DNA of 63,784 bases, counting the filler, from Bigelowiella natans CCMP2755 (taxonomy: Eukaryota > Protista > Cercozoa), in the NCBI GenBank assembly GCA_000320545.1. It is 4 parts of 4 records of this genome, joined end to end, with 100 filler letters (N's around TTAATTAATTAA, not from the genome) between each part and the next. Parts side by side here need not be neighbours in the genome. Positions count along the whole stretch, not along the records: positions 27,941 to 56,582 come from ADNK01002196.1; 3 more parts are not named here. One strand, given 5' to 3'. The notes below the pieces were generated by a model. It searched no databases and was not told the origin of the DNA. It saw nothing but the letters and a program-made list of their open reading frames with translations. Shown in pieces: positions 1-63,784 of this stretch (positions within the stretch are counted from its first letter, which is position 1; each line of letters starts with the position of its first letter). Made by a program: the position numbers and the translations under genes.

Positions 1-120
1 ATAACAAGAGCTGCAAGGGAAGGGCAGGGGAGGGGAGGGGTATCTGCCATGTGTTAGTGCGTGTGTGGAAATTCTTTTTTTAAAGCTCCGTAGGCGACGA
101 TTTCAGCATTTTGGTTTTAC

Positions 121-1033
121 CTCTGTGTCAGTCGGGAACTTGTTTAGTGCAACCACCACCTGTCCGGGATGGGGAAAAGGGAGAGGGAGAGGGAGGTGGG
201 GGGGGGGGGGGGGGAGGGGCGGTCATTAGAGGACGATCAAGGAAGATGATGAAGGACAAACGACACTGTAGGAAGACTTTCGGCTATATTCCTCGTGCTT
301 GGGAAGCAGCGGCTGTTGCGCCAACTACTTTCTGCTACTACTACTGCTTCTTCCTACCGGTACGCCGAACTTGCGAGCCAGTCGGATCATGTGCTGCATG
401 TTGCACGCGCCTTTCTCCAAGAGCTCGAGGTTTTCCTCCTTGTACTCCTTGGCCAGCGGCAGTCCACCGACAACCTACGTTTCGGCGTTGAGGGGAGTAA
501 GAAAGAGAAAAGGAGGAGCGGGGTGGGGGGAGGGGGGGGGGGAATCTCCGGTATGATATAACGGCGGGTGCTGCCAACACCAACCTTAGGCCCCCCCCCG
601 TGCATCTTGAGGGCGCGCACGGTGGCCACGAGCACCACGCAGTTAGGGCGGAGTCCGGAGTAGCGGCACTTAATGTTCATGAACTTCTCCATGCCAATGT
701 CCGCTCCGAAGCCAGCCTCTGCAAGGAAGAAAGGGGTGCAGGGGAGGGGGAGCGGAATGTGTTCGAAAATGAGTATACATAGTGTATGGGAGTGGCTAAG
801 AGGACGGGGTAAAGGCGCTGCGAAGAGAGTTTGAAGAATATAAATGGTATTATTACCTGTGATGACGTAGCCGTCGGGGCCTACCATCTTCAGTCCGATT
901 TGATCCGCAACGATGGAGCTGGGGTTGAGGGGGTGTTACGGAGTAACGAGACGGAGGAGAGAGGTGGTGGCGTTGACGACGACTTCACACGCCTCAATCG
1001 AATGCATGCGAATGAAAACCACATGGTGGAAAC

Positions 1034-1079
<46 letters not shown>

Positions 1080-1111
1080 GTGCGTGTATGTATGAGTATA
1101 AGTGTGCGTTT

Positions 1112-1152
<41 letters not shown>

Positions 1153-2068
1153 GGAGGAAAAAGATGTGTCTAAATCCACACCCAAACCGGAAAAATGCCA
1201 ACCATACCATCATTAGATTCCAAGACAGCAGTCCCCCCCCCCCCCTGGTCGACCCCCCCTTCTATTCTCTACCTGTTTCCATGGGCGATGTTGGCGAAGG
1301 GGCCGGCATGCACGATCATAGGCGTCTGCTCCAGCGTCTGCATGAGATTCGGCTTGATGGCTTCCTTCATAAGGACGGCCAGAGCTCCGGTCACGCCGAG
1401 GTCATCTGCGGTGACGGCATTGCCCTTCTTATCGAGCGCCACCACCATCTTGGCGAACCGCTCCCGCATGTCGCTCAGGCTGGTCGCCAGGGCAAGGATG
1501 GCCATGATCTCAGACGCGACGGTGATGTCAAACCCCGTGTAGCGGATTTTGTCCTTCTCCTTCGGCCCGCAGCCGACGACGATCTTGCGGATGAAGCGGT
1601 CGTTGGTGTCGATGACGCGTCGCCAGGTGATGGTGGCGGGGTCAATGTCCAGCCGCACGAACCGGGACTTCTCCTCCGCCGTCAGCTCCTCAGCGTTCTC
1701 CTTTTCGATCTGGAGGAGGGGAGGGGGGGGGGGGGGTGTAAGAAGAAAGGGCGAAACCGCGGCTAGATCAGAGATACAGCTGAACATAATGGTGTTGTTG
1801 TTGTTGTTGTTGTTTTTATTGACTTACCCCGAGTCGCTTGAGCCTTCGGATCATGATGGGAGAAAGGTAAAGCTTTCCTTCCCGCTTTGGCACCATCCTT
1901 CGCCATAGCGCAACATCGGACTGCGTTGCTTCATGAAACATGCGCGCGTCGATTTGGGCCCCGAGCAGGTTGTTGGCTGCAGTGATGGCGTGAATATCGC
2001 CGGTAAGATGGAGGTTGAAGTCCTCCATTGGCACCACCTGAGTAGACCCAGAAACGGTAGAATATATA

Positions 2069-2111
<43 letters not shown>

Positions 2112-2850
2112 GCACAGACACACACACACACACACACAAGCGATAGGCTGTCTAGAATGCAACCTGCGAATACCCTCCGCCAGCTGCTCCGCCCTTGATA
2201 CCGAAAGTGGGTCCCTGTGAAGGCTGTCGTAGGCAGCCAATCGTAGGCTTTTTCAAGTACGCACCAAGAGCCTGGCAGAGACCTACAGTGGTTGTGCTCT
2301 TTCCCTCCCCTAGCGGGGTGGGGGTGATGCCCGTGACGCACACGTACTTGCCGAGCTTGCGCTCCTTCATGCCTGTGTGTATGCATGTATATAATTGTAA
2401 TACGAAATAGTAGAGAATAGGGGGCAGAGAAATCAGGATGGGGCGCATGAGATTGTATGAGATTGCTGTTTCTGCAAAAATATGAACTTCTTTGATGTAT
2501 TCGGCGGGCTATTTTTTTGAAAAACAGCTCGTGTCTTCACAATATTCCTGTGTGTCTCCCCACTTTCGAGAATGCTAAGATCTAGCTTAGCCTTGTGCTT
2601 GCCGTAAAGATCGACCGACTCCTCGTTCACACCCTAACACGAGAGGGGCGGGCAAGGCGTTAGTGTGAGGGAGGGCATGGGCAATCACTTCACTTTGCCG
2701 GTATTTGAATGTGTAAGGAACCAGTTTCTTCGCAACTTCCATGATGTGCACGGGGGTGCAGCTTTGGGCGACCACCATGTCCCCAGGAACCTTCTTCAAG
2801 AACTTCAGCCCAGTAGGGCCAACGCGTGCGACGAGATCAGACATTGACAT
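121..2850 (-). CDS. FTHFS: Formate--tetrahydrofolate ligase, monofunctional; multi-exon, 3' part continues beyond left edge
   Basis: In-frame GT-AG spliced exons 2850-2722, 2633-2564, 2372-2164, 2037-1828, 1709-1273, 918-857, 718-585, 474-358, 159-121 give hallmark motifs [93 protein letters not shown]. Start codon choice (2850 or 2844) uncertain. Confidence 0.95.
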
Positions 2851-3129
2851 CCACCGACCTGACGAGAGGTGTAAGCATCTCACCCACATTCAGAGGCACA
2901 CAGTAATGCCAACCAACACGCAGCAAGAGAATTTTGCATGAATCTCCTCCACACGCCGCTACTTCGCGGCAGCGGTCGGAGGACACGTCGACGGCCCCAC
3001 CTTCTTATGGATTGTCAAAGTAGAAGATGCGGTTGGTGAAACAAGGACGGCAACAGAAACAGCAGGATGGATGGAAATTTCAAGCAAAAACGAAGATCAT
3101 TTCAAGTCGCACCTAAAAAACCTCCTGTA

Positions 3130-4100
3130 AATAGGTCGGAAGTGGCCATCTGCCCGCCGTTTGTCACGAGAGAAAATCGCCGTGGTCAAATTGAAGAAGA
3201 AGCAGTGCGAAGTTGGATGTTCAAGAAGAAGAACAACAAAAACCGGGGTCACACTGCTCGTCGCTCGTCAGACAAACTGGCCAGGGGGCAGGGGGGAACT
3301 GCTGGACTGGGATTGGACCACGTCTGAGTTCGCACCACTGAGCCATGTCGTTCCCATCTCACCACAGTTTTGGATCTCGAACCCTTCATAATCTTCAATT
3401 TTTTGGACCAACCCTTTGATGCGGGGCATGATGTTGCTCTGTCTGGAGGTTTCAATGCTGTCCGATCCGGCGGAGGTGAAGTGAAGCCTCAATTTTCCTT
3501 GGTGCTCTGGCCGATTGGGATGGGCATGGACCAGTTTGCATGCCCTATGACCCTTTCAACCATTCGAAAGGGATCCCTTCATTCATTCATTCAAGCACCC
3601 CCTCACCAGATCGAAGCGACGCTTCCTGCTGAGATGGCGAGGCTGTTGCTCGCTTCGCGTGTGACAGCAAAGGTCATCCAAATTGGACCACATGGTGCTG
3701 CACTGGCTCAAATGAAAGTTGCTTTACAACGGTGGTGCATGGTGTGCATGCTGCGTAGATGACAATTTTCGAAAGTGTTTGGACTCGAATGATCGCCAAA
3801 TCGCTCTGCTCGCTCCTAGCTTGTGTTGTGTGCAGGGCACAGCTAGCATAGCTAGATAGGGGCCTGCTGATCTAGCTGATGTGAAAACTTTCGGAATCAG
3901 GTTCGTTGCGACTAACTCTGTCGAAGGATTTGTGTTGTTCGCTTGTGTGCAAGTGAATTTGTCTGCCAAAGTGATGGAGGTTTTCACAGCATGAGTGCCA
4001 ACAAGCAAGTTCTGCAAGTTCGAATCCACACAAAATGAGATTGAAAGTAACACAGCAGGATGACAAGCGTTGCGTTTTCGGTCGCACGCGGCGATCGCTC
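3130..4100. other. TA-depleted intergenic island 1 (probable degenerate repeat or gene relic)
   Basis: About 4 TA dinucleotides in 3181-3780 by manual count; TG/CA rich; CTAG cluster at 3817-3875; internal (ATTC)n at about 3579-3592. Confidence 0.7.
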
Positions 4101-4352
4101 GCACGTACGTGCATTTGTGCAAGAAAGGGGACTTCTTGTCAACCGCACCGTTCATGCATGTCCTATGTCTTCGAACGCGTAGCATCATCCGCTATACCGC
4201 CAGCAGCACATGATGCTAGATTGCTGCCATGGCAACTGTGAGATTAGCAACCGGTCATGACGTGCGTCCAGTTCTAGTTCACTACACAGTGCCATTCGCA
4301 ATACTCTTTCGCACATCAGCTGTGCGTATCGCTGAAACATCATTTTCATTTA

Positions 4353-6017
4353 CTACATATTAAAATTTTGTGCAACAATGTACATGGTCCTCCCTTTTCG
4401 TCGCCATTCTGCCACTCTCTCTGCAGTCCAGACACCATAATTAGCGCCTGATTGAAAGTGTAGCATCTATAAGTTGGAATAATGACCAATAAGAGCAATT
4501 AGTATGTTATTACGAAGATACAACGTAATCAAAACTACTTTATTTACAAATAGAGCTACATTCAACTTCTTTTAGCATTGATCGATCGTGACCTTGTGGA
4601 TAGCAGCCCGCTTGCCCCATTGTTACAACATTTATAGACCACTGCGGGCCCAGATTCTCGCTTAAGAAAGCTTTAGGATCATCTACCCCCCATCGCCATG
4701 AGTTTTGCAGTCGCGAACTGCTGACTACAAAATAGAGAACGATTATAGTACTTAGATTTAAAAGAATTGGTCCGTTACTCGATCGAAGCTCTCTATAAAT
4801 GAATACATGATTTTGTCTAGTAATTGCGACACATCAACTACTTTGGGCTGATTTCAGCGAGTCCGTGTTCACAACAGAAGCGCCGATCATGCTGTTTCCA
4901 CTTGAGAGCTGGTGATAAATTAAACATCAAATTTAAAAGAATGCCATCGATATATACTAAGGATAGAACTACCTTTGCTATGTCGCGCATTAAACGATTG
5001 ACATCTGCAGGCTCCAAGTACCTATCGTTGTTTTCAGTCTGTTACATCGAAATGGGTGTATGGGTTGGATGTAGATTTATCCGACATAAGAAGCCCCTCC
5101 ATGATCCAGAGAGTCCCCATCCTCGGGTCAAAGTCTGTATCTTTAAGACATGCACTCCATCCTGTGGTGGAGAGATCGCAGCCCCGAGACCAACGCCTGA
5201 CTTCTCCGTGATGATGATGGCGGTAGCGTTGATAACGGCGAGTTCGATCGTTTTCCCCAAGTGCGTTGTAGAGGAGGCTTTCCTTCGCAACTAGGACTTG
5301 CGATAGGTCGAGTTCAATCCAGCTTAGATAGTTGACCTTGCCATTGTTCCCATCTCCATCGACTTCTTCTTGCTTTTCGTTGTGTAGATTTAGGCGATAG
5401 AAGCGAGTGTCCATTCCAGATCCTAGCACAACTACCTGTTCAATAATTGCCATTGGTGATACATATTATATATGTATGTTAAATTTGTTGTGCATATACA
5501 ATCGCTACACCTGCTTAATGTTTTTCTCTCGTAGGGCATCCCGCGCTAGGTCGTCGAAGAATCGCGTACGCACCGAGATTTTGCGACCGAGCTACAAAAA
5601 CCGAAACGTTACTCGCCAATAAATTTGGTTGGAGAGCGATTTTGTCATCGCGGGAGTACGTTCCCGCTTTAAAGAGCACTCTCTCAGTCACCTTATTCTT
5701 GCTTCGCCGGAAAATACTTTCAGCCTCGGCATTAGCTTTGTCACCAGCGAGTTTGCAGGACTAACATTTGCGGTCCAAACGGTTAAGCGGTCGTCGGATG
5801 ATAACATAACTCGTTTAAAATAAATGTAATTAGTTTGGTCAAACACCAAATCGTCTTCGAACAGGGGATTGGGGTATCTTGACTCCAGGCCACGCACAGC
5901 TGCCATCTGCAGGCACGAGTAAAGGACGGGATCGGCCTGAGAAAATGGAGGCATATATGAACGAGTTTCGATGATGCCATCAAAAGATATGGATTCGTCC
6001 ACCTCTATTTCGGACAT
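4353..6017 (-). CDS. SAM-dependent methyltransferase, LCM/leucine carboxyl methyltransferase-like family; multi-exon
   Basis: Spliced exons give AAVRGLESRYPNPLFEDDLSCKLAG, ISVRTRFFDD, QVVVLGSGMDTRFYRL, WIELDL, TLWIMEGLLMYL, GVDDPKAFL; stop at 4353-4355. N-terminus uncertain (5954, 6017 or further upstream). Confidence 0.82.
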
Positions 6018-6479
6018 GTAATCGAATCTGCCAGGACTCTGGCATCGAATCTTCGTATTTCTTCCCTGGTGCCGTTGCTGTGTTCCACGTATCCTGCGCT
6101 TTGCAATGCCGGAGGTTCGACTGCACCTCCCTCCCGCCCATCTTTGCGTCCTGACAACATCCAATCTATTATGCACTGAGACTACCGTTTGTCACAACGC
6201 CTAGGCACCCGGGCAGCGTTGAGGCCGACAGCAACGTGGCGAGTGATAAGAGCAGCCGGCGAAGGGCCGCCATTCCGCTTATGTCCGCCGACCTTCTTGT
6301 CTTCTCCAGATGTTTCCTCGATAACTTCTTGACCCAATTCTTTGATGGATTTGAAACGTCGGCACGCGGCCGAGCAGGATGAAACCCACCTGCGACAGAC
6401 CTCATTTCTTGCCGCAATCACTATTCGTGTGACATGCAATCACTACCGGTATTCGTGGGTGACATGCTAGACCGTCGAG

Positions 6480-7075
6480 GTGTTTTCATGCGAATTTATT
6501 TGGACGACAACTATGAACTGCGATCTGACGCAAACTTTGAAAACTCAGGTCTTTTTCCCTGAAATGCGGTCAATGAAACGCGTAACCGAATCCTCGAAAA
6601 TCCCGTTCTTCCGAAAGATCTGCATCTCAGCCTTCCGTGACTACTTACCCCATGGTGAGTGCACTGTGGATAGCAAGCGACGTCCTGAAAGCGGTTCTGT
6701 GCATAGCGCAGATTAGCTACACCTGTGTCATCCTTAGAAGGGGAGGATGCTGGCGCTTCCGAGTTCTCTTTGGGCATAGGGCATTCCAGGCACCTAAGAA
6801 ATTGAATGGCGATTTCAGAAAGTGGAAGATGCAGTGGTGAAGTAACCTCCTTAATCCGGAAAATCCTTTGCTGAAAACATGAACTGATATTTCTCGCATA
6901 TATAGGATCATTCTATTTGCTCTCATCTCTGTGCTACTCTGGACAATGGTCGGAAATGATGAACCCCTGGATACGTTCGGCTTAGTCTGATTGTTTGCTC
7001 TGATGTTTTAGGGGTCACACGATCCCTTGTATATGGGTTGGCGGTGGTATCTTCTCACGTGCTCCTCCGCAAATG

Positions 7076-7134
<59 letters not shown>

Positions 7135-8481
7135 CAACACCTATGATTCTGTGTGTCCAACGTGTGCCTTCTTACGGTCCCTCTGCTCTCGTGTGTTCTA
7201 TTTATGACAGCTCCTCGTATGCATCACTCTAATCTACATATCGTTTCTGGCCTCGGCTGTCCATTATGGAGGAAAACATCTCACAAAGCATATCCCGGTT
7301 CCTATACACCAATACACTCGGACGCCATGCACGTTTATCCTGATCGTGGCCGTGTATTTAGGCGGCTCTGCACCTCTCGCACGTCGGTATATCACTATTC
7401 GTGGCCTTACTCAATGGATCTTCTTGTGTAAGTAGAGAATGGGGTGGAGCTCGATGCTGCGTATTTGTCGGGATCGGTTGCGTCTGACAGCACAATACTT
7501 TTCTGGCAGATTCTCGTTCTCTCAACGGAAAAGAAGATTTACGCCGTCATCCGACACGTATGTGCCGAAACGATGATTTGCTCAACCCATGAGTTTTTCC
7601 TTCTATGCGCCCTTACTCCGTATCCTTTACACCGTAGGTCGCAAATATGGTGGCTGGCGTAGGTGAAGCAAATGCAAGCATGAGGCATATCAAGAGCGAA
7701 CAGAAAAAAGAAGTTTTTGCTGTCGAAAAATCCTCGGGAAATCTCCGATTTTTTGTTTTGTTTTGTTTCAGGAGCCGGAATAATCTTTTTGGGAACTCTA
7801 TTCAATATCTTAAAGGTTGTCGAATGCGTGAAGGAAGTACTGTGGTGGAGTTGCTAGCTATTCTGGCTGACGGTTGTTTTGGTTTTTCTCCAAGGTCCTG
7901 GAAGAAACAGAGGATGATGCAGAATTGTGCCGTAAGATTGATATGAGTCGATCTTCGAGCCCAGCAAGATCCAGGCGCAGCAGGAGAAGGTAAGAATGAG
8001 AGTGTTCCCAAAAACATCCGACACAATTTCCCCTTCTCAGCTCTCACTCTTTCTTTAAAATGACATGTCTGCGTCCACGCTTATGTTGTGCATGCGTGCG
8101 TGCGTGCGCGTGTGATGTGTGGACATGTGACCGTTCAAGGAGGGGCTCAAGGAGGAGCGATAAGTCAGCTCACTCCAGTAACGTTGAGATAGATGGCGCT
8201 TCTGAAGATGCCTCGCCAGGTTCAAGCAGCCGGTCACGATCCCCTGTGGCAACAAACAGTCGTTCGCAGTCTCCAGTCTCCTTGAGCGGGCCGAGGTCGT
8301 CATCAAATTCGCCGAGTAGTAGGAGGAAGTGGACAAGGAAGCTACCCAACTCGACGAAGAGAATTCATATCATGACGCTGCCGCAAAAGTACTGAAATGA
8401 AGAAAATAACAATGTTTTCTATCCATTCCTTCCCATCCCCTCTCCCAAAGATAATCCAGTTGTCCTGCCACTACCTTGTTT

Positions 8482-8531
<50 letters not shown>

Positions 8532-10560
8532 TCCCTCCCCCCTTTCTAGGACACACAAACAGGCACATGTATACATGCAAATAAATTTCATACTCTATTT
8601 TTTTTTAAATAAATGCATATGTGCCCTTATAGGAAAATCAAATTGCCAATTGTGGATGAGAGGGCCTCACTGGAAAGGGTGGACGAACGAGCCTCACCTC
8701 TTTCAATGCATGTAATCCTCAATAATCCCATTGACATCTGCGCAGCACGTGCACACACACGCACACATCACGCACACACGCGCTCGCCCGCGCCACACTG
8801 TCCCCTCTTCCTCCTTCCGCATAAAAATAAACATGTTACTTTCCCTATGAGAGTGGAGTTCTTAGTTTGATCCCCATAAGAAAAGCTAGTTTGAGATGCA
8901 GTCCTTAATTTGATTTGTTGCTGCTGCTTGCTGCTGCTCTACTCGCGCTGCCCCCATAGGAGACCGTGAGTAGCCGAAATTCTTCCAATTCGCTGGCCCA
9001 TGAGAAACACTCGGAACCCCTGTACGGGGAGGAGGTGGGAGATTCTAAAGCCTCCCTGAATGGGGACCTAGAGACTACGAACGCGGCACTAGTGACAAGG
9101 CCCGGCACGCGCACGAGTGCTGGGAGTAGCAGTGGCGTAGCCTCTGATTCTGCAGTATCATCGCTATCGAACGCTGACCTTATAAAATCAGTGAAGGAGA
9201 AACCTGATTCGCGCGGCAGCGCCAGCGCGGGCCGCGATTCGGAATCTCTTGCTAGCGACAGGAAGCTCCTAGTCTCACTAGGGGCTCTCGTTGCCGAAGG
9301 TGTGGAAGGGGCGAATCGAAAGGGACGCATGATGCACCTTGCCAACGCGCTTTCGAGCCTGTTTGTAGCGCACGCCAATCGCGAAGCTCTATCCGCTCTC
9401 CCTCCCCCATGCCGTTTCAAATAATTCTCAAAAATCGAAACTATCGTTAGAGCCGAGGCACGGTCAACTCACGGGGCGTGCTGGAGCGAACCGAGGACGC
9501 CAAAGTCAACAACGAAGGGCGGAGAGGGGCAGAGCTACACGGCAAACGCGAGCCAGCCAGAGGTCCGAGCACAGGAATGCACCATGCGACCTCACCACGT
9601 CGTTCCTTTCGATGATACGATCACATCTCTTGATACCTCAACCCACTGTTCAAAATTGATTCTAACTTACTCCCCGACTACCTATTTTGGGGTATGTTCG
9701 GCTTCTGCTTTACCCAAAGGCGTCGGCTTAGGAAGAAAATGAGTACTAAGCAGCGACTTCGGTTGGACAGCACCAAAGAAGCGACAGCAGCACATGAAAT
9801 CAAAACTGTTTTACCCTTCGCCTTTAAACACCGAAAGCTCGTTTGGAAGGGGCTACTGAATACTGATTTGAGTCACTTTGCGAAATAGGCGGACACTGCT
9901 GTGCACTTCGCCGTGGGTCTTGGCAAGCTTCGCATTTTCCACACTGGCTATCTACTATAACACAACCGGCCAGCCGGAATATCCGGTAGGGTAGCGGGAG
10001 AAGGAAAAAGAGAAAAAGAACTGCTCATTGACGTGCTTTCTTTCGTCTGCTGCGTACTCTAGACCACTGCTTATCCCATATCAAATTTTCTTACTCATCT
10101 TCTTCCATTTGGTTGTCTTAGGAGAGCATCGAAGAAGAGAGATGTAAATATGATTTCATGTACGACCTGCTCTACTGGGTCCACTTAGGTAGGAGTAGTA
10201 GCTAGTAGAGCGGTGGTGGGTCATGTTGTGTGGAGGATCTATTCACAGAAGCAACGCATTCCACGACACGCTCTATTTTTGCGAAATTCGTGATGATGGT
10301 ATGTACGGCTTGTGGGGTTGTTTGCGAATTGGGCATTCACGGCTTCGTGAGACCTACCTACCACATTCATTTAGATGTGCCCTATCTACCTCTCTCCCAA
10401 ACATACGGGCCTTCGTCGCTGCATGTGCGCCACTGTTTCTTTCACTATTTCTTTCTCCTCCCTGTGCTTGATAAGAAGAATAATTTACGACTTCGTCAGG
10501 ATTTCTGGGCTATATGCAGCACTGGGGAAGGATAGAAGAGAATCACCACGCAAATAATGA
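6480..10560 (+). CDS. Putative multi-exon membrane protein with Ser-rich loop; unidentified, boundaries approximate
   Basis: Exon-like blocks flanked by AG/GT: hydrophobic LLVCITLIYISFLASAVHY (about 7210-7270), Ser-rich 8160-8390 and 8966-9325, hydrophobic TLLCTSPWVLASFAFSTLAIYY (about 9890-9960). No family motif recognised. Confidence 0.35.
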
Positions 10561-10859
10561 ACATCATCGCCCCGGGAGAGGAAAATAGTTATGGTCGTTG
10601 GCTATATGGTGATGCTTAATCAATTAACATTCTGGAGGCAATTTTAATTCATTTTAGTTTCGAACTACATTTGCTACACCGTGCGTTAGAATTTTAGAAA
10701 TGCATGAGGTAACATAGATCTTGTTGGGGACAATTTAAGCGACATAGTGATCTAGCTGAATCGTGAGCCACAGCACCTCGATCGAAGACAATATCGAAAG
10801 AGTTTGCTTCATTGTGCCGCGCAAGATTTCATCCCTATTCGAAAAGTAGAAAATGCAAG

Positions 10860-11950
10860 TGCCATGTGCGCACATCCACATGCAGCACACGTACACGTTG
10901 TATTCGTTTTCATGTGCAGCACCTAGCGCCGTATCTGTTGTGACGCGAAGACACGTACTGGGACAGAGAGTGCAATGATGCCAGCACGCCGCGCGCGGCG
11001 TTCGACCAGCGTGGACTTGTGCAGGTGCACAGAACAAATAAAGGCAAGCGACGTTTGGTGTAAACCCGTGAACGCACGCAGCACATGTGATTATGCAGAG
11101 ACGATGCAACAAAATGCGTGCTGGACGTGTGTGAAATCATTTGGTATGTGCACTCTGGACACGTTTGCGACACATCTGTCCCACATTGCCATGCCCACAA
11201 ATGCCAGAGCGTCTCTTCCCATGGTGCCGTCTCCTCGATCAAAAGAGCCATTCCTGAAACTGCACCGTGCATTGTGTGCGTTCAATCATTTCACGTGTGC
11301 TCATGGATGTCAACGAGTGGATGTCATGCCTGCACTAGCACACCAGCATCCCTTTGCACCTGCTGTTGCACACGCACTGGCGTGGTCTGCAATTTGCGTG
11401 AAACAATGCGCAAATGATTTTGAGCATCACGGTGTCTCATGCCATTTGGTCCGCACAATCACTTCAAACGATCGTCTTCATTCGCTTGTGGTGGCAAAAT
11501 TTTGTGTCAATGCCTTCACCACAAAACCAACGAAAGTGCAGTTCACCACACGACGTTTGAACGTCAGTCGCACACAAACTAGCAAATTCTTCCATGCCTT
11601 CAGCCATTTTGCAACATTGTCAACACGCGATGACCGTGATTCACCATGAGCACAGAAACATTCCAAGCTGGCATGGCATGCAATTGCAGCATTGGGAGCA
11701 CATGCAAGTGGTGATCAATCAATTGACATTGGCAACTGTGAAACCCCAATGTGCATCACGATGCCCTCATCCGCCTTGCAGCGAAGTTGGAAGCCCAAAT
11801 GCATTCAACCCTGCATGTCTTGCTGTCCTCACAATGGACTCGTCAAAGAGTTCCTCAGAATCAGTTGAAGAAACAGCATCGCTATGCTCTCTCCGACGAC
11901 CTCTTCCGCGTCTGTTTTCATTTTTCTCCCCCCGCTCTCACCTTGCAATT
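10860..11950. other. TA-depleted island 2, left part (unidentified relic sequence)
   Basis: Nearly no TA; many overlapping Tyr-poor, Cys/His-rich ORFs in several frames because TAA/TAG are absent. Confidence 0.7.
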
Positions 11951-11954
11951 GCAC

Positions 11955-12645
11955 AATGAACAATGAACAATGAACAATGAACGCTGAACAATGAACAATG
12001 AACAATGAACAATGATGACGAACTACGTTTCCAAAACGTTGCAAGACATTTGCAGTGTGCGAAATGCAGTGCCTCGAACTGGCTTCAGTGAGGACTGTGA
12101 CTAGCAAATCAACTAGCTGGTTTTTCAAAATGGCATGATTCAGTCATTGTGAAGCAATGACACTAGCGGCAAAATTCTGGCGGCGCAAGGCCTCCACTCT
12201 GAGCAAAAACTTCCTGAAGGCCATGTCCACACAACGATCCACGTTTGGATCATCTGAGGGCCCCCCCAGCAGAACTTTGGTTTTGAAAGAGTCTGGAGCG
12301 TCAAAGAATGAAGAGCAGAAGGAAGAAGCTGGGCCCAGAGCTGATCTCATGCACGAGAGAAGTTTGTTTCTCTCTGCATTCAAGTGAGTGCAATGATGGA
12401 TGAGGTGGTTGACACTTTGAACAACTTCAGCATTGCAAAGAGGACAAACCGAGGAAGAGGGGGGCAAATTGTGAACTTTAGCCCTGTGTCCTTCAGTTTC
12501 GCAAGCCCCAGCGCGGAGCTGAAGTTCAATTGCTGAAGTTTGATCAACACTCCTGAATTGTCATGCCAATCATCGAGATGACACTCAAACAATCTGGAAG
12601 CTGGCCTTCCAATGTGGCTCTTCGCCCAGGCTCTGAGTTTGCAAT
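11955..12645 (-). mobile_element. 5'-truncated non-LTR (LINE-like) retrotransposon: ORF2 C-terminus, 3' UTR and simple-repeat tail
   Basis: ORF 12144-12467 contains CPLCNAEVVQSVNHLIHHC (C-x2-C-x9-H-x4-C knuckle typical of LINE ORF2 C-termini); upstream part in another frame (frameshifted); tail (TTCATTG)n at 11955-12015; the 3' UTR recurs elsewhere in the window. Confidence 0.75.
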
Positions 12646-12836
12646 GAACAATGAACAATGATGAAGAACTGCATTTCCAAAATGTGACAAGACATTTGCA
12701 GTGCACGATTGCAGATTGGGGCAATGAACAATGAAACAATGAAACAATTATGAAAAAACTACATTTCCAAAGTGTTGCAAGACACTTGCAGTGTGCAAAA
12801 TGAACAATGATGATGAACTACATTTCCAAAGTGCAG
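12646..12836 (-). repeat. Three stacked short 3'-end copies of the same LINE (tail plus 30-75 bp of 3' UTR each)
   Basis: Motif ACTACATTTCCAAAGTGTTGCAAGACACTTGCAGTGTGC (variants, the last copy truncated) preceded by TGAACAA repeats at about 12646-12720, 12721-12800, 12801-12836; matches about 12005-12065. Confidence 0.75.
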
Positions 12837-12878
12837 TTTCCTAGGATTTCCTAGGATTTCCTAGGATTTAGGATTTCC
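12837..12878. repeat. 10-bp tandem repeat (TTTCCTAGGA)3 plus degenerate copy
   Basis: tttcctagga x3 then tttagga tttcc; unit contains palindrome TCCTAGGA. Confidence 0.9.
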
Positions 12879-13151
12879 TTGCTAAGCCGTTTCTACGTAA
12901 CGTCAGCAAAACACAAATGTCGCGTTTTACCCGCCGACTTCTTCTTCCGCGATCTAAATATAGAGCTGCGCATAATTTGCAACGGAAAACAAGGGGGCTG
13001 TTTCGATGATTCTCGCCTTGAGCGTTGAAAATGGGCTGTTTCCGCCTTGTTTTTCCACGCTGTTTCCGCCTGGCTTAATGACCGAAGATTTGAACTTCTT
13101 AATACGATCAAGATCCCATTTTCTGTGAGAGAGAGAGAGGGGGAGAGAGAG

Positions 13152-14993
13152 ATGATGCGTTCACCAAACCCCGAAGACTCACACCCAAGCCCGCGTGGGG
13201 AACATGGACCACGACCAGAGGAAGTTGAGAAACCGGGAACGTCGCTCTCACAGAAGCTCGAGCTGGCAGGCGTCACGCCACCACTCCCTGTCGCGGAGAA
13301 GAAGATAATCGACGAGAACGCTGGCATTGAAGACAATGACACTCCCAATGGAGGCATGGAGCCACTGGCGGTACCGATGTTGGTTAAGTGTCAAGGAGCT
13401 GATGAGCTGGAGGAAGTGGATCTAGAGGCTCTCTTGGGGGGCAAGCCCGGGGAGGACAGGTACAAGGGAAAGAAGTGCCTTGAGAAATTCCTCCTGTCTT
13501 GGTTTGGCCTGTGCTGGGGTGAGGCCCACTGGGTTTGGAGTTTCCTATGCTGTCCGTTCATTCTGGTGTGGCGCTCGATCTTGACGTATTTCGTGCCGTG
13601 CATCCTCTTGCTCCTGAACACCATCTTCCGCTGCACCTGCGGAGCACTGTGCAAGGACTGCCTGATGTTCGACGACCGGTACTTCCCAAAGGGCGTGCGC
13701 GTGCTGGGTGATGGGACAAAGGACACCAGTAAAATTGCTGTGAGCAGCCTCAAGGCGCAATCGGAGGCCAAGATCGACAGCAAGATTGACTGGGTGCGCG
13801 CTGGTGACATGATCAAGGACCTCGTAGACAGCAAGGATTCGAAAATCAACCACGCGGCTTTGTTTTACGGCCCCCCCTCCTGGAAGGACGTGAACCAGGG
13901 AAACCTGGGAGACTGCTGGTTGGTGTCCGCGATGGCCAGCATTGGCGAGTATCCCCAGGCCATCAGCAACGTGTTCTCCACTCGCAGATACAACGAGTAC
14001 GGGAAGTACACGGTCAAGTTGTACGACGGGCGCTACGACGAGTGGGTGGACATCACGATCGACGACTGGATTCCCGTCTACAAAGGCAAGAAGAGGCCGG
14101 TGTTCTTGACGCCGAAGGGACACGCGCTCTGGGCCCTGCTTCTCGAGAAGGCCTTCGCCAAGTTTTGCTCCGGGTACTCCAATCTGGACGGCGGCCACCA
14201 GCTGTGGGCGTTCCAGGCTATGACTGGCGACGTGTGCTTCGCGCTTAAAAAGGACAAATCGAATCTGTGGGCGCGATTGGACCTCACGTATGAGGCGCCT
14301 CCGCGCAGCATATGCGGCCGGATCTGCTCCGCGCTGTGCTTCTTCATCTGCCCGTGCTGGCGGACCTACCGGACGGAGAACCCCCGCAAGCACTACGGGA
14401 TGACATCGAGGGGGGAGAAATTCGACTCCAAGCGCACGTGGAAGCTCCTCGAGCACTACCACACGCAAAAGGCCCTGATCAGCTGCAGTGCCTCCGCCAA
14501 GGGCGAAGAGAAGGGGAAGGACGGCATCGTGAGAGGGCACGCATACAGCGTGCTGAACATCGTCGAGAAAGGCGAGTTCAAAATGCTGCAGCTTCGCAAT
14601 CCCTGGGGCAAATTCGAGTGGAAGGGCGCGTGGAGCGACGGAAACGCGATGTGGACAAAGCATCCGGACGTGGCGCGGGCCTGCGGCTACGACGCGAAGA
14701 CGACCGACAAGAATGACGGGGCCTTCTGGATGGAGTTCAACGACTGGAAGCGCATCTTCGACATGGCGGACATCTGCGACCGCTCTTCAAACCGTGACTT
14801 GGCCCTCGACGTGAATGAGGAGAAAGGCATTTTGGGAGTGTGCGAGGGGTGCCTGGTAGGCTGCGCGACGTTCTGGTGCTTGTGCCAAGGCTGCTATACC
14901 CTCTTCTGTGCGCACAAAACAAAGGATGAAACCGCGGATGTTACCGGCTGCTGCGATTGCCTAACCGGAGAGTCCGGGAAGTCTTACAAGTGA
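13152..14993 (+). CDS. Calpain-type cysteine protease (Peptidase C2 catalytic core), single exon, Cys-rich flanks
   Basis: Uninterrupted ORF; catalytic triad motifs QGNLGDCWLVSAMASI (Cys), GIVRGHAYSVL (His), LRNPWG (Asn); also LLEKAFAK, WKGAWSD, DGAFWMEF. First ATG at 13152 follows a (GA)n tract. Confidence 0.93.
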   Translation: MMRSPNPEDSHPSPRGEHGPRPEEVEKPGTSLSQKLELAGVTPPLPVAEKKIIDENAGIEDNDTPNGGMEPLAVPMLVKCQGADELEEVDLEALLGGKPGEDRYKGKKCLEKFLLSWFGLCWGEAHWVWSFLCCPFILVWRSILTYFVPCILLLLNTIFRCTCGALCKDCLMFDDRYFPKGVRVLGDGTKDTSKIAVSSLKAQSEAKIDSKIDWVRAGDMIKDLVDSKDSKINHAALFYGPPSWKDVNQGNLGDCWLVSAMASIGEYPQAISNVFSTRRYNEYGKYTVKLYDGRYDEWVDITIDDWIPVYKGKKRPVFLTPKGHALWALLLEKAFAKFCSGYSNLDGGHQLWAFQAMTGDVCFALKKDKSNLWARLDLTYEAPPRSICGRICSALCFFICPCWRTYRTENPRKHYGMTSRGEKFDSKRTWKLLEHYHTQKALISCSASAKGEEKGKDGIVRGHAYSVLNIVEKGEFKMLQLRNPWGKFEWKGAWSDGNAMWTKHPDVARACGYDAKTTDKNDGAFWMEFNDWKRIFDMADICDRSSNRDLALDVNEEKGILGVCEGCLVGCATFWCLCQGCYTLFCAHKTKDETADVTGCCDCLTGESGKSYK

Positions 14994-15208
14994 TGTGTGG
15001 CGCATGAATTTCTATATTCGAGGATCTCTCAAATAGCGTTGAAGCAGCGGCCGCAGCTCTTATCGTACTCGCAAGTAGCACTACGATGTGGAAAGGGAAT
15101 AATAAGTTTCGTCTCTTATCGCTTCGATTTCATAGCTTCAAATGAAGTAAGATCTCCAGCATTGCGAATAGTGAATGGCGACACCTGACATTGCAGGCAA
15201 TGTAGACG

Positions 15209-15247
<39 letters not shown>

Positions 15248-15751
15248 CATTTGTGTAATGTAGGATTAAGCACATGATCATTAAAAAAAAGCATATAGTT
15301 ATTGCTATTCTGTGGTCTGTGGAGCGCGCGTGTGTCGCCGACGAGGGTCGTGCATCATCCTGTATACTGCAAACGAATGACTCTACATGTAGCTTACAAT
15401 GACTGCATGCAAACACATTATGTACGCGTCGTTGCATGTCGTGAGGCTTGCATTGTGCCAGCAGCAATCAAAAGCAACAGATAATAGCAGAGTCGCAAAT
15501 GTAATAATTGCGACATATATATATGCTATATATTAGTATGAATACTATATAGTATATGGACATATATGTCCCTATAATAGACTGTGAAAGAGCAGAGCCA
15601 AAAATGACTACAGATACATCGATCATTAAGCAATTTCTGAGTTAATGCGGCCGAACCGTATGTGTGCCGACGTAGAAACGGTTTTTCTAACGTGCTATGC
15701 ACTACTAATCTGTACACGGTCGATGGAGGTAATCATCATCAAGTACAGGAA

Positions 15752-16485
15752 CTACTTAAATCCACAAGGCTCGTCATTTTCGTCGTATCTACTCAACGCC
15801 AATAACAATAGCAACAGCAGAAACAGAAGTGAGGGATGCACATATGAGACGACGATTTCCTTCGTATCATAGCGATGGCATAGTAGGCAATAAGCAGTCG
15901 ACTCCCCCCCCCTCTTATCAACACCTCGCGCATGCGCGTGGGACTTACGTGATTGTCATTTGTCTCTTCTCGTCGAGGCTCCTCCTACCAGCCTCGAGTA
16001 TAGCAGTTACCTACACCCGAGAAGCCCCCCCCCCCCACACACACAGATGGGGGATTCAGGCCAGTAAAAATTCCCCTTTAAAAGACGGGGCGGCGGCCGA
16101 AAGGCCCCCCCCCCCCCCCCCCCCCCGCCGGGAAATGGGCAACAAACACACACGGCCCCACACGTATCCCCACACAAATAGAGAGGCAGTAATAAACACC
16201 TGCATTGTGGTGTTGGCGGTTGGCATGCTGGCATCGAGCTCGGCCGTCTTTCGGGATCCTTGATTCAGAGCTTGGGCCTCGACTACAAAAGCCTCGAAGC
16301 TAGCGTGTTTTGGGAGAGATGATAGTTAGGGAAGCAATGCCGCTATACGCTTTCAGATGAAACGCACACGACGAGGAGCCTCATCAGCATCATCATCGTC
16401 GTCGTCGTCGTCGTCGTCGTCGTCATTATCGTTCATCATCGTCGTCTCTTCACAGAGTGCGTGCTGCCTGTTGTGTGGTCACTAC

Positions 16486-16538
<53 letters not shown>

Positions 16539-17026
16539 CTCTCAGCACCTGCGATATCCGTAGCCATGGCGTCCACCGAAATGGCCGTCGGCTCCCTTAG
16601 TGTACTTCATATATAGCGGATTCACGCTCGCGAAGGAACCCTTCTCGTCCCCTGCAAAGGCAAACAGTTATATCTTAAAAGAAGAACCGCACCGCGTGTG
16701 TGTGCAAGATTCTAAGATGGATTCAAGGCGCCTTCATCGCCATCATCTCGGATCTGGATTTTAATGCCCTTCAGAGAGCATCGAAGGTACGAACACGCGT
16801 TGCGGAAGAAAACGAAAAGTACGGCAACCCCGATGATGATGATGACGACGATGATGATAATGATGACAACGATGATGATGATGACGATCGTGCCGATGGT
16901 GGTACTGGTCCGCAAACATTCATTACGACGATAATGATCATCATGGTGGTGGTGATGATGAGGATGGCGTGTATGCTCTCGGAAACAAAATAATGCTTCG
17001 AATGTGTACGTACGCAAATGAATATA

Positions 17027-17064
<38 letters not shown>

Positions 17065-17259
17065 TTATGCATCGGCATGCGCGAGTGTTTTGCGGGGCCG
17101 AGACGGGCTATATGAAGCCCACTTCTAAAGCGCGACAGCAACGCCGAAAACAACCAACTACAACAACTGCAACAACGAACACGAGAAGCGACCCGCGGTT
17201 GTATATCCGCGATGTGCCTGATCGATCTTGACTTCTCCCTTATGACCCTGGAGAGAAAG

Positions 17260-17303
<44 letters not shown>

Positions 17304-17469
17304 AGAGAAGGAGAGATGAGAGGGGGGGTATTACCAGCAAAAGACTCTTAGTCAAACATGCTACCGAAGACGCAATGTATGGAACATAGCAGCTGCTTGC
17401 ATGAATTACACAGCACACCTGCTATACCATCCACCGATCATCAAAACCGCTACTACAGCACCACAGCTC

Positions 17470-17500
<31 letters not shown>

Positions 17501-18102
17501 CTAATATAATGCGCCGGGACCATGTAGAAGAAGCGCTGTTGGGAATGTACGTCGGCTTGGCCTGAGCGATTGGCGGAGGAGGTGAAAAGACACGTTCAGA
17601 AAAAGGAACAAGAAAAACGGAAAATAGAACGATGTAGCAATAAAGCGGATGAGAGGGGGGGGAGAGGGAGGTTTAAGTATAGAGGAAAGAGAGATCGTTC
17701 GTAGAAAAAAACGACAGATTGAGAGCAGGGAAGGGCGGGGGGGGGGGGGGTGAAGGAAGGGTTTGGCGCATTACCTGCTACCCAGGAAGCAGTGTACACA
17801 GCAGTGCCAATGTTCTTCGATTTAAGGTTCAGCCTGTTTGATCGGGATTTCAATTGTATGGATAATGGTAAGTTGCAGGGTAAAGTGCCGTCCTTCTGGT
17901 TGGCGTCGGTGCTATGGTTTCTTCGAATCATCGTCTCCCCGCCCCCCCCTTCTTGCCCTTCTAAAAGAAAGGCTCATGCGATTTGTGGGTGTGAATCGTG
18001 TGCATTTGCGCAGACGCGTGTGTGTGCTGAAATGACGATATTTACCACTGAACCGTGAGAGTGATCGTATCTTCGGCTGGGATGCCCATTTTCTACAAAA
18101 GA

Positions 18103-18136
<34 letters not shown>

Positions 18137-18297
18137 TCTGTGAGAGTGCGTATCAGAGAAATTCAAACTTGCCCTTCCCTTCCCCACTCTCGCTTTCTCT
18201 GGGTCGTTCGCACCTTTGCGACTCCCGTTGCCGCAACGCCCAATACACTTATGGGTCTGCACAGTATATTTATTGTGTGTGTGCATATATTGATATG

Positions 18298-18343
<46 letters not shown>

Positions 18344-18780
18344 CGTGTGCGTGCGTGTGTGACGCTCTCTCTACGCCGTTGTGTCGAATAATCATTCTCT
18401 CGCTTCTTGCCATCCAATGGATAATGAGAGACGGAGGACAGGGCGTGTGTGTAGGGGGGGGGGGGGGGGGGGATAGATTATTTCTTCATCGCAAACAGCG
18501 TCGTCCTCATTCACAACAGCAGCGACACACTCGGAACGGCATTGATAGCGACAAAACGTCTTCGCACGGCCTTGCATGGCCCATACATGGAAGTCGTATG
18601 TGATGAGAGTTCAGGTAGTAGCTGAGGGGAGGGGAGGGGGGGGGGGGGGGGGAGCGAATGAAACCGAGCACAATATCATATGAAATTCGACAATGGCGGA
18701 TCGATCATCATAAAATCCAGAGGCGCCTCTCGATGATGTCATTTGCTGTGGTATTTGGTGCGAACTGGATGTTTGCGACA

Positions 18781-18826
<46 letters not shown>

Positions 18827-20319
18827 TACAGTGCACACCAGGTGCGGGACGTGGCCACCTTATGTCCGACGACTTCCCGGCCCACGCACGGAATGTTTCG
18901 AGCTGAAACTTCGGCTAAGGGCATTTTTGTTTGACAACAGGCTTCGTTTATTACCAACAACAACAACAACAACTACGACAAGAAAAGAAAAGAAAAGGAA
19001 AAAAAAGGAAAGACTCCAACCAACACGACGCATAAGTTGCGATTCGCTCCGAGCGTGCGTGGCAAGTGTGCGTTTGGTATCGATGTGGTGGTGCCGAATG
19101 ACTCTGCCGTTCCAGACGCGACCTATCATCTATCTGCTCCTACCTGGCTCATGTAGCTCACGAAATGGCCAAAGTCGCCTGGAGGAGGGGGCACAGTGAT
19201 CGAGAGGGTTGTTGTTGATGATGGATTTACCGTAGAACACCATCATCATCAACAACAACAATAGTAACAACAACAACAGTAACAACAACAACTAAAGCTT
19301 TTAGAGAATAACCCAGATTTCGTATCCGCTGCCTGGCATCCTCGTAGATGAAGTCGTACCGTTTGTGGACCTTTCGCAGCAGCAGAACGGGTGCAAGCAT
19401 GCAAGTAATCACGGGGCAGCAGAATAGCTACAATCGCACAAAGAAGGAGTTACGCCATCGACGATAGATGCGTCTGAGCCGAACCCACAATGCAAGTCGC
19501 GCCGATGTGTAATTCCGTTTTCAAAAATAAAATGTCGATAGCCCCTTCCCCCCCCCACATCCTCCTTCAGTACGGCTCAGGGTCGCAGGACCGAAGAATC
19601 ATCGGTGTATCCCGCTTTCCCCCTCCCCCCCAGCGCATAGCAGCAGCAAGTGGGGAGGTAGCAGCAGCAGTCAAGGTGGGCAAAGAAGTCACGATTCTCT
19701 CACCTCTATTGCAACGAGGACCCCGGCCTGAAATATGAGAGATGTGAGCATAAAGATCGCCAACGCAAATGTAACGACAGCACCCCCACCACCAACACGT
19801 GCGGTGCTCTCCTCCTCGCACGTATGGATGTCATTCCGGCGCCCAATCAATGGCATGGAAGGGGGGAGGCACCTTCTTCGCAGCCGCCACGATCTTGCGA
19901 TGCTGTTCCAACGTCTTGACCATAGGCTGGGGGACAGGGGAATCAATGCGGACAGAACGAGTCGCTTGCGCCAGGATGTCTGCTCGGTGGCGACGGCGAT
20001 GACAACGACTACGACTACGCCTACGATAACCAACAGCTACTGCTACACGGGATCACCACCTTCGTGCACATGACGTGCAATCCGCGCTTGATGGCCTCCA
20101 TCACGATCTGGCGGGGGGAAAGGGTTCGAATCGGTAGATGATGAGGGCGAGCCTGCGTGAGGCGTCTTGCGAAAGCACTTTGCTCGAGGAGATCTAACCC
20201 AGAGGGGTCCACAACCACCAGGCGCTCTTCTAACTCCTCTTCCCCGTCAACTCTAAAAAATAGCTCTTTGGTGCTATTCCTCTATGCTACGACTCTACTG
20301 CTCTAATGACGACGACGAC

Positions 20320-20357
<38 letters not shown>

Positions 20358-20393
20358 TGACGGGGATGATGGTGATGGTGACTACTACTCTTG

Positions 20394-20427
<34 letters not shown>

Positions 20428-21179
20428 AAATAATAATAATAATAATAATAATAATATTACTTCAAAGTGGGTATCGTCGGGAGTGAAGACAGTGACCTGA
20501 GGGTAAGATAAAGAGGACCACACAAATACCCACTCAAGTAATATATATATATATATATATATATGGTGTGTGTGTGTGTGTGTATGCGATTGCAAACATG
20601 TAATTGCGTTGCTAGCTTGAATGTAGGCTACAATATCTCCTTTTTTGAGAGTGTCCATCGCTGCAAGATATGCCTGATATGGAGCACCACAGATTGTCAA
20701 TTCCAACATCATACCGGGGGGGAGGGGAGGGTCTCCTAGGCGGCTGCTGCAGTGGCTACGCACCTTCGTATCACGGCCCACATCATCTTTAGGAAATGTC
20801 TCACACTTCACGCTCATGTCGTAAAAATCGCCGATCGCGCTCTTGAAGTGCTCCCGCACCTTTGGAAACTAGGTAAGGAACATAGAGAGTAGACGTTCGA
20901 GTGAGGGCCCACGCATGCTTCGGAAGGACGCGGAGGATGTCAAAAAGCGACTCGCTTGTGGAATACCTTTTTTCCATTTGTTCCAGCAATGAGCACTCGG
21001 TCTCCGATGAGCCCACGGTGCCGCAAGTCGAAGAAAACCAGCCCGACGACGCCCTTGTTCTTGTCCGACTTGGACGCGTGCCCGCCTCGCACGAACCCAG
21101 TGGTGTATTCTCCGGAGCCCACTAAAAGCGCTGCAATAGCACCTCCCTTGCTGTCTTGCTGGTTGCCGGTAGCGGCCAT
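15752..21179 (-). CDS. Gfo/Idh/MocA-family NAD(P)-dependent oxidoreductase (D-galacturonate reductase-like); about 19 exons
   Basis: Spliced motifs [169 protein letters not shown]. One apparent +1 frameshift near 18596. Confidence 0.9.
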
Positions 21180-21610
21180 GTATGCTCTCGTGCGATAGAA
21201 GGATTCGGGGGGAGGACGTCGATCGGAAAGATGGCCCGTGTGGAGGTATCCGAGCAGGGAGGGATCCCAAAAAACTCACAGGGCATTTTTTCCTTGCGAC
21301 TTTCGCCAAATTTCATGTCGCAGGAGTAAAATTTCCCCGCGTCTATCATGTAAGTCAGTCATTTTTCCGATCCGAAGATGCCGACCGCACGGCGTGATTA
21401 CCCTGAAGAAGAGCTCGCCTGTTGCGAGTCGCTCGTTCGGTCGCCCGGACGAGCAATCTGCTACGTTACTTCCGATATTTTCTCGGTGATTTTTCTCCTA
21501 GATCTAGAGGGAACTCGCTCTCGGCTCGAAACCCTCTGGCCCCTTGCCCTGGCTGCCATTCCACGTCGCAGCTGGCAGCAACAAGCGTACGGCCTCTCGT
21601 CCTTTGGAGC

Positions 21611-23389
21611 ATGCTGGCGAACTTGGAGGGGGCGAAGGCTGTGCTTCTCGTCGATGGGGATTGCGCGCTGTGCCACGGGTTCACACAGTACGTCTCCCCC
21701 CCCTCCCCCCCTTCCAACGGCCACAGTACATCCGGTTTGACGCTTGCCTCATTCATCTTAGATTTGTCGCTGCCCGCGATTCGCGGGATAGAATCCGATT
21801 TGCCACCCAGCAATCTGACGTCGGAAGGTGGGTTGGTGCTGCATGTGGTCCGGTCTCGCAGCTGTGCTCATCATCATCATCATCATTATCATATTTTTCT
21901 TCTGTTTCTTCTTCTTTTTCTTCTTCTTCTCTTCCTCTTCGTCCTCCGCACCTCAGCGGCCTATAATCCCGTTCCATTGATAATACTTTAGGATGCTATT
22001 GCGTGACAACGATATGCCGCAAGATCTGAAGACGATCATCTGCGTCGAAATTGGGGTAATGTGTGATATGTGCTGCAGCATAGCTTCTCATACCATTTAC
22101 CATTATGTTGAATCCAAATACAGCAAGGAGGTCGGATGGCGTGCTATAAGGAATCAACAGCTGTCCTTCGAACTACAAGATATCTCGACGGTCGCAGCTA
22201 CTGCCCATTTACTTCCGATGCCGATATAATAGAGGGGCGGCATTCATAACCTGTAAATCCATGGCCACAATTAGGTTTTTGGCCTATCTTTTCCCTCCTC
22301 CTTTGGGTGCCAGCGCTGCTGAGAGATGGAGCATACAGACTTGTGGTAAGCATGTGCACTTTCTAATTTCCCGAACCCCGAACCTTTTCGGCAGTGACGA
22401 TCGGTGGTTGTGTCTGTGTGTCTGTGTGTGTGTGTGCGTGTGTGTGTTTGTGACATTGCGCACTCAGGCTTCAAATAGATATAGGATATTTGGAAAGACG
22501 ACGTCGTGTCGCCTCCCCGACATCAAAGCAAGAAAGAAGGTATTCTTTCCCACTTTTCATTGTAGACGGCAAGTTCCGATTCAGTCACTGGCATCGATTA
22601 AGCGCCACACACACACACACACACACACACATACCACCACCACCACCATGCATGCGTAGGTCCTGGACGTGTCGCAATTATCCAGCCTTTCTAAATCTCG
22701 AAACGCTAGTCCTCGTAAAGGTAAATAAATCGATAGATAGCGGTAGAGAAGAAGAAGATGAAGAAGAAGAACGAGAGCAGTTTCTGCATCTCAACCTGAG
22801 CCGGTGAACCAACAATGCGACAGAGGCCTTGGAGGAGCTGACAAGCGTGGAAGAATTCGAGAAGTGTATATCATCCCCCCAGCTCACGATAGCCTACTTC
22901 TCTGCCCCATGGTGCGGTCCGTGCAAGCTTATGACCCCGGAAATAGCAAAGTAGGAATCAACCTTAGTGGCCATCTGATGAGCGGCACTGATGCTTCCTT
23001 CTTGATCAGATTGTCGAAAGAAAGGATAGGGGGGAAGCGGAGATTCGTGAAGGTATTGTTCGTCGGTGGAGGGTCGTCGGTGGTGAACGTGGTGCTTCCT
23101 GAGATAAACGTGCCCGTTTAGGTCGACGTGGACAAGGCAAGATCGATATCGAAGCGGTTCAAAGTGAAAAGCATGCCGCAGTGTCTGCTTTTTCGCAAAG
23201 GTGCCAAATCCCCATCCTTGCATAACTCCACTCATCACGTAGTCCGGGTGCCGCCGCCGCCGCCGCCGCCGTGCAGAAGCTAAAGCCATTCGTGTTCTAT
23301 CAGGTCAACTTCTACATAGACATTCTGGGACAAATCTGTCCCAGTTAAAAAATGCTATCCGCCGATTTGTACCGCCAGTAAGCCCCTGA
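21611..23389 (+). CDS. DCC-family thiol-disulfide oxidoreductase (DUF393) fused to a C-terminal thioredoxin domain
   Basis: DGDCALCHGF (DxxCxxC), ARDSRDRIRFATQQS, ESTAVLR, ASNRYRIFGKTTSCRLP; phase-compatible splicing links via VLDVSQLSSLSKSRNASPRKE to FSAPWCGPCKLMTPEIAK, FVKVDVDK, FKVKSMPQCLLFRKG; stop 23387-23389. Start could lie upstream; middle exons not fully resolved. Confidence 0.78.
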
Positions 23390-23399
23390 CTAGATGCAC

Positions 23400-24060
23400 A
23401 CGCAGATAAGATTTAGCTGATCTATAACAAACGAATAGCATTTTCTTCATCATAAGGACAACGAGTACGGCACATTTTCGTATGCAGTTGTGCTGCAGCA
23501 GTTTCTTGCGCATTGCATTGTGCTTTTCGCGTACATATACATGCGTCGCAAGTCTGCAGCGCTGTGTCATTGTCTAGTTGTACACAATATTTATGAGACG
23601 AATATGATAATGAGATGTATTAATTTTTTTCGATCGTCGTTGCCCATCCTAATGTAGCTGTGCAAAGCTACGGCTATATAATCATCTATAGCACTTGTAC
23701 GTATGATAGACATGCTTATTATACGTGTTATATATTGTGTATGTTGGCTTTCACACAATATGTCGCACGTATAATAACGTACTAGCTATAGCTGTCATGC
23801 TCTCTTAAAAACATATACTACTAGCATTGTTGCAGTAGTATCAATGCACCAGTAATGCCAGAGATATGTTCGCGCCGAAGCCACCATTCACACTTCAACT
23901 TCAACATGTACGTCTATATATGCCAGCCATGATGTGTATATGATGTTCGTGCCGCAGCACAAAATGCATACTATATGCACATGCACGCATTTGAACGAGC
24001 ACATGTACATACGATAAGCTCTGCTCACTATTCGCATATATTGTATGTACATCTAATGAT
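23400..24060. repeat. TA-rich intergenic block, possible degenerate repeat
   Basis: No coding signal; high TA; 21-bp exact match (23645-23665) to 48182-48202. Confidence 0.3.
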
Positions 24061-24154
24061 AAACTTTGCCATCAATAACTTCTTCTTGCAATCTGAAAAA
24101 TCATTTCGCTTCGTGGGGCGATGGTTTGGCGCGAAACGCAACAACCACCACTCC

Positions 24155-25283
24155 TCACGGCCTGCGACGACTACTTGCTTGGCGACTACTGGGCGATTTC
24201 ATCTCTCCTCGCGCTGCAGTTTCTATTATAAACGAGGAAACTTTTTGGTCAAATTTCTGCAAACGTATCGGCATTTCCACCACGTAAAAAGGGTCCTTCA
24301 GCACATAGTCGGAATAGATCATGTACAAATCGCTAAGAAGAGCCTACCACAGCAAGGAAAACCAATTTCTTACAAAAGAGAAACATCCTAATTTGACATC
24401 AGTTGTGAACTACGGCCCATTGTTCCCCCCCCCCCCCCCCTTCCCCATTCTGTTTAAAAGTACCTTCAGGGAGTCCCCATCTGGATCAACTGTGATGAAA
24501 AACTTTACTCCTGCGTGGGCAACAACCACATTACGGCAACATTCCCTTTCACAACAAAACTATGAAGCGGCGAAAAGGGCATCTGTCGGGACACCTGTCA
24601 AGGGTCTAAAACACTCCCATCGGAAGTTTTCTGTGACGATTGCTTCCATGCCTTGCGGGACGGCAAGATTCACGCTCTTGAGTGGCGACCTGTAGCACAT
24701 GACGACAGAAATTTTTTCACACAATGGCCCCCCCTTTGGGAACAAATAAGAGGTAATGTTTCTGGGTGATTTAGAAAAAAAAAAAGAATGGGGCTGCAGT
24801 AAAGAACAAGATAACGCAATTTTAGGGATCAGTTGAAGGGTTTCGAAAACTTGTTCGTGCTCGCTCAAGTAGGCAGGAACAGTGCGTGTCGGCATTACAA
24901 GCTGCTCGCGTTCAGGAAGAGTCCGTGAAAAACCGATGCCATATATAAACATTCGTTCGCGTTGATCGTCCGCGCTTTCGTTGACAGATTCTGAAATCGT
25001 ACAGGAAGGAAGTAGTACAGCAGCATTCATCTCGAATCACACCCTCTATTCTGTCCCCCTTCTCTCCAATCCCCGGTCCTAATCTATTCCTTTGTCCACC
25101 CTCCAATTTAATCTCGCACGATGAGAGGGATAATGTAAAAATGGGCACCTTGTGGTAGATCAAACTGCCAGCCTTGTTTACAATAAAGAGCGTGTACACC
25201 GGCTGAAAGAGAACACATAGAAACGTCGAACAAAAGGAGGGAATAAAGATCGGCACAGGGATGCAAGTAGGTTGGACAACCAT
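24155..25283 (-). CDS. TRAPPC4: TRAPP complex subunit 4 (Trs23/synbindin, longin fold); multi-exon
   Basis: VYTLFIVNKAGSLIY, ANECLYMASVFHGLF, GMEAIVTENFRWECFRPLTGVKFFI, LYMIYSDYVLKDPFYVVEMPIRLQKFD. Confidence 0.87.
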
Positions 25284-25685
25284 GGCTGGAATCTCCTTTC
25301 CCTGCTGTCCTCTGTTTCTTCGCCCTGCTCCTTCCTCGCGGACTAATGCAAGCAGATCTTCGATTCTAGCGAAGGGAGTCGGGCAGGGCTGGTCGATCCC
25401 GTATTCGTTTGTTCTCAACGAATTTAAGGTAGATATTCGTAGATATTATTCGCATAGAAAAATGTCTAAGGAAAAGAACGTTGTGCCGAATGTTGCGCAA
25501 CCGAAACACGTTCCGTGTTGGCTGGGATTTTTAGGACGCCCGATATTCCTGAAAGGATATGTATATAGGAGAGCCAGTCGCGCACGCAATGGACACTAGG
25601 TCTGCGGAAGTACTATCAATATATTTAAATGTTTCTGGTTCAATTATTGTACCAGAAAAGTATCTTCCTGATCGAACCGGAGACC

Positions 25686-27840
25686 ATGCAGACCGAGGCT
25701 GCTGCCGTTCCGAACCCACAGGAGATGGGGGAGGAGAGCGCCAGAGCTCAGGCCTACTGGGAGTGCAGTAGGTGCAAGCTGAGAAATGAGGAAGAGGCTA
25801 CATCCTGCCAAGTTTGCTTGTTTAGAAGGCCCCGGAAATCGGTGAGACAGCAAACGATGAAGAAAGAAAAGCATTGAGAGAAAAGGAGAGGAGAGATAGT
25901 CGGAGAGCGGCTTCCTACCCCGATCAGTTGAACTACATTCGTTTCTCGACACACCTCGAAGGCATTGTGCCGCTTTTGGCGATCGAATCGTTTTGATGCT
26001 ACTGCTGGATTTTTGCGTCTGCACAGCGGATGTCGAGGAGCACAAACGCTCAAAGCGCCTCGAGCTCGAGCAACCGCGAGGACGAATTGCATAGTTTGGT
26101 GGACATCATCGAGAAGCCTATCCCATCGGAGTATGTCCTATAATTCGAATCATATTCACACTTCACAAGGGTAACGCAAGATTCCCCTTCACCTGTAGGT
26201 TGTACTTGCAAGGCAGCAGCTCGCTGTCGGTGGCGCTGAACGATACATATTACGCCGACCGCTTCCTAATTGGCGGAAGGCCAACCTACAAGACGAGAAA
26301 TAACCGGGTAGTTCCGCCCGGAAGATGAGTGATCTTCTCTGGTGGATAAAAACGCGACGTTTCATAATTTTCTTTCCTATCCTAACCCCTTCCAGCCTCG
26401 AATATACTGGGACGCGACACAATCTCGTTGGGTAATCACGCTCTCTGGGGAGCAAGGTGCAGTTTGGACCCTTCACCGTTTTATCAGAGGCATTACGTTC
26501 TGCAGCGAATGACCCCGGTCCTCTAATTCATATGCGCAGGTGGAGCAACGTACTGCTTCAATAAGGATGACGTCCTACATCCCGTAATCAATCCCTCTAA
26601 CCCCCCCCCTCCACATATTCTGTGGCGCGGACCTTGTTATTAGCCTCAGGTTGCCGCCTTGCCCTTTCCCCTTCTTCCTTGCTTTTGGCTATCTTTTTTA
26701 GGGAGAAATTACAGGCAAATGGATTGTGCCGGCTGCAAACTTGAAGCGAGTGGGAGAGGATCGGTATGATGATGAGAAATAAACACCCTTCTCTGTGTTG
26801 GATGGTAGTGCGAACGAGGCGGGTTTTAGTGTGGGAGTGGGGAGGAGCAACTACGGCTGCAGCTCTCGCTGCAGCATTAAAAGCCCGACCCGAACAACAC
26901 CTCATGCCTATTTCCTCGACACACCACAGGGGGTTTAAATTCAAGGTCATTGGATCTCGGATGCTGGAGCCCAGTCGGAAGAAAAAGGTACGCGCAGTAG
27001 TTGGTTACCCACGCTCTGCCTATCATTTCTGGCAAGATGCGGGTCGTCATATCATATCACTATCATCATCATCGCCATCGTCATCGTCATCGTCATCGCC
27101 ATCGTCATCGTCATCGTCATCCACAGCCCGCAACAACAAAATATCGCTAATTACGCAGAAGAATGCCCCGAACAACGCAAGGAGGAAAAGGAAGAAGGGC
27201 GGTTCTGGAGGCGGTATGAGGGTCGGCGGGGGAAGCAAGACACACTCACCGGGGACCCCCAAACGGAAACCAACTTCAGGGGCGTCCAACATCGAAGAGG
27301 ACGTCGCGCTGATGCCGCGCGAGAATGAGGCTGTTCCGACTGGTGGTAGTAGAATTAGAAGTAGCAGCGGTAATCGCGGCAGTTTCAGCGACTATGATGA
27401 TGACGGTGAAGATGATAAAGACGCACTGCAAGCCAAGAGGAGGAGATCTGGCGCGGACAACGATGGGCCCTTGCTCGATGGCCACGGGAAGGGGGGGGGC
27501 AGCTGCTATCCCCCAGACGAAAGAAGAGGCGGACGGGGCGATGAAGGAAAGAAGGAGACTGACAGCAGTCGCAATGGCGGCGACGACGGCGGCAATCGAG
27601 GAGGCAGCATTACCACGTGAGATTGTGAGGGGAAGTTGTAGAGAGGAGAGAATCATGCTGAGAAGGAAAACGAAGTAGTGGAGACGATGACGTATCCGGT
27701 CCACTAATCCTTTCCACCCCCCCCCCCCCCCCCTTCCCTTAGATTGGAATCCAGCTTTCGATTGTTGTCAAGCGACGATTTCTTCGCAAAGGCCTCTCAG
27801 ATCCTGGGCCTCAGCGGCACCGACGACGATGAGGAGGTGG
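25686..27840 (+). CDS. RanBP2-type zinc finger protein with low-complexity C-terminal region; truncated by gap
   Basis: YWECSRCKLRNEEEATSCQVC fits W-x-C-x2-C-x3-N-x6-C-x2-C; downstream exon-like blocks with canonical splice sites and a Gly/Asp/Arg-rich exon about 27140-27615. Confidence 0.55.
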
Positions 27841-27940
27841 NNNNNNNNNNNNNNNNNNNNNNNNNNNNNNNNNNNNNNNNNNNNTTAATTAATTAANNNN
27901 NNNNNNNNNNNNNNNNNNNNNNNNNNNNNNNNNNNNNNNN
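27841..27940. other. Artificial contig spacer
   Basis: 44 N + TTAATTAATTAA (stops in all six frames) + 44 N. Confidence 0.97.
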
Positions 27941-28032
27941 GGAGGAGGGGGAAGGAAGAGGCAGAGGCCGCGGCAGCCGCGAGGATGAAGGTGGAGCAAG
28001 AGAGAGCAATCGAAAGATGATGATGATGCTGC

Positions 28033-28070
<38 letters not shown>

Positions 28071-28199
28071 ATGGCGGTGATGATGATGATAATGACGATG
28101 GTGATGGTAATGATGATGATGATGACGATGATGACGATGATGGAAATTACTGCTTGTGTTAATGGCTGTTGCCTGCACAACGACGCAGCGCTCCGGGAT

Positions 28200-28625
28200 G
28201 GAGAAAGTGATTGTAAGCATGGCAAAAATACCGGTGAGGACGCATGTCTAAGGAGCGCAGCAGAGAGAAATAATTGCGACAACAACAACAACAACAATAA
28301 CAACAACAACAACCACACTTTTAAATGTAGCCATCGAATGGATTAGTAGAGGTGAATGGTCGTAGTGGTATTCATGGTCATTTTCTCCCGTCCTTCGCAC
28401 TCATTCTCTCCGCTTCAAGGACCGAGACACCGAATCTTCGTCGGCATTGCTCATTACTACCTGCACACACAGCAGCTTACTTAGCCCCCCACCCCCATTC
28501 CTTCCGCATTTAGGAGCTGCGAAAGGGATTGCTTCCTCAGCTTACCGATTTCGTCAGCGTACGTGATGGATATGGCAGTTGGGCTTGTTTATACAGGGCG
28601 TGTTGCCTGTGGGGAGTGCGCGCGC

Positions 28626-28663
<38 letters not shown>

Positions 28664-28749
28664 AGAGAGACACGCATCTGTGTTGAAAGAGTAGAAAATG
28701 ATATCTGCACGTCGTGGTGAATTCGATGGTTTAATCCGTGAGTGTGAGA

Positions 28750-28788
<39 letters not shown>

Positions 28789-28918
28789 CGCGTAGCTGCT
28801 CGCTGGTCGACTCCTTATCTCTTGCTTGTCTCGCATTCTCGGTGATTGATTTCTAAGTCTAGGAGAGGCGTTCAAACAACTGCTGCAGTGTTGGGGCGGG
28901 GAGGGCGGGAGGACAAAT

Positions 28919-28962
<44 letters not shown>

Positions 28963-28989
28963 CATATGCTGATGATAGACGGGAACGAA

Positions 28990-29021
<32 letters not shown>

Positions 29022-29045
29022 CACATAAGTATTGCGATTGAAAGA

Positions 29046-29096
<51 letters not shown>

Positions 29097-30795
29097 AGAG
29101 GTGGGGTGGGTCGGGGAGGCAAGAGAACTTCTTTCTGGCTCAATATGATGATGCGCCAGCAAGTGTGCAAAGAGAGAACACAGTAGCATCCCTATCGGGG
29201 TCATCATCATGATGGTGATTCGGTATTTTCACTGCAAATTTGTCGCAGGTTGGAGGCCCTGACGTCGTCTATGCGGAGGAGGACTTCTCCATGTTTTCGA
29301 GGAGCCTCTCGGCTTTTATCAGGTGTGGCGAGAGAGGGGGGGCAGAGACAGGAGATGTGGAAGAAGAGAGAAACCATGACCGTGAGCTGTGAGGAGGCGA
29401 GTAGAAGGAACACATCAAAACTGTCCGTCGTTCACGGCAGCATTTGTACTTACCGTGTTTGGGCAAGTTGCGAGCCATCGTATGCTCGAATGGAGAAGAA
29501 TCTTATTTAGCTGTTTTGCATTCATGTCATCTGTGTCCTCCTCCTCCTCCTCCTCCTCCTCCTCCTCCTCGTGCTCTCGTTTCACCCTCATCGATATCCC
29601 CATCCGCCGTGTACCTCATTTGTTAGCGCTCAAGAGGAGGGGAAGGGAGGCGAAGAAGAAGAAAACGGAGAAGAAGAATCTAAAGAACGCTCACGGAAGA
29701 TGGCCATGAGCATTTGCTCAAAGCTGCTGGATGTGGCCTATGCGAGGCATACAATACAGCATCCCGCCTTGCGGGAGCTACTACTGCCCCCCCCCGTGCA
29801 GCATCAGCGGCATCAGCACCGTTTGACGGATGCAAAGCGCACAGGTCGTTCGTTTTAGACAAAAACTTTATGAAATAGCATTGAGAACCTCTGCTGTCGC
29901 AGTGCTGCCATCATCGCTAACGATGGGTTCTTTTCCACCATCACGAGCAGGCCAAGGCATTGCTGAAAGTGCAGCTTCGTCGACATCGTTTCTCCTCCGG
30001 CTCCTTAACATCGTCCTTGGGGCAGAGGCGTCGTTAGCTGCTCGCAGCGAGAGTCAGCAGCAGGCGTTCCCTGCTCTCCCCCAATGCTTGCGCTACCTAA
30101 ACGCGGCTGCAGAAAGTACTCTCAGCCCAACAATCCAGTCCAATATATACAAACATGTGCGCATATATAGTGATGATGTTGGCGGTGTTACGATGGCGTT
30201 TTTTTTTTTTGGCAATTTATTTTGTCCAATGTTTCTTCGTTATAAAATACGCAGGCCTTGTTGAATCGCAACAAAACCTGAGGAGTAGTCGCTCAGCAAT
30301 CCCAACACTCAAATTGACCTCTTTTCCCGTTGCGCGCGCCGCTTACTGCTGCGTGTATTTCGTGTGAATATTTCGCTACACTAGACGATACGATAGCGTC
30401 ATTGAGCACCCTGACGAGTTGGCTCGGATTCTCCAAGAAAAATGTGAAAGTAATGCCCCCCTCAAGAAGATGTGGTTTTTGATGAACGACGACGGTCCAA
30501 CGTCAAGCTGATAACTGCATATTAGAACAGTAGTTGGCTACGAGAGCTGGTATTCTTTAATTCTTTAATTGTGTGTCATTTGCAGGTGCCCCACCCCCTG
30601 GAATCTAGCAGCGTGGTGATCTTCGTCGTCGGCGGTGTCACGAATTCTGAGCTTAGCGACATCCAAGAGCTTTGCGGCGGTAGTGCGCAAAGCTCCCATC
30701 ACCGCTACGGAGGCAGAGCGTCCCCAGAGATATTTCTCGGCTCTACCGAGATTACCTCGAAAGCAACGTTTATTTCGAAATTCTTCCATCTTTAA
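28200..30795 (+). CDS. Sec1/Munc18-family protein, SCFD2-like C-terminus; 5' part unresolved
   Basis: Final exons LTSWLGFSKKNVK|VPHPLESSSVVIFVVGGVTNSELSDIQE...EIFLGSTEITS match the SM-family C-terminal VIFVVGG..GST pattern; upstream exons such as VGGPDVVYAEEDFSMFSRSLSAFIR. Confidence 0.62.
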
Positions 30796-30849
30796 TCTAC
30801 AGAAGGCATCTCTGGTCGCCGCATAATAGGGATCTGCAGAGAAAGACAA

Positions 30850-31900
30850 GGAATTAGACGCAAGGCGACTTCCTTGCTAGCTTGCATTTGTTACATGCAC
30901 TCGCCGGCTGCATACACGGCGCCAAAATCTACATTTCATGTCGCGTACGTAAGTTGAGGATGGGGGTGTACATCACATCTTGACAAACTAAATGACAAAG
31001 GATGCTTCCAAATAGATGCGGTAGTGTACGATTCCTGTTGCTGCACGCCATGCATGCATGGATTGTGCGACGAAGTTGCGCGCTGCGCGCAGGTCTGCAG
31101 CAGATTAGATGCTTTCCGATTCTGCACGTGCGACAAGTTAACACTCTCTGGCTCCGGTTTGGGATACAAGCGCAAGTGCATCATTGCATATGACAGAGCG
31201 TGGCCTCGTGTCAGTCATTTGGCAATTACCTGATTGCTAGATTTGCAAGGCAGGTCTTTAGTTTTGTGGCCAATAGCTTGACTAGCTACTAGAATCACAT
31301 GCCATATATATAATGCTTAAATGTAGCAATCGAACATATTGTTGTCGCTTGTTGCATGCTATCAGCATACTTCATAGTGTGTGTACGTAATGTGTGTGCA
31401 TCATCTAGGTATGTCTAGCAGAAGTGACAAATTGTGTCCTGCGATCGACAACAATGTTCATTTGCTATTTATTTAATCATCATAGCATGCTAGCTAGCTA
31501 GTGCTCCCAGTCAGCAGTGTCCATAAAGACCTTGCAAATGACAGACATGATGCCACGTGCATATGCAATGATACACTTAATGCGCTTGTAAACAGCGATG
31601 TGGTGTACAACCAAACACACCCTTGCAAAGCGACACTATATTGTGTCACACAACTACATCATGCTGCTGTAGTGTCATGCTCATCATCTCATCATGTTGC
31701 ATTGTTGCACTCAAACTACATGTTAGGGCACACAAAGGTTGCTAGGTTGCGCAATGAAGTCAATTGCGAATTTTTGTTGTCGCTGTGCAGTTCCGTGCTG
31801 ATGCAACAAACAGAGACTCTTGAGCAGGTAGAATTTGTCGTTTGCGTTTGGGTCAGCACTCTGATATCGATGCCGATGTCATCAATCGACTAGTACTAGT
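30850..31900. other. Intergenic island with TG/CA and CTAG enrichment, partial TA loss
   Basis: Non-coding, TG/CA rich, (GCTA)n at 31490-31501, TA reduced but present. Confidence 0.4.
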
Positions 31901-32061
31901 TGCATGTGACGGCGAAACTTCGGCCGCACTTCCGCTGCTTTGCGCCAAGACATTCCTAAAGATGATATCCCGAATGAGAACCTCGTCATTCTATGGGTTG
32001 CTAACGGATTGAGTCGCAAAGCACGCACTCACACGACGAAAACACAACGTCCACAACACAA

Positions 32062-32508
32062 TTACGAATACCTCGCTTTTGCAGCCCCGATGAGCGATTC
32101 CGTCTGAGCTGAGCGGCCTTTCGCGTGCGGCTTCTTTCCTTCTTTTGATTTTCGAGAACCGGGCCTCTTCCTCTCTCTCACTTCACATTGGTCCTGCTTC
32201 GCAGGCTCCCTACTCTTGGTCTCCCCCCTCTCCGCCTCCCTCTTCCTCAGTTTTAGCTTCGCTTGTCGAATGAACTCGCGACGGAGGGCAACGCGTATGG
32301 TCCTCGCCCGAAGTATGGTCCTAGCGCCAGGGTGCTTGGACATCACATACTCAAGGTCTGAAGATGATGACAATGCTGATAGGAGGAGAGGGAGAGGGAG
32401 AGAGGGACAGAGAGGGGGAAGGGAGGGGGGTAATGCTGATTTCTTTCTCACAAGGGGGGGGGGGGGTCATCAGAAGAAAGGCACGTCTATGAGATAGTAC
32501 CCAAAGAC

Positions 32509-32555
<47 letters not shown>

Positions 32556-35500
32556 TTATATGCGCGTGCATTGGTGAAATAATTCTGTGCAATCTGCAGG
32601 GATGGGTGGAGGAGCACGGGGGCGATGACATCGCTATTGTATTTCGTAGTATTAGGAGGAGGGCCGACCAAGGCGGCAGCGCTGTGCTGCGCTATGCCGT
32701 GCCCGAGCGAGTGCGGGTCCTCATCAGGAAGCAGTCCGATGTACTCAAAGGGGGGGTAGAGTGCAAACTCGACGTGCATGGCCAACTCGCGGATGAAGGC
32801 TTTTGGCAGGTTTTTGAACATGGGGACGGTCCTCAGCAGCCGACCGTGGGCCGCGCTGCTGACCGTTCGGCGGAGCCCAGGAGACATCCGCGGCAGAAGG
32901 TCCAGCCACCTGGAATGGGTTGGGGGGGGTATTTGGGGTGTGCGTGCGCGCGTGCGCACTTGCGTGCATCTAGGTGGTCGTGTGAGTGCTCAGAAGACGA
33001 GAGAAAATGGCGGTTGGTGACAAAGGAGAAACGAGTTGTTTCGGACACAGAAAGCTCTCGTAACGTCTTACGTCGAGACAACGGTGCATGCGCATTAGAA
33101 CCAGAACATCATCAGCTCTCGTCTTCCAATCAATCAGGCGAACAACACGCGCGCGCACGCACCCTTTCGTCGCCCGCATGTCCTTGTCGCGGTAGAGGAA
33201 GATCCTCAGCGCGCGCCGCAGCCCATCGTCGAAGCCGTGGGACTCCATGAATTTGTTAAGGTCGTCCATGTTCATGATGAACTCCATATCCATTTGTTTG
33301 CGCAGGCTGCTTATCGAGCTCGCACTTCCAATGATGTATGTCCATGTCGCGCCGACTACGACCATAAAAATGGCGCTGCTAAAGAACTCCAGCGTGTTGA
33401 CCTGCAGCGAGAGGGGGTGCTTGTTAGGGAGGTGGTATCGTTTGCTGTGTTGGTCTTTGGTCTCGTACGAAATCAAAGGAAGGGTGCAAAATCTCACGAG
33501 TCGCCGGAAGAAAACATATGAGCTGTTATCGCTATCTTTTCCTCTTTGGAAGTGCTCTCTCCCGCCTCTCGTCTCTATTTGCTTTACCGGCATTGCGATG
33601 TCGCCGTATCCTATGGTTGTGAGGGTCATCACGGACCAATGTAGCGACCGTGCATACAGAGCGACTCCGTTGAAGTCCTCGCCAGTTTCCGCGGATAGCG
33701 TTTTGATCCATGTGTTGTTGTATCTGTCGTTGTGGCGTTGTTGTTTTTGATGTTGTTGTCGCACATTTTTGTTGCATTTTCGCAGTGTGTGAGTCAATGA
33801 CGACGACTGCGAAGGACTGTCTGTACTGCAGAATTTCATTTTTTTGGTGAGGATGTTTGTTGATTCTGTGTGTGGTGCGGAAAAGCGATATAGGCTGCAC
33901 GTTCCTTGTGCGTGCAAATATTTGTGTATTGGTCTAGCCCCCACACCCCCTGTTCTATCGGGCAATCGAAATGAAATGAAAGACTTTTTTTTTTCCAAAA
34001 GCATTGGATGGACGCATGCTGGGAAGCAATTCTGGCTTAGTACGGTACTATTCTTCATGGTCGCTCTCTGTTCATCATCTTCTCAGTCAAAACTTACATT
34101 TTCGTCTTCCCAATAGTGATCCAGAAGCACGCCCCCCAGTGTGCCACCAGCGCGGCCAACGCTACTAGTTGCAATAGATTGAGCATCATAACATTAAACC
34201 GAAGGAAGAAGACGCTCCATCTCTCCAATATCCGTCCAATACGCAAGATTCTCAGCAGTTTTAGGCAGCGAAAATACAGCAAAATGCGGAGGGCGTCGCC
34301 GTCATTCTCCACAAATAACTCGAAGGGCAGCACCGAGATGACGTCGATGGAAAACCACCCGCGAAGGTATTTCGCAATGGACTTGCTACGATTCTCTTCT
34401 AGGCTGACGACATCGCCCTCTTCCCAGTTCATGTTCTCCGCAGCCAAGTTGAAGTGGATTAAAATATCAAATGTGAAGATCAAGTCGATGATGTAGCCCA
34501 CCACGAGCAAGAACATCGACGAGTTCCGCTCGATCAGAGCTACTTCCAGAGGGGTCACCAGCGCCACATATACCTGCCAACGAATAAGGGACGAGAAGGG
34601 CAATTGAGAACTTAATAGTAGCTATGAGAGAGTCATCGCAGCAAATGGAGACGAGGTAGCAAAAAGGTGCATAAAATAAACAAGAGAAAGATCGGATGGG
34701 GAAGTTCTTTGGGGTGCTGACTTACAATGGAACAGAACGTTAAAACATCCCACTTCACCAGATCTGCAGGTCTTGAAAATATATAAAAGCATTTTTTGGT
34801 TCGATAAAACACACCATGCGGATTATGACGACAATGTAATTTACAAGATGTAGGTTGCTCTCAATAAACCAACCGAAGTATGCCGACAAAAGCAATAATT
34901 GCCTTCCACCAAGCGCACATGAACCTGATAAATAAACCAATCATCGGTCTCCAGACGATTTTAATAAGAAAACCCTCGCGGACCTTCGTTCTGAAGTTAC
35001 ATCCTTTGGATCCATAATTTTCTGCGCGATTGTTTGCTGGCGCTGGAGGTAGTTTCGTCTGTTAAATGCTGCTGTATTGTCTTGGAGATCATGGACGCTC
35101 TAGTTATTTTGTTTAAAATATATATTTGTTGGATTCTCTTCAGATTGCATGTGTACGATAGATAGCCTACCTGCAGGAGACTGGGGAATTGCGTATTGAC
35201 CGACAGCCTTCTTTTCGGAGAAGGCGCACTTATCTGACTTTGTTTCCTTTCTCCGTGCTTGTCTGCGCAGCAGTGTTCGATTAGTTTGAGATGTACTTTC
35301 AGCAGGGAAGGAATGACATGCACGAAAAACTCAATTTTCGAGAAATAATCGAAAATAGGTGCAGGAGTATATCACCATGGAGGCTGTAATTAATGCTATT
35401 GCGCAGAATTTTACGTTCATGATGATCGCCCGAGACCAATGCAGGGAATTTCTGGAGTCGAACACGTACCCATCTCTCCCTCTAGTTTCATGCTACATAC

Positions 35501-35620
35501 CTTTTAAAACGAGCTTCGACCGTTGATGTAAATGGTGCTGGATATTCATCATACTGGGTCGATTCCGCATCTTCTTATTTCTCAGATTGAGTAGGCCGAT
35601 GGCGTTTTCGGTGGCCATGT
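32062..35620 (-). CDS. Voltage-gated K+ channel of the cyclic-nucleotide-binding-domain (KCNH/CNG/AKT-like) superfamily; multi-exon, start approximate
   Basis: S1-S5 exon 34094-34576 (VYVALVTPLEV, YLRGWFSIDVISVLP, S4 FRCLKLLRILRIGRILER, AHWGACFW), pore SLHWSVMTLTTIGYGDI, S6/C-linker DDLNKFM and MSPGLRRTV...LLRTVPMF, C-terminal helix DLEYVMSKHP. Confidence 0.9.
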
Positions 35621-36995
35621 TTTAAAGAAACCGGAGCACTTCACCACTTTTTAACTCGAACCAAAAATCCGTTCGGCGCGTTAAGAAGACAGTTTTAGCC
35701 ACGCTTTAACCTCCTGAGAGGAGGAAGATCATTCCTTGGTTCCCCCCCACGGTTACAGGCTATTAACCGATAAGTAATGTTGTCAAAGCGACAAGCCGGA
35801 GCGCATATGACGATAAAATGAAGACATCTACAACATGCGACAACCATATTTCGTCTATTCATCTAACTTTTTACAAAGATAGCTGCGATACAGTACGTTT
35901 AGCATGTGCGTCACGAAAATTCGGTAGTCCTATTACAATTTTTTGGTAGATCTAATTGATAAGAGCTGATTTATTAAAAATTTGTTTATTATACATTTTT
36001 TTGGCACAATTTATCTAGAAAGTTCCCCAATAAAACCTCTCCGTAGAAAACATCCGGGCTCGAAAACAAGCTCGCTTGCTTGCGCATTTTTTTTAGCGAA
36101 AAACTGATGCTATTTGAGCTAAGTCGTACAACATATTCAATGTCGCAATATTTGTACGAAGGCAAAAATCCGATAAAATTTTCACCGTAGTCTTAAGGAA
36201 ACTACGAGCATCGACGAAAACTGTGCACGTATTTCTCCTGGCGCATACGCAAAATGTGGACGTTTTTCCTTCGGAATACGTTCTTTCCCAAGTCGTCAAT
36301 CGCAAATCTGGGAATCGTCAAAGTCTCACATTTTTCAGATTTTCCATGTTTTATCTGGAGTACAACTAGCCCGGTGGAAATCGTTTTTTTTCGGAGATGT
36401 TAACATATGAGCATGTCGCATCGTAGTAAGAGTGTACATTTCGACAACATTGTATGATTACTCTTGGGAAATAGAATCCGGATGTTCGCTGTACTCCTCC
36501 TTACCCTACCCCTCGGGGCAGCGGGCAGGACAGCGCCCCTATCTGCTCGAAATCTCGATCACTTACAAAGGCCGCGTTCTCATCGATCATTCCAGACCCA
36601 TTATCATCTGGGTGGGAGGTTGAATGGACTCTCAAACCATGTTTCAGCGAGAAAGGTAGTCATATTCTTTCACCTAGTATGATGATACCTGTCCTCTCTG
36701 CCCCCCTGTAGTCAGGACCACCTTTCCTCTTTCCTGCAAGCTATATTTGGCATCAAATCAACCTGGATGTTGAATTTACGAGTTTCAAAAAAATCACGCC
36801 TCGCCTGACCCTCAAAACCACCACCCAGGAAGCTGAAGATGAGGGCCTAGACCGACCTCTCGCCATCATGGGGTCAGCGAGCAGGAGAGTTTCCAAAGCC
36901 GAACTGAAGCTCAGGTTCGTTGCACAAATAAAATCGATAGAAGCTAGGAAATAATCTATTACCGTGATCCCTTCGATGAGTGTTCTTACGTTGGT

Positions 36996-38086
36996 GTGTT
37001 GTTGCGGCTGTTTGTCGCTGTTGTCGACGTGACCGGCATCAAACACATTAGAAGGGATTTTCGAGGCATGCAAGCGTCTTCCCACCTCTCAGATACCCAC
37101 AAGCGTGGAGATACCTCGACGAAGGCTTCGATAACCGTCGGTCTTCCAAAAAGGGAGGCTGGGTACTGGGCATGGAGATTAGCGATCCTTGTGATGACAG
37201 CATTTTGGGGTGCGTATGTGCTTGTTACACCCTCACAAGTAGTATCTAATCTATCCCGAAGAAGTGTCTATGCGCCCGACGATGTAACAGCAACAAGAAC
37301 CAAAAAAATCGGTTTTAGAGACTATGTGGGGAGGGGGATTCGCTGTTTTCGTGCGCAAATACTGACGGTTCTCCTTCGATCAAACTTACAACATCCTGCT
37401 AGGATCTAACTTCGCTGTGATTCGATATTTCGCTGCTGCGTCTGACATATCTGGAGCGGCTGGCTCCCAGGTGTTCGTGTGTGTTAATGTGTGCTTGTGC
37501 GTGTATGTGTATGGAGACCTGTCATGTCGTTCGTCCTCTTCGTTGCTCAGTCGTAGCCTTCACTATCACCCTCATCATCATCCCTATGCTTTCATCTTCC
37601 CAGCCACTAGCCTCTCATCACCACCAAAATCTTCATCGTCGTCGTCGTCGTCGTCGTCGTCTTGACCGCCTTTGCAGATAAGCTCCAGCGTGTTCGCAAC
37701 GGTCCGCTTTGGAATGGCCGCCCTAACGCTGGCTCCTTTCCTATTTACGGGCACACGCCGTTCGCTTAAATCCGGCTTCCAAATTGGCCTTTTCGTGGCT
37801 CTCGGTACGAGCAGCAAGCGGGCTGCGGAATGAGACTGATTGAATGCCGTCGTAGCAAAACATTATTCATTTCGTTGTTCCGGTGGATGCGGAATTTTGG
37901 TGAAGAACCGTACCTCTTTCTTTCTATCTATAGGCTATATCGGTCAGGCCATTGGCCTGGAGACAACGACGGCAGAGAAGGCCGCGTTTATCTGCTCCTT
38001 GCAAGGTGCTACTTTGCCGATGTAGATGATCAACGAAGCCAAAATTGAATGCACACACGCACGCACGCACGCACGCATATACATGT

Positions 38087-38123
<37 letters not shown>

Positions 38124-39323
38124 TGTGTTTCCACCGTGTATATAACGTATATGGTGTGCTCCGCAGTCGTCTTCGTCGTTGCATTCTCCTCTTTAATTGG
38201 CAAAAAGTCGGTGGAAAAGAAAGGAGTTATAGCAGCTCTGCTAGGTAGTTGGTAGTAATCTACCGCCCCCCGCCCCCCCCCTCCCAAAAAAAAGGCTGTG
38301 ACCATCATTTTGAACTTCACTAATACGACCAGGCATTTTTGGTGTGGGCTTGCTCGAGCTTATGGGGGCTGCTGCGCCTTCGATTGGAGACATATGGTGA
38401 ACAGTTTGTTATAATAGTGATGATGACGAAAATGATGATGACGATGATGATGATGATGATGATAATGGCGAAACTCTTTATTCATTACCAGCAAAAGTAG
38501 TAATGATGCTAGATGCAAGGCAGCAATACTAATACACGACAGCAAGCAATCGTGCACCATTATATTCTAACCGCACGTTTATTCTTCGCAGGTGCCTAAT
38601 GATGCCCGCATCGTTTGGCCTGAGCTACGTCCTGGTGCGGGTCTTTTGCTCGTGCGCTGTCGTTTGATCCTACTTGCTTTATAACCCTCTGCTACTGCGG
38701 ATGCTGATGTATCTGATATCCTCCCCCTCCTCCTCCTCCTCCTCCTCCTCCTCCTCCTCCTCCTCCCCCTCCTTATGTTGAAAAGGTGGAGATCCCCTTC
38801 CCACTGTGCATCATCATCCCCATGAAACCGTAGGCTTTGCGGTGGGCAGTTTTCTCTGGCTGCTGGGGGAGCAATGGCAGCAAGGTGACGACGACTTTGC
38901 GATGAGAGAGGCGCCTTCGGTTTGCGAACCCGTCGGTCATACATAGATCGGATATCTGAAAAAAAACGCATTGGTGAATATCCGGACGAGATTTTGCCTG
39001 CGACCGCTGTGTTGGAAATATTGCTGGGAGGGCGCGGCTTGGTCCGGGTTGATTTCCCTGATCCTCGATTGCTTGTCGTTTTCATTAGGAAAACTGCGTT
39101 CCATGCTGCTTCCGTTGCTGACGTGGTCGCCGGATATACGCCCCGCTCTTGAGGGGCTTGGTTTGGTCAGCATATCACATCATGGGGAGGGAGGGGGGGA
39201 GGGATGGTCGGATAGATGATGATGATGATGATGACGCACAGTTCTCACTACTCTCATCACCCATCTGTCCTATCTGTCCCACCCTGCCTCTCGCACGCTT
39301 GCAAAAACGAAAATCTGGCAACG

Positions 39324-39369
<46 letters not shown>

Positions 39370-39990
39370 CCCCCCCCCTCTCTCTCGCTCGCTTTTTCTC
39401 TTTCTTCCAATATGTTCGAAATGTTGCGTACGGGTTTGTGCGCGCGGGTGTGTCTGTGAGTGCAGCGTCCCACATGCTCTCGCATGCTTTACGCGAGTGC
39501 ATTGCGTCTGATAATGGTTTTATTTGATCTGGTACTCCCACGCAGGCCGGCGCACCGACGTCCTTTTATCTTGGCTGCGCCTACACAGGTTGGCAAGGAG
39601 CGATATCTCGCCATTTTCGCTGTTGTTGTTCCCAACCAGAGTTAGCAGAAGTCGAGGCGTTTGAAGGACATGAGCTCAGCCAGATTTCCTCTGTCCCCCC
39701 CCCCCCCCCCCCCCCTCTTCTTTAGGCGTGATCACTACGGCAATCGCCATTGTCGCCCAGACGTATGCGTTCAAGAAGGTCCCCTCGACTGACGCGAGCG
39801 TCATTATCGTTTCAGAGCCGCTGTGGGCTGCCTTGTCGGCTGCTCTGATCCTCGGAGAACAACTCGGCGTCAAGGACTTACTAGGTAATGCGTCCAATAG
39901 AGAAAGCCGATTGAGATCTTATGTGCGGTGATGGTAGCGAGTGATGATGATGCTGCCGGACTGGAAAGATCATTGCCTTGTCGCCGTTGT

Positions 39991-40021
<31 letters not shown>

Positions 40022-40083
40022 ATGGTGGTAACACCGTGGTTATGATGGTCGCATTGACCACAGAAGAAGACGTGGGCGCATAG
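36996..40083 (+). CDS. EamA-like drug/metabolite transporter (DMT) family; multi-exon, ends approximate
   Basis: WRLAILVMTAFWG, FATVRFGMAALTLAPF, GYIGQAIGLETTTAEKAAFICSLQVVFV, GVITTAIAIVAQTYAFKKVPSTDASVIIVSEPLWAALSAALILGEQL. Confidence 0.78.
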
Positions 40084-40276
40084 TAGTATGCGCAGCCTCA
40101 AAATCGTTGCGGTTTCAAGAAAACTTGATGGCCGAAAACATGCCTATAGTTTTTGCCCTGCTGTAAATACGGCATTGGTCGCCTCTCGGGGTAGGAATTA
40201 TCGGTTTTCGCTCGTCTGATCCGACCATCACACGAACCACATCGCCATAACGTTGTTCAGCACGCACACGCTTAAA

Positions 40277-40346
<70 letters not shown>

Positions 40347-41099
40347 TGTGATGTATACATTCCTTCAGGCGGCAGCTTGATCGCGAGCGCTTGTCTCGTC
40401 AACTCGATGCAAAATGCGGATGTGGAGAGGGTCCTCAAAAGGTGCAAATAACAGAGGATTTCGGTGGAATTTGGACGCCATCACGATCACCACCGTCATC
40501 ACCGCCGCCGCAACTTCTCATCGTTGCCTTGTACGACAGGTTTCCTTTCACCGCGAAGGGTGATGACAGAGAAGGGGGGGGGGCAGGTGAAGAGGCCCAG
40601 CAAATCGATACCGACCGCTTGGGTTGATCGGTGCTGTACCGCAATGGCGAAAATAACAGATCCCAAGATAGGAGTAGCAGCTAGAGCATTATAGAAGGGA
40701 ACACGGTAGTAGTAGTTGTGCCGTAATTCCAGGAGGAGGGGGAAAGAGGGGGGGGAGGAGGATGCGCAAGGGAAAAGGATACCAGTTGTTAGCAGCAATG
40801 GCTAACTTTTGAAACTAAGCGACGAATATACGCATTATAGCAGCGCAAATTAGGTCGAAGATCGAACGGCATGATAGAATATACTTATTACATTTTACAC
40901 TACGTGCAAGCTCTTTTAGCGACTTCAACCTCGGTAGAGTTAGTTGTAGGGCCATCTGCACATCGTTGGGTTGAATTATCAGCTTTTACTATTCGACGTA
41001 CCGCCGGACCACAAGCTTGCTGTGTGAGGCCATGCATACACTAGCTTTCCAAGTACGTCATTGCTAATTTATATAATTTGGGAGTTCGAAAAAATCGAC

Positions 41100-42000
41100 A
41101 TCCAGGATAGATGTAAAATGCTGCCGTGTGCGAGGTCGCAGGTGGTCGTATCGCTAAGCATGATGTTTGTCGCATGTTTGTCGCCTATTTGTTGCTTCGG
41201 GGGGGCTAGGGGGGCTAGAGGGGCTAGCAGTGATAGCTAGCTAGAGTGCCAACTAGCTAGCTAGCCAATGCTAGAACGTTAAAACGGCCTTCTCGTAGTC
41301 ATAGTAACCCAGGACTTATTATAACAGCTAAAGACTCTACCTAATCTAGTAATGCGACACGGTGCGCAGCGCTACGCACAGTGCTAGTGCTAGCTAGCTA
41401 GCTGGAGTGGATGACATAGCTAGTTGTATGGCTACAAGTACTTGCTTGCAAGCTTGCATGATCATTTGCTGCATCTGCCTTGCTGCTCTAGCGCGCTAGC
41501 TAGCTTGCATGTACGGGCGCCTGCAGATGTGACATAGAGATAGCTGCGCCGCAGTTGCTTGCTGGCTGCTTAGCTGACTAGTTACGTACTTATTGCCGTG
41601 CCCTCAAAGCGCACAGCATGCATTTCCATAGCATGCTGCTAGTCCAACATGCACTGGCCCATGCTAGCAACAACAGGGCTAGATGGCATGGCTGCCGCAG
41701 TCTAGCAGTTCTAGAGTTGCTGACTAATAGCTGTACGTTGACACTATAAGAAATCTGTAGCTATATAGCTAGCTAGCTAGATAGTGCTGCGGTCTAGCGG
41801 TGGCACTTCTTTGCCCATCGCGTCGATTTCCACAGTACAGTTTCACAGCGCTACGTAAAATACTCAAGCGATCTTGCAACAATACATCGCGCATGCACCT
41901 CACTAGATGATATTGCTGTGTCTATTATCTAGCTCCGTATTCATACGTCAGAGATGATTAACAAACTAGCAAGCCCCATCCATGTCGTCATCGTATTCAT
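41100..42000. other. CTAG-enriched intergenic island
   Basis: About 30 CTAG in 41161-41940 by manual count versus about 3 expected by chance; non-coding. Confidence 0.75.
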
Positions 42001-42237
42001 ACTAAATTTTGCAATGATGAGACGACTACTACTACATAATATTAGCTACATACGCATACACACATACAAATACATACAATTTCACACTGATATATAATTT
42101 CCATCATCCACACTGGGTGAAAGGACAGAGCAAGTCGGTCACCATTGCATCGAATAAATAACATTTACAGCGAACTTTATTCCGCTTCTATTTCTGCTGC
42201 TGCCTCGGGTCACTAACGACAGCAGTGCCTCCTCCTT

Positions 42238-42554
42238 CTACTGCTGCGCTTGAGTAGCAGCAGCATATTGTGCTTGCTGTGCTGCCCATGCAGAGGCATC
42301 GTACCCATAGCCCGGATAGGCATAACCGTACTGCTGATAGTAGTCTGATCATGACATCAAAGGGGAGAGAAGATCAGATATATCATCATTGAAAACGAAA
42401 TTACGCCGGATGATGATTCCCACTACTCTGGCTTCAACAGCTGCAGCAAGCAGCAGGTAGCAATTTTGATAATATACAGCCAGGACGTATCCTACATTCT
42501 TGCCCGCCGCTAAACCAAACATTAGCGCAGCCTCTCCCTCCTTCCCCCACCTCT

Positions 42555-42606
<52 letters not shown>

Positions 42607-45600
42607 GACAGACAGACAGACCGACAGACAGACGAGGAGGGGGAGAGGGAGAGCACGCGAGAGAGAGGGTGCGGGAGAGAACCTGCATGACTCGAGTAGG
42701 AAGCAGCCGCAGCCGATTGCTGGGCAGTTGCTCCTGCTGCTGCTGATGCTGCAGCTCCTGTGCTATAAGCTGTTACATCCTGTGCCGTGCTTGCTATCGC
42801 TGCTTCCGTGGAAACTTGGCTCTGATCGGCGCCACTCGCCAGGCCTTCCGTAGACGATACTGCACCGACCTCTTGCTTGATCTGCTGCTGATGGGAAGAC
42901 GCTATAGTGCTTGCTGTTGACGAGGTTGGAGAATGAACGTAGCTTGCCTACGGTGCGCAGAGACGGCAAAGCAATGCAACTCAGCGAAGGGAAAAGATCA
43001 ATTTTGACAGGGATGATCATGGACGATCGGGCGACAACAACACTGTCCCCTGCCTAATCCTCGTTTTAACGAAAAATATTTGTGCCCAAAGGAACCGGGA
43101 TGAAACACGAAGATTAGGGGAGGGGGGGAAATGCAAAATTGGAACGATAGTCGCTCACTGAAAGGCGTGTTTGTCACAGTGGAGCTTACCAAAGGCCTTT
43201 TCTTCTCGAAAGACAAGAGAGGCGTGATAGTTGGGAATCGTTTCTGAATCGATTGTACGTCCTCCAGGCTCGGCGCATAATCACTTGCGTACTCTAGATA
43301 AAAGGAGGCTAGCACTTCCCTGTCCTGGGCCTGAAGCTTCGAATCTTCCGCTAACGCACGCTCGAAGATAGGCTTGATCTTATCAGTGTAGCTGGAGGAT
43401 ACGGAGTCCTCAAACGTAACGTACGCGAGCCAAAGGTCAGCACAATCTGTTCGATGCCTGAGGGCCTCTTCATAGATCTCACGTGCCCTGTTCGCATCCT
43501 TCTTGATCTTCGCGTAGAACTTGCCGGCGTTGACAGCTAGGAGAGGGATTTCCTCGAAGTTTGCTCCCTCCAACGCCGCGTCGTAGATCTTGCACGCTTC
43601 CTCTACATTTCCCCGTCGCCGCTCAAAGTTGGTTAGGTTTACGAGCCCTTGCACGAGACCGGGGGAGACATTCTCTAGAATGTGCTGGTAGATTCCCCGT
43701 GCCTGTTCTATATTGCCGTGTCTCTCCTCGAACAGCGCGTACTCCAAGAAGCATTCAGGCCTGGAAAATAGAAACGGATGTTGGTGATGATGTGATGTGA
43801 TGATGATGCTAATGTTGAAATCTCCTAAATTTTGCACCCCCCAGGATTTCACGTATCCCCCCGCCACCACCCTGATGCTTCATTGTCATCATCTCCCTAT
43901 TTTTTTGGGTTTCTTCTTCTTGTCTAATCACATACTGGCGTTTGGTGAAAATGCTCGTGGCCCGATTGTAGATGCTCCTAGCGTCAGCAACACCCGTCTC
44001 AAGGCCTTGGCCTTCAACAAACGTGGCGAATCGTATCCAGAACTCTGGGTAGTTGGCGCACGCAATGAGACAGCGCTCGTAGATCTTCACCGTCATGGGC
44101 CTAAATTGCTTGGCATCTTCTCGCACCCGTGCCTCACAGAAGTCCAGGTAGGAGTGCCAGTTCGATATGTCACTTTCGTTGAGGTCTTTGACGTGGAAAT
44201 AGGCTCGGGCGATGCGGTTCTCGAAGTAGTCTAGAGTTTCCTTTTCCAGCTTCGTCTTCAGATACACCTCTTTATGCTCCGCCATAATCTCATTGCGGTA
44301 CTTCTCGCTCTCTTCCACGCTGCTGGGGTTAAAGTCGCGTCCTGCCAATTCAGACAGTAGGTCCTTGACCGGGCGTTTGGATGCGAACTCCTCATACTTC
44401 TTGTAGTATTCATCTAGCATGGCCAGCGGCGTGCGAAGGATGCGCAGGTAAATCCCTGCGGCTCTTTGGTTCTCATCATGGCTAGTTTCGAACTCGATAT
44501 ATTTGTTCCAAAACTGATGTGATTGAAAGTCGGACCCGATTACCTTAGCGGCGCGCTCAAATCGCCTAGTTAGTCGGATTCAATAACATGTGGGTGCGCG
44601 GGGGGTGGCATAAACAAAACAAGTCAGAAAACAACGCGTTTCATGCAAAGAACATTATGGCGTACTATAAGAATTTTCAGTTGTGTAGAATTGCTGTTCG
44701 GATAACAACGCTCACCACCTTCTAGTTTCTGCTATTAAATCATCGTTCTCCGAGTCCATATCGATGGAGCAGTAGTATGTCCACATCTCATGGCAGTGCT
44801 CAGCTGCAGCGACGCCTTCTTCGCACACTTGCAGCTGGAGATTGGCGTGCCCGTAGCGCTTTTCGAGCTCGGCTAACTTTGTCCAATATCCGTAGCAAAA
44901 CGGGTATTCTTTTAGCAAAGCGCGAAGACACTCGCTGAGAGCCTTATAGTCGTCCTGAGTCGATCCATTGGGAATGGAGGTGGAAGGGAGAGAAGGGAAG
45001 GGAAATAGAAGGAACCAAAATGCCAATGATTAGTTTTTCGACAAGATTAGCATGTATAGGCGGAAGCCGGTACCAGCGGATTGTTACATCCTCCTTCATT
45101 CGGCTAAATGACGACGCTATGCTCTTTCCTCCCCCCCCACGAAGTTTGTTGACAACACCGAACGGCCATTAGGAGTAGGAATCATGAGGCTGCTGTTGCT
45201 GCGGCAATAGTAGTGGCTACGGCTACTGCAGCTATTCTGATTTGAATTTGGTAAAGAAACGGGCTACAATAAGTCTGATTGTGTACCTTCTGTTCCAAAC
45301 GTGAAGCTAGGCTAACCCAGGTGTCAAAATGTTCGGGATTTTCCTGTACTTCTTTCCACATCTTCTCCTCCTCAGATAGTTCTTTCGGTTTCGGAGGTTC
45401 CTCAGCTTTTACAGTGACAGCTGTCACCTCCTCGTTTTCAGTCTTTACTGCGTCCCTAGAATCCTCAGCAGTTTCTGGTTGAGTTGTGGTATCTTTCGTT
45501 GGAGAAGGAGGCGGGGCGGGCGCAGGCGCGGGTGCGGGTTCCCGTGGGGGTGCAGGTGTTGATTCTGTGTCCACTTCCATGCTTGATGGCTCGTCACTCT

Positions 45601-46128
45601 TCATATCGCCCTTTTCTTCGACAGTAAGTTTTTCGTCCATCGTTGATGTGGAAGACCCTTTTTTCTTTGAGGTCCTTTTTTCATCGCCACTATCATCTAC
45701 ATCATTAGATTTCCTAGTTCGGCGTCGCTTTCGCCTCTTTCGTCCTGTGTACATTAAATAAACCATTTTTAATATTTCTATGATCACGACCAGAAGGTAC
45801 AAGATGAAAGACTAATTTCATTTCGGACTTCCGCTGATAGTATGTTCCACCAAGTTTTCTCCAGCTTGCTGAATCCTCTCGTAAGAGGCGGCAAATTATT
45901 CATGCCGAGTTGAATACTAGCAGCATTTTCTTAAAAAAACTCTTTTCTACCTTTATCATTTAGACGCCTAAGCATAATGCTCTCCATTGCCGCCATCTTA
46001 AGCTTCATTTCCTGGTACATCTTTAGCATGTCCTGGCTATCGTCTTCGTCTTCATCTTCGTCCTCATCCTCGTCGAACCGATTTTCATCGTCCTCCAGCT
46101 TCCCCCTTTTTCGAGATCCTCGCCCCAT
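42238..46128 (-). CDS. PRPF39: Pre-mRNA processing factor 39 (U1 snRNP-associated HAT-repeat protein)
   Basis: WKEVQENPEHFDTWVSL, LLKEYPFCYGYWTKLAELE, FENRIARAYFHVKDL...NWHSYLDF, IYERCLIACANYPEFWIRFA, FEERHGNIEQAR; acidic N-terminal extension and Tyr/Gln-rich C-terminus YYQQYGYAYPGY; stop 42238-42240. Confidence 0.92.
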
Positions 46129-46742
46129 GCTGTAAGTTTAGAAGGAAGGCCTGCGAGTGAGTGCGCCGCCGCGTGCAACTAAATTGGGTTTTTAGTCACA
46201 GAGGAAGAGAGTTCAGATTCCAATGTTGGAACCTGCTATATCTTCATCCTGATAAATTGCGATAATGAACCGATTTTTTCATGTCTTCATACTTAAATAA
46301 TGTATATTTTTATATTTAGCATCTGAGATGTAATTTCCTCGCTCTTGAAATCCTCTCATTGCGCATCTCGCAGGGGAATCCCAATCGAATTACCGGTGAT
46401 TGAAGCACAAATAGGAGAAAGCTCCAGTATTCGTAGATTTGGACCTGTCGCTCTGGAGAATAAATATGTTCCAGATTCGCAGGGAAATTCCTTCAAAATA
46501 CGATAGGAAGGCTCATTCATACCTAATTTTCCAATGCATTTCCCCAATTTTTCATTCTAGAAATGCCTGTGATTAAAGGTAAAAATGTCTTCCATTTGTA
46601 AGACGGTGTTATAATATTAAGGGAATTTGGGAAGTTGTATACTCCTACAATATTCTTCTCGGCATATCGGCGAATTGTCTCTGTCGGTGAAATACTTAGG
46701 ACAAGTAATAAAGCGGCCGGCAGCGCACGGACCTCAGGCAAC

Positions 46743-47790
46743 ATGGTAGTTCTACGAAGATGTTCAGCAGTTGGGGAGGGTGTTAGATATAAATAGGGCA
46801 GAATTAAATGGGGAAGCGTTGTAAAGTTGAGATATAAAATGGGCGAATATCATTCACAGATCACAAAGTTTTAGAGATAGTAGCCAGTAGGGAAGAAAAC
46901 ATTCATACATGTGCCAAATTAACGAATATAGAACGAGGAATTGCGTTGGTCAAAATGTTACAATATAGCTTGCATCCATAGAAACATTCTTGCTCACACT
47001 CATTATTCTCTTGTGTTATTTTCAATTACAGGCGAAAGGACGCAGGGTTGCAGCAAACAAAAAAAGCAAGGCGGAGACCAAGCATGCCCACCTCTTCAAG
47101 AAGACCCCAAAGGACTTCCGCATCGGTCGCTCTGTGCAACCAAAACAGAACCTTAGCCGCTTCGTAAAATGGCCTCGATACATCCGTATCCAGAGGCAAA
47201 AGGCTATTCTTAAGCAGAGGCTTCGTGTCCCTCCTGCTGTCAACCAGTTCACCAACACAATTGACAAAAACCAGGCTATGACTCTCTTTAAACTTCTCGC
47301 CAAATACCGCCCTGAGAACAGGAAAGAGAAACAGGAGCGTTTGAAGGCTATCGCTGAAGAGAAGGTTAAAAATGCTAAGTCGGGCAATAAGGACAAGCCA
47401 AAGGTCCTGAAGTACGGTCTAAACCATATCACTAGCCTCGTTGAGAGCCGAAAGGCTAAACTCGTCGTAATTGCTCACGACGTCGATCCTATCGAGATGG
47501 TGATCTGGCTTCCTACCCTCTGCCGTAAGATGAAGGTTCCTTTCTGCATCGTAAAGGGAAAGGCTCGTCTTGGCGCTCTTTGTCACATGAAGACTTGCAC
47601 CGCAGTCGCTATTACCGATGTTGAAAAGCAAGATGATCGTGCCCTTAACCAGTTTGTTGCTTCCGTTGCACCTATGTATGAAGAAGCTCCACGCGCATGG
47701 GGTGCTGTTGGTTTCGGTATCAAGTCTCGCCACAAGATCCGTGCTCGCCAAAGGGAATTGGAGAAGGAAAAGGCCAAGAGATTTGGTTAA
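46743..47790 (+). CDS. RPL7A: 60S ribosomal protein L7a (eL8); exon 1 is the ATG only, exon 2 47032-47790
   Basis: FVKWPRYIRIQRQKAILKQRLRVPPAVNQF, LKYGLNHIT, LVVIAHDVDPIE, PFCIVKGKARLG; ATG|GTAGTT donor at 46746 and TTACAG acceptor at 47031. Confidence 0.97.
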
Positions 47791-48399
47791 CTTTCTTAGG
47801 ATGATAATACGGATTCGTGATGGAAAATTTTTGACGACTTCACATGATAGGCTAAGGAATTATGAATCTTTGAATTTATTAAGGAGACTCCGTCGTTGCA
47901 GCGACGTTTGGTGATAATAGTACGCATGTGTGCAGTGCAATTTTACATCAACATCTGTTATCTCAATTGATGATGAAACACCAATCGAGTAGTACAGCAT
48001 GCACAATCAAATAGCCAACATTTCTGCGCCATTAGTATGCAGCGCGGGCAGAGACGAAGCCGTAAGGGCTCATAAAAAATGCGGTGCTTCACATTAATGT
48101 TATCTATCCGGCTCTACTAGTCTAGTAGCTAGTAACTGTGTGAGACGGATGTAATGAAAGCATTTAAAAATTTTCAATTGTCATCCTAATGTAGCTGTGC
48201 AATGCAGCGGCTACAGCGCCTAAATTGTATCTGTTTGTTTCCTTTGTCACATGTTGCATGCTAGCATGCTTATTGCATGAAAATGCATTGCATGCGATTT
48301 GATCTGTGATCTGTCGATCATGCTAGCATGTCGTGCTTCATTGTTTGCGCGTTTGCGCGCAGCACCGCGAGTTCTTTTTTCTGCAATTGAGAGGCGTTT

Positions 48400-50009
48400 T
48401 GTTTTGTCGTTGCGGTCGACACATCGACGACATGCATGGCCGTCATGCAGTTGTTTGTTGAAGCTGAGTCTTTCTAGCTTTGAGGTCCGCATTTCCTGCA
48501 TTTCAAAAGATGGCTAGATGGTCCTCATCTTGCAGCATGTCACATGCGTTGCATGTCGCTTCTGTTTGTGTGCATTGTCCTCTGGACATCGTGAAGGTCC
48601 CAAGGTTGCGCCAAGATCACAAATGGCTCGCATCCATGATGGCGGTAGCTAGCAACCATGCTAGTGGATGCACAACACATGCACGCAGTAATTTTTTCAC
48701 ACACAAAGTTGACACGCACGCTGACTGGTGCGTGGGGTGGACGGGCGGGTGTGGTTCGTGAGAACGTGAACCTGGACAACGCACAGATGCACAACAAATG
48801 CCTGTGCACATCGCACACACATGTTGTGTTGCACATGTCCATCGTTGTCTGGCCATCACGCACTGAATCGTGCAATGCACCTTGAGATGGTGCCTCCTGC
48901 GATGACCTGCACGCTTGCTAGCTTGTGATGCATGTGATCGATGCATGCAACACGTGCTTTGTCCACAGTCGTGCAGTCATGCATCGCATGCAGTGTCGAT
49001 CTTCAGTTTGCTGCACATTCAACTGCACGAGGATTCATCTCACGTGCTGGCATCGCATGGCAAATTGCCCCAAATCCAATTGGCACAAGCTGACGCAAGT
49101 CAGCATGTTCCAACGGGCACGCCAGTGTGATCGATGAATTGATCGCAGTGGCATGCACGTTGTCCGCAATGCCAGAATGGCACACATTTGTTTGCCAACA
49201 GTCGCCACTTTTTTGATGCAAACGTCAAAGCCAACAGCTGCCCGATGCTTGTCTTGCTGACACCACTTTGACGCAATGGACATGCGCACGTGTCCGTGGT
49301 TGATGAGACATCATTGAATCATTTTGACATCACGTTCTCCATGAACGTGCAGTGTCAACACGTTTTTGGTCGCTCGGTGGGTCTGGACACTGGCAGGTGG
49401 TCGGGATCAAAACGTCAAAACACTCTGATGTTGTTGTTCTCCAATGTCAGCCTTTGGGCTTCGTGAAATCCGAACAATTTGCACAATGATCCTCAGTGTT
49501 TCCCACATCTCCAGTGGAGTTGAAAAACACACCCCTCCTAGCCTCCCTTTCCAGAGCCCTTTGACCCCTTGCCAGCTTGGCCGTGATGCGCCTTGCGAGG
49601 AAAGCGCAGGAAGCAGAAATCGAGGCCCCATCGTGGTGCGACAACGATCATGCCATCATCTAGTCATCTAGTCATCCCCGTGGCGGATGGCAAAATCAAA
49701 TTGGCGACGCACGTGTGCCACACTGACTGCCCATCACTGATTCAGCTAGGTGACTTTTGTTGTCATGCAAAGTTGTGCATGAGTTTTCCTTGTCTCCCAT
49801 CTCACGCTAGCACGCCATCATGGAGTGGAACAGTGGAACATCTAGCAACAGGAGTGACAGGAGCGACACAAATCTGCGAACAAGTGTTGTGCCTGAGCTC
49901 GAGGGAAAGCATGCTCTGAGGGTGCCTTGGGTGAATCAGTGGTGAAGAAAGAGAGAAAAAATTGTTTCTGTTGGCTGCAGGGATCATGGGACACGTTGGC
50001 ACGCTGACG
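48400..50009. other. TA-depleted island 3 (unidentified relic sequence)
   Basis: 48721-50040 contains 7 TA, all within CTAG; CG present at about 3 per 60 bp in the lines counted. Confidence 0.8.
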
Positions 50010-50125
50010 AATGAATGAATGAACAATGAACAATGATGACAAACTACATTTCCAAAGTGTTGCACCAAGACACTTGCAGTGTGCGAACTGGCGCAGTGCC
50101 TTGAACTGACTTCAGTGAGGTCCAA
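50010..50125 (-). mobile_element. 3'-end copy of the same LINE as 11955-12645
   Basis: GAATGAATGAACAATGAACAATGATGACAAACTACATTTCCAAAGTGTTGC...GCAGTGCCTTGAACTGACTTCAGTGAGG aligns to about 12000-12095. Confidence 0.8.
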
Positions 50126-50129
50126 CTGG

Positions 50130-50330
50130 TGAAACCAGAAGGAATCAAGAATGGCATTCTGGCCATCGAGGAGTATGGAGATCTCCTTTCAGGACTGAGA
50201 GATCTTCTTCTAGGACTAGGGGGATCTTCTTCTCCGATCCCTCGTTCCATGCCGGTCACGATCCCTGGCATCGTCAAGCCTGAGTTGATTCATCCGCAAA
50301 TGACTCACCCCGGTCGACTCGCCATCACAA
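50130..50330 (-). other. RS-dipeptide-rich coding-like fragment, status unknown
   Basis: Minus strand reads DARDRDRHGTRDRRRRSP then, after a 1-nt shift in a C run, SPRRRSLSPERRSPY. Confidence 0.25.
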
Positions 50331-51199
50331 GCGACGATTTCTTGGTGACGACTACGGATGAAGAAGGATTCTCTCACGAAACGAGAGGGGAAACATGCAA
50401 CTTTTTTGGGTCGTTACAAAGAGAAGAAGATGGTCGCCACCGTTGCCCAAATCGACACCGGTAACAGCCAACAACATCTGAAAATGAAGTTCGACATGTT
50501 CGAGTCGTAGGGTGTGTTTTAGATAAATATTACAGGGTATTTTGACGGTGCGTCAACATATATTTCTGAAAATGTTAATTTCGGCCCGTTTTGCGTGTTG
50601 CCAGTATCTTTGCGAAGATTCAGATCTTTGCTCTAGTCTACCCTGCCCTGCCCCCACGTGCCCCTTCATCCTTGTGACATACGACCAAAATCTAAGGGTC
50701 TGCGTCAAAATAGCTGGGCTTTAGTAGGCACCCACCCCTGCAGAATGCCGCAAAATGGTTCAAGTAACTATGCTTTCACTCCCCAGCCAAAGGTTAGTGT
50801 GCAAGAATTCCTCACCAAGCTTGTCCTGTTTTTCAGAAGGGGAGGGGTGTTGGGTGTTGATGATGTCCAGTTTCTACCCTCTTTTTTGGACTTTGGTGAT
50901 TCATTTTGCCCTTGTACATGTTGCGCTAGATCCGAGAACAACTCACAATTTGCATCCTGTTGCCATCTTTCATCAACATGTTAGAAATTCCAGCTGGGCA
51001 AAGGGATGGCGATGAGCTTCAGCGAAAGGCCATCGAGGAATGTACGAAATTCTACTGCATTCGCTCGAGAATCTTTTTCAGAGGTGATTAGTGCTCTCTA
51101 CGACGCGAAATGCCATATATGTTCATTAACATTTACCCCCTTACCAAATTATCAAAGACGCCATCGTACCGGCCGGGAAGCTCAAACACGGTCTCTCTA

Positions 51200-52175
51200 A
51201 TGGATGAGTTTCGAGTCGCCGCTGCATTAAATTTTGGAGAGGGAGGGAAGAGAAGAAATCGGAGCCATCTTGCCGAAGAGGTTGCAACATTGCAGGACGG
51301 AATAATGCATATACCTGTTGCTGAACTGTACACTTTACGTACCCACACTGACACGCGTAGCAATATCCAAATAACAATTGTAAAACGATAAACCACATCA
51401 GTTCTCAGCAATCCAGAATCATGAAGTTGGATTCTGATATGAAGCTGTGTTATCAGCATGGCCATTTCCTCAACATATCATCAGAGTTGAAATGCCCATT
51501 ACATCTTCCCCCACCAGCAAATACGAATGCTGACATCAAGATCTTCGTCCACCGAAGTTTTTGATTTGTCAGCATAAAAAACAAATTTTGGAAGTGTGTC
51601 TGTATTTCAATGAAGCATCTCCTTGTTACTCCGCAATATAATAGATGAAGGCTCTTCGTCGAAGACATCTTAAGTCGGAGCCATCAAACTCAGCAGCGAC
51701 CACAGAGGCACTCGCTACCTCACAGCGAAAACTTGAGGCTCTTGAGGCACAAATCAGAGCCCTCAGGTGAAAAAACATCAAAGCACATCCGCGCACGCTG
51801 TCACGCCTGGCATCGTAAACGAGCGTGGCGTGTATATTTGTGCGTATGAGTGCATATATATATATATATATATATATATTATGTATAATATTTGTCTGTG
51901 TGTGCTCTGAAACTCTATGGTGCTCCTCTATGTCCCCCCCGCCACGTTTGTTATGATCGATAAACTTTTGGATGGGCAGGGAAGAGCTAAATGCCGAGAA
52001 GCAAACAAGAAAACGCGCTGAGAGGGGCGAGAGGGAGCTCCAGGCAGAGGCGACAAGGGCCACAGAAATTGCAACCATCCGCACGGTCGCAACACAGCTG
52101 GATATGTCGGCATGATGATAAATTCTAGTAACAAGTTTTGCACTGAACATGAACCCGAGTATAGACACGCACACA

Positions 52176-52226
<51 letters not shown>

Positions 52227-52786
52227 TCACAAACTCATACACTTACACACCTGCCATTGGAACGCAGAGGGAATGCGCTGAATTAACGGAGTACGTCGAA
52301 GAACTCAGAGCTGTCGCTAATGCCGAACACCAGAAAAGCCATGAGTACCGACTGCAACTCCAAGGATATGACTTTTTGAGGTAGTGCGCTGCAGAATCAT
52401 CTAATCCCGAATAATCTCAACTTTGTCTCCGCTCACCCCTCTCATCCCACCCGCACAGGGAGGAAAATGGGCGCTATTTGAAGGCCAAGGAGGTGCTTTG
52501 AAGACCTCGCGCGCGCGTTTCGAGAGGAAGGGAGGGGGGAGAGGGGGGAGAGTAGATCCATTGTTTGCAATGCTCTTCATGAGAAATCCCATGATAGACC
52601 CTCTACCAACGACAGCACAACTTAGCCAGTTTGACATTGGAGGTGTGCAACAATAATTTTTGTCAGTGGAGAGAAGGATATATATATATATATATATATA
52701 TCATGTGTCGGGCATTTTCGCGGTCTCATGTGAGGGCAATGAGGTGTGTGGATCTGTATGTTTGATAAAGGCGAGGAATCATATAA

Positions 52787-52832
<46 letters not shown>

Positions 52833-52841
52833 AATATACCC

Positions 52842-52878
<37 letters not shown>

Positions 52879-52917
52879 GCGTGCAATGTGTGCTTGTGTT
52901 CGTTTTTGTATGTGTGC

Positions 52918-52959
<42 letters not shown>

Positions 52960-53346
52960 TGTAGTTACTTCTCCTCAGCACCATCCTTCCTTGCACGTTA
53001 GCGTGTTTAAAACCCTATCTTGCTCCTCCTGCTCTCCCACTTCTCCCTCTGCTCGTTATTACCATGAATGCAGAGATACCCTTGTGAGATGGAAAGCGTT
53101 CGCAACTACCCAATCCAGAACCAATCAGGCTTACGCGGACGTTTGTAAGGTCTCACACAACACATCTCACAAATGTGCGAATCTTCCGAAACACTGCGAA
53201 GTGCTGTCCTACGACGTCCCCATTGCCGTGCCGACTGGCAAATATTCGCGGGCATTTGGGAAATCAAAAGGGGCGCTGACAATGATCTCGTCCATGAAGA
53301 TTTGAAGGATTCTATCCGTAAATAGATGTATTTGTGTGTTTGCGTA

Positions 53347-53383
<37 letters not shown>

Positions 53384-54128
53384 GCGAAAGAGCAGCTCAG
53401 AACCACGCACACACGGGTGCGGCAGGTTATGAAAAGGATTTCAACAACGACGTCGAGGGCTGTCATATCGGCCTACCGAAGGAAGAGGTAAAGAGCAAAA
53501 GAAAGAAAGAAAGAAAGAATAAAGAAGGAAGAAGACCAGCTCGATGACGATAAAAATGACATCATTAACGTGCCTGCACGCGCACACATTGTAAGTACAA
53601 ATTGATTGCATTCATTAGTCTCGGCATCGTTTTCTACCAGTGGAGGAGGAAGCAGCAGGTAGCAGCCCTTTCATTTTGTAGCGCTCCGCATGCTCGTTGC
53701 GTTTTTTGGGGAAAGCAAGAGAGGGCTACTAGAAAGGGTGGCGAGAGAACACGCGCAGCGACTAGCTAGACCTATCAGCCAAATCAGCAAATGTGCTCGG
53801 TGCAAATCGCAAAACGTTTGAGGGACACACAAAGGCGCGCGCCTTGGCCGAATCGATGATTCACAGACCTTCTCTGAACGAAGTCGAAGAGAGGGGAGGT
53901 CTCAAGGAAGGCTTTCTGACTCTTTCACCATCAGGAACGTGAAAACAACCGATTGGCCGCTGAGGCTTATGCGGCAAGCGCCCATAGGTTTGAGCTCTCG
54001 AGACTCAGGTTTTGATTTTTTGCGTGTGAGCGTGTGTGTGTGGGTGGATGAGCTTGCAGGTTTAGTATCTATATAAACTATACCCTAACAACTCAAAAGA
54101 GTTTCTTGAAAATTACGAAATCTACGTT

Positions 54129-54172
<44 letters not shown>

Positions 54173-54683
54173 CCCACACTAGGCTTACGGCATGGTCGCG
54201 TTGGCGAGCAGCTTATCTCTCACGCTGCTTCGTATTGCCCTCCTCACCTGGCGAGAGACCCACGGGCTACTATCTAGAGGCCAACAAGAGAGGCGCGGCA
54301 ACGATGAAGTCGAAATTGAGAATGCGGATTATGGGAATGAATAAGCCCCGTCTCAGCGCCCCTGCAGGCCTACCATTCACTCCTCCATCGCTCCTCTTAC
54401 CACGGAGGTTTAGACAAGATAGGTTGGTGCTTAGAATCATAACATGTTGTGTGGGGCGGGGGGAGGGGGGGGGGGTGGAGAGAAAATACAGTGTGTAATG
54501 GGAGAGAAGCTCCTTATTGAACATATTTTCTGTGGTTTCTTGTCGCGCATGACGGCCTTCTCAGCAGTCGTGTGGCAGAACATAAATCGCCTTCTCTTTC
54601 GAACATGAATCACCTTTTCTTTCGCTGCAAATAATTCCCAGGACTCCAATGTTGCGATTTATTAGTGAGTAGTATATGCATAA

Positions 54684-54718
<35 letters not shown>

Positions 54719-55481
54719 AATATATTTACATATATACATATGTATATCCGATTTTTGGGAGGTCGTGTGTCATTGCCACCGCTGGGTCGCTTCCTGGCCA
54801 GATTCTCACGGCCCCACGCAAAGCACATAACCCACTGTCACCCACTGAACCGTGTGCTTAATCATTTGCTTTCTAGAAGACGCGCAGGTGCCGCTGCTCT
54901 GCTGCCCATGCCAGGCGATGAATACGCAGGAGAATTTGCAACTGGCCTCGTCTTATTGTCTGGATTAATCCAGTCCCAACGTGTGAAGCACCTCGCTAGA
55001 TCTCTTGCGAAATGGCGGCGAGTTGTGAATGCTCAAGAGCTGGAAGACACGGTAGCAGGGATCGGGAGCAACAGCGCATACACGCCTGTTTATATTCACG
55101 CATTGCATGTATGATGTGTATATGTGAAATGTGCGTCTTGCTATTTCCACGATCTGACTCCCCCAATCCCCCCAATCCCCCTCCCCCCCCCCCTTCCTTC
55201 AGTCTAAGGCTTTGATTGAGTCGTCGAATACATCCAATTACCTGGCAGAGGTGAGCTATGTTCACAGCAAGGCGGAATTGCAATGCTGTGTATTGATGAT
55301 GATCGCATCCCAAATGGTGCAAAATGTGCCTAAATGCAAGCACCTACCGTCAGATGCTGCGGGACATTAAAAGCAAATATCGAAATTTGCGCGACACCGC
55401 GCGGGGCCTTGCAGTCACCATTCGCGACAAAGAAGAAATACTGCAGAAGGTACAAAGACAAGAGCGTTACACTATGTATGC

Positions 55482-55519
<38 letters not shown>

Positions 55520-56200
55520 GTTGGGATGTGTGTGTGTGTGTGTCGTATCTAAACCCTCTTCTTTCCAGTCGAGTAGCTACTGGAGACACCAATCGATGAA
55601 GTCGCGCACTTTTAGACGATGGAGCAAACTTGCTGACGCGCATGTATTGCGCAAACGCGCGAGAGCCACCGCCCTGCGGGCGGTCGCGACACGATCCTAC
55701 AAACAGATAATGGCCAAGTGGGTGAACCGCTGGCGTGGAGAGATTCAATCGGATTCCAACAGGGAGGAGAGGGAAAAGATGAAACGAGGGTATGTACATT
55801 TACACGGTAGCGCAGCGGATAGAGGGCAATGTGTGCGTGTGGGTGTGCGTGTGCGTGTGCGTGTGTGTTTGCTTGTGTCGCTAATTGCAAACATGTTCAT
55901 AAGCGGTTGGATGTTCGATGATCCCCCCCCCCCCTCCCTTCCCTTCTCTGCGATTTAAATTGCACCACAAAGCTACGAAAGGAAGATTCGGAAGATGCGC
56001 CGCGCATCTGTCGTGATTCAGCAGAGCCTTGAATCCGAGAAAGACAGCCAGTTGGCGGAAGAGCGGCGCAGGCATGAGGCCGACAAAGAGCGCCTCATCG
56101 AGGAGAAGCGGCAAGAAATCATCCGGATCGAATCGCACCACAAAGATCTTGTCGAGAAGGTACCGTGCTGCTACGGTTGCTTCTCCCTACTGTCGTGAAT
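51200..56200 (+). CDS. Large coiled-coil protein with Sfi1-like Trp-containing repeats; multi-exon, boundaries approximate
   Basis: Coiled-coil exons ([53 protein letters not shown]) and repeats [45 protein letters not shown]. Confidence 0.5.
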
Positions 56201-56582
56201 GCATATGCATGGATGGTGGTGGTGGTGGTGGTGAAAGTGGAAGCTAATGCCAAAACTGCATTTACAACATTTCCTAGTTACTGAGGGGAGAAGAAGATAC
56301 TGATTACCAAAATCTCTCCCCTGCGACCATCACATTAAACGCATAAATTTTCAAATATCTTCGGTTTCCCCATCCCTACCCCATCCCCCCCCCCCCCCCG
56401 GCTGCAAGTAGTATTACAGTGTCCAATTCTTGTTTCCAATTTTTCATAAATCTACTTATTAGTAAGGAAAATCTAAAGGGGCCAATGAAGATGAGTCGAG
56501 CGCTGTGCGGGACGCTGCTGTTACGTATTCTGTCGTCGCTAGAAGCTTCGGAGCAAGCTGGCATACTGACCATTGGCTGCAT

Positions 56583-56682
56583 NNNNNNNNNNNNNNNNNN
56601 NNNNNNNNNNNNNNNNNNNNNNNNNNTTAATTAATTAANNNNNNNNNNNNNNNNNNNNNNNNNNNNNNNNNNNNNNNNNNNN
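56583..56682. other. Artificial contig spacer
   Basis: 44 N + TTAATTAATTAA + 44 N. Confidence 0.97.
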
Positions 56683-56719
56683 GGGGGTGGGGGTGTGTGT
56701 TTTTTATATTTTTATATAG

Positions 56720-58003
56720 CCCAATATTTATTCGAGGACACATCTTATCGACCGAACCTCGGGCCCCTCCTCCGCATCATTTACCGCCACATCATTTCAC
56801 CCTTCTTTTCCACTCTCCCCCCCCCCCCCTCCTTAATACCAACACTACTACTACTACTACTACTACTACTCCTACTACTACACAGCAGCACGATGAAGAT
56901 GGACGTGTTGCTGTTTGCTTCATCGTAGGTGGTACCTCGCTCGCTCTCCGGGGAAGAAGTCAACGATGGCGGCCTTTTGCGGCGTCTCGAAAACTCCGCG
57001 GCACACGCCAAGACAGACGTACAGAGACGCAATCCCCCATTTCAGGTTTCGCAAGGCCCCAGGGCTCAATGCGATCGCAATGGACCCTGTGATGAATGTC
57101 AATGCACCGCAACGAAGGGATGATGGATAGAAGTAGGAGAGAGGGAGAGATAGAGGGGGAAGAGGAGAAAGGTTGTGTTAAGGTTTCGAATGGCCTGGAG
57201 AGAGAAGTGGATAGTATACTACGATTGGGTGCTATTTGTTCTAAGGGAATTCCCCTCTTCCTCCCTCCATCTCTGCTACTACTACTACGACGACTACTAC
57301 TACTACTACGACTACTACAACTGCTTGTACTGGCATGATAAACAACACAACCGACCTACTGCAGCATAGAAGCTCGATCCCAGGAGAATCTCGCTCCGTT
57401 TTCCCTTCTCACTTGCACTTTTGATGACGATGACGATGACGATGATGATGACGATGATGATGACGATGACGATGAGCGGAGGACGAATGGGCACAGGAGG
57501 AAGAGGAGAGGGGAGAGGAAGAGGCGGGAGGGGGGGGAGGGGGGCAGAGAAGCAAATGAACATTCTCGTTGGACATGAGCCGCACATCATCAGCGCCTCT
57601 CATCATCATCATCTTCATCATCATCATCATCATCTATATCATCATCATCATCATCTTCATCATCATCTTCTTGAATCAGTCTCAATCACATCGTCGCCTG
57701 GTCCGAGAATGACATGAGGCGATGCAGCGCACACAACAATACCCGAAGTAGGAGAAAACCGGCGAGATCAGGGCCGCCACCGAGGGCGTGATGGCCGCCA
57801 TCCAACCTACGTTTGCCATGCCCAACGACTCCTTCACGATGTATCCATTCAGGTACATGTCACCAAAGGTTTGGCCTGTCGTTGCGGTAGTAGGTAGACA
57901 GGGGAAGGAGGGAGGGAGGGAGGAAGGGAGAAGAACAACATGTATGAGAGAGTGTATGCGCGGAGCGCACACACACTCGCACGCACGTGTGTACAAACAT
58001 ATA

Positions 58004-58047
<44 letters not shown>

Positions 58048-58520
58048 GTTATAACTTTGAATTACTACCGATGCCGAAAGCCATTTGGTAGACACCGAGG
58101 AAGCGCACTATTGGGCTTTTCCACAGCAAACCGATCTACGCAGGATAACAACACACACATACCAACAAGGCACGCACACAAGAGGAAGAGGGAAATCACT
58201 AATGCATGGCGCTACTTCACCTCCCTGCCCCCCCCCCCCCTCTCGATCGAGAAATCTATACTACTCATACCGTTGTTAGAAGCTGTTGGCAGGGGGAGGG
58301 AATTGCACCGCCAAGCCGCATGTTGCGTTTTTTATGCTTGTTGTTACGATGATGCTGCTGCTGCTGCTGCTGAATAATCGCGGTCGTTGTCGGTCCCCTC
58401 CTGCTCTCCGTCCCCATCGTTTGTTGAGGGGGGGGGGGGTTGGGCAAGAGGGATGTGAGCAAGCAACCTGCCGTTGCGAGGCCGCTAAACACCGCCAACG
58501 TCAGCTCCAGCCCTATTTCG
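56720..58520 (-). CDS. UNC93-like / MFS membrane protein; partial, multi-exon
   Basis: TFGDMYLNGYIVKESLGMANVGWMAAITPSVAALISPVFSYF; WGIASLYVCLGVCRGVFETPQKAAIVDFFPGE; hydrophobic GLELTLAVFSGLATAGCLL. Confidence 0.58.
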
Positions 58521-58958
58521 ATAATTGCCATAATCACCAGGATGGTGATGGTGATGATGGTGGTGATGGTCATGGTGATGATGATGATGATGATGGTGAT
58601 GATGAAGTAGAGATAAAAAAAAACCCTTTATTATTACTCAACACCCTTCCTAGGTGCCCCATCATGATTCATACGGGGCGGTGTCCCATCAATATGGGTG
58701 TGGGTGTGTGTGTGTGTGTGTGTGTATCCATTTATGTGTGCGTGTATCGCAAAACAACACGCATGTTGCTTTATATCGACTTGCGCTTGTCAGTTCTGTG
58801 CGTGTGTGATATCATCAAAGTGGTAGCTAAGATTTGGGCGATTAGTGCAGCTGCGGCATGGAGCAAGATGAGTGATGACAAAGAGAGAGGGAGAGGGTTG
58901 GGGGGGAGGGGGAGAAACAGAAAGAGAAGGGTGCATGATTGACCCATTGTTGTTGTTT

Positions 58959-59058
58959 NNNNNNNNNNNNNNNNNNNNNNNNNNNNNNNNNNNNNNNNNN
59001 NNTTAATTAATTAANNNNNNNNNNNNNNNNNNNNNNNNNNNNNNNNNNNNNNNNNNNN
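58959..59058. other. Artificial contig spacer
   Basis: 44 N + TTAATTAATTAA + 44 N. Confidence 0.97.
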
Positions 59059-59399
59059 AAGGGAATGATGATAGCGATGATGAAGTCGCCATGAGTGTTC
59101 TTTCTGTTGCTCCTATATTATTATTATTCTGTTCGACCAATGATGTTAATCTATGCTCTCCTCCTCCCCTCACCTACTATTTACAATTGATTATCTACAC
59201 AATACAAGGGTGTATCTAGAAGTCTGGATACCGTGAAACGCGCAATTGAATCCTTGTTGAATTCACAAGGTGGTGATTCTTCTCTATTTGCTTGTTACTC
59301 GAATATGGCTTTCCCCCCTCCCCCTCGATTCTTATGTGTACCTCTTACCTGTGCTGTTGTTCTTCTCTTCATATTGCTCTTTTCTCTCTATTACTCCTC

Positions 59400-60746
59400 T
59401 CGCCCAGGCATCAAGCAGTTTCTGATGGTGGCTCTGCGATATGGTAACACGATGAACCTGGGATCGAAGCGCTACGACAACGCTTACGGGTGCTTTCGCA
59501 TGTATTTGTACTTGCGAGGGGGGAGACGAGGAGGGAGGAAAGGAATAAGGAGGAATACGCGATTTATGTATCTCCCTGGCATTGGTTTGGGGGGGGGGGG
59601 GATTTTGATACAATATAGAGGCAAGACCCCGAACACCAACCAACATTGTATCCGCACATGATATGATTGGGGGAGGAGGAAGAAGAAGAAGAAGGTACGC
59701 GGAATATGGGTTTCTTCGTCTGCTTGTTCTTATTCTTCTTCTTTTGCTTCGTTTGGAAATTAATAATGATATCAAATGAAAAACTGCGAACTATTTCTCT
59801 CATCATTTGTAATAAATAGCAGCGCAGCAGCAGTTGTAGTGATAGTGATAGTAGCAGTAGTAGCAGTAGTAGTAGCGTACACGTTCATTCTGGATAAGCG
59901 ACCGACGAGCTCCTCGAGCTAATCAACCACCAAATCAGACATGCATGATGACGAAGCGTGCGTGCACACATCGTGTCATCAAGAATGTGTGTTTTGTGTG
60001 TGTGTGTGTGTGTGTGTGTTTTGTGTGTATCTGTGTGCGTGTGTTGTGTGCATGTCTCCGGTCTTTGCGATAAGACGACGAATTAGGGCCAAGGTTGTAC
60101 CGAGAATTTAAGCCCTGAGAGTGCGATTAGCACATTTCTTGTGCGTTTATGATCCAACAGCTGAACCAATGCTGGCTTGCGGAGCATCATGAGAACTTGT
60201 GCGTCATCGTTCGAAGAGGAAGAAGAGGACGGCGGAGAAGATAATGAGTCCGCCTTCTTTCCCTGCTCCGCTCGTTGCCTTCGTCGCCCATGCTTGCCTC
60301 TGCCCCCCCCCCGCGTGCAGGCCTCAAATTCCTAGTTGCGCAAGAAGGAGTGAGTAAGTCGAAGGATAGGATAGCCGGAGGCCAAAAAATGACCGATTTG
60401 ATGCCAGACTACAATTTATACCGGTCATAAATTATTTGAAGAAAAGATGGCAGTAGTCATCATTATTCCCCCCCCCCCCCCCTCGAGTTCCCACTACCGC
60501 TTCCAAACTTTCCAGATCCGTCGGGGGAAGGGGGGCCCTCCACCCCCCCCTTGGGGAGGAAGATGAGAGCACCGACGATGAAGTAGATGATGATGAAGAT
60601 GATGATGATGATGATGAAGATGAAAGGGGAGAGGAGGAGGAGGAGGAAGAGGATGTAGTAGCAATCGCCCTAGTCTTCATATCCCCCTTGGCATGGTTAT
60701 TGTCATTCTCGCAGAGAGCGGAGTGGAAGATCTGTGGATATATACG

Positions 60747-60784
<38 letters not shown>

Positions 60785-60793
60785 TAGTATTAT

Positions 60794-60835
<42 letters not shown>

Positions 60836-61026
60836 GACAAAATAGGCAACGCGACCAATTCATATTGCTTCCTCGCTACTACCGTGTCTTCCAGCTCATC
60901 TAGCTCTATCCTCTTCCAGTGCCAGCGCTTCAATCGAGTCTACATTTAAATTTAATTTAATTTAATTCTTCTCCTCTAACTACTAATCCTCTATCATTGC
61001 AACTCTCTACCACAATGCGTGTGAGC

Positions 61027-61068
<42 letters not shown>

Positions 61069-62156
61069 GCGAGTAATGGCTCTGTGTATATCTATCTATA
61101 TTCACCGATGGTGGTTTCAACTTCCATTCTCGCAGCCCAAGTCTCTACCAGCCGCAAGGGGGTGAGGAGGGGGGAGGAGGGAGGGACGGAGAGTGGGGAA
61201 AGAGGGAGGATATGGGAGGGAGGCTTTTGAGTTTAAATTGCGGGACAAACCTATGCATCACACCTGTGTGCACACGTAAAATTATACAGTAGTACCTTCA
61301 GAAGGCGAGTTTGTTCCACTGCTGTACCCTCGCCAGCCCCCATGAGCGAGGGTGGGGGCAGCAAACCAGGAGGGGGAGGCAGCAAACCAGGAGGGGGGGG
61401 AGGTGGTGGTGGGATGCCAGCTCCACTCCCCGTTGCTGGTGCTGATGATGATGCTGCTGCTGATGATGCTGCTGCTGCTGATGATGATGATGCTGCTGCT
61501 GCTGCTGCTGCTGTGCTACTTTCACCACTGCTGCAACCAGTGTTTTCATCACTATCCTTAGAATGATCGCTCTTGCTCTTTCCTTCGGTCTTTGCTCCAT
61601 CGTCCTGTATCTTCTTCTGATGCGGTAAACGCTGATCATGATTGCCATAACCCCCTTCTTGCTTCTTCTTTTTCTTCTGTTCCTTCCCGCTGTTTTCTTC
61701 CTCCTCGTTATTGCCGCTGCTTTTCTTGTCCAGGTTGCTTCTGCTTCTGCTCTTACGATTGTCAGCGCTATCACTGCCCGTCCTCGTCCTCGTTGCCTCG
61801 TCTTCCTCCCCCTCGCGGCCTTTATTCTCGTCCTTAAGGCTCTCGGCGTTAGAGGGATCCTTCCCGTGATTGTTCGGTAGGGTGGGCGGGGAGGCATCGT
61901 CCTCCCCCGCACAGTGTTCATTTTGTGGTGATAAGATTTGTTTCTTCTTCTTCTTCTTCCGTTGCAGAAGGCTCCTTCTCTGCGGTAGAGCCTGACGGCG
62001 CTTCGCTAGCAGCCTCTGCTGCTGCCGGCCCGAGCTACCTCCCTTCTCTGAGGAGGCATGATGCGCATCCTTCCTTTCGAGAGTAGGCTGAAGAAATGGC
62101 TCCACCTGTTGCTGCTGCAGCTGTTGTTGCCTTGAGGTCTGCATGCAGAAATACTA

Positions 62157-62200
<44 letters not shown>

Positions 62201-62421
62201 TGACGATGAAGATGCGTCTGATATAAGGTATACTACTTGGCTCTGCTTGTGAAGAAGGCCTGAGGACTCCAGCGAAGCGTAAAGCGTCTCCACCTGCGAG
62301 AGGGCGTCGATACCGAACAATCGGAGAGAGGAAGGTAAATCGATAATATCCTTATAGAGCTATCTATCTGCACTTCGTCAGGACGTTATATGTTGGCAGA
62401 ATTGAGTGTGTGTTTGTGTTT

Positions 62422-62466
<45 letters not shown>

Positions 62467-63006
62467 ATGCTGTATATGTAGGTAATATATCACATTCATG
62501 TCCCTATTCATAGGTTGTTAACACCTGGTTTGAGAGCTTCTGATTTCGAATGCGCAGCTCCTAGAGAACATGCATCCGATCAAAATGGCGTGTGTTGGGC
62601 AGGGAGAGGGGCGCACTTGCAGAAAGGGCCAAACACGATACTCCGACGACGACGATGATTCCATATTACAGCATGGTCATTGTCATCATTACCACTCAAC
62701 TACAGCAGCAGACGCAGGTGGAAGTACCTTATTGACTCCTTGCAAACCTTTGCACCGCGATCTCACCTCCCTGATCTTCAGAGCTGCCTGGAAAAGGGAA
62801 CGTGGAAGTCAGGAATAAAGAAGGCAGCGGGCAGATGATTGCTCATTATATTTTGTGCGTTGCAACCACAGCTCTCACCTGTGAGATCATCTTCGTGTGC
62901 TCCTCCTGCTGCTGCAGCAGAAGCGTGTTCTTGTCCGAGAGAATCTATCCCCATGCGTTCGTATGGATTTTGATCACATAAATATCGTGTGGGTGTGTAT
63001 GTGTAT

Positions 63007-63043
<37 letters not shown>

Positions 63044-63784
63044 TGTCCTATAAACTGCTTTCTCTTCCACTATTACTACTAATACTACTACTACTACTAC
63101 AACTACTTACTACCTTGGCAGTGATCTTTAGATGTCTTATGTCGCTGCCGTCATTTCTGCTGCCGCTAGTCCTGCTTGTGTTATTGTCTCGTGTAGTAGT
63201 TGCTGCCGTGATTGGATTTCTAGACAACAGAGATAATAGGTGAAGAAGGAGAAGGACAACAAAGGGGGGCGGAGAAAGTGAGGCAGAAGGGGAGATATGA
63301 TGATAGGAATAGACTATATTCCGGAAGTCAGAGGGATCTGCTTCGGGGGCCGTGCCGTATGATATGAAAATTAGCTGCGCTTTTCACACATCCGCCGTTA
63401 AAAAGATGCTACCGATGCTACACTGCTAGCCAAAAACCCTTCTGATGCATTGCATATTTTCCTACCTCCCCCCCTCTTCTTTACGGGAAACATAAAATAT
63501 AAGCTTACTTGAGAGCTCCTGCTGCCTTCTTTATCCAGGAAAATACCTTCGCCGATGTGGCAGCGGCAGCAGCAGTCCCGGATGAGGAGGAGGGGGAGGG
63601 GGAGGAGGAGGAGGAGGAGGAGGAGGGGTTTTTGGCGACTGTGTCGATGAGAGCGATGGATGGGCGATGGTGATGAAGTAGATGTTAGCGACAAAGACTT
63701 CTGGCTGCTGCTGCTTCGACGTTGATTGTACGGCGGCGCCGCGAGGTGCGGCATCATCTTAGACCCGTCATCGAATGCTGTTTT
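59400..63784 (-). CDS. Formin (FH1 + FH2); partial at both ends
   Basis: FH1 poly-Pro [22 protein letters not shown] (about 61340-61410) followed by FH2 motifs LK|RWHWKRIELDELEDT|IFHS and VQLLDHKRTRNVLIALSGLKFS; long low-complexity exon upstream. Confidence 0.72.

Follow-up and report, generated by a model that had tools for sequence, protein, structure and literature searches.

A mutator that acts on TpA is already known in Bigelowiella natans. In a mutation-accumulation experiment, A:T>G:C changes were found almost only at TpA, in two viral inserts, at a TpA rate of about 6e-7 per site per generation, and 230 of 231 hypermutations were A>G or T>C at this dinucleotide; the ordinary mutation spectrum of the organism is biased from GC to AT (2.65) (bioRxiv 10.64898/2026.01.13.699255). 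The same preprint (Mettrop et al., April 2026) describes 124 clusters in which TpA is low and CpA+TpG is high, finds 78 of the 96 genes within them unannotated, proposes a foreign origin for the targets without requiring it, and puts forward an ADAT2 homologue, Bn78255, as the enzyme. Its clusters are defined by Rho_TpA <=0.43 together with Rho_CpA+TpG >=1.52 in at least three consecutive 1-kb windows (3 kb), the three-window rule being an operational detection threshold and not a biological property. By our hand tally of its Table S2, 231 of the 235 listed events lie at TpA. The available parts of the preprint's text and supplements mention neither an immunity of CTAG nor any context beyond the dinucleotide. 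The locus described here is a small new example below the 3-kb cluster rule, and its sparing of CTAG, which apparently has not been reported before, gives a hint of how the mutator recognises its sites.

The window, the whole stretch of DNA that was analysed (63,784 nucleotides, from B. natans CCMP2755, assembly GCA_000320545.1), includes a piece from ADNK01002196.1 (positions 27,941 to 56,582), which is eukaryotic nuclear DNA with introns and microsatellites. A full listing of TA in this piece delimits a TA-depleted island of 1773 bp (48272..50044, GC 0.505; Table 1), whose left edge is abrupt, with 22 TA in the 180 bp preceding it. The island holds 14 TA, 12 of them within CTAG, and the longest run without any is 620 bp. 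Outside CTAG only two TA remain, in a GTAG and a GTAA, against 86.8 expected, while CTAG itself occurs 12 times against 4.4-6.5 expected (P 0.002-0.035) and is therefore mildly enriched, beyond mere survival. For the segment 48721-50040 (1320 bp: A 319, C 335, G 343, T 323), the initial annotation had counted seven TA, every one in CTAG; our recount gives exactly this (TA at 48919, 49539, 49661, 49669, 49747, 49808 and 49843), and its estimate that CG persists at about 3 per 60 bp is borne out by 64 CG, or 2.9 per 60 bp. Observed/expected ratios in this segment are 0.09 for TA, 1.73 for CA, 1.85 for TG and 0.74 for CG; TA alone falls short, with no depletion of AA, CA or GA. CTAG makes up 7.0% of the TA in the remaining 26.9 kb of the piece (4.9% without two CTAG-rich stretches). 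With these shares as background, the probability of seven out of seven is 8e-9 to 6e-10; that of at least 11 out of 13 is about 1e-11 to 2e-13, and the actual 12 out of 14 is more extreme. The density of CTAG in the island is 1.8-2.8 times that elsewhere in the piece. Across the whole piece, the word is over-represented (99 against 75.6 expected under a second-order model).

Table 1. Features of the TA-depleted island and its upstream neighbour (positions count along the window)
Feature	Position	Strand	Basis
TpA-depleted, CpA/TpG-enriched island, non-coding	48272..50044	.	TA list, Rho values, 600-bp profile
Segment named by the initial annotation, 7 TA, all CTAG	48721..50040	.	TA count
Surviving CTAG, hexamer GCTAGC	48323..48326	.	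TA list
Surviving CTAG	48474..48477	.	TA list
Surviving CTAG	48514..48517	.	TA list
GTAG (TA 48646, non-CTAG survivor) abutting surviving CTAG 48649-48652	48645..48652	.	TA list
Surviving CTAG	48661..48664	.	TA list
GTAA (TA 48689), second non-CTAG survivor	48688..48691	.	TA list
Surviving CTAG, then 620-bp TA-free run	48918..48921	.	TA list
Surviving CTAG	49538..49541	.	TA list
Two surviving CTAG (49660-49663, 49668-49671) in 2.6-copy 8-bp tandem repeat	49660..49671	.	
Surviving CTAG	49746..49749	.	TA list
Surviving CTAG	49807..49810	.	TA list
Surviving CTAG, last TA ahead of right edge	49842..49845	.	TA list
RPL7A (ribosomal protein L7Ae) gene, upstream neighbour, outside island	46990..47790	+	Pfam PF01248, E 3e-24

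The island resembles the published clusters in its signature (an apparent change of TpA to TpG or CpA on both strands), in a CpA+TpG gain that matches the TpA loss, in its local rise in GC and in being discrete. Its Rho_TpA of 0.13 (0.07-0.21 in 1-kb windows) and Rho_CpA+TpG of 1.78 (1.76-1.95 in windows across the left two-thirds) lie inside the limits of 0.43 and 1.52, and it is far closer to saturation than the active NCLDV insert (Rho 0.45) of the same preprint (bioRxiv 10.64898/2026.01.13.699255). It differs in length: none of ten phases gives more than two consecutive qualifying windows, and the three-window rule would miss it because 1.8 kb can occupy no more than two 1-kb windows. The catalogue of 124 clusters leaves out islands of this kind, short and fully saturated and lying in ordinary spacers between genes, which bears on whether TpA hypermutation is truly limited to foreign DNA. 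The island also differs in having no detectable viral or transposon ORF, whereas hypermutation is linked to foreign DNA in the preprint.

Several observations indicate that the TA of the island was probably lost by conversion. CA and TG are each enriched about 1.8-fold and their excess matches the missing TA. With the rest of the 27-kb piece as a proxy for the ancestral composition, TAN and TGN words, pooled, reach 0.75-1.19 times their background density in the island for every flank base. Since CA and TG are enriched and the combined TA and TG words stand at background density, we conclude that TA was probably converted, not absent from the start. GC is raised compared to the flanks (0.42-0.46), and both strands are affected equally (CA 187, TG 207). 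Strand-coordinated editing, as expected of a processive enzyme on a single strand, was rejected by a runs test of CA against TG (z 1.06). A simple-repeat artefact was likewise rejected: the sole array that Tandem Repeats Finder reports inside the island is 21 bp long, and the longest in-phase CA/TG mosaic has 5 units, with no long one such as a former (TA)n microsatellite would have left behind.

The sparing of CTAG is specific to the tetranucleotide. In the family CTAG/CCAG/CTGG the TA fraction is 0.50 in the island (12/24) and 0.41 in the rest of the piece, whereas in the other nine NTAN families it is 0-0.024 against 0.20-0.47. These nine survive at <=10%, the half-sites CTAH and DTAG included (CTAC/GTAG 1/42, ATAG/CTAT 0/34, CTAA/TTAG 0/33). 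Such a survival table had been proposed by the initial annotation for all TA-depleted islands; drawn up for this one island, it is uneven, the CTAG family alone keeping its TA. A Poisson model in which the flanks play no part can be rejected (2dLL 54, P 1.7e-13), and the best-fitting model has a CTAG-specific rate of about 0.006. A rule based on C at -2 only is 2.6 log-likelihood units worse; one based on G at +1 only is insufficient, being 10.6 units worse and contradicted by 23 mutations in TAG contexts. A multiplicative two-flank rule also fits worse than the CTAG-specific term (P 0.015), adding single-flank terms to the CTAG-only model brings no improvement (P 0.42), and a CTAG survival below 0.5 in the island is disfavoured (P 0.001). 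The initial annotation had offered two explanations for the pattern, a mutator blocked at CTAG and a continual regeneration of CTAG. The mass balance and the rejection of the flank-free model favour the first, with the reservations that there is one island of 1.8 kb and that TAG contexts do mutate (23/235).

Taken together, the sequence evidence makes it probable that TpA-directed A:T>G:C hypermutation, carried nearly to saturation, has acted on TA-rich non-coding DNA and has spared CTAG, most plausibly through a mutator that reads both flanks. We infer that the agent was the B. natans TpA mutator; the initial annotation had deduced a TpA mutator from the sequence, and such a mutator is real in this organism (bioRxiv 10.64898/2026.01.13.699255). 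The starting DNA would have looked ordinary, TA-rich and non-coding. On either strand, the adenine of 5'-TA-3' would have been deaminated, probably, and read out as TA>TG or TA>CA, until some 97-98% of the non-CTAG TA had been converted, nearly to saturation. GC would thereby have climbed from about 44% to 50.5% and TGCA, CATG, CACA and GCATGC words would have come to fill the island, with no measurable conversion rate for TA inside CTAG. The flank dependence may arise from a mutator that works poorly where the A is followed by G and where the T is preceded by C. In CTAG, and in no other TA word, the adenines on both strands would then have a doubly disfavoured context, and CTAG would not be lost because it offers no "good" strand to be lost through; the half-sites CTAH and DTAG would be lost because they do offer one. 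Our tally of Table S2 is consistent with part of this preference. The adenine is followed by G in 23 of 235 TpA events (9.8%) against about 23% by availability, a 2.3-fold under-use (P 1.9e-7) with an implied relative rate of about 0.36, so that TAG is under-used and not excluded; at least one A>G has C at -2 (scaffold_10:460652, context CTAT) (bioRxiv 10.64898/2026.01.13.699255). Against this reading, there are only 12 CTAG sites, in one island without an ancestral copy, and if the ancestor was as CTAG-rich as the stretch 41141-41740 of the same piece (40 CTAG per kb), CTAG could simply be on a slower course of decay, with no immunity. From a +1 G factor of 0.36, a CTAG survival of about 0.2-0.5 would be expected, and as survival below 0.5 is disfavoured there is room for an added protecting mark.

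The island can be compared with better-known editing systems. Adenosine deaminases (ADAR, ADAT2/3, TadA and the editing of the fungal sexual stage) share the A>G read-out and a marked preference for U/T next to the A on its 5' side, matched here by the depletion of TA alone and by the 231 of 235 events at TpA; they differ in that the substrate of the island would be chromosomal DNA, edited in place and on both strands. ADAR and fungal A-to-I editing favour a 3' G, UAG being the best triplet, and the natural substrates of ADAT2/3 include several tRNAs in which the edited A34 precedes G35. The sparing of CTAG and the under-use of TAG oppose both preferences and so narrow or challenge an ADAT2-type candidate. 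The sole candidate enzyme, for a process described only in 2026, is an ADAT2 homologue chosen by homology. A context rule that reaches beyond the dinucleotide provides a fingerprint against which any candidate has to be matched. Fungal RIP, presumed to serve genome defence, has in common with the island that transitions are concentrated locally, are directed at a dinucleotide and leave behind an island of altered composition. RIP, however, converts C to T mainly at CpA, makes TpA and lowers GC; the island is the reverse, and its segment 48721-50040 shows neither the TpA excess nor the CpA/TpG deficit by which RIP is recognised. Nor is the duplication that triggers RIP evident for the island, which is single-copy within the piece. 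APOBEC3 and AID share with the proposed process a deaminase-based innate defence, a short context and hypermutated relics, but deaminate C to U and not A to I, in TC, CC or WRC contexts and in strand-coordinated clusters, which the island does not show. In bacteria, CTAG is the rarest such TA-containing word. That scarcity, attributed to very-short-patch repair, also makes CTAG special among TA words through context-specific mutation or repair, with the opposite sign: here CTAG survives in the island and is over-represented in the piece.

The palindromic nature of the spared word makes N6-methyladenine (6mA) at CTAG a concrete alternative. In this tentative and rather unlikely reading, the same mutator made the same island, and CTAG was spared by a hypothetical protecting mark, due to a palindrome-specific 6mA methyltransferase or a dimeric CTAG-binding protein; the mark would cover both adenines of CTAG, and unmarked TA would be edited, a logic similar to restriction-modification. 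N6-methyladenine is not open to hydrolytic deamination, and ADAR biochemistry identifies m6A as a poor deaminase substrate. A mark would account for an immunity that is palindromic and tetranucleotide-specific (the CTAG-only model fits best), for half-sites lost as fully as other contexts, and for both single-flank contexts being mutable in the Table S2 list. There are also parallels among giant viruses. The algal giant virus AaV has 6mA at CTAG in about 59% of reads (PMC12700378), the same palindrome with the modification on the adenine that the mutator would attack, although this is a viral genome in another host (Aureococcus) and its link to the island is hypothetical. Several 6mA methyltransferases, which differ between strains, are encoded by the giant viruses of B. 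natans, but the reported ChlorV motifs (TGCA, CANNNNNNTG and RCGY) do not include CTAG (bioRxiv 10.1101/2025.11.19.688996), and TGCA and CATG are products in the island, not survivors. No methyltransferase gene was found in the piece, and the general 2.3-fold under-use of TAG already indicates some intrinsic flank preference. The more specific proposal that a CTAG-specific N6-adenine methyltransferase, of the host or derived from a giant virus, shields CTAG while a deaminase edits unmarked TA ("modify or be edited") we regard as doubtful; if true, such self-marking would be a deaminase-based analogue of restriction-modification in a nuclear genome.

Regeneration of CTAG, the second explanation of the initial annotation, is not supported. 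The inner C of CCAG/CTGG (or CCGG), methylated perhaps, would have to undergo C>T as fast as CTAG is destroyed, and we consider this very unlikely. The greater density of CTAG in the island (1.8-2.8 times the rest), the lack of CCGG (0 against 2.6 expected, P 0.08), the somewhat low CpG (observed/expected 0.74-0.8) and the GC-to-AT bias of the ordinary genome spectrum are consistent with it. The supposed sources are, however, not depleted (CCAG+CTGG 12 against 9.6 expected), and other TA words would re-form from their own CA/TG products, yet just 2 of about 87 are present. To hold a TA fraction of 50% in one family against <=2% in the others, the C>T rate of CCAG/CTGG would have to exceed that of any other NCAN/NTGN word by a factor of at least about 50, which is again a 4-bp specificity. 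CHG-type methylation would equally restore ATAG, GTAG and TTAG, and a CCWGG-type source does not fit the sites (CTAGG at 1/12, CCTAG at 1/12). A genome-wide "CTAG ratchet", in which CTAG rises wherever CA/TG is enriched, was dropped, as no such correlation is seen outside the island (Spearman -0.20, P 0.16).

In a further reading, in our view highly improbable, the island is no mutational relic but has a functional or compositional role (as promoter, non-coding RNA or chromatin domain), with selection removing TA and keeping CTAG or GCTAGC as a binding site: its position between genes of the same strand, in a spacer where one would look for regulatory DNA, the recurrence of GCTAGC and GCATGC between other genes and the lack of a foreign-DNA signature speak for it, but we know of no precedent for selection against a dinucleotide in all contexts but one across 1.8 kb, other CTAG-rich intergenic stretches retain non-CTAG TA at a normal level, no Rfam family was found anywhere in the piece, and the mass balance, the GC rise and a mutator observed in the same organism with this exact signature suffice without selection.

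The searches for an origin of the island returned little. None of its 10 stop-to-stop ORFs has a Pfam match with E <0.01, the longest has no relatives among 5.8 billion proteins, and the island ends carry neither terminal inverted repeats nor long direct repeats. Pfam, repeat and protein-relative searches gave no viral or transposon signature within the island, where saturating mutation would erase such signals. A deaminase gene was not found in the piece, and blastn (word size 7) gave no less mutated homologous copy inside it above chance. An exact 20-mer scan of public metagenome and transcriptome contigs did not recover the island: its three matches extend to alignments of no more than 21-24 nt, the contigs (51-68% GC) are unrelated, and the matches are attributed to chance. 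As an ancestral or paralogous copy was found neither in the piece nor in public contigs nor by protein search, no site in the island could be polarised. The words GCTAGC and GCATGC are frequent in other intergenic stretches of the piece. The spacer that holds the island is bounded on one side by RPL7A and on the other by a possible downstream exon on the same strand. The RPL7A transcript extends to at least 47982, as contig L001 from a JGI transcriptome sample maps to 46788-47982 at 99.7%, and the protein has a 100% match, its closest named relative being that of the chlorarachniophyte Amorphochlora (70%).

The initial annotation had claimed that the seven TA of 48721-50040 all lie within CTAG. 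A count of every TA in these 1320 bp of near-even base composition confirms this (7/7), and the pattern is stronger than claimed. In the whole island (48272-50044, 1773 bp, limits taken from a list of all TA), 12 of the 14 TA lie in CTAG. Judged against the CTAG share of TA in the rest of the piece at 27941-56582 (7.0%, or 4.9% leaving out two CTAG-rich stretches), the chance of 7/7 is P ~1e-8 to 1e-9 and that of 12/14 far below 1e-11. TA outside CTAG number 2 in the island against 86.8 expected, and CTAG 12 against 4.4-6.5 expected. Observed/expected ratios at 48721-50040 are 0.09 for TA, 1.73 for CA, 1.85 for TG and 0.74 for CG; CG occurs 64 times, a density of 2.9 per 60 bp that agrees with the annotation's estimate (about 3). 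A 600-bp profile reveals one such island only in the piece, with TA observed/expected of 0.03-0.20 compared to 0.43-1.5 in the rest, and GC of ~0.51 compared to 0.42-0.46 in the flanks. Its longest run without TA is 620 bp, and its left edge is sharp (22 TA within the 180 bp preceding 48272), which suggests a discrete targeted unit. Two identical copies of a 12-bp perfect palindrome lie either side of this edge, both with CTAG at the centre and CATG/GCATGC words flanking it. The island is slightly poor in CpG (observed/expected 0.74-0.8 versus ~0.95 in the rest of the piece) and lacks CCGG (zero versus 2.6 expected, P 0.08); together these might point, without reaching significance, to methylated cytosines in the targeted stretch.

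The TpA mutator inferred by the annotation from sequence is already known experimentally, from a preprint on B. natans (Mettrop et al. 2026, bioRxiv 10.64898/2026.01.13.699255). Of 302 nuclear single-nucleotide mutations in mutation-accumulation lines, 231 were located in an integrated giant-virus region and a virophage region (~6e-7 per site per generation), and nearly all of these changed A>G or T>C at TpA. Its authors propose a DNA adenine deaminase (candidate, the ADAT2 homologue Bn78255) with foreign DNA as the target, and report 124 genome-wide clusters, each spanning three or more successive 1-kb windows in which Rho_TpA is <=0.43, with Rho_CpA+TpG at >=1.52. The island (0.13 and 1.78) shares the signature of these clusters but is shorter: whatever the phase, it covers no more than two 1-kb windows, so the three-window rule would miss it. 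It is probably a new example, short and near-saturated, of the known mutator's action. Outside sequencing barcodes, the available text and supplements mention no CTAG, and they discuss neither tetranucleotides nor any wider context. The immunity of CTAG appears to be new, as does the extension of the mutator's specificity, or of a protecting mark, to the tetranucleotide; it is informative on the mechanism of the mutator and cheap to test. For now, the finding is based on 12 sites from a single island and on a supportive, non-decisive re-reading of published contexts.

TAN and TGN words were pooled over both strands by the base after A, and the island was compared with the rest of the piece. 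For each following base, the island reaches 0.75-1.19 times the pooled density of the rest, while the TA share of the pool for N = A, C or T drops from 0.35-0.49 to 0-0.014; the gain of TG/CA therefore matches the TA deficit. About 125 conversions per 1773 bp would explain a rise in GC from ~44% to 50.5% (the preprint gives a genome mean of 44.9%). TGCA, CATG and CACA are three-fold enriched, the expected outcome of TATA conversion. CA (187) and TG (207) are balanced and no strand-coordinated CA/TG runs were found in the island (z 1.06), so the hits fell on both strands, one site at a time.

The NTAN survival table proposed by the annotation for all such islands was run on this one, each NTAN word being pooled with the two products it can yield and the island set against the rest of the piece. 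The CTAG/CCAG/CTGG family shows no loss (TA fraction 12/24, or 0.50, versus 0.41 in the rest), whereas the nine other families each have 0-0.024 versus 0.20-0.47. These include the half-sites CTAC/GTAG (1/42, versus 0.275), ATAG/CTAT (0/34, versus 0.283) and CTAA/TTAG (0/33, versus 0.249), and survival relative to background is <=0.10 in all of them. Assuming a background-like ancestor, the counts speak against CTAG survival of less than 0.7 (P 0.02), and strongly against less than 0.5 (P 0.001). In addition, we used a Poisson model that lets the adenine of each strand in xTAy be converted at a flank-dependent rate; it is a crude one, since 27 kb of adjoining sequence stands in for the ancestral composition. 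It rejects the absence of any flank effect (2dLL 54, P 1.7e-13) and is best fitted by a CTAG-specific rate multiplier of ~0.006. Relative to this, a penalty on -2 C only (multiplier 0.03) loses 2.6 log-likelihood units, and one on +1 G only, which was rejected, loses 10.6. Single-flank terms add nothing to the CTAG-only model (P 0.42), while a CTAG term does improve a multiplicative two-flank model (P 0.015).

We suggest that intrinsic tetranucleotide specificity is the most likely cause of the immunity, although this is not secure. A rule penalising one flank of the edited adenine would make CTAG special, because it is the sole TA word with the penalised flank on both strands; all others would be lost via at least one 'good' strand, and penalties on both flanks would leave CTAG doubly penalised on each strand. 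Direct support comes from the under-use of TAG in the experimental data, for which we tallied by hand the trinucleotides in Table S2 of the preprint. On scaffold 10 (211 mutations), A>G at TAA/TAC/TAG/TAT number 32/22/3/34 and T>C at ATA/CTA/GTA/TTA 33/17/30/35, with four T>C outside TpA and one C>T; on scaffold 146 (20 mutations) the counts are 1/3/1/5 and 4/2/1/3, with no others, and nine TpA events elsewhere include none at TAG or CTA. Read on the deaminated strand, 23 of the 235 events (9.8%) concern adenines with +1 G, versus ~23% by availability (P 1.9e-7), an implied relative rate of ~0.36, although trinucleotides do not show whether any of these is in CTAG. Thus, +1 G is disfavoured, not forbidden. 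Nor is -2 C an absolute block, since the four TA that were mutated at both bases, though in separate lines (ATAT, GTAC, CTAT and TTAA), include a CTAT with A>G. The +1 G factor with a mild -2 C factor predicts decay of CTAG to roughly 0.2-0.5, whereas the island suggests essentially none. Separately, A>G at TAG (4) and T>C at CTA (19) are unequal despite being complementary (binomial P 0.0026); the remaining three pairs are balanced (33/38, 25/31 and 39/37).

The main rival is a putative protecting mark on the CTAG palindrome. The algal giant virus AaV carries documented 6mA at CTAG (PMC12700378), the same tetranucleotide as is spared here, and B. natans giant viruses carry variable sets of 6mA methyltransferases, but the motifs of the latter are TGCA and CANNNNNNTG, not CTAG (bioRxiv 10.1101/2025.11.19.688996). 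Where the annotation had left open whether CTAG is blocked or regenerated from CCAG/CTGG/CCGG, the word-family counts fit a block; regeneration is disfavoured, as CCAG/CTGG are not depleted in the island, all other TA words would be restored too, and CTAGG and CCTAG each occur at only 1 of 12 sites. The mass balance of TA against TG/CA, together with a known mutator of exactly the island's signature, speaks against selection for a functional element free of TA.

The piece is eukaryotic nuclear DNA with 57 microsatellite-type arrays; no Rfam family matched in it. Its RPL7A protein has a 100% match, the closest named relative being that of the chlorarachniophyte Amorphochlora amoebiformis (70%). 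The source organism is probably Bigelowiella natans or a very close relative. An RPL7A transcript contig from a JGI sample (1253 nt) maps to 46788-47982 at 99.7%; the island therefore begins ~300 bp past the transcript, in the spacer upstream of a possible exon. This contig (L001:252-303 versus window 46714-47038) has ~46 extra bases between two aligned blocks, partly matching 46714-46746, possibly because of a difference between strains, a small 5' exon or an artefact of assembly. We found no Pfam domains, terminal repeats or protein relatives of the island, no second copy elsewhere in the piece and, on a scan with one 20-mer, no matching public contigs; saturating mutation would wipe out most such signals, so foreign origin is neither supported nor excluded.

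Features of the piece at 27941-56582
Feature	Position	Strand	Remarks
Ion-transport-family channel gene (voltage-gated type)	32970-34603	minus	two ORF blocks; ordinary intron-containing host gene, dinucleotides normal
PRP39-like HAT-repeat splicing-factor gene	42998-45802	minus	exon-split, at least three ORF blocks; ordinary host gene, dinucleotide content normal
RPL7A gene	46990-47790	plus	single exon
12-bp palindrome, two copies	48257-48268 and 48319-48330		
Non-CTAG survivor GTAG	48646		island TA list
Non-CTAG survivor GTAA	48689		island TA list
Possible exon downstream of island	~50129-50464	plus	
Tandem repeat, 21-22 bp, ~3 copies	50169-50233		just right of island, within possible exon; CTAG at 50210-50213 and 50216-50219

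CTAG is over-represented across the piece outside the island (99 versus 75.6 expected under a second-order model). The intergenic stretch 40841-41900 is very rich in it (16-24 per 600 bp, making up as much as 44% of TA) and holds runs of GCTAGCTAGC as well as, at 41200-41227, three copies of a 9-bp G-rich unit with CTA at the end; its normal non-CTAG TA indicates that it is not hypermutated now. In intergenic 30941-31840, CA/TG observed/expected is 1.5-1.85 with near-normal TA (0.56-0.9), and GCATGC, CATGCATG and GCTAGC words are frequent; this may be a relic of old or partial hypermutation in which TA has been regained, or the genome's usual intergenic vocabulary.
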